Shown here: positions 1 through 64,000 of the stretch, in pieces | How positions within the stretch are numbered: position 1 is the stretch's first letter | Layout: every line of letters starts with the position of its first letter | Origin: Synchiropus picturatus | Taxonomy: Eukaryota | Direction of reading: 5' to 3' | Assembly: GCA_044231675.1 (NCBI GenBank) | Contig: CM094669.1 | Span: 2,929,643 to 2,993,642 of the forward strand | Length of the DNA stretch: 64,000 nucleotides | Made by a program: the position numbers and the translations under genes | Notes under the pieces: model-generated | The model's input: only the letters and a program-made list of their open reading frames with translations | What the model was told of the DNA's origin: nothing | Database searches by the model: none

Positions 1-810
1 CAGGAAGTCCGGGCGGAATGTGACCACACCTGAACCCACCTCAACTCATGGTGCGTTCATGGCTGCTGGGAAAGAGCAGTACTGTAGTGGGAAGTAGGCG
101 CAGCCGCAGTGGCCATGCAGGAGCCCCGCCCATGGACCGATCACGAAATAGGCGTCATTCTAGAAAGGTTATTGACAAAAACAATATCAACGTTATATGA
201 TCACTGTTCAAATGGAAAAATATCTCTTAATAAACTAAAACCATAAAAAGTATTTAAGAAACATTCTTGCAGCTTCAAGAGCAGAGTAAGAATAAAAATA
301 AATTAAATATTAACTGAAATAAAACGTTCATTCATTCCACCAAGAAAATATCACAAAACAATATATTTGTGTCTTGGGACCAATACATTTTCAAATCAAC
401 TGTTGAGTGTTTATTATAAATACTGAGGATGACTACTTCATTGCAAATATTTTTCATGATGGACCCCTGAGGTGTTGTGAATGAAACTGGTCCAACAATG
501 GCGTCGAGACATAGACCAGTGAGGACATGATGTACAGACGGTGGGTGTGAGACAAGCGTGTGCATGAGGTCTGGTTTAGAACAGATCAGGTTTTCAAAAA
601 AAAAAAAAACAGAAATAAAATGTACAATTAACTTTATTAATTCAACATCAACAACATAAGGAATTGAAGGAAGTTAGCAGTCACACTCTTCCTAGTTCTT
701 CTCATCATTCACAGAAACTCGAAGTAGATCCTCTGGCCCACACGGCCAGTACAGCTGGGGTTGTGACCCAGGCCCATTACGACATTTACACTCCTGCAGG
801 GGTAGTGGCT

Positions 811-893
811 TCACTTTTTTCTCTGAGACCGACCACTTGGAGAGGACTTCCTGTCGCTCCTGCTGGCAAAGAAGATAGAGGTCAAATCAGAAT

Positions 894-924
<31 letters not shown>

Positions 925-927
925 TGA

Positions 928-980
<53 letters not shown>

Positions 981-986
981 CGAGAG

Positions 987-1023
<37 letters not shown>

Positions 1024-4000
1024 GAGTGAGTGTGAGAGGTTTGGACCTGTGGTTGGACCTCGCCGTCCTCATGGATGACGGAGGGGAATAGCTCAGCGAA
1101 CGGGAATCTCTGAGAGAGTCGGCGGGATTCCTGGCAGGACGAGCCGGACTGTCGGCGGACACAGAGTGAGGGTTATTGTGATGATTGACAGGTGACTGAG
1201 TGTGTTACCTGGCTCTCTTCGTCTGGTGGTCACTCTCAGATGAGGAGTCCTGAGGTTTGCCCGCACTGCAGCAGAGGCCACAGATGAGAACCAGTGACCA
1301 GATCAATCACATTTATGAATCGTAACTCAATACATGATTAGAAGTTTATATCAGTGACCGGGACTCAATCCAGAGACCGGAAGGTTTGTTAATGTACAGG
1401 GTCGTCGGAGGGTCAGGGAACTTGTCAGGGAGCCACCAGACTAGACCATAGACCAACAGATGAATGGAAGCAGATGAGGCTTCAGGAGAACGAGGACATC
1501 CATAGATTTGAAAGTGACTCACCGTTTTTCCTGCTCAGACTCAGAGTCTGAGCTCTCTGAAGAGGAAGAGGACGAGGAGGAGGAGGATGATGATGAGCTG
1601 GAGCTGCTGCTCTCCTGCTTCTTCTTGTTCGACTCTTTTCCGTTAACGCTGCGCTGAGGTGAAGGAGAAGACGGTTTCTTGCTGGAACGTTGGGATGACG
1701 GTCTGGCCTCTGATTGGCTGTCACCCGGGGACTTTCTGGACGTGATGAGAACGTGTCTAGCGTCTTGCTCGGATTGTTGTGCGAGTGACGAGTCTCGGGA
1801 AGGAGCCAGTTGGTGACTCCTCTTTTCATTCTCCTGCTCGCTGGTGCTCTTCTTGTCTCGCTGCGGTGAAGGTGAGGAGGACGACAAGGAGCTTGACGAG
1901 GAGGAGGAAGAGGAGGAGGAGGATGAAGAACGGGGTGGCTGAGCTGTCGCCTGTGCCTTTATCTGGTCTCTCGGCTGGTTCCTCTGAACCGCTTCCTTTT
2001 TTCCTCTGGATGAGGAGCGACTGGATCTCCCTCTCTGGTGGGCCGGTGACTGACTGGCTCTCTTTCGCTGAGGAACTGGTGACCGGCTGGTTCTCTTTCG
2101 CTGAGGAACAGGTGACTGACTGGCTCTCTTTCGCTGAGGAACTGGTGACTGACTGGCTCTCTTTCGCTGAGGAACTGGTGACTGACTGGCTCTCTTTCGC
2201 TGAGGAACTGGTGACCGGCTGGTTCTCCTTCTCTGAGGAACCGGTGACCGGCTGGTTCTCCTTCTCTGAGGAACTGGTGACCGACTGGTTCTTCTTCTCT
2301 GAGGAACTGGTGACCGACTGGTTCTTCTTCTCTGAGGAACTGGTGACCGGCTGGTTCTTCTTCTCTGAGGAACCGGTGACCGACTGGTTCTCTTTCGCTG
2401 AGGAACTGGTGACCGACTGGTTCTCCTTCGCTGAGGAGACAGGTTCCTCCTCTGAGGAGATGCAGAGCGACCAAACCTGGCAGGGGAAATTATTTTACCA
2501 AAAAAGACTTAAGGCAGGAATTCTAATAGATACAATGTCACTTCATGGTCCCAGAAGAGGCTTCCTAGTCAACCCTTAGGTGAACCTCAGCAGATATTTG
2601 TCAGGGTAAGTCCAGTGGGACACAGACTGAGGTTAAGATGAAACGTTTTGATGTAATTGAATGATAGACAGCAAAGAACATCTGGCACAGTTAGCTAAAG
2701 AACTGCTCAACTTCCACTCACCTGCCTGGGGAGCTCCTCCTCCTGGGGCTTCTGGACCTACTGCGTCTCCTTGGGCTTCTGGGTCTGGATCTGTCATGTC
2801 TACTGGGGCTGTGAGACCTGGATCGACTCCGCCTCGCGGGGCGCATCCGCTGCCAGTCGCTATTCCTGTCCCGGTCCCTGTCGGACCAGGCGCGAGGAGA
2901 CCCTCGGCTTGGACGAGGTGGCGGGTCTCTGTACTGCCTGGGTGGCGTGCTTCGGGCTGGATTTCTGGGACTCTCCTGACCCTTCTGGTTCCTCCTAGTG
3001 TCAGCTGAACGCTCACGCTGGGAGGTGGAGTCTCCTCGTCCTGGTGGGGGACTTGGGCTCCTGCCCCGGCTGTACTGATGAGGGACTTCAGCAGGCGACA
3101 AGGAACTCTTTGGCGGTTCCTTCTCCAATGGCCGTCCACGGTCTGCAGGTGGACTTTGGTTTCTTCCGTTAGCTATGAACCTCTGTACAGCAGCTCCAAC
3201 CGACCTCTTGGCCTGGTTCCCTTTCTCAGTTTGCTCTTCATCAGATGAAGATGATGATGATGACGAGGAGGAGGAGGAAGAGGAGGAAGAGGAGGAAGAA
3301 GAAGAATCACTGTCGCTATCACTACTACTGCTGCTGCTGCTGCTCGCGGGCTTTTTCTGGGACTGCTTGACTTTCTCATCTGCTCCCTTCTTTCTCCCCA
3401 GACTTCCAGACTCCCTCTGGTCCAGCTCCCTACTGTGCACCTTCGATCCTGAACCCTCTAGGTGGCCTTCAGCTGACGGGCGTGCACTGTGTTCCGGGCT
3501 ATCCTCCCTGGCTTTCGCCCTCTGCGGAACTCTCTCCCGGTCCGATCTCTTCTCTTCAACAGCAACAGAGCGAGAGTCAGGCGAAGAAGAGTTCCTCGAG
3601 GTGCGTTCTTCTCTTCTCCGGTCAGTTTTTGGCGGAGGGGGAGACATGCGATCGTCCCTCCTTTTCCCATTGTCTTTCTTCCTGTCTCCCTCATGCGGTA
3701 AAAGGTCAGAGCTTGCCGCTCTCCTCCCTCTGGACCTGTCAGGAGGAGGTGATGAAGACGAGGACTGACGTTTCTCCTCAGGTCCACCTCTGGGTTTGTC
3801 CTCCCCAGCCCTTTTCCTGCTGATGGGTGGAGATGGAGAGGACGAGTCATGTCGATGTTGCCGGAGATCTTTCGGTTTCCCCCCGTTCTTTTCCCTTTTG
3901 TCCCTGCTGCTGGACCTCCTTGACTTCTCTACTTCTCTGCTCCTGGACCTCCTTGGTTTTTCCACGTCTCTGCTCCTGGACCTCCTTGGTTTTTCCACCT

Positions 4001-7000
4001 CTCTGCTCTTGGACCTCCTTGACTTCTCCACCTCTCCGCTCCTGGACCTCCTTGGTTTTTCCATCTCTCTGCTCCTGGACCTCCTCGGTTTTGTCACCTC
4101 TCTGCTTCTGGACCTCCTTTGTTTTGTCACCTCTTTGCTCCTGGACCTCCTTGACTTCTCCACCTCCCTGCTCCTGGACCTCCTTGCTTTTTCCACCTCC
4201 CTGCTCCTGGACCTCCTTGACTTCTCCACCTCCCTGCTCCTGGACCTTCGTCCCGTTTGCTTTTCTTTGCTGTGTGAGCGCCTCCTCCTGTCCTTCTCAT
4301 TTTCCTGACTCCTGGGGCGCCTCCTTCTCTCCTCTTCTCTGTTCCTCATGGGGGGAGGTGGTGAAGGTGAGGAGGAGTCGTGTCTCTTTTTGGTTTTGTC
4401 TGCAGTTCTCATCCACTCGGCTCTCTTCTGCTCAAGGAACCAAACGCCTGAGTTTCACGTCACAGAACCTTCACTGTCATTTGTCCGCGTCAGACTCACC
4501 CCGTCATCTGCAGGACGTCTGGAGCTTGGCTCGTCGACCCTCCGTCTGGAGCGATCAGGTGATCTGGACTCATTTGCATGGTGGTTCCGCTTCGGTGCCT
4601 GGACCTCCTTGACCAGCACCGGTGAGTCGCTAACAGAACAGAGAAGGAATGTGTGATGGAACACCACTTAACTCTTTCGTTTAGTGTAGCTTACTTAATA
4701 ATATTTCTTTTTAATTTATTGTGATATGTTGTGTACATAGCATGTTACAAACACAATTTCCCTTGGGATTTATAAAGTTTTACTGATTCTGATTATGAAC
4801 TACGGACTCACAAGTGCCACCTCCGGTCAAACTTCATGGGCACACAAAAAAACTAAAATACTATTTAAGAAACGTAAAAAAAGACTATCTTAACAAGTGA
4901 TCCTGTCAAGTCTTTTCTACCCCTTACAACTTTTTCTTTCTTGGCTGCCCCTGCAGGAGAGAAGTGAAACCAACCTGTGGGCAGAACTGCTGGAGTTGCG
5001 TCTGCGACGAGATGCTTTGGAACTCTTTTTCTTGTTCTTAGATCGCTTGCGTTTCTCCTCTGACGAACTTTGGCTGAAGACAGAGGTTTATTAAATTCAG
5101 CAGAAGAATTATCTTTAGTTCAGCTTTCCTGCCGTTTCAGAAGCATCCTGTGACTCATACTGGTCTTCCAGGTTAGAAAGCACAGCTAGATTGTTCGGAG
5201 CAGCTTGAAAGACCAACTCACCTGTCATCCTCCACCGCTGCCTCACTGAAAAAGAAGATTGACAGTTGATGACAGTCACCAAAACAACCTGACGTCTGAG
5301 GGTGGAGGAGACAAGTACCGTTTCTTCTTCTTCTTTTTGGCTTTCTTTTTCTCTCGGCGTGGAGATGGGGACGGACTTTCTGAGCTGCAGACAGAAGGAA
5401 CGTCGAATCAATGCTCAGGAGTTCACATAGAGAAACTTTAAACCTCCATAAACGATAAAGACATGCACACCAAGACCTAGCCCTACTTTGAGTTTGCAGG
5501 TTTCTGTTCCCACCTTTCTCTGCTCTTGTTTTTGTTCTTCTTCTTCTTCCGACTGCGCTTCTTTGGAGGAGAATCAGAATCATCAGAACCATCTGAATCT
5601 TCCACCAACCTGAGAAACAGACAATTCTTCAATGGAACTCCGTCACTTGAGAAACACAGTGGTTCAAAAACCACATTTACTGTTTGAATAACAACAAGCC
5701 AAGATAGCAGCCAATGAGGAAGATGCACATTAGGGATGGCCGATAACTTTCTAACTATCTTACACAATATACCGCCAAAAACACAAGCTCCACGGTGACA
5801 ATTCTGCATCTCGCAATAAATTTGATAAAAACACGGCTCACTCACTGCATTGGACCTGCATACATGAACATGACGAGAGCGCAACGGCTTGTTTTTAATC
5901 CAGGGAACCTTTGATCGTGACACTGGTCGAGCCTGAGTCTCTGGATCCCTGTTTATTTTATTAAATGGAGTGGTCCTCATAGGTTCTCTGACGTGGTCGT
6001 CTGCCTTGGTTCATATCAACCCATGCAGGTCTCCCGCTGCGCTGGTGCCTCGGCGAAACACTCTGATGAAAATAGTTATCCAAGTAGATATTGGACAAAG
6101 CTCCGCTCCGATATTGGCGGCGGCGTCCTCTTCTGCGTCCCCATTAGGGTTCACTGATCGCGGACACACTCTCACAGGCAGCACTAATGCTACGAGCCGC
6201 CATCTTTTAGGGACCATCAACAAATTCTGAAGTGGTCAAAGTATGAGTGAAATCTTCAATAAGGCCATGGAAAACAACCATTTCAGGAGAGAGAATTGTG
6301 AAAAGGTTTTTCATCACACAAGACAAAGGACTGACAGTTTGTTTCGTGATCTGGAGAATAGAATATGACTAAATGATCATTTCTTCACTTAACTTGTTGA
6401 AGTCTTGGTAGTGATCCTCACGAGTAAACAGATGCGAGAGATACATGGGAGGTGTATTTCCGACAGATACTGCAGCTAAATTTCACCCATAAATAAAACT
6501 GGCAGCGCTGCCGGTCAGACATGAGCAGGTTCTACGAGAGACGTGAAACATTGAATTTCTCAACTCTACACTTAGTAGTGTAGAACTATTATATTTAAAC
6601 ATAAACAAATAATGATGTTGGGGACAAACTCCACAAATACGTTTCATCATAAAACAGTTTCATGAGAGACTGTAGTGTCCAACACATGGAATAGAATGAA
6701 CATGTACTTCTCATCATAATTATCGCTAATGCTGAAATTACAACATTTATCGTGAGAACTTTTTTTGTCCATATTGCCCATCCCTAACGCACATGCAACG
6801 TTCTTGATCCAACCCAACTCACGAGTATTTCTGCTGCTCCTGACGTTCCCTCTCCAGTCGCTCTTGCTCACGCTTCTCCTTCTCTTTCTCCTTGCGGTCA
6901 GCGTGGAAGGACGATCCGTCCACATAATCACTGGCGATCCCAAACGCAGCGCGAAGACGATCGTTCTTCTGCTGGTTTGCCGCAGCTAGTGCATGAGTCT

Positions 7001-7610
7001 CTGTAGCTCTATGGGAACACAAACCCTTTGAAGAAACTGTGTGTGTGGGACTGTGAGTGTGCGGGCACCTACGTAGGTCTCTCTGAGGGTTTGGAAGTGG
7101 GTTCCTGCTGCTCCTGGAGCATCATTCGGAAGCTGTTGACTTTCTCCTCAATCTCTTCAGCTGAATATCTGTTGGAGATCAAAACCATAATTAGGTAAAC
7201 AGTAAAGGAATCTATATTGTCATCTCCGAACTATCGTCGGCAAAGTAACCATAATTATAAGAGATGCAACAAGCTTGACAGCGACCACAACACCCAGTGA
7301 CATGAGTGTCGCGAACAGCTAGTGATATTTAGCGACATGATCTCCAGGGTGACATCACTCACCCCTGCTCCTCCATCATGTCCTGGAGCTCAGCGCACTT
7401 GACCTCCAGCTGTCTCTTGCGCTGGTGCTCCAATATGTCAGCGTTGGGTTGCCGGTTCAGCTGACTCTCCAGTCGCTCTCGGTCTTTCTCATCTCGCTCA
7501 CCGCCACGCTCGTCCCGTGGCCGCTTAACTCGTATGCTGGACAGGTTCCGCTGGACATAACCGTTGGTGCCGCTGCCACGGGGAGTCGTGAGGCCAATGC
7601 CATTGTACAT
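811..7610 (-). CDS. srrm2: Serine/arginine repetitive matrix protein 2 (SRRM2/SRm300) ortholog, gene-level span of the coding region. Coding exons on the minus strand: 7363-7610 (ATG at 7610), 7073-7168, 6823-7008, 5514-5609, 5319-5384, 5222-5245 (24-nt microexon), 4975-5073, 4500-4629, 2722-4427, 1522-2476, 1209-1265, 1059-1148, 811-861 (stop TGA at 811-813). A non-coding 5' exon probably ends at a GTGAGT donor near 8413.
   Basis: The first coding exon translates to [24 protein letters not shown]...ADILEHQRKRQLEVKCAELQDMMEEQG, which matches the remembered human SRRM2 N-terminus ([24 protein letters not shown]...PDILDHERKRRVELRCLELEEMMEEQG). Exon 3 gives ATETHALAAANQQKNDRLRAAFGIASDYVDGSSF (human AVTETHQLAELNEKKNERLRAAFGISDSYVDGSSF). 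Downstream come K/S-rich exons, a 1706-nt exon full of RSRSREVEK-type RS repeats and poly-Ser, and a C-terminal ADSLRDSRSLSYSP motif (human IDSLRDSRSLSYSP). Every junction was traced to GT..AG with consistent phase, and the spliced frame is open from the ATG to the stop. Confidence 0.9.
893..1030. repeat. Compound (GT)n-(GA)n microsatellite, intronic, between the last two srrm2 coding exons.
   Basis: A direct read gives tgtgtgtgtgtgtgtgtgagagagtgagagag...(ga)n with interspersed gcgagagag units. It cannot be coding in the srrm2 frame. Confidence 0.95.
1522..2476 (-). CDS. srrm2: srrm2 3' exon. Carries about 12 copies of a 33-bp tandem repeat encoding SRSPVPQRKR(T/A)S, then a poly-Ser run and S/K/E-rich sequence.
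   Basis: Acceptor tttcccctgccag|GTTTGG at 2476 and donor GAAAAACG|gtgagtcac at 1522. The reading frame (RFGRSASPQRRNLSPQRRRTSRSPVPQRKR...) runs unbroken into the track ORF 1519..1887(-) (...SSSSSSSSSESSDSESEQEKR). The other two frames of the repeat (track ORFs 1959..2474(-) and 1779..2579(+)) are repeat artefacts. Confidence 0.85.
2050..2440. repeat. 33-bp tandem repeat (unit gactggctctctttcgctgaggaactggtgact on the plus strand), about 12 copies, coding within the srrm2 exon.
   Basis: The repeat is visible directly. Every frame on both strands stays open across it, which is what produces the spurious plus-strand and minus-strand ORFs in the track. Confidence 0.9.
2722..4427 (-). CDS. srrm2: srrm2 giant RS-domain exon (1706 nt). 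Contains about 11 copies of a 33-bp unit encoding SRRSRSREVEK-like repeats and a long poly-Ser/Asp tract.
   Basis: The ORF-track entry 2718..4412(-) is a single 564-aa open frame. It is bounded by the acceptor ccttgagcag|AAGAGAG (exon starts at 4427) and the donor GGCAG|gtgagtgg (exon ends at 2722), and its phase matches the flanking exons. Confidence 0.85.
3235..3345. repeat. Trinucleotide tract (GAG/GAA)n followed by (CTG)n. It encodes a poly-Ser/Asp run on the minus strand within srrm2.
   Basis: Plus strand reads gatgaagatgatgatgatgacgaggaggaggaagaggagg...ctgctgctgctgctgctcgc. On the minus strand this is the SSSSSSSDSDSDSSSSSSSS... segment of the 2718..4412 ORF. Confidence 0.85.
3895..4250. 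repeat. 33-bp tandem repeat (unit ctcctggacctccttggtttttccacctctctg on the plus strand), about 11 copies, coding for SRRSRSREVEK-type RS repeats in the srrm2 giant exon.
   Basis: The repeat is visible directly in the sequence. Confidence 0.85.
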
Positions 7611-8149
7611 GTTTCTGCAAAAGAGGTTCAAAACCTTGTTGGAAAAGCTGACAAAGTCAATGTTTGACAATATTCGGGATGCAATGCAAAAAATTTCAAT
7701 CTAACTGAGGATTCTTGAGTTCATGTTTCTTCAAATGGTCTGGACCAGGAAATGGTTCGTTGGTTAACAGCATTTTTATCAAATACTCCAACAGTTTTAG
7801 GATTCATATCAGTAAACAATAAACGGTTTTTATTATTAGTTTAGAAAACCTTGCGTCGTTTAGGATTCAGCCTGTTTCGATTTCCCCTCAAGCCAAGTCT
7901 GAGTGTATTGAGCAATACAGAGCGCCCTTCGCCCATAGCGACACAACGCAGGACCTGAAAAGATTCAGGCTTAAAAAAAGCCTCGTACAACCGTTATATC
8001 AAATATACTGTTGTTTCATGAAACAGAGCCGCCGAAAACAACACGGCTACAGGTCGATGACGAGCCAAGAGATCACCAACCGAGTCAGGGCAGATCGAAT
8101 CGATGTTCCATCGTCTTTATCGATTAGGAATTGCACTTAAAACCACATC

Positions 8150-8650
8150 TATCGAGTGATTTATTCACAATTAGCGGCGGTACGCACGTGCGCACAGCGG
8201 GCCTGCTGTTGGGCACCTCAGCTAGTTTAGCAGTCGCATGCTAATGAGCCACAACATGAATTTAACTGACAGCCTTTGTGTTTATCGGTCGGAATCGCCT
8301 ATGGGATCCACTCTTTGGCCAAGTGTTGAGCTCCGAGAGAGTAACGCCACTGGAACGTAAGCGCTGGATCCGCAGGATGTGAGCTAACAAGCTAACGGAC
8401 TTGATACTCACCCGTTTCAACCGCAAGCGCGCGCACACCCACTGAACCGGGACCTTTCAGCGAAAAAAAACAGTCTGGGGAACCAACCGAATATGAAAAT
8501 TTATATCGCGAATTAGTCGGTTAAAAAGCGCCGGTTAGCCGTCGGCTAACAATCGTGAACGCAGGAGGGAAGAAGATGACAACGGCGTGACGTCACTCGC
8601 CAAGACGTCCCACCGTGTTGAATTCGGACTCACGATTGACGCGCTAAACT
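8150..8650. promoter_or_regulatory. CpG-rich putative promoter and 5'UTR region of srrm2. Contains a palindromic CRE-like GTGACGTCAC at about 8587-8596 and a candidate non-coding first exon ending at a GTGAGT donor near 8413 on the minus strand.
   Basis: High CpG density (gcggcggtacgcacgtgcgcacagcggg...). The position is immediately 5' of the srrm2 ATG exon, which begins at an acceptor at 7615. No transcript evidence is available. Confidence 0.45.
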
Positions 8651-10894
8651 CATCCAAACTAAAACCATGGTTACATTTTACGACAGCTGATCACGAGTGG
8701 TCAGTCAAACCGATATTTCTTGGTGTTCGATGCAGCTCCAACAAAAAATAATGAGAGCTGATCTGAAAAGAGCCAGTAGGGGGAGACAGTTCCTCGGTAT
8801 CGTGAGCGTGCACCAGGTCCTGACCGTGATGACGTCACGACTCATCGGAACCTCTGGCATGTATACAGGAAGCTATTTTAAAAAAGGTCAACAGTCAGTA
8901 CAGCTGAGTCATGCATTAATCACACTGTTTGAATCTAAAGTCAATCGTCATTTATTTATTTGTTATTCACATTTAGATGTTCTGTGCACGTCTGTTCATG
9001 CCAGAAGAAAGATTGATGGATAGATATCCCTTATTTGTAGGGAAGGGATGAATGTCCACAAGCCTCCATCAGAGACTGGGATTCAACTTGCAGTTCATGA
9101 TGGCAGTATTTCAATCCCATGAACGGTTCGCTGTGTTCCTCTTGACAGTCTGGGTGAGGAGTTTGGTCGTCCATTACCAAGTGTGGCGCTTCCCTCTTGG
9201 GCAAGTTGCCTGTTGGTGTGGCTCAGAAATAACTTCACTGGCTTGCAAACCCTTGTGTACAGACGAAGGAAGGTCATTCACATATTCTGTTTTGATGTCA
9301 CAGCGAAACTAAGAAAACATGTTTCAGTCTTGGCAACAATCCCCAGATGGTGTGTTGAAGGTCAGCAACTAGGTGGATTAGGGAAGATCTGGGTTGGACC
9401 TGCCTCACTGCGAGCAGCAATACATTAGTAGGACTGGGTCTAGTGTTGTGTAATTGTGTGTGTGTGTGTGCCAGTCAACAGTAAAGCCTGAAGTTCTAGG
9501 CTTCAGTTCAATCCCGCAACATTATCAAATGTCATGAAAGCACCATGATCCCTCGTAAAATCACATTGTTTTTGTATTGTTTCCGTAACAAGCAGTGATG
9601 CCATTTCCCAGAATCACAAGGCAACACCCAATAACAATACTTTCCAAAGACGTCTTGAAACTAGAGACGCAGATGAAAGCCGCCTCACAAATGAGATTCG
9701 GACCTCTTGTTGTCCCCAGATGGATGAGTTCCCCTCAAGAAACTGGTGGCACCTCTCTGATGATGGTCATGTTGGGGGACGGCGGTCAGCAATCCATCAC
9801 ACCAGTCCACCAATGGAAGGACAATCGCACCTGGACTTTCTGGTTCTGAAATGACTCAGCGACTCAAACATGTTGATCTGGTTTGGTCGTACAGGAATCT
9901 GACTTTTCTACATCTGAGCAGCCTATTTGTTCACTGGCCATTGTTTGGAAGGCAGTGATGAAACCGCAAATCCCAACTCAATGGCAGTTGACGCACACAA
10001 GGCTATGATCACCGGAGCATTGTGTAATTCACAGGAAGTCGAAAAATAACTGGTTTTACCTGGTTGTCTTGGAAACCCTGAGGTTAGGGACATTCTCGAA
10101 ACTGGATGTTTCCTGGTCCACCAGTTGTTATGAACAATGACTCTGCACACGCTGATGAGATCTGTCTCACTGTCAATCACTTCATTTGGCGGTCACTACG
10201 CCGCCCTGCTGGCAGCTGCTCGCCTGCATTCCTGCTGTCACTCAAAATTCAGATCAGAGTTCTGAAAGTCCGGCCTGAGCCAGGTCTTGATGCTGGTACT
10301 TTTTAAACAAATTCCTTTTGGCACAGTCAGCCGTGCACAATGAAACCTGGGGTTGGCAGCAGAACTTGTTGGTTTCAACACAAACACCTGTTTACCCGTT
10401 GAAGTGCAGTCACTAAACTAATAAGATGGCATCTGTTTCCAGGTGTGACCCGTCCTCTGACCTCTGACAGAACAAACCTGCTGGGAAAGTCCGGGCAGAA
10501 CTAGTTCCAGCACTCTGATCAGATCTGATGCGTCATCTACAGAGAAGGTCTCTTGTCCACTCAGGGACTCTAGCCACGCTGGTACGCTGGTCGTGTTCAC
10601 CGGTTATGTGGCTACCGGGCGGGATGCGGGACCGAGAGGTCAGGTTTCACCTAAGTGCAATTCAGGGCCTGTAAAAAAAACGTCCTTATGACCATTTCTG
10701 GTAATAAACTGAGTCCAACTTCCTCATCAGGTCCTTCCTGCTCCAGACAGTTTTGTTGGATCCAGAGTCATGAGACCGGTGAGCTCCAGCATGAACATAG
10801 AGCTGACAACCATCTGAGTGTGTGTGTGTGTACCTTCTATAGCCATACTTGGGTGGGGACCAATTCTTGGAAACACACCTCCTCGTTGGGAACT

Positions 10895-11060
10895 TTGGCT
10901 ATTTGTGGGGACCTCTTGCCAGTCCATACAAGTTTAAGCCTCAAGTTGAGGATTTAAGCTTGGCTTAGGTCCTGGTGAGGGTTAGAGTGAGAGGTCAACG
11001 AGTGGTCGCCACAAAACGCGTGAGGCTGTGTGAGACAGCGCCATTGTTTTGCAACAGGCA
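10895..11060 (+). repeat. Dispersed repeat, copy A, of an unclassified short interspersed element.
   Basis: Shares caagtttaagcctcaaNNtgaggatt..., gggtgagagg and cgagtNgtcNccacaaaNac blocks with copy B at 11575-11760. Same orientation. No ORF. Confidence 0.6.
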
Positions 11061-11173
11061 TGTAGGTGAAACAGTGTGGTGGGCGTGGTGTGTCAGCAGG
11101 TGGAGGTGTGTGTGTGTGTGTGTTTGTGACTATGTTAAGGGCAGTTTACTGCTGCTCATCAGAGACACAGGTC

Positions 11174-14353
<3,180 letters not shown>

Positions 14354-15243
14354 GCAGACAGTCACTTCATCTCCTCCTTGCCCTTCACTGAAGGACTTGT
14401 TTGCTGCTTGTTTTTTTGCAGACTGAGAAATGCAGTCTAAATATTTGTTACAAGTTTTGATTGTATGTGTCCAGACAAAATGAAGGACAATTTCTCTTGA
14501 CTACTTACTAATGATTAACTGATCATCTCAACAAAACAGCTGGTTTCCATGGTCATAAATGAAGGAGGGGTAAGAGGGATGTCCAGTAGTCCAATAATGT
14601 GACAGTTGAGATGCAGGCATGTTTCCTTTTAGGAAACGTTTTTAGAAATCATGAAATAAACATGTATTCCTGTGTGTCTGTGTGTGTGTGTCGTAACAAT
14701 AGAAAACATTGAAAAAAAACAAACAGAAGAAAACATTTTATTCAGAATAAAAATTACAAATGCCATCATTCAAGTATAAAATCAAAATTTCCCTTCAAAA
14801 TTTGATTCACAAGCAGATTCCAAAAACACATCCCTTTTGGTAAAACCTCCAGACCAGAACAGAGCAGAGGCTCCACAGAGACCCACCCAAACACCTGCAC
14901 CGATGATGGAGGGCAACTGTTTCCACGAGAACCAGCCTCAGAAGGTGACGACGGGAAAACATGACGCAGACAAGCTTGTGACACTTGAGTTTCCCTCCAG
15001 AAGTTTGAGTGAAATATTCCTAACCAAGACGAATGTGAGTGAGTATGACTGAGTGAGCGTGTCAGCAAAACACGCTGAACCTCAGGTGAACTTCCCGTGA
15101 GTCAGCAGTTCAGTTCAGAAAAAAACAGGCAAAACTGACTTGACTCGGTGGCCGACTCCTGCAACACATGTCCATGTCACACTGGGGCAGTGAGTGAGTG
15201 TGCAACTTTGTGTGAGTGTCCCCCCACTCACCTCGACTTCAGG

Positions 15244-17707
15244 TCAGATGGTGTCGTATTCAAACGCCCTCCGGCCGGCCACAGCCACCCACTCGGCCAT
15301 GAAGAAAGTGACGGTTCCAGCGAAGCCAAACAAAACCAGAACCAGCAGCTGCCAGTGCAGGAGCAGGAAGTTGCTGTAGAAGAAGGCCACTGCCGCCATG
15401 ATGGACTGAGGGCCGGACAGGAGGTTATTCTGAGGTCCACGCAGGGTTCCAGTTCTTGTCAGAGGGTCACCTGGATGAACTTGAAGATAGCGAAAGCCGG
15501 GGCGCTCTCCTCTCGGAACATGAAGCCGATGATGCTGAGCAGCTGAGTGTTGAAGCAGCTGTCACCAAAGCCAAGTAGGAAGCTGCAGATCAGCGCCACT
15601 GCCACACTGAAGCACACAAGCGCATGTTTGCACAGTAACAAAAACAACACACAGATGCACAGATGCGAGCTGACGGAGACCAGGATCTGGTTCCTGCTCT
15701 GAGGTCAGCTACCTGGGCTCCATGTAGGCCTCCAGCTGGGTCCCCTCCTCTGGGGCGATTGGAGCGTCGCTCGCGATGTTCAGAAAAATCAGGTAGAAAG
15801 CGAGGTAGTGTGTGATGAGGCCCAGCAGAACCACAGGATTCCTGCCGAAGCGGTTACACCTGTTCAGCATCCCAAAGATGCCCCCTCCTGACCAGAGAGG
15901 AGAAGCGGATCAGGTGAGGAAGGCCAAAACAACTCAGCCAAGACTCACCTAAGATCTCCCCCAGACCGATGAAAATGCCAGAGATGCCGATCAGACTTTT
16001 CGCATCTTGGCCAAAACGGGTCATGGCACCGATGCACGTCCCGTACACGCCGCTGTAGAAGGTAAGCTCCAGCCCTGTCAGGTCAGAACCAGACGCCAAG
16101 TTCAGCAGATGATTGTGTCTCCTCAATAGCCACCAGGGGGCGCTAACACACATGATGGGCCACTCACCCGTGTAGGCACTGGCCAGACTAAGCAGGAGCA
16201 TTTCTTTAGTGACCAGCACTTTTCCCGCCTTCACTGCAAACGACAGGAAGCAGTTTCAACAACAAGCGATTTGCAGGGTCAAAGTCTGAGAGTGACTCGT
16301 ACCAAAGGCGTCCAGAGCCTGTGAGCAGAGGCCAGGGAGAGGCACGCTGCAGGAAGTCAGAGGACAAGGTTACTTCCTGTTAATATCTAACATGATGATA
16401 TTCAACACTGTGATGTCACTTCCTGAGAGCGACAGCCACACTCCTGGGACACCGACCTGGACGTGCTACTGTCCTCAGATGAGTCGGGGGCAGCATCGCC
16501 CTCGTCCAACGCCCCAGACTCTGAGACGGTTTTACGAATGAGGAAGAAGAGGAAGCAGCCAACAAGGCTGATGACAGTCAGAGTGACGAAGACGCTCTGG
16601 CGATCTTTATCTGCCGACACACACAGTGGAAAGCTCACTCCAGCTGCATTTTGAACGATATACACCTCCAACAGAAAAAGAAAAAACGATGAGCTCAAAA
16701 GCTCTCACCTGTGATGTGAACGTGGCCGTGCCATGAGCAGTAGATGTAGAGATTTCCAAAGAACAGGCTGCAACAGGAAGAGGAGGAAGATGAGCAGGAG
16801 GAAGAGATGGAGACGGCTGGAGGAAGTGGGGCAAGGTCACCTGAACTGAAGAAGAGCCCAGAATATTCCGCTGTTACGTCCGATCGTGGTGTCCGAGGAG
16901 TTAATGGCGAGAACATTTCCCTGCGCCGTCCACAAGACTGCAACCCAGGTTACCCCGGCTCATTAGTGACATGATGGAATGATGGAAAACAATTCCGATT
17001 CTGAGCAACTGAGCACTCGGACCCATCACACAGCCAATCCAAATGTGTGTGTCTGAGATTATATTGCAACACTTTCAAGTGCCTTATTCTTGCTGATTCT
17101 CATGAGGAGTCTCAGTGACGCTTGTCTTTGGTGGAAAAACATGAATAACTTCACCTGCCGCTGCAATCCCGACCAGAACCGAAGCCGTGTAGAAGGTCCA
17201 AGTGAGTGGGTAGATGAACACAGCAATGTAGCCACTGAGGAAGAAACCAGGCCCAGCAGAAATGTCAGTCAGAGCACGGCCACTCGAGGTGAGCCAGAAC
17301 ATCTACCTGTAGAGAAGCCCACTGAAGAACATAGAGAGCTGAGGGCCCACGACGGCGACCACCGACGGAGCAATGAGATTAGACGCCGAGAAGACACCGT
17401 AGATGATTGCCATGCTGCGAGGGCGACAGAATGTGAACCTCTGATCGACAACAACCAAAGCCGGCACTGGTGGAGTCTGAGAGAGTGAGTCACCTGGTGT
17501 AGCCGCTTCCATGGAACTCGGTAGTGTTGAGGCTCTTGATAACCGTTTGCTAAACAAAAACACAGCACAGATCAGCTCCCTGTTCGTCCCAGCTTCAGTC
17601 AGGGAGCCCACCTCTATGTTCCCGCACGTCTGAAATGCTGTGAACATGAACATGAAGCCGACGCCGAGGACGACGATGTTCAGGAGCTTCTTCTTCTCTG
17701 GATCCAT
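15244..17707 (-). CDS. mfsd11: UNC93-like major facilitator superfamily protein MFSD11 ortholog, about 12 coding exons. Start ATG at 17707, stop at 15244-15246. Exons lie at approximately 17613-17707, 17490-17545, 17307-17412, ~17165-17255, ~16845-16935, ~16712-16768, ~16445-16610, ~16155-16240, ~15950-16075, ~15705-15895, ~15470-15600 and 15244-15420.
   Basis: The N-terminus MDPEKKKLLNIVVLGVGFMFMFTAFQTCGNIE matches remembered human MFSD11 (MSPESKKLFNIIILGVAFMFMFTAFQTCGNV). Internal exons match MAIIYGVFSASNLIAPSVVAVVGPQLSMF, SGYIAVFIYPLTWTFYTASVLVGIAAA, SLFFGNLYIY and LELTFYSGVYGTCIGA. The C-terminus FFYSNFLLLHWQLLVLVLFGFAGTVTFF matches human FFYSNYLLLHWQLLVMVIFGFFGTISFF. Confidence 0.9.
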
Positions 17708-19677
17708 GGCACCGGCTTCGTCGATCACAGAGGCAGTGCGTGGTTGAAAAGTGACTGGCCTGATAGGAGGGTAAGATGGTCACTGGTGACATCATCATGC
17801 AACCTCCGAGACCATGAACAAGAAGAAACAAGCAGATACATTGTCATCCAACAGAATAAATCGAAGTTAATCTACTTGGTGCTAGGGTTTGCATGAACGT
17901 TTATTGCTCCAGACGCCTCCTGGAACAGGCAGGCGACCTGTCCAGGGTGTCCCCCACCTCGTGCCCAGGAAGCTGACCAGGCTCCCACCACTCCAGACGG
18001 GAATAAGCGGAAGAGCACGAGACAAAGTAAGAGGACCAAGTAAGAGGAACAAGAGGCACGAACCAACTTTAAAGCAAGTTTGTACCGGACGGAACTCTGC
18101 AGCAGACAGAACACGTGATCCAACTGAACATTTTAGCGTCTATTATCAGACAGGAGTTCTGTTTAATTGATAGAAAACACGGCATGCAGCTGCGTTGAAC
18201 TTCTAGCTGTAGGCTTCAAGCTTACCGCTAAAGTTGAACTACTGACGTCACTGCGCAGTTTTGGGTTCTACAAGCCGCATACTTTCTTCGGTTCGGTGCA
18301 GTCAAGCGACCTGACGGCGGCAGCGGCTGGTCTTCCGACAGAACCCGCTGAAGACAACAGGAACGCGTCAGTGAGTCATGTGAGGAAGTCAGCTGACTCT
18401 GACGTCACTAGTTAGCTTAGCTTTTAGCTCCATTACTCCCGTGGTGAATTTGCGCTAGTTTGTTTTTGTATTCATTCTGAATGACGGATTCATTTTCGAT
18501 TACAAAATGTGGGGCGTTAGAGAAAATTCAAACGTCAGGTCGCAAAAATTTAAGAAATATTTTAATTGAATTAAATTGGAAAATACATAAAATTCTCGAC
18601 GTCAATCACATAAGTGACATAATAATGATAAAACAAACTAATAGTCCAACAAATAAGTTTATAAAATAATAGTCCAACATATGTTTTATTTTATTCCTTA
18701 TTGCCCAACAAAATGAAGCCCTGAATCTATTGTACAGTGATGGAATAAGTAATGACAGGAGTGTTATTTCCTGTTAAATAATGGTGGGCCGTTTCTCTGT
18801 TGTACATATATGGCATATATGGAAAACGATGACTCCTGGTGGATAGTTTATTTCAGCGTTTGCGTTCCATGTTTTAACTTCAGACTATAGAATATCCCAG
18901 AGATGCAATTATATGACTTCAGCTGTCATAGTAAAGAGGAGTTTATGTTGGTCTTTTGTTGTAAACTATGTAAATGGACAATTCTGCTCCGACAGTACAG
19001 GAAGCTGAGTTTGTGGAGACTGGTGGTGGACCCCTGTAGGCACGACACCTGAGCCCCCAGGTACGGGCGGTGTCATCATAGTAGTACCTGGGTGTTCCCC
19101 TGAACAATCAACTCAACTGGACAAAAATACAAACGCAAGAAATGGCACAGCTCTCTGTGGTGGGATCATCAGCTGTTTTCTATGGCGTCGTCTCTTGGGA
19201 CAGAGACAAGTTAAGAGGGCCGACTCTGTCCTGGGCTGCTCTCTGTAGGAGGAGGAGGAGGAGAGAGACAGGAGGACTGGGCCCAAGCTGTCGTCCATGA
19301 CAACCAACCTGTCCCGCACCTCCAGACTGGAGGTTTCTGATCCAGTCTTGTTGCATGAAGGAGCAACTCTGTCATACCTTTCTACCTACTTATGTCAATT
19401 TTACAGTGTTAACGTATGCTGATGTTAATTGTGCATTTGTGGCTACTTAATGTATTGTTAATATAAATGTACATATGTTTATTGTTTGTCTTTAATGTCC
19501 TTCATGTTTTGATGCTCACTCAGCGGCTATAACAAGTCAAATTTCCCCATTGTGTGATCAATAAAAGAGTACGTTATTCCATCCCACAACCCCGAGCTCA
19601 GATTTGTAGGTTTTGCGACTTTGATACTGTTCTTACTCTCAACATCCGAGCACCGGGTCGCAGCGCTGGTCAGCAGA

Positions 19678-19727
19678 TGACGTCAGCGTCTGTGAGCAGT
19701 GACGTGTTTCGGGGCGTGTCTATAAAG
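19678..19727 (+). promoter_or_regulatory. Putative eif1 core promoter. A consensus CRE (TGACGTCA, 19678-19685) and a second GTGACGTG half-site sit about 35 bp upstream of a TATAAAG box (19721-19727), roughly 160 bp 5' of the ATG.
   Basis: Motifs were read directly. Spacing and orientation are appropriate for a TATA promoter. No expression data are available. Confidence 0.5.
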
Positions 19728-19889
19728 CCTTGTTTTCTTCTGCTCCAGAGAGCGACCGTCTCCATTTTGTGAGAGCAGCCGAGCTTCGTCACCGTGCCGA
19801 GACCCCCGCGAGCGACTTACACTTCCCAACCATCCAACGATCCACTTGCTGACGAAGTTATTATCCGAGAGGAAAGCCAATCTTGTCGT

Positions 19890-20926
19890 ATGTCCGCTAT
19901 CCAGAACCTCAACACTTTTGGTAAGCGGAGCTTTTCTCGTGCAGGCCCACGGCCTTGGTGGGGGAAGGGCGAGGGAGAAAGAAAAGCCGTTTTTACACCG
20001 TCTTTCGACAGTTAATTACCTTAAATCATCACCATTTCTCAAAGAATTGGTAAAATCGACCGAGATGTAGTTGTACTGTATGTCTGGGCGTTCGATGTTC
20101 GAGCCGTCTGCCTCGAACTTACCGGCCGCCATTAGGCCTCCACCTTGGCTTCCTTTTCGTTCGCGTCTATCGGAGACACTGTAATTTTCGGTAGATGGGC
20201 GCTCGTACTTTGTTCTTGGTGTTGGTTTACGACGTCCGTGTCGATTACGAAATATCCCCGCTGACATCGTTTGACAAAGCACCGGTTAGCATCGATTAGC
20301 TTACTGCTGCTAGCTAACTGCGCTGTGCGGCTGCGCAGTCGAGCGGAAATTTGACCCTTCGACCGCCCGGTGCCACATAACGACACAACAAAGGGATTTG
20401 CACCCGCTATTTAAAGTCGAGGATAACCGTAGTCTGGCAGTTGTGATTGACCCTGATATTTGTGTCTGCAGACCCCTTTGCTGATGCAACTAAGGGTGAT
20501 GACCGCCTCCCAGCCGGGACTGAGGACTACATCCACATAAGAATCCAACAGCGGAACGGGAGGAAGACCCTCACCACTGTCCAGGGCATTGCTGCCGACT
20601 ATGATAAACGTAGGCTGCTCAAAGCCTTGAAGAAGGTACGATGAGCTTCTGTCTGGGTGTTTGCTCTTTTTTCTGACACCGTCTTGCCCCCAACAGAAGT
20701 TTGCCTGCAATGGTACAGTGATTGAGCACCCAGAGTATGGTGAAGTGATTCAGCTTCAAGGTGACCAGAGAAGGAATATCTGCCAGTTCCTGACTGAGGT
20801 GAGTGTGTTGTCTTGGTGTCTTCAGTTGCTCACTTGTTCTCTCTGGATTGTGAACGTTTGTTCCTCTCCCACCCCCGTAGATTGACATGGTCAAGGAGGA
20901 GCAGCTGAAAGTCCACGGCTTCTAGA
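19890..20926 (+). CDS. eif1: Eukaryotic translation initiation factor 1 (eIF1/SUI1), complete. CDS join: 19890-19920, 20472-20635, 20697-20798, 20882-20926 (342 nt, 113 aa).
   Basis: Translates to MSAIQNLNTF|DPFADATKGDDRLPAGTEDYIHIRIQQRNGRKTLTTVQGIAADYDKRRLLKALKK|KFACNGTVIEHPEYGEVIQLQGDQRRNICQFLTE|IDMVKEEQLKVHGF*. This is near-identical to human EIF1, all junctions are GT-AG, and the 3'UTR has an AATAAA near 21290. Confidence 0.95.
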
Positions 20927-22260
20927 AGCTGCAGCCAGCCTCCCCCACCTCTCCTGGACAGCCATTGAAAAGACGCCCCCTTCCCCCTCCCATGTGCTGC
21001 TGTTGCTCTTCCTCTCCCCGACCCCCTCCGCAGCTCCTGATTGCAAACACGTGAATTACCTCCGACAAACATGGGACTCTCTAACACCGCCTCCCTACAC
21101 CACCAGGGGGCAGGCTTGCTCCAGCCAATACACGCCACTCCACACAACATCAGGGATGAGTGGTGACCCCTTAGACCCCTCCCGCTGTTCCCTCTGTTTA
21201 TTACCTTTTTAAATTTTCTTTTTAGGTCTTGTGCCGCAACAAGGAGGAACCGTTTCGTGTAACTTTTTTGTTTTGTACTTCAAAGTGTTTCAATAAAACG
21301 ATGAGTCTCCATATTTGTTGGGAGTGTCGTCATGACAACCAAGTGGAGTGTAGGACATTGCATGAGTTTCGAGAAGCAGCTGGATGATGGACACAAGCAG
21401 AGTTCTTAGCGTTTGGGTTCCGCTGCTCTTAATCTAATCAGGTTTACCGCGGGTGTCCTCGGAGGACTTGAAGTCGAGTGTGTCTGAACTGCAGCGGTCG
21501 TCTTGTTCCCATGAGCCGGCAAAATCCCTGCAGTGGTGCGCTCGGCTCCTTCAGTTCCTGAAATGCAATAAGTCTACAAGCATCTACAGTGAAGTACACC
21601 AGTGGAAAATTCGACTGGCAAGCAAGTCTGTTATGCAACAATTAACTTTTGGTTCAATAAAGATTCTGCAGTTACACTTTGTTCTTGTGTTTGATTCCTG
21701 CTCTGCAAGCTTGAATTACTTGAAGCTAAAATGTGCTACTACTTGTGGCTTGATCAGAATTATTCCTCACAACATCTGTCACTGCAACATTCTAAACAGT
21801 TTCGTCTGTTAAATCTGAAACGAAGACAGTTCGCGTTTTTCCTGTCACATTTTGTCCCTGATGACGCCCCGTCCGTTTCCGTGGCGACGCCACTGTAGCC
21901 CAAGCTAAGCTAACGTGTTCAGGAGCGCGGCGGGAACATCGGCGCTGCTTTGTTCAGAGACGCAGAAGCTTCCCGCCGTCTCAGGTGAGACTCCGCCCAC
22001 AGGTGAGCCTCTTTGAGCCACAATTAACTCACCCGTTATCGACAGAGCTGGGACAGCACGGTCGTTGCACGACAACAAAACTGGTGAGTCCTCGCGGCTC
22101 CTCTCTGGGTTGGTTCCTGCGGCTGCACAGGCGCCTGCAAGCAACAGGTCGGTCCCGCAGCTCTGTAACCAGAACAACTGAATGCTTCCATTTGAGTAAA
22201 AACCTTCCATATGTGCGTGTGTGTTCTCAGAGATGTGACCTCGGGAGGATTGAGGGGAAA

Positions 22261-22652
22261 ATGCCGGTAAGTATGTAGTATGTATGCTCTCATGTGTCAG
22301 CGCTCACCTCGCCTTTGGTCCTCAGGTTCTTCCGGTGTGGGAGCTCGCCGTCCCCCTTCCGGCTGTGATGATGATCACAGTCGCCCTCTACATCGTCATG
22401 GTTGCTCTTGGACTTTGGATCCGGTTCTGTCTGAAGGTGAGCTTGATCGGCTCTGTCACCTTTCCATCTAAACAGGAAACCCGATTCTTTCCTCAGGACC
22501 GGTGTTCCTGCCAGGACTGCTGCCCGGGCTTCTCCTTATGTGACCAATGTTTTCAACTGGCAGAAATGTGTGACTTCCGCACGCCCTCCCTGCGCTCGTG
22601 CCTGCCGGCCTCCTGTCCCAGGCCCAACGTGAGCGCAGTTTTCACCTGCTGA
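22261..22652 (+). CDS. Unrecognised small single-pass membrane protein with a cysteine-rich C-terminal tail. Exons: 22261-22266 (ATG CCG|gtaagt), 22326-22436, 22497-22652. An alternative splice from 22629 to a fourth exon at 22701-22787 (FGRWDCACTCQPPECDSCNCLCFEIRIK*) is possible.
   Basis: Spliced translation is MP|VLPVWELAVPLPAVMMITVALYIVMVALGLWIRFCLK|DRCSCQDCCPGFSLCDQCFQLAEMCDFRTPSLRSCLPASCPRPNVSAVFTC*. It has one clear hydrophobic helix followed by a basic stop-transfer and 13 Cys residues, with good acceptor and donor signals. An AATAAA lies near 22917. I could not recall a named family it matches. Confidence 0.5.
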
Positions 22653-23592
22653 TGATGATTTGACATTCAGACTTTGATGTGATGAATGTCTGTTGTTTCA
22701 GTTCGGACGCTGGGACTGCGCGTGCACCTGTCAGCCACCAGAGTGCGACTCCTGCAACTGTCTCTGCTTCGAGATTCGGATCAAGTAGAAGTGCCAGGAG
22801 TAAACCGAGAGAAAAGTTGGCTTTAAGCGCCATCCCCAGTCTAATCTTTGATACTTGTTTATATGAGGCTTTTGTGTGTGTGTGTGTGTGTGTTGTTTTT
22901 TTCAAATACAGTTTTAAATAAATTAATGATGTCGTTCTGATTTCTTGCACAGCCTGATGTTGAAGTCCAGAATTCAATGTATGGAAGTTAGACACGGTCT
23001 GAGTTAACATGACTTGTACAAGCGGTCGGTAGAAATCAATGAAATGGTTCAGACTCCGTGACAACAATCCCTTGTGCTTGTTTGCCAACAAAAGAGTCCA
23101 TGAACGCACCGCGGAGGTCTGTTGCCTAGCGACCGAAAACGCTCTTGTTTGTTGCGCCCAACGTGGTAATCACCGGAAGTAACAGCAGTAAGCTAGACGC
23201 TGTTACAAGCACAACATCCGATATGTTTCGTATTTTGGTTTCCGCTGCCGGAGCTCAAGAATCCGGCTGGAGGAGGTCTGATGAACCCAACGGAACCACA
23301 GTAGCAGCTCATTAGCAAGCTCTGGTCAAAAGTGTTTGAAAACTCGTCACAGGCTTTTTGTGCTGATCACTGGACCGTGTTTTATTTTGGAAGCATGCTC
23401 GTTGGTTTCCGGTCAGCACGTGCAATTGACACCCCATTTTCCACTGGGTCAGTGCAGAGCGATGTTTGGGAACATTGGACTTGGAAACGCCAGTCCTAGG
23501 AGATAGTTTCCTGCTGGGCTCTGGTTTTCATGCTCCGATCCAAGTCGTTCCGACAGACAGAGGCGGAGGAAGCTTCGGTGTCAGTCAGTATC

Positions 23593-26500
23593 ATGTCGGG
23601 TCTCAGCTTCTTGGACCTTTTAGACTCCTCAATCAGAGACTCCAACAAAGCGGCGGTGGATTTCAGTGCTCTGTACCGGTTTCTCCACGCGCTGCTGACC
23701 CACCTCGGGATCCAGGACCTGGTCCTCCGCTCCGGGCTTGTACAGGATGAAGCCGGCAGGGCAGTGACCACAGTGGAGCCGGGGGAGGAACCGCCGCTCC
23801 TCAACCGCGTCCAGCGCTGTGAGGACGAACTGACCCGGGTGAGACACGCGTGCTACCTCGAGAGCCATCTACACATGAACACTCTTCAGTGCTATGTCAT
23901 ATTGTGACGTCAACAGTATAACCACAACTGTAATTGATTCCCAGCGAGTGACATCGTCATCACGTGACAGTTTCTTGGCAACTTCGGGGTTGCAAGACTT
24001 GGGTCAAACTCAGATCGGACTCACACCAGATTCCTGTCTGGTTCCGGTCCGACTTGGTCCGCCCGCCTCCTCTCAGACTCGGGTCAAACTCTGGTCAGAC
24101 TCACACTGCTCGTGCTGAAGCAGCATCACTTCTGGTGATGGCAGCTGAGACAAAAGCGGGGCGGAGCTTGGCGCCATCTCAGGTGACCCCGGTGTGTCGC
24201 TCTGGCGCGAGCGAGTCCCCCCCGCTGTGCAGCTCACGAACCGCTGCCTGAATCATTCATGTCGACCCCTCCGCCGAGGTCAGTGCGCCAGACCTACACA
24301 CGCACGACGCTGCGCCGGATCCAGCAGGTGGCGCTCACACTCACTCACCTGCTTGATGACCCGACCGCTTCACGCGCATCCAATCAGAACCCTCCGCCTC
24401 TCTGCGCGAGAAACAAACCTGTCGCCATGACGACGCGCTGATGTCGGGTTTCTTCAGTAAAACATAATTTGATGAATTATTGACGAGTTAGTTTTCCTCC
24501 GTCTGCAACACACACTCATACATCTTTCATGCCTCGGCTGGTTAATTAACGAGCTGCGGGTCAGAGCTGTGGGGGGCAGTGAGGCGTTCATGTGACACCA
24601 GTTACACACCAACGCACACTCTCTGGAGGAATGTCACACACTCACATGTACACAGACTGGTGCGCACACACACTCTGTTTGTCAGGAAATGAAAAAGTCA
24701 TCAGGTGACGGACAAGTGGCATCGACAGGTCACAGGCCTAAGAGGTCAGAGGATCAACTCAATCTGAAACCAACGTGTGCAGGTCCCGCGACAATGTTCT
24801 CACACGCTCTCACCTGACTTCCTGCTTCTGTCTTTCGGCAGGTGACAGCTCTGTTCAGGGATCTGCAGCAGCACAGAAACCAGGAGCAGACGATGGAGGT
24901 GAAGGAGACCCAGGAGCAGATGAAGGAGGTGAAGGAGATCCAGGAGCAGATGAAGCAGATGAAGGAGATCCAGGAGCAGATGAAGGAGGTGAAGGAGATC
25001 CAGGAGCAGATGAAGCAGGTGAAGGAGACCCAGGAGCAGATGGCGGTGAAGGAGCTTCAGGAACAGATGAAGGAAGTGAGGGAGCTTCAGGAACAGATAA
25101 AGGAAGTGAAGGGCCTCCATGAAAAGATAAAGGAAGTGAAGGAGCACCAGGAGCAAATGAAGGAGCTCCAAGAGCCAATGACGGCAGTGATGGTCCTCCA
25201 GAAGCAGATGAAGGAGGTTGAAGGCACATTGTAGTAAACACAAACACAGAGAATCTACGACATCACTTCCTGTTTTTCTGCGACAGACGTGTGTCACCTG
25301 GGACGTCCTGCATGCGAGTCTGCTTGCGGGTCAGCAGGTGAAGCCTCACTGATGATGTCAGAGTTGGAGGCGGGACATGTGTCACTCAAATGAATTGATC
25401 TGGTGCCAACAGGTGTCACCAGATACCCGGGATGCCGATGCTTCACTGAGACACTTTTCTCCAGAACCTTCAGGCTCCTGCGAGTCCATGAGGGTCAAAG
25501 AAGACACGACAGGTCCTCGGGAGTCTGCTTCCTGTTTGGTGGGAGAACCATACGGGTCCAGCTTCTCTGAACAACACCAGCAGACTCTGGAGGCTCTTCG
25601 AGACATTGGTGGTCTTCGGAACCAGAGACTGGACCAGCGAGTGGCACTGCTGGAGGAGGAGAAGATGGACCAGGCCCAGCTGACTCCTTTGCACCAGCTC
25701 ATCAACAGAGGTGATGTCACTTCCTGTTGAAAGCTGACACTTCCTGTTGGCACCAGACCATTGGTTTCCTGTGTCCACAGGTTCTCTGGAGGTAAAGCAG
25801 CTGATGAAAGACATGGAGCAGCAGAGGACTTTAATGGACGACCTGAGGAAGCAGCAGAAGGTGAGTCTTCAAATGTCCCTTCGTGATCGAAAGTAGCTGA
25901 AACATTTAAGGTCATGTGACTGAGGACGTCCAGGTGTCCACAACTGCCAAGTCTTGTCCGAGTTTGTGTCCTAGCGTCGTGTGTTTTGTCTCTTCAGGTT
26001 CTGAATCAGTCTCTGCAGGATCTGGAGCAGAAGGCCACCAGCAAGTATGTGATGGAGCCCGACATTGTAAGTGGAACCAGCTCGTAACTTCGGAGGGTGT
26101 AACGGTTGAAGATGACCATGTGAATTACTCGGCACAGAAAGTGGATCAGATGGTTCTGGACAGCAAAGTGAGTCGGAGAGACTTCGACTCGGTGACAGAG
26201 CAGTTGAATGCCATGTTCCATGAGCTGCTGAATCGGGTGTCGGGTCAGGAGCAGAACTGGCAGCAGCTGATGGAGCGACTCTCCAGTGAGATGGACTGCA
26301 AGGTGAGGACCAGGAGTGGCTCACCATTTGGGAGTTCTGACTGTGTTCTCAGCTGAACAGACTGGAGTTGGACTCTGTCAAGAAACAGCTGGAGGACCGG
26401 TGGAAGAAGATCCAATCCAAGCTTCACACTCAGGAGGAGCCTGAGAACCAGGACGCCGCTGGACTCAGGAAGTAGGTGAAGTTGGGACGTATAGCTGCAG

Positions 26501-27450
26501 CAGGACATCGGGCCATGACATTAACCTTGATGTTCATTTCCAGACAACTCATTGACAGATTCCACTGCCTGTCATGTGACCGACCCATCACCAAACTTGG
26601 CCCTGGACCGTGAGTCAGCTGACCCCAGGCGGTGGTGACACAGTGATCTCAACTCAACAGGAGTCACAGTATGGTTGCGTGTCTGCAGGCGGCTGGTGAC
26701 CCTTCCATCGTCGCCCGGTCTCCCGTCCCACAGATCCATCCGGCCGTTCACGGTCTACGCCCTGGAGCAGTTCCGACATCACTACAGGAGGTGAGCGTCG
26801 CCTCACCGACTCACACACGTGGACTCAGGATTAACTGCGTCTTCTACTGAAGCAGCCACGGTGTTTCTGCAGCAACTGACCACCAGCTGACGTCACATAG
26901 AGGTGGGCGGAGCCAGACAGCCGTGGCAGGACTTCAACGGAGGACAAAGCAGGCGAAGCAGCAGGCAGACACGGACCTCCAGGTACCAATGGTAAATCAG
27001 CTGAGGAATTCTTCACCGACTGACCTATCCCTGCACCAGTCAGAAGAGGTGGACATCGTGGGTCTCGATGGACAAGTTTACAGAGGGCGCCTGAATGCAC
27101 CGCCCTTTGGTAACCAGGACAGGAAGCTCCCAAATATCTCAGGCAAAGACGGTAAGTGGCCTGATGATATCAGGACGATGATGTGGTTGTGTTGCCTCAC
27201 ATGACTGTCTTCTGCAGTGTCCAGTAAATCTGAAGACAAAAGCAGGACCTCAACTCACAGAAGTCCACCTTCACCTGAGAGCAGAGGAGGTGAGGTCACA
27301 CCCACAGATGTACCCGCAGACTCTCACCTGTGTCTTGCAGGCTCCTGTGGTTCTGGTCGGGCCCGCTCGGTTCTTGGCTGCCCATCCCAGAGCTCCATCC
27401 TGGAGACACCTGCTGCTGACCTGCTGGACCCCATGGCATTCCAGATGTAG
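23593..27450 (+). CDS. Coiled-coil Gln/Glu-rich protein with a DUF4795-type C-terminal region, resembling QRICH2. At least 11 exons. Exon 1 is 23593-23843; exon 2 (about 24840-25234) contains a 33-bp repeat; later exons lie near 25790-25859, 25995-26067, 26136-26305, 26352-26474, 26541-26607, 26689-26793 and about 26990-27150; the last exon is 27224-27450.
   Basis: Exon 1 is MSGLSFLDLLDSSIRDSNKAAVDFSALYRFLHALLTHLGIQDLV...RCEDELTR|gtgaga. Exon 2 is VTALFRDLQQHRNQEQTMEVKETQEQMKEVKEIQEQMK...(EVKEIQEQMKQ)n. Downstream exons read SLEVKQLMKDMEQQRTLMDDLRKQQK, VLNQSLQDLEQKATSKYVMEPDI, ...QLIDRFHCLSCDRPITKLGPGP, RLVTLPSSPGLPSHRSIRPFTVYALEQFRHHYRR and ...GLDGQVYRGR. The family assignment is from memory and moderately confident. 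Exon 2 and the 26990-27150 exon boundaries are approximate. Confidence 0.7.
24870..25200. repeat. 33-bp tandem repeat (gaggtgaaggagatccaggagcagatgaagcag-like unit), about 10 copies. Coding (EVKEIQEQMKQ)n in exon 2 of the QRICH2-like gene.
   Basis: The repeat is visible directly. All six frames are open across it, which produces the four overlapping track ORFs on both strands. Confidence 0.85.
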
Positions 27451-27959
27451 ACCACTGCTCAGCTGATCTCCATCCCTTCCTTGACCTTGAGCAGAGTTCT
27501 GGTCCTCCCGCTAGAGGTGGCTCTTGCCCTAACCAGCTCATTGTTTAACGTCATACCCTTATCTCACCTGGTGTCGCCCCTCCACTCAGACACGAGGACT
27601 CGACTCTGGCGCCCTCTTGAGGTCAGAGCTGAGCTACTGAAACGGACACCAAACCACATTTCTCTGGACGACACACTGTAACAACAAAAGGTTGCAACTT
27701 TATTTGTCCAAACTAGAAACTAAATAAATCTTTTATAAACCAGATTTGAACATTTCTCCTTAAAAAAAACGTAAATATCCAGCCGCCAGTCCTGACTTTT
27801 CTCTGAGAGACGTTGCTGTCCTGTGGCGAAGAATCATCACCTGGTCACTTCCTGTCCCACAACTCAGGTCACTGGGTCAGTGCATTGTGGTCTCGCTGGT
27901 TTCACAAAGTTATTGTCTTTCCTGCGCCCTACCCGCCCTGCCTTGAGCCCAGTAGGGTC

Positions 27960-29563
<1,604 letters not shown>

Positions 29564-32500
29564 TCAGCAACAACAACTGCAGGCCGCGTCTGATTGGACG
29601 ATCTTGTGGAACGTTGTGCCAGCTCATTTATGATTGGCTATTCAAGGCCAGCGTTTGAACCGAGTTGGCGTTTGATTTAAAGATCACATTGCACGAGTTG
29701 GCGGAGTCACGCTAAAAGCAAGAACTACTACGCCCCCCTGGACTCAACGCAGTAATAAATGGAAGCATTAGATTTGTGTCCGTATAAGGTATTTAATTTA
29801 GATTTTAAAGTTTCAGTTTCATCTCTTCTGTCCACAACACTTTTGAGAAAACGTCACGTGTTTTGGTGAAAAACTAATTAGCGCCTCTATGATAAATACA
29901 AGGAGAGATGTGATAATAAAAAAGTTTAATTTCAATGTTTAATTGAACACTTATGAATATGTCACGTTTAGAATACGATGAAAAGGACAGTTTTTTTCAG
30001 CATGCATTTTATTTGTGAGTTCATGTTATGGAATAACTCATCTCCGTTTAATGACCGAGGTGAAGCCACCAGGCAGAACAACTTGTCTTCATGAGACAAA
30101 TGTTTTAAAAAATGAAATATTCCATAGGCCGACTGGCAATTGAAATGGCAGTGTTGGGAGGGACATGAATTTATGAACTGAGTTTGGTGGAAATGCATCA
30201 CGAATGGGAGCAGTGGAGCGAGTTCCGTCCATTAAGACCTCAGTTCAGGGTTTGTCTCACTGATGCAGGTATAGAGGGTTTGACCTCTGACCTCTCCTTG
30301 ACATTCAGCCACAGGTGAACCTGAGCTTGTGGCGTCTGTCCCCCCTATGATCCCTCCACTTTGGTTACCCCGGATTACAGCCGTGACCTTTGGGTTCCCG
30401 GTCGCCCCAATGTCCGCCGAGTTAATCCTTTTCTGTGAGACCTTTGTGTCTGATCTGTTGTGCGCATCTTCTGATCCGACCGTCAGTCAAGTCCAGACGC
30501 GTCCTCCCCCAGTGTGCTCCACTGCTGACCTCTGACCTGAGAGGGAAATGATTTGAGACAGTGGAACATCAAGACAAACAAATGAACACAAGCATCAGAA
30601 GGTAATGAGACTCTGGGCATGAGAGCAGATCAAACTGATGTTCAGTGCCTTGTTGACATCACAGTCCTAACATGCTCTGTTCCACAGACACACACGCACA
30701 CGCCAATGTTGATTGACACGTGATCACCACCGCCATGTTTACCCCCCCCCCACCCGCTTCCTGAAAGTGGACAATAAAGCAAACTTCCAGTAAGCCAGAT
30801 ACCTCCGTGAGTCCTGCCCGTCGCCGTGGTGACCACTAACAAACTGAGATCTCCCAACCCCCCCAGCTGACGTAAATGTAGCCAGTGAGGCTTCTGAAAT
30901 GCCTGTAGAGTTCAACAGCCCCCCTTTGTTCAGACCCCCCCGGCTCCGGTTCTTCTCCATAACTTGGTGGTCATTAATCGCACCCGGGCCGACGGTTCTG
31001 TAAAGTTCTGGACCAATGCCCCCACCCTCCCCGCCGCCCCCCCGCTGCAACACAGTTTACATTCCTTGCAGTTAATAAGTGTTCGATTCGTGGTGGGGGG
31101 TGAAGTGGACGCTCATCCGCGCGTGAACACCAGGGATTAGAAAATGATACAAGCAACATGATAGCTGCTTCGATTCAAACTTGTTAGCTTGCTAGCATGA
31201 CTCGCTCTTGAAGGTCTTTCAACAAGAAGCACATAACTCTTCAGTTTAGCATCACTGAAGGAGGACGGAAGTGCACCTGCCTGGTGGACAGGTGACAGGT
31301 CCATGAGCAATGGTTGACAGCAGCCTGGTGTTGCAGGTGATGTTTCATGTTGTTGTGAAGAGAATATTACACCGGAGCCCAACACTCTCTGGTTCTGATT
31401 CTGCGTAGCTCTTATGATGGCGGATCTTAAAAACCACCTGTATGTGTGTGTCGTGTGTACTTAGCAACCACGGTGCGACAGTCCAGCGTCAAGAATGCAA
31501 CGCTGTCGCTGTGGCGAAGTGTGAGCTTGTCACTGAGGCTGATGGATGTCAGATTATCTTCTCTTTGTTGTCCTGACAAAACACACACACATACACGCTC
31601 TTGCATACAATGACCTTTGTTCCGGCGTCGGCACGACGGCGACCAAACGGTCTGGTGAAGAAAGTTGCAGGGCCCGAGTCACACGGAGCCTGAGCGCTCC
31701 GGTCCACATCGCTCCGCTTCTGTGATGACTTGACTTGATGCTGGTTTTGAGGCTCGGAATTGGACCGAAGACACCTGTACCTGCTGCATTTCACTTGAAC
31801 TGACCTCTGAAATGTTCTGACCTTTGACCCCTGGACGCCCTCATCAGTTGAGCAGCTGCTGGGGAAGCCCCACCCTCTCCACCTTCGCCAGGTGAGGCAG
31901 CACATCACTGAGTGGGACGCTTGTTTTCACCTGTTGCCATGGAGAGCAGCCCAGTAACTCGGGTCATGCCCTCTTTGGTTTTCAGACAGACATGATTCAA
32001 GAGTAACTGTGTCCTTCTGAAAACCCGACCTCCCCCCCCCCCCCCCTTTTCCCCCCACTCACTAGCAATGTCACAATGTTGTCTTGTTTTTATTTTGTGT
32101 GTGGACCTGGACATGTCGTGCCTTCAGGTCTCAGGTGTGACGTGGAGCTCTGCGGGGTAGCAGCGGGTTTATGTTTCACCTGCTGGATCTTCTTACTGGA
32201 GTCCAGATCACCTGGATCAGGTTGCTCTCATCTGAGCCTCCACCATGACAATCATCACCAGCAGGAGCCTGACTGGGATCTGGGACCTCTGTGGGGGTGG
32301 TAGAAGGGGGTGTCATTTCCAGGAAAAGCTTCCCAAATGTCCATCATGGGGGTGATGCGGCAGACAGACCGTTGGGGGTCGTGGGCCGTTTTAAATTCCC
32401 CATATTAGCATGTGAGTGGCCAGGCTTTTCAGCGCTAACGTGAGCCACCTAGCTAATCTGCCACAGGGTCACTGGTGACCGCAGTGGTCTATGACGGGAT

Positions 32501-33090
32501 GATATACGGGCTGTGAGACACTGGTCCTGTGGGACCCTAGCAAGACCTCTCCGAGACCCAGTGAAGACCAGGACCTGACTCCTGCTGAGCCCAGACAAAG
32601 ACCTGAAAGAAAGACCGGTGACGACGACAGAGACCAGCAGGGAAACACAAACATAAATCTTGAGCAGACTGGGTGGTTTTCTGGAAGGATCTGACTAGGG
32701 GAGGGGGTTCCTGAGGGGGTGGGCTCAGAACAAGCACATGCAATAAAACTCAACTTTATTGTCCAAGAGAGTGAAAACAGCAGAGGAGGAGCGACGACAC
32801 GGCGGAACAAAAGTGTGTATGTGTGTGTTCTTACAGTCCCCTGTGTGTAGTCGGGTGGACATTTAGAACAAAGACCACATCCAGTTCTTGGCACTTGGAA
32901 AGTCAGCTGTGATTGACCCAAAGCTCTCACCGGGTCAGAACTGGACTAGGTCTCATGGAATCCCAACGTTCCTCACAACTGATATAAAGAGCATTTTGGC
33001 AAAAGAGGCAGTTCTGGTTCTGGTGTGTGAGGTCCACTGAATACAAAGTTCTGGAGATGAGGTTTCTCAGTTCGTAGGTCTGACCGTTCG

Positions 33091-35323
<2,233 letters not shown>

Positions 35324-35329
35324 GTCTCC

Positions 35330-36000
35330 TGTCCGGACACAAAAACGGCTCAGTCTCGGGACGATTCTATTCAAATGGCCGCGGTCAAGTGGCGCGTCTC
35401 TCACCTGCGAGGCGGCAGACAGGACCGAAACCGAGTCCGCACAAAGCTGCAGAACTTTCCTGAAACTCTGACGCACTTGGAGCGCACCTTTGAATCAGCC
35501 ACACTGAAACATCAATTAAAAATCATAAACTACATTAAGACGTAAAATGGAACTTTATCCTTCATCTCTGACGTCAAGATGAAGTTGTGGAACCTCGACC
35601 TTGAGTGATGTTAAGGTGATTAGATGTTGGAAACAGAACTCACCTGCAGTTGTTGGACCGGGCTGGATTCCGCTGCAGCTGGGCTGAAGTTCGGACGGGT
35701 CTGTGAGGGGGACGCGGGGCGGGGGGGTACTTTAATACCTGCAGCAGGAGGTTTGTCCGGTCACCCGGGAGACGGAACTGCCCTGTAAACAGTCCTCCGG
35801 CCTCTCATTGGCCCGCTGGTTTCTATGGTGATCCAGTGTCCTCGCGTTCCAGTACACATCCGCGCGCCCACATATCGAGTCCAAAACTATAATCTGCGAC
35901 CTCACACGATTGGGATCCGGATCGATGACAACAGCAGTTCGTGTTTGTCGTTCATTTAAAAAAAAAAAAATATGAACGGGAATTGATGTGATCACACGAT
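35330..36000. promoter_or_regulatory. Putative foxj1 5'UTR exon and promoter region. GC-rich, with a reverse CCAAT box (ctcATTGGcc at about 35805) and an imperfect RFX X-box-like gtttctatggtgatc at about 35822.
   Basis: Inferred from position 5' of the acceptor that precedes the foxj1 ATG. The motifs were read directly but are degenerate. Confidence 0.3.
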
Positions 36001-37416
36001 GCGGCCTGATGTTACGCCCTCTAGCGGTATGACCAAGGAGTGAACCAACACGATCAACACGATATTATTATTATTATCATTAATGTTCCATTAAATTACA
36101 CTTGGCTTTGCATACTTTCATGTGTTGTCACTTGTTTACATTTTTTTAAACGTTTCTGCGGCTCAAATCAACAACTTCTCTGTGTGTGTGTTTTTGCTGA
36201 TCAGCTGACTGTATCCGGTCACATGACTGCAGCCACACTTCAGCGCTGGAACACCGCAACAGTCGCCGCTGGACGAGACTCAGCGTTTGCGTCCCTTGTG
36301 TCGTGTGAACCGGGGACGTCCGAGGACGCTCGAAGGAAAAACTGTGAGTGAAGAGCGTTGCGCTACTGGTGTTTGATGTAATGCTCTTTCGACCCAGAAA
36401 GTTGTCTCGACTCCTCCTGCACTGTTGTTGAAGAGTGCACTAACTTTTGATCTGACGAAGAAGGTGAGGTCAACGAAGACCGTTATTCTACTCAAGCGGT
36501 TTAGTTTCACCGGAACAGCTCGCGGTGAAGACGTTGTTTGTCAACAACATCGTCGTGAAACAAATCGTCGTTGACACAGGAAAAACGGGCAGCTGCTGTG
36601 AGCAGAAGTGGTCAGTGATGCTGACGACCTCTGCTCAGCAGCTGCCCGTTGTTTTCCTCTAAAAACAACAGACGGTTGTTGGCAAACAGGGCGTCTTCAC
36701 CTCGAGCTGATGAAAATCTCTATTTACGTTGTTCAAGGCATCTGAGGTGATTCCAAAAATGTTTCGGTCGAGTTTTTGTTCCAGAATGATCACGATCAGC
36801 CGGCTGAGCCACGTCTTGTGACGTCACACCCCGGACTTGAACCGATGGACCCAAGTCCAACGTGAACTTTGAACCTGCAGTTTCCCAGTGGGATATTGGT
36901 CAGAACACTTCTGAACTGAGGCTTCGTTTCTCAGGGGACGTGTTCTGACCAACATTCCACTGGAACGAAGGGCTGCAGGCTCGCTTCCTCTGTTAGTCTT
37001 TTGATGCATTTCCCTGTGAGCTGTTGGGAAATGTCGAACCAAATAACAAGAGAAAATGGGCCCCAGAAGGAGCACTTTTCTCGTGCAGGGAAAAGGGCGC
37101 AGATAGGGGTCTAGCCGTGCACGTCCCTGCCGGTGACTAGAGTGAAAGTTATTCTATCAAACGGCTGAAAACCTCACAGTTCAGCGTGCCTTCACCAGGT
37201 GGTGATGGGCTCTGAAAGACGCCGGTCTGGCGGTTGAAACAGCGCCACCTTGTGATCCAATCTTCCCTTTTTCTCTTTCCAAACAATAGAAATGTGTAAT
37301 CTGCACGTTCAAATCTGACTTTGTACAACAGTACCTGATCTGACTTGAATTTGGAGGCATTATATTTTCACTTCTGCTTTTTACATTGTGTTGTTGCAGT
37401 GAAACTTCAGACCAAG

Positions 37417-39538
37417 ATGCCGTCTACAAAATCCAACTCTCCGATCACACAGTTTGTCAACTGTAAGATCCTGCGAGATCACAAGCTACTGAGGTACCAG
37501 TGTGCTGCACCAGACACCAGTTAGTGCGGCAGCTGAAGTGTGTGTGTGTGTGTGTAGGGAGGACTTGTGGGTGCGAGATGGGAAAATTCTGGACCCCCAG
37601 AAACTCTTCTTTGATGAGCACGGCTACGCCGACCAGCGGGTGGACTGCAAGAACCAGATCATCGCTCCCGGTTTTATAGACGTCCAGATTAACGGTACAC
37701 ACACACCCATCCCGGTTCAGCGGTGAGGACACGATCACATGACCCATGAACCTGTGCCGTCTGCTGCAGGGGGTTTCGGGTGGGACTTCTCTCAGGCCTC
37801 AGGGGACGTCACAACTGGAGTTTCTGAGGTGTCCAAAAAGATACTGGAGCACGGAGTCACGTCCTTCTGCCCGACACTGGTCACGTCTGCAGCCGAGGTC
37901 TACCACCAGGTGAGGGCCAGCACCGGCCCACACGAGGCCCCCTGTCTCACCTGGTGTCGCTGTTACAGGTTCTCCCTCAAGTCGAAGTCCGGAACGGAGG
38001 CAAGCATGGAGCTGGAGTTCTGGGTGAGGCATCATCTTCCAAGTCTCGGTGTTGGTTCTGACTCCTTAGGTCCTGGCAGGACTTCACCTGGAGGGTCCAT
38101 TCATCAACAAGAACAAGAAGGGGGCTCACGTGAGAGAGCACATCCGAACCTTCCAGTCCGGAGGCCTGGAGGACCTGCTGGAGGTCTATGGCAGCCTGGA
38201 CAACGTCACCATGGTGACGTTGGCGCCGGAGCTGGACCACGGGCAGGCGGCGGTGAAGGCGCTCAGCCAGAGGGGCGTGACCGTGTCCCTGGGTCAGTAA
38301 GTACAGTTGAGGGTCAGTCTGTGCTGCGGCCGCTGATCCTTGCGTCTCTGGCTCCCTCTGCAGGTCACTCAGAGGCCGACTTGGCGCAGGCTGAGGAAGC
38401 CGTCCAAGGCGGCGCCTCCTTCATCACGCACCTCTTCAACGCCATGTCTCCGGTGAGTGTCCGACCCGCCCAGCTGCCCGTCGTGCGGCTGGCTGACCTG
38501 GCTTGTGCTGTCCAGTTCCGCCACAGGGACCCAAGCATTGTGGGTTTGTTGGCGAGCGACCAGGTTCCGAAGGAACGGACAGTCTACTACGGAATGATTG
38601 CTGACGGGATTCACACTCACCCAGCTGCGCTGAAGATCGCTCACCGCACTCACCCTGACGGTCAGACCGCTGGCTCCCAGCGACTGTTGAACGGCAGGCG
38701 CGGGCTAACCTGGGTTTACAGGTCTGGTGTTGGTGACCGACGCCATCGCGGCCATGGGTCTCTCTGAGGGGCGGCACCGGCTGGGTGAGCAGGACATCGA
38801 GATCAAGGGACTCCAAGCATGTGTGGCTGGTGAGACCGCCGCTGGTGAAGACCAAGCGCAGCTCCACAGGAAGTGACATCACACTTGCGTTTCAGGAGAA
38901 GACACTCTGTGCGGGAGCATCGCTACCATGGACATGTGTGTCCGACACTTCCAAAAGGCCACAGGTGGGTTTTGGTGCCGGGAAGCTCAGGTCCTGGTCT
39001 CATTTGTTCTGGGCCTTGTGTGTCAGGTTGTTCCGAAGAGGTCGCCCTGGAAGCCGCTTCGCTGCACCCAGCCAGGCTCCTCAACCTCACGAACAAAGGA
39101 ACTCTGGACTTCGGTGCTGATGCAGGTCAGGGCGCCACCTAGTGTTGGCTGTCATTCACCAGTCCTCTATAGCAGCGTTTTTCAACCGGGTTGTCGGCTG
39201 GAGATAAGAGGTGGGCGATATGATGATATTAAATCATGAGAATGAGAAGGTGTTGAGGAGCAACCAAGGTGAGGAGATGATCCCATGGATTGGCTGCCAG
39301 TCTTTCTCTCCACTCTACTGTAGAGCTCCAGTGTGTTGATGCACTGATCAGCCTTGGTTCAGGACAAGGCTGCCGTGGATAGAAATGGGTTGATAAACAC
39401 TGTCCTGGAGGAGGTCTGTCAGGCTCCATTGCACTGGTTCAACTGTCTTGGTTTTCTTCTGCAGACCTGGTTCTGTTGGATGAGAAGCTCCACGTGAAAG
39501 CCACCTACATTTCTGGAGAAGAGGTCTGGAAGAAGTGA
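37417..39538 (+). CDS. amdhd2: N-acetylglucosamine-6-phosphate deacetylase (AMDHD2) ortholog, complete, 11 coding exons: 37417-37492, 37557-37694, 37770-37910, 37968-38023, 38071-38293, 38364-38452, 38515-38660, 38721-38830, 38895-38963, 39025-39124, 39464-39538. Coordinates are approximate to a few nt.
   Basis: Reads MPSTKSNSPITQFVNCKILRDHKLLR|EDLWVRDGKILDPQKLFFDE...APGFIDVQING|GFGWDFSQ...[54 protein letters not shown]...|...FITHLFNAMSP|FRHRDPSIVGLL...YGMIADGIHTHPAALKIAHRTHPDG|LVLVTDAIAAMGL...|...MDMCVRHF...|...LEAASLHPARLLNL..GTLDFGADA|DLVLLDEKLHVKATYISGEEVWKK*. It is collinear with remembered human AMDHD2 (...LAPGFIDVQINGGFGVDFSQ...[47 protein letters not shown]...). An AATAAA lies near 39832. 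Confidence 0.9.
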
Positions 39539-39926
39539 GGACCAGTGTGTCGCCCCGGCGAGTTACAGGAACCTGTTCCACTTCTGAATACAATTCACTC
39601 TTGAATGTTTGATATGAAAACATATCTGTGCGACTGTAGGGGGCGCCCTCCCCCCAGAACAAACTTCAAATCTCGCCTGGGGTTCACTCGGACTGGACCT
39701 GAGCAGCTCAGCTCTGAGTCTCTGCTGGACGCCCTCCACTGACCCTAGATCGTGGGTCGGCGACGATCAGTACTGACAAGTCACGGCAGGTTGTTGGTTG
39801 GATTCCAGGAGTTCTCATCTTTGATTTGAAATAAAAACTGGGATTTGTTTCTAACGACTGCTCCATCATCCTGTTGTTTATTCACCATCATCACGCACAG
39901 GTCAGTCATCTAGATAGGAACTGGGC

Positions 39927-41157
<1,231 letters not shown>

Positions 41158-42859
41158 TCCTGAGGTGTGTGCGTGTGTGAGGTGACCAGCTTTGAGAGGA
41201 TCATGTAGGCGGCGCTCCTGCAGCCACCTGTCGGTGGGGGGTGAAGAGGATCATCCTGCTGGACATCCAGACTCCGAGTCACAGAAAAGGAAGCAGAGCG
41301 AGTCAAGATGTCGTCCAGTGTTTGTTTATTTACTCGTGGTTCACTACTTTGTCTCTAAACATGTTTAAGAAATTCAAGTATTTTGTGGGAAACAAGTCAA
41401 AATAAAAACAAGAAAAAGCTAAAACAAGACGAAAACATTGTTCCATATTTTAAACTCTAAAACGCAGCAGGATTCCTCGACAGTCACTTTCAATGCATTC
41501 CTTAAAAACATCGCAACTTTTTTTGGTCGCAAGTTTGACACCTGATCATCTTCAGTTTCAGTCAAGCACAAAGAGTCACACCCAACCAGGCCAGACGGTT
41601 CTGGATTCAAACACAAAATCAAAGGTTTCTAAAGAAACAAAAGTGGAAACTTCAACTTTTGACCCCCAGTTAAACACAAACATTTACAACTCTGGTCCTG
41701 ACCGCTAGTTCCAGGTCAGGGACACCAGAGTGGCGCCACATGCTGGAGCTTCGGGTGAACTACAACTAAAACGACTTCACAACTTAGATACAGGAAGTGA
41801 GAACCAAACATTTTCAGACTCAGTCGTGTGACCGGCCAAACCTAATGCCAACCCACCAATCCCTGTGACACACGGCCCCCCTCCCAACAGGACTCCCATG
41901 GACCAGTACGAGAGGGTGGATATTCTGGTCAGTCCAGAACCTCAGGATGGGACTCGGAAGCTGAGGGTTCAGATGTTGCCACACTGGGAACCTCCAGTGC
42001 TGCAGATTCTATTGAAGGAACCAACTGTGGTTCGGATACCGCGTGAGCCATTTTGTTTCCAATGTGGGTCTGCAATGCCTGAACCCACTGGCCCACACCG
42101 GCGGATCCGTGAGGCTAAATCCCTGCAAGTGGTTTATTTCCAAACGTAATACTTGGCTCACACTGGTTCTTTTGTCACAGCACATGGAGACGACAGACGC
42201 TGAGGACCAAGGACCATGAACTGATGATGAGACCAGCAGGCGTGTGGGGAGCAGGAAGTTCACGTGTGACCACAGGTAGCAGCCCGGTGAACCCTCATTT
42301 GACCAGAACCACGTCAGTGTCTGTGATTTGGGGTCATGGAGGGGTCGTCATAACAATGGATGTTTGCCTCAGATGGGACCCGCGGGAACCTTCACTGAAC
42401 TTTAAAACAAGACAGCAGCATCTCTGCAAGCGTCACGAGGTAAAAACGTATGCGGAGGGCCGTCGCCAGCGTTTCCTGCGTCTCCCAGGAAACATGGCCA
42501 CCACCGTCCGACGCACGTGAGAAGTTAAAAACAAAGCCGCGCGCTGGGCGCGACATTGCACAACGTTGTGTTTGGAGTATCCAGAGGACAGCAGCTTGTG
42601 GAGAGGCGTGACGCGGCGCCCCCGGCTGGCTGCTACATGTGCTGCGTCGCGCGGTCGGTCAGAACCAGGTTTGAGCGGGGAACTATTGCACTGGACTGGA
42701 ATGGTCGGAACACAAGGTTTCTATTCTGGTCTCCTCCGTAGCAGCAGCGTCAGCACCGGGTACTCCAGCAGGGGGGGAACTCACATTGAGGTAAAACAGT
42801 TTCTGGGTTTGTCGGAACTAGTTTGGCCGGGTCCACTGCAACAAACCTCGCTGGACCCG

Positions 42860-45042
42860 AACAATATCCCGACCCCAACGCCGCCGCTTCATCTCTCCTC
42901 CTTCCTCGACACTTTAGACGAGTGCCACGCCGTCGACCTGCGAGGTCCGAGGGAAAGACGAGCTCAGGGCTGAGGTTCTACCTCATGAGTCATGTGACCA
43001 GATTGGCCGTTGGCTCACCTGATGAAGGTCTTGAAAGCAGCACTCTGGGGGTTGATGCACAGCGGGACGCGCTTCCCCTGCTGGTGCTCTGTGATGAAGC
43101 GGTGGATCAACTCTGCAGGGACAGAGAGGTCAGGTAGGGAAGCAGACGAATGAAGAGAAAGCCACCAGCCTCACCTTTGCCTTGCCAGACAGAGAGCAGA
43201 CTGTTCTCGTAGCTGTGACTGAACGGACGCTCGGCCACCGGCTCGAAGTCACGGGTGTAGACCCGCCCACTGGGGACAGAGTAGCAGCACTGGCACATGC
43301 AGGTGTGGTAGCGCAGCCGCCCTTCATCCAGGTAGGGGTGCGAGAGCGCGTCGCTGCCTGAGATCCTTTTGGCCTGCAGGAGAGGAGCGGTCACACTCTG
43401 GAGCTGCTCGCCTCACGCGCCACGGCAAAGGAACTTACCGGGTCAAACACAAGCATGCGACATAGCAGGTGGACCGCCTCGTGAGTTGCGCCGTCCGAGA
43501 GCATGTACAGCACCGACAGCGACGGCTGGGAATCAAACGCGCACACGCCATCAGTAACATGACTTTGAGGAGTGATGACTTGGTGTTCTGTTTCAGCGCC
43601 TGTATGGGTCAGGTCTTGGTGGATACGCACCGGCTTGTGTGGTCCTCTCAGGATGTGAGCTCTAGCGCCCTCACAGGCCAGTGACAGCGCCGACAGAGGA
43701 GGTGTCCCGAGCAGGTCCGTGATCAGATCCAACTGTAAACAGCCCGATGTCATTCAGGTTGGATGAGGAGCACCACAGCAACCATGAGAGCCGGGGCGGC
43801 ACAACTCACCTGCTGGATGGGACTCTGCGCCTGGAACAGGATCCGTCGCCCCAGCAACTCAGCGAAGATGCAGCCCACAGACCAGACGTCGATGGCCGAG
43901 CCGTAGTGACGACAGCCCATCAGAACCTCCGGAGCTCGGTAGTACTGGGTCACCACTTCCTGCGTCATGTGACGCGATGGGTCTGGCTCCTCCACACGGG
44001 CCAAGCCGAAGTCGCAGATCTGAACAGAGGCATGGGGATGAGGCTCGCAGGCCCAGAGAGAAGAAGCAAGAGTGATGTCTACCTTGAGTAAGCAGTTGCT
44101 GTTCACCAGCAGGTTTCCTGGTTTGATGTCTCGGTGCAGAATCCCGGCAGAGTGCAGATACTTTAACCCTGAGGAGACAAGAGACGTTCAGTGGACTGGA
44201 AGCCGGGACAGAGCCTGCTGGGTCGGCACCTCTCAGAATCTGGTACAGGAAGACCTTGATGTGGTCTGTGGTCAGCGGCTGAGGAGACACGATGACTTTG
44301 TGGAGGTCGCTCTGCATCAGCTCAGTGATCACGTATCTGCAGGGGGCGCTGTCAAGGAAAAGAAAGAAACTACAACCTGGGAGGTGTGGTCCACTACAAG
44401 GACCAGGTGGAGAAGAATATATGAAGGATACATTTCCTCAAAACAGTCGATCTGTGGTGGCTGCAGGATGTCCAGCGCTGACAAGACCTGCCAGAGAGAA
44501 GAGACCCGTCAGAACCTGCACAGAGCTGGAGAGAGTTGAGCCATGTCTTACGTTGTCATGCTTGAAGAAGCAGAGCATCCTCAGCTCTCGGAACACTCTC
44601 TTGCAGGACACCAGGTTCTGGAAGACGTTGGGCATTTTCTTCAGAGCGACTTTACGGCCGTCGCGTGGATCAGTAACGGACCTGTGACATGATCACATGA
44701 CATGTTTCCTTCCGTCTCTCTTGCGCAGACAATATCAGACAAGACAGTGCAACAGTGGATCCTCAGGAATAGAAAGATGACTCACCACACGACTCCAAAG
44801 GCTCCATAGCCGATGGGCCGATCTGGTTCCATCTCGGCAGGACTGGGCACCTCGCTGGCCGGGTTGCTGTAGGGCTGAGGCACCGCTGCTCCCCCTCCTG
44901 CGCTTCCACCGAGAGCGGTGGGGTGTCTCGGGGTCCCTGCAGGGGCGGGGGGGTCCGGTGAGGCAGGGTGTCGCACTGAGGCCAGTCGAGGGGGCTCCAC
45001 AGGAGTTGTTGACGCAAAAATACTTGTGACCCAGCTCAGCAC
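42860..45042 (-). CDS. nlk: Nemo-like kinase (NLK) ortholog. Kinase-domain exons traced at about 44787-45005 (A/P-rich N-terminal region ...[17 protein letters not shown]), 44213-44340, 44085-44165, 43807-44023, 43635-43736, 43440-43527, 43176-43375 and 43017-43112. A short, uncertain terminal exon lies near 42870-42900.
   Basis: Reads [13 protein letters not shown]|...[29 protein letters not shown]...[36 protein letters not shown]|[28 protein letters not shown]|[70 protein letters not shown]|[13 protein letters not shown]...|...[25 protein letters not shown]...|...[30 protein letters not shown]. It is near-identical to remembered human NLK. The 5' and 3' ends are not resolved (see findings). 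Confidence 0.85.
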
Positions 45043-46854
45043 CGGGAAACAAGTCGCCGCAGACAGCCGGTCTGCCAGTACCGTGGAACGCCATCCTGGT
45101 GTCCTGCAGCCGGAGAGGGGGGAGCGGTGCGCGCGAGGGCTTGTTGCCGGCTAAGATCGCAGGAAAAGCGGCTGTGGTCTGACCATGACACGCTGATTCC
45201 AATCAGAACTCAAAGGACGGCCCCGTCCAGTCCCGATGTGAACGATAAATGTCGTCTTCGTCACCGCTAAACGCTGAAAGTGGAAACACTTCGGGTTGTT
45301 TTCATTACTTTTATCAGCTCATCGAGCTTTGTTTGTAGCTCAGCTGTTAGCACGGCGGCACCGTTCACCACCAAAACAGAAGGGAATCCCAAACGAGAGC
45401 CTGGATCACAAACATCCGACCCCCAACAAGCCCCGAACCGAACCTCCCCGGTACTGTCCCTCGTCGACTTGAAGCTAAAATCCAGCCAGACGAGCAGCGA
45501 GCATCGGCGCTAACCAGCTGTTGATGATGCTAATGTGCTAAAGGAACGACGAGACCCCCAGAAGCATCAGTGACCTATATAGCTAAGAATAGCACACATT
45601 TGACGCAAAATCCCATCGAACAACAGAAATAACGATCCCAGTGGAGAGGATGTGACTCACAGAGAAAATAGGCCGCAGGAAATAAAAAAACTACTCGCGT
45701 TAAAAACTCGTTGACCAAGTCAGGGGATTAGCATGTTAGCATCCGTGAGCACTCGGCTGCCCGTCGGCGGCTTACGGCTTCGGTAACATAGACGTTGGCG
45801 TCTGGTATTGTTCTTGAAGAAAGATGGTCCTGTCGGTTCCGGATTCGGCTGTTCTGATGATAAACGTCGGTTTGTTATCGTCCACTCAGCGATGGAGGCT
45901 GATAGCGGGCTAAGCCGTGTAGCTGCCGGGGAGGAGGAGTTGGTGGGGGAGGGGAGGACCGTAAACATGCTAATGGTATTTAGCTTCTGACGTTTCGCAT
46001 CAACTTCTTCATCCGCAGTTGAGTCGGAACGACTCGGAGTGTTATTGTTGCTAACGCCCGAAGAGTTGTTGCCATGAAAGTCATCCACACCTGGTAAATA
46101 ATGGCCAACAGAATGACGCTGAATGAGAGAACAAACGTGTATTTCTGGTGTTGTGGCCGAGACGCGCTGACATCAGTGGCTTCTTCCTTGACCATTCGAG
46201 GACTTAGAATACTGTGTCCATCTTCTCAGTCTGGTCCGTCACACAGAATCACACACTGGACTGGAGGATCTCCTGAGCGCGCGACACTTGGTGTTTGACT
46301 CTTTATTAAACATCTATGGCCACAGACGCGCTTCACCATGGAAACTACAAATGATATGGATCTGGAGCATTGGACCAGAACCAGAAACAAGAGCAACAGA
46401 AGAAGAGTCCTTCACATTCATCTTTCAGCAGGAGAGTTCATCAGGCCGCTAGTAGAAGTCCAGACCTGAAACAGCCAGTCCAACTTGTACCGACGTCTGC
46501 AGCCCTGAAGTGCTTGTGTGTCTCGTGTGTGTGCGCGGATGTTATGAATCAAAATGGCGAAACTGCTAAAAAAAGGCTGATCAGAACTGCATTGATTGAA
46601 TTGGATCGATATACTTTCATGCCAGAGCAGACCCCGGGTCCTGTTGTGCAGAAGAACCAGGTTCTGAGGTGCGGCTGAGTCCAGTTTCCTCCATGTCTTC
46701 AGGTGTGGGTGGTTTGTGTGTAGAAGTCTGCGAGACAGACATTTCAGAACAGAAGCCAGACGCAACGACCCCTGTGTGTGAGAGCTCTCACGCACCTTGT
46801 CCGACTGCTGTTAGTCGCCATGTGTCACTGATAACCTTTGACCTCTTGAGCTTG

Positions 46855-48636
46855 CTAGCTGTGTGGTGGGGCTGCGATGCTGGAGCAGTCTGTGACCAGT
46901 AGTTCTACGGTGGTGGCACTGGACACACTCACCACCTCGCTGGGTCGCGCCACCGTGCCCGCCATGCTTGTGTCGACATCCCCCTGGTTGGCATGTGTGC
47001 CCATGTGACCCTGGAGCTGAGTGGCGGTTTTACACTGGACCCCACACAGCTGGCAGAGCAGCACCCCACCAGCCCCCCCAAAAGCTCCCCGCGCCCCTCC
47101 ACTCTCCTTCCACTCCTGACCGTGGTGTTTCTGAGCGTGGACCCGCAGGTAGGTGAGCGTGGTGAAGCCTGTGACACACACATCGGGTTACCTTAATGAA
47201 CCGTGTGTGCGAGTGTGTGTGTGTGTGTGCGAGACTTACTGCGGTTGCACAGGTGGCAGGCGTGATGCTGTGATTGGTTGTGGACTCTCATGTGATCAGT
47301 GATGTAAGCAGCCGACAGCAGCTTCCCACAGATGTGACACGGAACCTTCTCCTCATGACGGATCAGGTGTGCGCGAAGGCGGTCCCGCGTGGCGAACGCT
47401 GACGTGCACGTCTAACAGGAAGTGAGAACAAGTCATCAGAATTCCTGCTGCAGCCGCCGGAGCAGGTTCAGGAGCAGAGTTACCGTGCACTTGAAGGGCC
47501 GCTCTGTGGAGTGGACCTGCCGGACGTGGCTGTTGAGATGATCCGGGCTGAAACCCAGAACAACAACGTCTTTGGCCTTGGCCCTGCTTTGCTTCACTAA
47601 ACGTGTGCGTGTTACCGTGAGAAGGCTTTGGCGCAGTGCGGACACACGTACGGCTTCTCCACGCCGCCCTGGTGTGAGCGCACGTGATAGCTCATGCGGT
47701 CTTTCCTCTTGAAGCGCTGCTGGCAGATGGGACACGAGTACGGCTTCTCGTCCGAGTGGGACAGTCGGTGCCGGTTCAGGTGGTAAACATCTCGGAAGGC
47801 TTTGCCGCAGGCCTCGCACGCGTGGTTCTTCCGCACCGGAGGGGCCGCCGGGTTGGCAGCTGGGGCCGGGGTCTGCGGAGGCTGAGTCAGAGATGATCAT
47901 GGGCCCGTGAAAACGGAGAAGACTGGTCCATCAGAAGGCGACGTACCTGCTCCAGCGAGCCCACCACCACCACTGCCGCCTGCAGGGGCTGAGCCGGTGC
48001 AGCCATGGTGACGGTCGCCGGAGTGATGGACACGGATATGACTTGGTCATGACCTGTCAGCTGACCAGACTGGGGGAGGCCGTCCTGTCCATTGGGTGGA
48101 GGTGCCGTTTGCGGGGGGAGGGTGAGCTGAAGGAGGGACAGGGGTACCATCTGCTTCTCCACCTTGATACCCTCGTCCTTCTCCCGGGAAACGCGGTCCT
48201 TCATCCTGATGCCGGTGTGGACCGACTGGTGGCGCCGCAGGTTGTAGCTGTTCTTGAACTCCTTGTTGCAGGTGGCACATATGTGCGTGGGACGTGCAGG
48301 CTTTGGTTTGTCTGGAGGACAGAGCACAGGGAGGAGCAACACTTGGAATCTTTTGGAATCTTCTTCGCTTCAGCTGATCATGTGACCAGCAAAGTGACAC
48401 AAAAGCTCACCAGGTAGTGGCTCCTCGCTCAGAGCAGCGGTGTCCACAGTCGAGGGCGGCGTCACTAGCTGTTCCGCCTCCGTGTTTTGGGTTGTGTCGC
48501 CGAGTTCTGGGAGCAGCACCGCCTGCAGTGGCGCCTCCTGCTGGCCCGGAGTTGAAGTCTGTAACATTTTGTTGACAATCATTTTGCCTGAAACTCTCCC
48601 CCATGCTGAGGCGCCGTCCTCCAGCTCCGTCCACAC
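46855..48636 (-). CDS. maz: Myc-associated zinc finger protein (MAZ) ortholog, 6 coding exons: about 48411-48582/48636 (start Met ambiguous), 47943-48320, 47616-47870, 47483-47560, 47233-47412, 46855-47181 (stop included).
   Basis: C2H2 fingers are collinear with remembered human MAZ: THICATCNKEFKNSYNLRRHQSVHTG...MVPLSLL...RKNHACEACGKAFRDVYHLNRHRLSHSDEKPYSCPICQQRFKRKDRMSYHVRSHQGGVEKPYVCPHCAKAFSR|PDHLNSHVRQVHSTERPFKC|T..CTSAFATRDRLRAHLIRHEEKVPCHICGKLLSAAYITDHMRVH.... The N-terminal exon has PSTVDTAAL (human ASTVDTAAL). The C-terminal exon (GFTTLTYLRVHAQKHHGQEW...CQLCGVQCKTATQLQGHMGTH...) differs from the human isoform-1 tail. Confidence 0.85.
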
Positions 48637-49394
48637 TAATGTGGCATTTACTGAGCTTTGTGACTCTGTTGACTTGAAAAAGTCTTTGCAATTTCACAAG
48701 CTAGACTCGATGTGGTAGAATAATAAGAGAACCACCCTTAGAATTTAGCGTATTTCCAGCAACGCACAACCTGCATCTCTTTTGTTTACTGATTGATGAC
48801 GTCACTATGGTCTATTCGCCCCAAACGTGCCCCTCTGCAGGCATGAAAAATATTTAGCCAGTGACCAAAAAGGAGGCCTGACGGGTGAACTCCCGTGGTC
48901 TTTGACCTTTGACCTTCCCCGACATCAACAGAACCCAGGTCTCACCTGGAAGAGGAAGTTGCTCCAGGACGTGTCCATGCTGGACTTCGGATGGTTCTCA
49001 GGCGTCCAGCTCGGTTCCGGATCGGCGGTTGAAACCAGAGAAAGACGCTGTCAATTGGAATCCAAGGTCTCTCTGCACCTCACTGGTTCTGTGAATGAAG
49101 CAATGAGTGAATAAAATATGATCGGTTCCCGTGAAGCTGACATTCTGGTTTGTGGAAGTGCGACGCGGGTTCCATTCTTTAGCTTTCATGTGAACTTGAA
49201 ACACTGTTGCTTATGTCTACAGGAGTATCTGGAGCATGCAAACTAAAGGCAGTGCAGAAAGGAATTTTGCGGCGCTGATCACCATCTGCAGCTCAGCAGG
49301 TCCACTGAGGCCGCGGCGTCGCTGCAAAGCCTCGGTGTTTCGTAGATCTCGTCCCCGCTCTAACACGCTCCGTTTCGGCTGCAGTCCGTGGCTC

Positions 49395-49460
49395 CGCCTC
49401 GGAGGGGGGATGTCATCTTTCTCTTTTTTTCAGATTTTCCCTCCCCCTCTTTTCTTTCTT
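49395..49460. promoter_or_regulatory. G-rich and CT-rich tracts (ggagggggga ... ttttccctccccctcttttctttcttctcc) in the maz 5' flank, including GGGAGGG-type motifs (the MAZ/Sp1 ME1a1 class).
   Basis: Motifs were read directly. Function is inferred only from position upstream of maz and the known MAZ binding preference. Confidence 0.3.
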
Positions 49461-50768
49461 CTCCTCTTTTTTTTATCTTCTGGCCCCCACTGTCCCTCTG
49501 ATTTAAAGGGAACGTATTTAGTGTTCGCACCCTCCTCACCGACCCCCGCCCGTCCCCCGACAAACAATCGAATCCGTCGTTCTCGGGATCCGTTAGATCC
49601 GGTCGCGTTTCCGTCCAGAGACAAACCTCCCGTCGTTTTCAGTCGCACGCCGACGTCCGTTCGGTTCCGACGGTCGATGTGTTGCTGAAAATGGTGTCGA
49701 GTTTCGCTAAAATCGCTTCATCGCTTCTCCACTTAAAGGTACCGATGCGCGCAACCGCTGGATCAGCCGACACATGACGTCCCGCCAGGGCAGGACCGCA
49801 GACGAACTCCGTCCACAAACCCTCCAATTTTAGCTTGATTCGCGTGTCAACGGACGCTCAGACCAGATTTCAGCTCCGAACTCAGTCCGCGCGTCACGTG
49901 TCCAGGCGAGAGGAATTCGGCATTGATTTCAAAGAGCCAGGTGACTCGTGTGAGGTACATTCTGCCAATCTCTTCCAGAATCCTATGATGATGATGATCG
50001 AGCTCAGGAGTCCAGAGGGCAAAGGTTCCATTTCTGTTGTACTCCGGTTCTTAATGAACACACAAGTTAAGAATATTAACACAAGATATAATTAACTATA
50101 AAGAATCTCATCCACTTAATTGTGGCTTAAAAAATCTATTTGATCAGTAGACTTTCATCTGTCTTTCTAGAGGTGATTCAAAGTGATTCTTGCGTTTTCA
50201 AGTCAAAACAAGAGAGAAAAAACTCAATCTCCATTTTATTCTGCAAATCAGAGTGTGAACCAGCAGCCAACAACAACTAAAATTTCAACATCAAGCGTTA
50301 CTCGCATACCAGCGACATGTTCGGCATGTGATTACATGCCGTAATCTCCCTGTTCCCCAAAAATAGAAAAGCCACACTTCTAAAAAGCGCAGACTCTGAT
50401 TGCATCATCCGCACACGCGAGTGGCAGCACCACACCACTGGACAGAAGCAACAAAAACAAGCCTACTGCTAACAGTGCGCAGCTAAACACAAGGTCTCGT
50501 ACGTGACGGAATATATCAGGAAATCTGAGCGAGCCAGAGCCTTCCTGTGAGGAGCTTGGGTTCTGAAGGGACCAGGGTGCAGGTAGCTTGTTCCAAACCT
50601 GGTGCTGCTTTGCGCCTGGCTTCTTCCTGACAGCTGCATGTGTGTGGCTGTGAAGCATCACGTCACCCGGCTGGTTGCCATGGTTTCAACATAATAAAAC
50701 TCAGAAAAAAAAAACATTTTAAATATTTGGTCGACACGGCAAAAAGACAAACATTCCACGGCAGTATC

Positions 50769-51978
50769 TCAGTGGGACTTGGCGGCGCTCTCTCGCTCGG
50801 CCGCGTCCATGGCGGCCATGTTCTGCGAGGCGGTCACCAGGTGGACCAGACTGATGAGGGACTTGACCACACAGATGATGCCGCACAACACCTGCAGGTA
50901 GAAGAACCACGCTGCGCACAAACACACGTGGATCAGACTCCTGGTTACCAAGCCATGGATGACAAGTCTCACCAGCAGGTTGCTCCAGGTGATGGGCCAC
51001 GTAGAGCAGGCAGAAGAAGAGCTCATTTCCCATGCACATGACGAAGAGCACGGGCTGCAGCGGCACACAGTTACTGTCCTACTTTTCCAGGTACAGAATC
51101 ACTGTGGACCCGGCACCTGAAGGGGTCTCTTACCTTGGAGGTGTAGTACAGTCTCAGGACCGGGTTGCCAGAGAGGTCGATGGTCTTGTGGCTGCTGAAG
51201 CCTTTCACGGTGGAGCTGTGCATCAGACATGACAGGTGTCACTCACCATTGGCACTCGGGGCTGAACAGGTGCGTCATACCTGTGCAAGTGCAGCCAGTG
51301 GCTGGCGATGTCCAGACACATGCTGAGCTGGAACAGGAAGGTGTAAGACGGGTAGAGCAGCGACAGGTTGACCAGCAGACACATGGTGGCGCAGCGGTCG
51401 GTCAGCATGTCCAACATGGCACCAAACTTGGTGGCTGCAAGTCATCACAAGGCAAGTCACGGCTGGGGTCAGAGGTGAGGCCATGACTCGGCACGGGCAC
51501 CCACACTGGTTCAGCGCGCGGGCAGCGTGTCCGTCAAAGGCGTCCAGGAGGCTGCTCAGCAGGTAGCAGAAGGTGGCGTTCCAGGGACTGAAGGGCATGA
51601 GGTAGAAGGACAGCAGCGCCAGGACGATCCGGGCGTAACCTAGGAGACAAGGTCAAGTGGCACCTGAGCTGTCATGGAGGTCCGCTCATGTGGGACCCAG
51701 AAAAAAAACCTCAACAGAGGAGCAAGTGTCGACCCTGGAAAATGACGTAAGCGTGACGACACGACCCTTTACATCCGGAGACCTCCAGGATATGAAGAGT
51801 ATTTTTGTTAAATAGGTCGACACGATCCTGTTGCTTCCAGAGGGGACATGCGATGCCGCAGCCGCTTAAAATCCGTCAACTACAATCTTCACAATGGGAG
51901 TCCGGCCGGAGGTAAAGCTAACAAGCAAGCTAACACTAAACTCACCGATCAGGTTCGGCACGAACAGGAAGATGTTCT
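50769..51978 (-). CDS. cdipt: CDP-diacylglycerol--inositol 3-phosphatidyltransferase (phosphatidylinositol synthase, CDIPT) ortholog, 6 coding exons: 51946-51978 (ATG at 51978), 51505-51631, 51282-51434, ~51134-51222, ~50975-51056, 50769-50922 (stop included).
   Basis: Reads MTENIFLFVPNLI|GYARIVLALLSFYLMPFSPWNATFCYLLSSLLDAFDGHAARALNQ|S..TKFGAMLDMLTDRCATMCLLVNLSLLYPSYTFLFQLSMCLDIASHWLHLH|STVKGFSSHKTIDLSGNPVLRLYYTSK|PVLFVMCMGNELFFCLLYVAHHLEQPA|AWFFYLQVLCGIICVVKSLISLVHLVTASQNMAAMDAAERESAAKSH*. It is collinear with remembered human CDIPT (MPDENIFLFVPNLIGYARIVFAIISFYFMP...LLDAFDGHAARALNQGTRFGAMLDMLTDRCSTMCLLVNLALLYP...SHWLHLHSS...IDLSGNPVLRIYYTS...KSLISVIHLITAARNMAALDAADRAKKK). Confidence 0.9.
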
Positions 51979-53731
51979 CGGTCATTTTTGACGTCGTCGT
52001 TGGTCCAGCGGTGTTTCAGACGGACACCTGACTGAATCTGTCCGTAGGAAGATGTAGATCGGCGAGCAACTCTCGGACGCTCCGTGCCGCTCTCGAGTCC
52101 ACAGGAAGAGCTTCAGCCGAATCCCTTCAAAGTAAAAGCCTCCGCAGTGAGATTGAGTTATTTATAATGTCTCCCGACCGATATGTCAGACAATGCCCCG
52201 TTATTTGAGTCCCACGAGTCTTTGGACAAAAGTAGACGTTCTTTGATGCTTCTCATCATCATTCTGGATTCTCTTGCCACTTAAACGCCCTAATCACCAA
52301 AGTTCTGTCAGTTGCGATGTTTCTCCCGGGTGTTTTCACCCGTTGACGCTTGTGAAGGGAATGAAAATGGTTTCCACAACAATGAACAGACTCGGCAACC
52401 AGTTTTTCTTCTTTAATTTCTCCAAAATTATTTCTGTACATTTTTTTTCATCTTGCTTTGAACCTGAACATCTGGGTTGCACCCGACTGGACTCAACTGC
52501 GCCGTCCTCCGACATCATCCACTGCTGATGCCACAAGTTTATCTCTCAGAAACTGAATGACCCAAAAAGATCAGGACAACTTTCTGATGTTGACTCCAGA
52601 ACAAAAGTGGCCGGTGGGTGTCAGTTCGGCTCCTGTCGTGCCTCAATGCTCCAAGTCCTTGCCGTGCGGACCATATCCAAAAGTTTGTGCAACATTATAT
52701 CCTGCGACTGTCTTGAGGAATGTGACGCACTCAAACACAAAACTCAAATTGGCAACAGAAATGCAACCAGGCGGAAACATGAGCGCCCCCTACAGATGGG
52801 AAACCCACATGACTTCCTCCCACACGCAGGAAAACCACATGGAAAAAAAAAGCAAAATTATAAAAGTGATTTCACTCGTTCACCAGAACATTCTTTCACT
52901 TTCAGTGCAAATGAGGTAGCCATGACGACAGAGGACAGAGGTCACGACCCGCTGTGCGGATGTTTCGACTCATTCAGACTTTTGAAAATAAAATTAAAAT
53001 AAAAGGGGAGGGATGGGGGATGTTATTGGCACAGGAAGTGGAAATAATACTGGCTGCAATATAAACATCAACCCCAGCCACAAAATCTGGGAAATAAAAT
53101 TCTTAAAATACTTTATAGCTTTATCACAGTAACGTTGCCTTCCTCATCGCCACCTAGTGGTAAAAAATTGGCGTCAACAATAAAAACCATAAATATTGCA
53201 GCTGCAGTAGTCTTCAGAACAACATGTCTAAAACAGCTAATTAGCGTTAGCGCTTCTATGTACATTTTCGGTGTCCCCACAGTAGTTGCTGTGGCAACAA
53301 CAACAACCGCTAACTTTTGTCGTTTCTTTTGTACACATCGCAAACATGAGCTTTTTGTACTAAAAGTTTTTGGAATTCCATTTTTGGAAACAGCTCCTTT
53401 TTCAAATCTCCATTTCACTGGACATGTGACCAGACCAGAACAAAAAGGTAAAGTTAAGGAACATGAGAGTCATGAGCTTGGAAGATTCCCAGAGGTCAGA
53501 GGTCATGATGGCGGTAGTTGAGCCCTGATCCAAAAACCACAATTCTTTGTATGTACATCATTAAGGTCATGGGTCAGGTGCCGTTAAAAACATGGCCGTG
53601 CAGGCGCCCACCCGGGTGGCTTGAAATGAAAAACAATTCTGAGAAACTCCTCATGTGGCTCTTAAAGGTTGAAAATAAACTGATGAATTTGATAAAAGAA
53701 CAAAAACAGGAAATCCTGAACACAGCAGTGT

Positions 53732-58458
<4,727 letters not shown>

Positions 58459-59849
58459 GGCCAGGGCCTGGAGGGGGGAGGCGGCAACACAGACACAATC
58501 AGTGAGGACAAAGTGTCATCTTAAGTGTCAATTGGGTGGCAGTAGCACAGGAGGTCTGGGTCCGAATGTTGAGCAATCGGCGCAGTTACAGAAGCTTGGA
58601 CACGTTTATATTTGGACAATGTGACCTGGTTCTGAGTGTGAAACTGCCACTGCTTCCTTCCCTGAGAATAGATGCCATCAGGGTCTAAGTTAACCATCAC
58701 ATTGCAACGGTATTGAAGGGGTGATGCGCTTTTCTCGCAAACCATCACTGCGTTTTGGAGGTTCTGAACCTCCCAGCAGAATATCCAGGATCTGCGTGGT
58801 CACATGCCAAATTGCAAAGGTGAAGCCCAAAGCGAACCAACTCTCAACAGTTTTTCACTTGTCTCTCAGGACCAGAACAATGTTTAATCTGAAGCATAGA
58901 ATGTGACAGAGGTCACCGATTGTCCCGGCGAATGATACCAATGAGAGACGGTCACATGACCTAGTTAAAGTGCCGAAAGAAAAAGAAGTTTCAAGATGGC
59001 AGCATTATACAGCCCTGCATGACTTGAATGACGTCAGTACAAAAGCCAGTCAGTCTGACAACCCGTCGCGAAGACACCCAGAACAAATCGAACCCGTAAC
59101 TAATACAGCAGCATCAGTGATCCGCAGTCAGGTCAGCTGATGGCTGTGCATCATCACAGGAATTTCCCAAATGACAATAAACCTTCTGGATCAGCTGAAG
59201 GTTACAGAACAAACCTCCTTATGTATATGTATCCTTCTGTATTATGTATAATGTTTCAGAAACATCTTCCTAGGGCAGTCGAGACAGAGAGAGTTTCCAT
59301 GCAGCTATCCATCAAGAAGCGCGTTATCGCTCTCTGGAGCGAGGTCATCCGAGAGAGAACAAGAGCAGAGCAGCGCAACACGATCAGAACAAGGAAGTCT
59401 AACAGGGAAGTCTACACTCTGACACACTAAAATCCTGTGGGAAGTCATCGAATGGCCCAGCCAGGACGGAAACAAATCTCAGCAATAAAGAGGCTGTTGA
59501 CTGAAACTGACAATAAAAGATTACAGTCTACTTCGTTCATTGTTGTCCTCGATCACAATAACATCTACAACGGAGCCACTCGTTGTTTTTTCCTTTGCAT
59601 TCCAAGCAGTCTACATGTTCATTGTTCTCGGTCTACGGTACCAAACAGACTCCAGTCTCTCTGACCCAGATAACGCCGTGGCGATAATTCTCAGCTCCCA
59701 CCACTGGATGTGAAAATAACCATACGAACCGATCATGAACCGAGACAAAATACATCGAATCCGCAACCATTGTCGGGTTTAGACCATACACGACACGAGC
59801 AGGGACGGGACTCACCGCGGCTGGTTGTGGTTCCGCTATGGAACAGAAC

Positions 59850-60300
59850 AGGAGGGTTAGCTGGCGACCTAGCGGGCTTCACTCCACATTTCGCAGCGGA
59901 TACTCAATACGACGCCCACTCCATTTTGTCGAACGATTGTCTGAGTAGACACCAGAGTTTAGGCGGTTGCGTTGCACAGGACGGGATCCTTGAGACCCGC
60001 CGGCTGGTTCCGATACACGGCCACTAGCATCGGCTATCCCTTCGGCTTAGCTCTGTTAGCCTGGAGACTAACGGTTCCTCGGGGTGTGGCCGACGGGTCT
60101 ACGGTGGGCTTCGCACCCGAACACTGACGTAGGAACCCGGCAAGATATCGGCATTGAGTCGGAGAAGACTATGTCCCGTCCCGGTTCGGCCTGGCTCCGC
60201 CGCCGTTTTTGTTCTAAACACAAGATGGCACAGAGGGGCGGGGCTCCGAGGCGGAAACTGACACATTCTAGTTCCGCTCAGTCTTCCGCCGGAGAAATAA
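59850..60300. promoter_or_regulatory. CpG-rich island, likely the TAO kinase promoter and 5'UTR exon region.
   Basis: Dense CpG (gcggttgcgttgcacaggacgggatcc..., ggcctggctccgccgccg...) located 1.4-1.8 kb 5' of the ATG exon. No closer upstream coding exon was found. Confidence 0.4.
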
Positions 60301-60699
60301 AGTTGCAATGAAAAGTTTATTCTTTATAAATGAACCGTTTAAATCGGTTCTGCTGACAACATTCTTCGCATATATAGTTTTAGACACACACTAGTGAACC
60401 AGTGAAAAGACAATTTAACGAGTATGTAAAAACGCAGATCAATTCAATGCATGGAATTTGCTCGCCATCTTCATTTTGGGCCACCTTTTTACCAGCATGG
60501 AGTTGTCGCTCGTCCACCTGCTGAGACTACAGAGTGAGGGTTGAGGAGATGAATCTGACCACTATTAAACGAAAGAAAAAAGAAATGAAGTCACTTCCTG
60601 CCAGATTCCATGAAAACATAATTTATTCAGCCATTTGGAATTAAACAATCTCTAAAAGAAGGGCAGTCTGACAAAGCCTGACAGGCTCAAGTCCCTGTT

Positions 60700-62312
60700 T
60701 TAGCCCAAGAAGGTGGAGATGAAGACGCTGGTGTCAAGGTTGAGGGTGGCGTGCCACCAGCGGTCAGGGAAGTACAGAACCTAAGACACAAACACAGGAA
60801 AAGTATCGGACATTAGATGGAACTCAGAACTACAGAATCATTCTCTTCACTTTATAAAGAACTGGTTTGACTTCACAGGCTCACGCACCTCTCCCGGTCG
60901 GATGGTACACTCAAGTGGAGCGTGCTCTACGGGTAGCTGGGGGTAGGTGTGCATCAACCAGGACAGTGTTGTGCTGTTGGGATGGAAGTCGGGCTGGCGA
61001 TCGGGTGGGTAGAGGAACCAACGCTGCACAAACAAATCTTTTCGTAAATTATGTCAAACAAGACCAGTGACTCAGAGGAGTCAGAGCCCTCCACCTTGCG
61101 ACCGTAGACCACCTCTGAGTACCCAGGTCCATGCCAGTGGAACGGGACTCCGGTGCCGGGACCTGAAGAGGAGCAGACTCTTAACACAAGGTTTCCCTGC
61201 TATTCCACTCTCACCCTCAACAACAGACACCAAACCACCTTCACCCCTCCACCAACACTCAACCTTAACTTGCGATGGTGCTCACCAGCGATACCAAAGC
61301 TGAGTGCGGCACTTGTGTTAGGCAGCACATATGGAGGTTTTCGGTACAGCTGGAACAGACTGTTCCACTCTGTGTAGTTGTTGTCCCCGAAAAAGTACAA
61401 GGTGTCTGCAAGGCAATGGAAAACTGTTTAGCTCTTTATCTGTCCAGAAACTGACGAAAAAGAAAGAAAAGAAAAGAAAAAGGAAGTGACCGCTGCCCAG
61501 TGCGTCGGGAGTCTGTGGCCTCAGCAGCTCTGACACATGTTCTCGGAATGGAACATCAACTGGAATACAGAAGTCAAACAATCAGAATAGGAATCATGTG
61601 CGACCGGAATCCACACAGATTTGGTCCCACTTTGACTACTGTTGTGAAAGTGCTTATAGATCATCAAAATGTAGGTCATGAATGGACTAGCTCGATGTTT
61701 TTTAGATGGCGGAGAGTAAACATGGGGCGCAGAATGTTGCTGCAGTGAACAAAGGAACGGCGGTGAACGCTTCTACCTTTCCTGTAGGAGAAGGTGTTGG
61801 CGGTGCTGAGACGCACTCGCAGGTCCCCAAAGTCCTTGAGCAACCGATTCCGGGAAGTCCATCGACGGAACTCCTGAAACAGGGGACACACGTGAGACTC
61901 AGAGCACACAGCAGCAGCACCATCACCAGCTGGCGTACCGAGTTATCAGTGAGTCCCCTGATGATGACCGGTCCACTGTACGCATACCTGCACGCACACC
62001 CAATTACGAGTCTCCAACGTGAGAAGAACAGGTGAGCTCCTGACCTCACCTGTGCATGAACTGGCCATACGAGATGGCTGAAGATTCCAAGACATCAATG
62101 TTGCAGGGTCCTTCGTCCAGACTCGGATCTACTGACCTGCGCGCACAAGGGTTTCATTGAGTTTAATGCGACTCCTGGATGAGTGTGGGCGAGTGCGCGC
62201 GTTCTTCGACTGACCAGCCGCCGTCCTCCGTCTGTAGCTTCGACCCGACAATATGTGGAAGGCATGCTAGACACACTTGCAGAAAACTGCTCACTAGAAA
62301 GTTGAACTTCAT
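60700..62312 (-). CDS. jmjd8: JmjC domain-containing protein 8 (JMJD8)-like, a secreted/ER cupin. 8 coding exons: 62215-62312 (ATG at 62312, signal peptide), ~62051-62138, ~61952-61999, 61786-61875, 61274-61403, 61097-61163, 60878-61024, 60700-60776 (stop TAA at 60700-60702).
   Basis: Reads MKFNFLVSSFLQVCLACLPHIVGSKLQTEDGGW|SVDPSLDEGPCNIDVLESSAISYGQFMHR|YAYSGPVIIRGLTDNS|QEFRRWTSRNRLLKDFGDLRVRLSTANTFSYRK|DTLYFFGDNNYTEWNSLFQLYRKPPYVLPNTSAALSFGIAG|PGTGVPFHWHGPGYSEVVYGRK|RWFLYPPDRQPDFHPNSTTLSWLMHTYPQLPVEHAPLECTIRPGE|VLYFPDRWWHATLNLDTSVFISTFLG*. The assignment to JMJD8 rather than another JmjC protein is from memory of its sequence blocks (EEPCNIE, GLTDNS, RLSTANTYSY, DTLYFFGDNN, GSGVPFHWHGPGYSEV, RWFLYPP, EVLYFPDRWWHATLNLDTSVFISTFLG). 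Confidence 0.75.
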
Positions 62313-62945
62313 GGAGCTCTCGGGAACAGAAACTGGAGCAGAGCGGACGTCAAACGGATGCAGCACAACACTTCCTGGACGCAAGCCAATCACAAGCGAG
62401 AAAGCGTGCTGCGTTCAGGGTCGGATCGGAATACAGAGAGAGCACGGTCTTGATCGTAAATTACCGCAGCTTGACTCAAAAATAGTGTTTTTTGCCAACT
62501 GCACAATTTTAATATTAGCATTTTTTATATAATTGTTTCGTTCATGCTATTTTTTTCATTTGGGGATTATTTAAGAAGCACCTTAATGGATGAATTAAAC
62601 TTGTCTGACACATTATTTTATCTTCCTTTCTTTGTACAGGAATGAAACAAGAAAACAAATGGAGCGGCTTTACAGAAATGCCAAGAGTCAGATGTCTACA
62701 ACAGGCAACACCTGTATTCCAAAGTCACCTGCTCCTGTATGATTTTGTGAATCTGACAAATCACAGCACAAGGCAACAAAGCAGTGTTCTTCTGAAGAAT
62801 CAGAATCAGAATCATATTTATTGCCATGATCAGTGGGGAGCCCACTGACTAGGAAAGTGCCTTGGAATAAAGTGCAACAAAAAACAAATAAAAAAAAAAT
62901 AAAATAAAATAAATAGAATAACATAACAAGAAAAAACAAGGCTGT

Positions 62946-64000
62946 TCACAAATTTAACAGTCTGACGGCCGAGGGAAAGAAGCTGTTTCTGAGACGGGAG
63001 GTTCTGGTCTGGATCGACCGTAGCCTCCTGCCAGAGGGAAGAGGAACAAACAGTCCATGTCCAGGGTGAGAAGGGTCGGCTCTGATCCGACCTGCACGTC
63101 TCTGGGTCCTAGAGACATACAGGTCCTGAACAGGTGGCAGGCTGCAACCGATCACCTTCTCAGCAGAACGTACGATGCGCTGCAGTCTGCTCTTGTCCCT
63201 GGAGGTGGCGCTGTTGTACCAGACGGTGATAGAGGAGGTGAGGATGGACTGGATGATGGCCGTGTAGAACTCCACCAGCAACTTCGTCGGCAGTCGTAGT
63301 TTTCGTAGCTGCCTCAGAAAGAACATTCTCTGCTGGACCTTCCTGATGAGGGACCTGATGGTTGGCTCCCATTTGAGGTCCTCAGTGATGGTGGTTCCCA
63401 GGAAGCAGAAGGAGTCTACAATAGGAATGGGTAAACCAGCCAACATGAGAGGGGACAGAGAAACTGTTACTCTCCTGAAGTCTATGACCATCTCCACTGT
63501 CTTCTGGGCGTTGAGCTCCAGGTTGTTGTGGCTGCACCAGGACACCAGCCGCTCCACCTCCCTCCTGTAAGCCGACTCATCTCCATCTGAGATGAGCCCG
63601 ATGATGGTGGTGTCATCCGCAAACTTGATCAGCTTCACAGACTCGTGGCTGGAGGTGCAGCAGTTAGTGTACAGCGAGAAGAGCCATGGAGAGAGAACAC
63701 AGCCCTGAGGAGACCCGATGTTGAGGGTCCGAGTGTCGGAGACAGTCGACCCCAGCCGCACACGCTGACTCCGGCAGGTCAGGAAGTCTGTAATCCATCT
63801 GCAGAGGGAGTCAGGCACGTCCAGCTGGCGAAGCCTGTCTTCAAGCAGAGCTGGAAGAATTGTATTAAAGGCAGAGCTGAAGTCCACAAACAGGATCCTG
63901 GCATAGGTTCCTGGGCAGTCCAGATGCTGCAGAACGAAATGAAGGGCCTGGTTCACCGCATCGTCCACAGATCTGTTGGCTCTGTAGGCAAACTGCAATG
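62946..64000 (-). mobile_element. Non-LTR retrotransposon (LINE, CR1/L2-like) reverse-transcriptase ORF fragment. It is 5'-truncated by the window edge, and its 3' end abuts an A/T-rich simple-sequence tail (62875-62945).
   Basis: A 350-aa open frame includes RT motifs (...ILFVDFSSAFNT..., GSPQGCVLSPWLFSLY, FADDTTIIGL) and the family-typical C-terminal ...TSRLRNSFFPSAVRLLN tail. It has no start codon and is intronless. Confidence 0.85.

Follow-up and report, generated by a model that had tools for sequence, protein, structure and literature searches.

A four-exon gene of the dragonet Synchiropus picturatus for a small, cysteine-rich single-pass membrane protein related to human LOC112694756

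The window analyzed here, a stretch of 64,000 nucleotides of the Synchiropus picturatus genome, carries on its forward strand a gene with four coding exons, joined at phase 0 throughout and separated by short GT..AG introns of 59, 60 and 73 nt. Read from the sequence, the spliced coding sequence of 336 nt yields a protein of 111 residues with one transmembrane helix. The splice signals lie where an earlier sequence-only reading had described them, and the joined frame is supported by an exact match: the four-exon translation matches, residue for residue from end to end (100% identity, E = 2.6e-70), the GenBank entry 'uncharacterized protein ACB058_021354' from the same species. The gene had been called unassigned; it is in fact already annotated, and belongs to a family found in databases across hundreds of genomes.

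The first coding exon opens with a 5' UTR segment (22231-22260) that follows an acceptor AG at 22229-22230. This segment holds an out-of-frame start-stop mini-uORF, ATGTGA, at 22233-22238 and, on reading the sequence, no in-frame ATG; the main ATG at 22261 is preceded by an A at -3. We infer at least one non-coding exon further upstream, probably located in a CpG-rich stretch at about 21860-22090. The coding part of exon 1 (22261-22266) consists of ATG CCG (Met-Pro) ahead of the donor GTAAGT (context ATGCCG/GTAAGT, 22261-22272), an assignment based on the sequence and on the agreement of the product with the GenBank protein, and intron 1 (22267-22325) contains an in-frame stop. Exon 2 (22326-22436; acceptor CCTCAG/GTTCTT, donor CTGAAG/GTGAGC) encodes residues 3-39, comprising a short N-terminal tail, an LPxPA motif, the transmembrane helix (approximately residues 13-35, with Tyr24) and a juxtamembrane R-x-C-L-K, and is backed by the same boundary in Pseudorasbora and Limanda, by AlphaFold and by conservation in 71 sequences. 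Intron 2 (22437-22496) stays in frame without a stop, such that its retention would add 20 residues, which are missing from all conserved homologues. Exon 3 (22497-22628; acceptor CCTCAG/GACCGG, donor CCCAAC/GTGAGC) encodes residues 40-83, the first cysteine-rich block, with the conserved motifs A-E-x-C-D and P-[ST]..C-L..C-P; sequence, conservation and the comparison of exon boundaries agree on its extent. After intron 3 (22629-22701), exon 4 (22702-22788; acceptor GTTTCAG/TTCGGA) encodes residues 84-111, FGRWDCACTCQPPECDSCNCLCFEIRIK, and the stop codon TAG at 22786-22788. The 17 cysteines of the protein are distributed as one in exon 2, nine in exon 3 and seven in exon 4. In the 3' UTR (22789-22940), a (TG)n microsatellite (about 22873-22893) is followed by a poly(A) signal, AATAAA, at 22917-22922, ahead of a presumed cleavage site.

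Several details differ from what had first been read from the letters. The third junction, previously given as 22629/22701, is 22628/22702, the other reading breaking the frame, and the C-terminal exon of a three-exon model, credited with 13 cysteines, has 10 in 51 residues by our count. This three-exon model arises by reading through the exon 3 donor, where the frame remains open for seven codons to give a product of 90 residues that ends ...PRPNVSAVFTC, the last seven letters coming from intron 3. We consider it very improbable that this is the main dragonet product, with exon 4 used only occasionally. Intron-3-retaining isoforms do occur among the database predictions for several fishes and mammals, but the read-through tails differ between species and are not conserved, the GenBank model for Synchiropus picturatus uses exon 4, and exon 3 is joined to exon 4 in both transcript contigs recovered from relatives. 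Exon 4, which had been described as optional, is under the strongest purifying selection and codes for the family's best-conserved block (DCACTCQPPECxSCNCLCFEIRIK); the read-through product lacks the defining C-terminal motif that exon 4 carries. Within this block, C89, C91, C93, P96, C98, C103, C105, E107 and I108 are invariant among teleosts, and the block is also conserved in tetrapods and invertebrates in the 71-sequence alignment. To judge from these alignments, exon 4 is constitutive in evolutionary terms.

Support for transcription comes from the two Logan contigs from relatives, which lack the introns and carry the same joined open reading frame. Non-synonymous divergence was 0.19-0.22 against a synonymous divergence of 0.61-0.78, and non-synonymous divergence (pN) in exon 4 was 0.08-0.12. 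The corresponding dN/dS ratios, about 0.18 overall and about 0.1 for exon 4, are approximate, since synonymous distances to both transcript contigs are near saturation, and the overall ratio is undefined against one of the two. Taken with the exact protein match, the homologues and the shared exon boundaries, the transcript contigs and the signal of selection confirm the four-exon reading far beyond chance, and show that the dragonet locus is a real gene in its own right, coding for a single-pass membrane protein of 111 residues.

A protein search returned 75 further homologues, with E-values down to 7.6e-47. The human member, a protein of 139 residues (NP_001352233.1; UniProt A0A2U3TZJ4), aligns to dragonet residues 9-111 with 39% identity (E = 6e-19), covering both the helix and the tail, and its sequence equals that given for ENSG00000285043 in the supplement of PMC6886504. 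The mouse orthologue is Gm57854 according to UniRef and ENSMUSG00000114515 according to PMC6886504. In NCBI records, 'LOC112694756 homolog' is the name given to the proteins of mammals, lamprey and turtle, and 'SI:CH211-198P11.6' that given to the coelacanth one. The three phase-0 boundaries fall at the same residues in the dragonet, the cyprinid Pseudorasbora and the flatfish Limanda, and the human coding sequence is likewise listed with four coding exons. The dragonet protein shows full-length collinear similarity to annotated LOC112694756 and si:ch211-198p11.6 members, and has the family's four-exon layout (Met-x, helix, first cysteine block, C-terminal block), its LPxPA followed by one helix with an invariant Tyr and then R-x-C-L, and its C-terminal module D-C-A-C-x-C-Q-x-P-x-C-x-S-x-N-C-x-C-[FC]-E-I, ending in WDCACTCQPPECDSCNCLCFEIRIK. 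It is almost certainly the orthologue, independently transcribed and with four coding exons, of zebrafish si:ch211-198p11.6 (ENSDARG00000097765), human LOC112694756/ENSG00000285043 and mouse Gm57854. With its human, zebrafish and mouse orthologues it shares the LPxPA motif, the helix with its Tyr, R-x-C-L, the cysteine-rich tail and a C-terminal ...CxCxCQxPxCxSxNCLCFEI[KR]x[KR]; its shorter length (111 residues against 139) reflects the absence of two mammalian features, an N-terminal S/T/P-rich extension and a CCPLC insert, and it differs further from the human protein in the loss of C66 and C84.

A Pfam scan of both dragonet translations and 71 family members at E <= 1 gave nothing recurrent, only scattered single matches to unrelated membrane families (Orai-1, CD20 and similar). 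Searches of PDB sequences with the single protein and with a profile gave 0 matches at E <= 10, and a search for contigs encoding the exact dragonet protein found none on record.

To describe the taxonomic reach of the family, we ran a profile built from teleosts only against 1.84e9 proteins. It recovered mammals at 1.8e-17, gecko at 2.8e-15, frog at 7.6e-13 and lamprey at 2e-10 and, among invertebrates, a hemichordate at 5.5e-8 and a spider at 6.4e-8, with horseshoe crab, amphipod and nematode at 3e-4 to 7e-4; one matched protein of 435 residues, repetitive and of low complexity, was set aside as a probable false positive. The coral Acropora matched directly by BLASTP (E = 7e-16). By sequence similarity, the family thus spans cnidarians to mammals. 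In 2019 it was described as 'conserved amongst vertebrates' (PMC6886504); the matches here extend its reach to cnidarians, a hemichordate, chelicerates, a crustacean and a nematode. The sequence-only reading of a small cysteine-rich single-pass membrane protein is borne out as a genuine gene, conserved from coral to human.

The human member was found by PhyloCSF in 2019, its coding sequence lying inside 5' UTR exons of ALDOA, with which it is co-transcribed, while zebrafish si:ch211-198p11.6 forms a transcription unit of its own (PMC6886504). In human, mouse and zebrafish the gene sits directly upstream of aldolase A. In Pseudorasbora, which has the human and zebrafish arrangement, the copy lies 3.4 kb upstream of aldolase A; it served as a positive control, with aldolase matches at 17.5-23.0 kb; the same search found no aldolase gene in the 64-kb dragonet window or at the Limanda locus, and the dragonet gene does not share the upstream position. 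In acanthomorph fishes (dragonet and flatfish) the gene is physically apart from aldolase, which goes beyond the 2019 paper. Linkage to aldolase is a lineage-variable feature and no property of the protein, and homology is unaffected by it. This separation bears on whether the locus holds no functional protein gene at all, being instead a chance open reading frame, the UTR of a neighbor or a purely regulatory upstream open reading frame. The human arrangement makes a regulatory reading conceivable in principle. However, with the gene apart from aldolase in acanthomorphs, its conservation cannot be a by-product of ALDOA regulation. The dragonet gene has its own poly(A) signal at 22917, the zebrafish gene is transcribed separately, dN/dS is well below 1, and the amino acid sequence is conserved from cnidarians to mammals. 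The non-gene reading is effectively refuted by the conservation data.

The arrangement of the protein in the membrane was approached from charge, glycosylation sites and predicted structure. Two AlphaFold2 runs, targeting the dragonet protein and a bat orthologue with alignments of 71-74 sequences, gave a mean pLDDT of 58, with the tail below 50 and confidence limited to the transmembrane helix (residues 13-41, pLDDT 82-97). An invariant Pro marks the start of the helix and an invariant Tyr its middle: P12 and Y24 are each found in 100% of the 71 sequences, A15 in 99%, R35 in 92%, and C37 and L38 in 89%, and P12, A15, Y24, L32 and R35 are conserved from coral to human. Counted within 15 residues of the helix over the 71 sequences, lysines and arginines total 15 before it and 175 after it; in the dragonet protein the counts are 0 and 3, respectively. 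An N-x-S/T sequon is present in the N-terminal tail of all spider sequences (7/7) and of the coral sequence. The charge bias and these sequons favor an N-out, C-in topology, which would place the cysteine tail in the cytosol. The predicted topology agrees with the type III class, with no cleavable signal peptide, one helix and positive charge on the C-terminal flank. Read in this way from the sequences, the protein is probably a type III single-pass protein with a short uncharged or acidic N-terminus that is lumenal or exterior, and glycosylatable in several lineages, and a 75-residue cysteine-rich tail in the reducing cytosol.

A type II signal anchor would invert this arrangement, making the cysteine-rich domain lumenal or extracellular and disulfide-bonded; it would serve as a small ligand or receptor module bound to the membrane and perhaps shed from it. 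Extracellular mini-domains are typically dense in cysteine, an N-V-S sequon at the extreme C-terminus of a few spider sequences, not conserved, would fit this orientation, and NCBI pipelines have automatically named some members SCO-spondin, delta homolog or LRP1-like, names drawn from composition only. We regard the type II arrangement as quite improbable given the strong charge bias, the N-terminal sequons conserved in spiders and coral, the lack of a cleavable signal peptide and of a match to any extracellular cysteine-rich Pfam domain, and the behavior of the cysteines themselves. The tail has between 13 and 27 of them, an odd number in 44 of the 71 sequences (62%), and losses strike one cysteine at a time, not two together: of 48 teleosts, 17 have no C54 and 15 no C74, but only 3 lack both.

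The dragonet cysteines are arranged as CxC (5), CxxC (3) and CC (1), and the 71-sequence alignment contains no conserved histidine. Together with the odd and variable cysteine counts, the unpaired losses and the low pLDDT of the tail, these motifs argue against disulfides and for thiolate or lipid chemistry. We tentatively propose, at somewhat less than even confidence, that the cytosolic tail carries metal-thiolate clusters, palmitoylated cysteines or both, and that the protein has a membrane-tethered accessory role. The tail would form no disulfides and would fold around Zn2+ or Cu+ as cysteine-only thiolate clusters; the membrane-proximal Cys37 (in R-x-C-L) and Cys42/44/47/48 would probably be S-palmitoylated; and the C-terminal module C-x-C-x4-C-x4-C-x-C-[FC]-E-I may be the core metal site or a docking surface. 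A conserved face on the transmembrane helix points to partner binding: tethered in the membrane, the small protein may serve another membrane protein as an accessory subunit or as an adaptor that handles metal, in mammals mainly in the brain. The exact ligand set is not fixed, as two cysteines that are nearly invariant in the family are replaced in the dragonet protein (C66F and C84F). Against metal binding stand the conserved aromatics W87 and F106 in the tail and the lack of any metallothionein, zinc-finger or Fer4 Pfam match among the 71 members at E <= 1; AlphaFold usually recognizes zinc-binding folds without the metal. The low tail pLDDT could equally mean disorder, although the alignments are shallow at 71-74 sequences.

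A tail that is mainly a multiply S-palmitoylated 'cysteine string' on the inner leaflet, with no metal site and with a role in organizing or sorting membrane domains or vesicles like that of cysteine-string protein or the synaptotagmin juxtamembrane cluster, would share the gene and its N-out, C-in topology and draw on much of the same evidence: a tail that is cytosolic by the positive-inside rule and has no confident fold, the cluster C37, C42, C44, C47 and C48 right after the helix, cysteine numbers that vary and are often odd, cysteine losses that are unpaired, and brain expression of the mammalian orthologue. We think it unlikely, as generic palmitoylation sites seldom hold exact spacing, whereas coral and human proteins alike retain the C-terminal module, along with D88, P96, N102, E107 and I108, at up to 70 residues from the membrane. 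Spacing and non-cysteine residues maintained so far from the membrane look like a folded or binding module. The palmitoylation and metal readings are mutually compatible, and we give an even chance to the explanation that joins identity, N-out architecture and the metal-thiolate or palmitoylated tail as a whole.

Known cysteine-rich proteins offer partial parallels. Vertebrate metallothioneins (MT1-3) resemble the family in their high cysteine content as CxC, CxxC and CC, without conserved histidine and without a stable metal-free fold; they differ in lacking a transmembrane anchor and conserved aromatics such as W87 and F106, and no sequence, profile or Pfam match links the two, so we do not place the family among them. 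The cysteine density of the dragonet tail, about 21%, is lower than that of vertebrate metallothioneins, at about 33%. One fish fragment of the family is automatically named 'Metallothionein' in UniRef. The resemblance to CYSTM (PF12734) suggested previously is one of general build, both being small membrane proteins of eukaryotes that have a single transmembrane segment and are rich in cysteine. The architecture, however, is reversed: in CYSTM a Pro/Gln-rich N-terminus leads to a C-terminal tail-anchor helix, in or beside which the cysteines lie, whereas here the helix is N-terminal and the cysteine tail comes after it, and neither the dragonet protein nor any of the 71 members matches CYSTM at E <= 1. 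Cysteine-string protein (DNAJC5), synaptotagmin-1 and LAT have cytosolic palmitoylated cysteine clusters near the membrane, LAT and synaptotagmin being type III proteins without a signal peptide. In these clusters, 2-14 cysteines fall no further than about 25 residues from the membrane, and there is no conserved distal motif; the likeness is one of membrane-near cytosolic cysteines and neuronal expression in mammals, not of homology. Keratin-associated proteins were rejected, there being no Keratin_B2 or other Pfam match and those proteins having no transmembrane helix, which is confident in the dragonet protein. The labels SMCP, SCO-spondin and GNG4 are automatic names from Cys/Pro-rich composition (CCxP, CQPP) without profile support, and the proteins they properly belong to likewise have no transmembrane helix. 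A 4Fe-4S ferredoxin name given to a felid orthologue in UniRef has no Fer4 match at E <= 1, and CxxCxxCxxxCP is missing from the dragonet protein.

Within the dragonet window the result is mundane, a correctly annotated orthologue; the family is more interesting, being among the few proteins conserved from coral to human without a Pfam model, structure or functional study. Human LOC112694756 lies within the 16p11.2 BP4-BP5 interval, whose recurrent deletion and duplication are linked to autism, schizophrenia and obesity and where the gene is listed only as 'LOC112694756'. On an unlikely reading, the family would be a eumetazoan-wide membrane-anchored Zn/Cu metal-thiolate cluster protein, its cytosolic tail a tethered metallothionein-like module and its helix the means of serving as a transporter or channel accessory subunit, with the human copy a dosage-sensitive contributor to 16p11.2 phenotypes. 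If so, the copy hidden in the ALDOA 5' UTR would be an overlooked dosage-sensitive factor in both the deletion and the duplication phenotypes, and the fish genes uncoupled from aldolase, that of the dragonet included, would be a clean genetic handle. Fish orthologues are in any case a practical route to function, for example by a knockout that does not touch aldolase.

The only paper discussing the human protein calls ENSG00000285043 'uncharacterised' (PMC6886504), and literature searches for ch211-198p11.6, Gm57854, LOC103691235 and the UniProt and RefSeq accessions found nothing functional. 'AC093512.2' is used inconsistently in older papers and was accepted only where a paper ties it to ENSG00000285043. 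LOC112694756 otherwise appears only in lists of copy-number-variant genes, differentially expressed genes or microRNA targets, one of which files it under 'neutrophil degranulation', probably through confusion of the identifier with ALDOA.

The four-exon ORF at 22261-22788 (+) is a real gene, on four lines of evidence. All of the splice signals quoted in the sequence-only reading were located there by reading the sequence, giving coding exons at 22261-22266, 22326-22436, 22497-22628 and 22702-22788 (all +) that join into a 336-nt ORF, with phase 0 at every junction and GT..AG introns of 59, 60 and 73 nt. The third junction, previously placed at 22629/22701, is corrected to 22628|22702, and the cysteines of the three-exon tail number 10, not 13. 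The product, of 111 amino acids with 17 cysteines (MPVLPVWELAVPLPAVMMITVALYIVMVALGLWIRFCLKDRCSCQDCCPGFSLCDQCFQLAEMCDFRTPSLRSCLPASCPRPNFGRWDCACTCQPPECDSCNCLCFEIRIK), matches the GenBank entry 'uncharacterized protein ACB058_021354 [Synchiropus picturatus]' from end to end at 100% identity, and 75 further homologues were found in teleosts, most of them named 'si:ch211-198p11.6'. Exon boundaries fall at identical residues in the loci of the cyprinid Pseudorasbora (L003) and the flatfish Limanda (L004) by tblastn. Two Logan contigs of other fish species (L001, L002) hold the entire ORF free of introns, which marks them as assemblies of spliced transcripts, and these join exons 2, 3 and 4 in the same way. 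Divergence from these transcripts is 0.19-0.22 at non-synonymous and 0.61-0.78 at synonymous sites, and a non-functional ORF is scarcely credible.

The fourth exon had been read as optional. It is under the strongest constraint (pN 0.08-0.12 against the same transcripts), and its block DCACTCQPPECxSCNCLCFEIRIK is the best-conserved part of an alignment of 46 teleost proteins. The three-exon read-through form, ending in PRPNVSAVFTC, lacks this motif, which defines the family, and is very improbable as the main product. Intron 2 (22437-22496, +) is exactly 60 nt, stop-free and in frame with the CDS; its retention would place 20 extra residues (VSLIGSVTFPSKQETRFFPQ) after the transmembrane helix and before the Cys tail with no truncation, and a mechanical ORF list gives this unspliced reading as a single 122-aa ORF (22284..22652).

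The first coding exon begins at an acceptor AG (22229-22230), which implies one or more non-coding exons farther 5', probably within the CpG-rich stretch at 21.86-22.09 kb. The same exon holds a start-stop mini-uORF (ATG then TGA) at 22233-22238 (+), out of the CDS frame and 22 nt upstream of the main ATG, and this uORF might reduce or modulate main-ORF translation. At the other end, a poly(A) signal AATAAA at 22917 (+) lies 129 nt past the stop codon, with a (TG)n microsatellite at 22873-22893 (+) in the 3' UTR shortly before it.

At the sequence level the dragonet protein has every feature of the LOC112694756 / si:ch211-198p11.6 family; the sole family feature absent in dragonet is a positional one, linkage to aldolase. 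Neither the dragonet protein nor the family profile matched any Pfam-A model or PDB chain. When a teleost-only profile was searched against 1.84 billion representative proteins, the matches outside teleosts were collinear and spanned helix and tail, in mammals (E = 1.8e-17), geckos (2.8e-15), frog (7.6e-13), lamprey (2e-10), the hemichordate Ptychodera (5.5e-8), orb-weaver spiders (6.4e-8), and horseshoe crab, amphipod and the nematode Plectus (3e-4 to 7e-4). Acropora corals also carry a family protein (BLASTP to the dragonet protein, E = 7e-16), and human NP_001352233.1 (139 aa) is 39% identical to dragonet residues 9-111 (E = 6e-19). Judged by these homologies, the family is eumetazoan, wider than the conservation 'amongst vertebrates' described for the human 'uncharacterised protein' ENSG00000285043, which Mudge et al. 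2019 discovered via PhyloCSF (PMC6886504). The protein sequence printed there is that of our human family member, and the gene is reported there to be expressed chiefly in the cerebral cortex and the CNS (PMC6886504). Lists of the genes covered by the recurrent 16p11.2 BP4-BP5 deletion/duplication place human LOC112694756 between TLCD3B and ALDOA (PMC11354020, PMC11781945). As a discovery in the window the gene is thus already known, being annotated and its family reported, and the sequence-only reading is confirmed as an observation and partly right as an interpretation. Our literature search found no functional study of the family, which is of interest for its deep conservation, its unstudied state without a domain assignment, and the clinically important interval of its human copy.

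Many members bear the NCBI name 'uncharaterized LOC112694756 homolog', and the coelacanth member is 'SI:CH211-198P11.6'. The resemblance to CYSTM proposed earlier did not hold: CYSTM, metallothionein, KRTAP and Fer4 membership are ruled out by profile matches in 0 of 71 members and a differing architecture. Automatic names on other members include keratin-associated protein 4/5/9/10, sperm mitochondrial-associated cysteine-rich protein, SCO-spondin, metallothionein, guanine nucleotide-binding protein subunit gamma 4, 4Fe-4S ferredoxin-type domain protein, protein delta homolog 2, LRP1-like and 'ALDOA isoform 8'. None is backed by any profile, and they look like annotation errors spread from record to record.

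The gene is separate from its neighbours and is flanked by distinct genes: UNC-93-family exons (MFSD11-like) at 15854-17728 (-; Pfam UNC-93, E = 4.5e-14 and 6.5e-7); a DUF4795 gene, taken to be QRICH2-like, beginning about 0.4 kb past the poly(A) signal with a later exon at 25916-26356 (Pfam DUF4795, E = 5.8e-17); and a UBA-like-domain gene with its first coding exon at 29192-29551 (-; UBA_8, E = 8e-15), whose protein start looks like UBALD1/2. Within the QRICH2-like gene, a 30-bp tandem repeat at 24880-25165 (+; 9.6 copies, 84% match) encodes QEQMKEVKEI-like decapeptide repeats. The family gene sits between the MFSD11-like and QRICH2-like genes, neighbours that we take to be of human 17q25 type. 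In Pseudorasbora the orthologue is followed by aldolase A, 3.4 kb downstream (L003 17493-23014), as in human and zebrafish. No aldolase was found in the 64-kb dragonet window or within 10 kb at the Limanda locus. The family-aldolase linkage is broken in dragonet, a synteny break that is a second point beyond PMC6886504, where zebrafish ENSDARG00000097765 adjoins aldoaa yet is its own transcription unit. The dragonet locus shows the family gene independent of ALDOA, so that conservation acts on the protein itself and not on an ALDOA regulatory ORF.

The dragonet protein has a single very hydrophobic segment, modelled by AlphaFold as a helix at residues 13-41 (pLDDT 82-97), and a tail of pLDDT below 50 in the dragonet and bat targets alike. 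From coral to human (71 sequences), conserved positions are P12, A15, Y24 (mid-membrane), L32, R35, C37-L38, C44, C48, C57, A61, C64, P69, L75, C79-P80, C84, D88, C91, C93, P96, C98, N102, C103, C105, E107 and I108. Lysines and arginines within 15 residues of the helix number 15 on its N side and 175 on its C side in these sequences; neither a positively charged n-region nor a cleavable signal peptide is present; N-x-S/T sequons occur in the N-terminal tail of 7/7 spider sequences and the coral sequence, and the mammalian N-terminus is S/T/P-rich. Because of these features the protein is probably of type III orientation, with its N-terminus outside or lumenal and its Cys-rich tail cytosolic.

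A cytosolic tail would form no stable disulfide bonds. Tail cysteines range from 13 to 27 and are odd in number in 44/71 sequences, and Cys losses are single, not paired, which is consistent with a tail without disulfides; an extracellular disulfide domain is accordingly improbable. The tail motifs (CxC five times, CxxC three times, CC once), with no conserved His, have the make-up expected of a Cys-only metal-thiolate site, and metal binding is a possible, tentative candidate for the tail's principal chemistry. The protein's cysteines just past the helix occupy positions typical of palmitoylation, as in synaptotagmin, LAT and similar proteins. A palmitoyl 'cysteine string' tail is nonetheless rather unlikely: C-x-C-x4-C-x4-C-x-C-[FC]-E-I is retained exactly, along with the D, P, N, E and I that flank it, and this speaks for a module that folds or binds and against generic lipidation. 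The helix has an invariant Pro and an invariant Tyr, which suggests that it pairs with a specific partner helix, as in other small accessory subunits. Topology, tail chemistry and conserved helix residues together would point to a membrane-tethered cytosolic adaptor, metal-thiolate and/or palmitoylated, whose mode of action may, by analogy, resemble that of a tethered metallothionein or a cysteine-string protein.

In a distant invertebrate homologue on a Logan contig (P0132), the C-terminal CxCxC..P.C...NCxCF module is present twice (residues about 130-160 and 205-225), which suggests an independent, duplicable unit. Among 48 teleost sequences, only dragonet lacks both C66 (encoded in exon 3) and C84, which are near-invariant in teleosts, and has Phe at both; the C84 codon, the first of exon 4 (22702-22704), is TTC, where Cys would need TGC or TGT.
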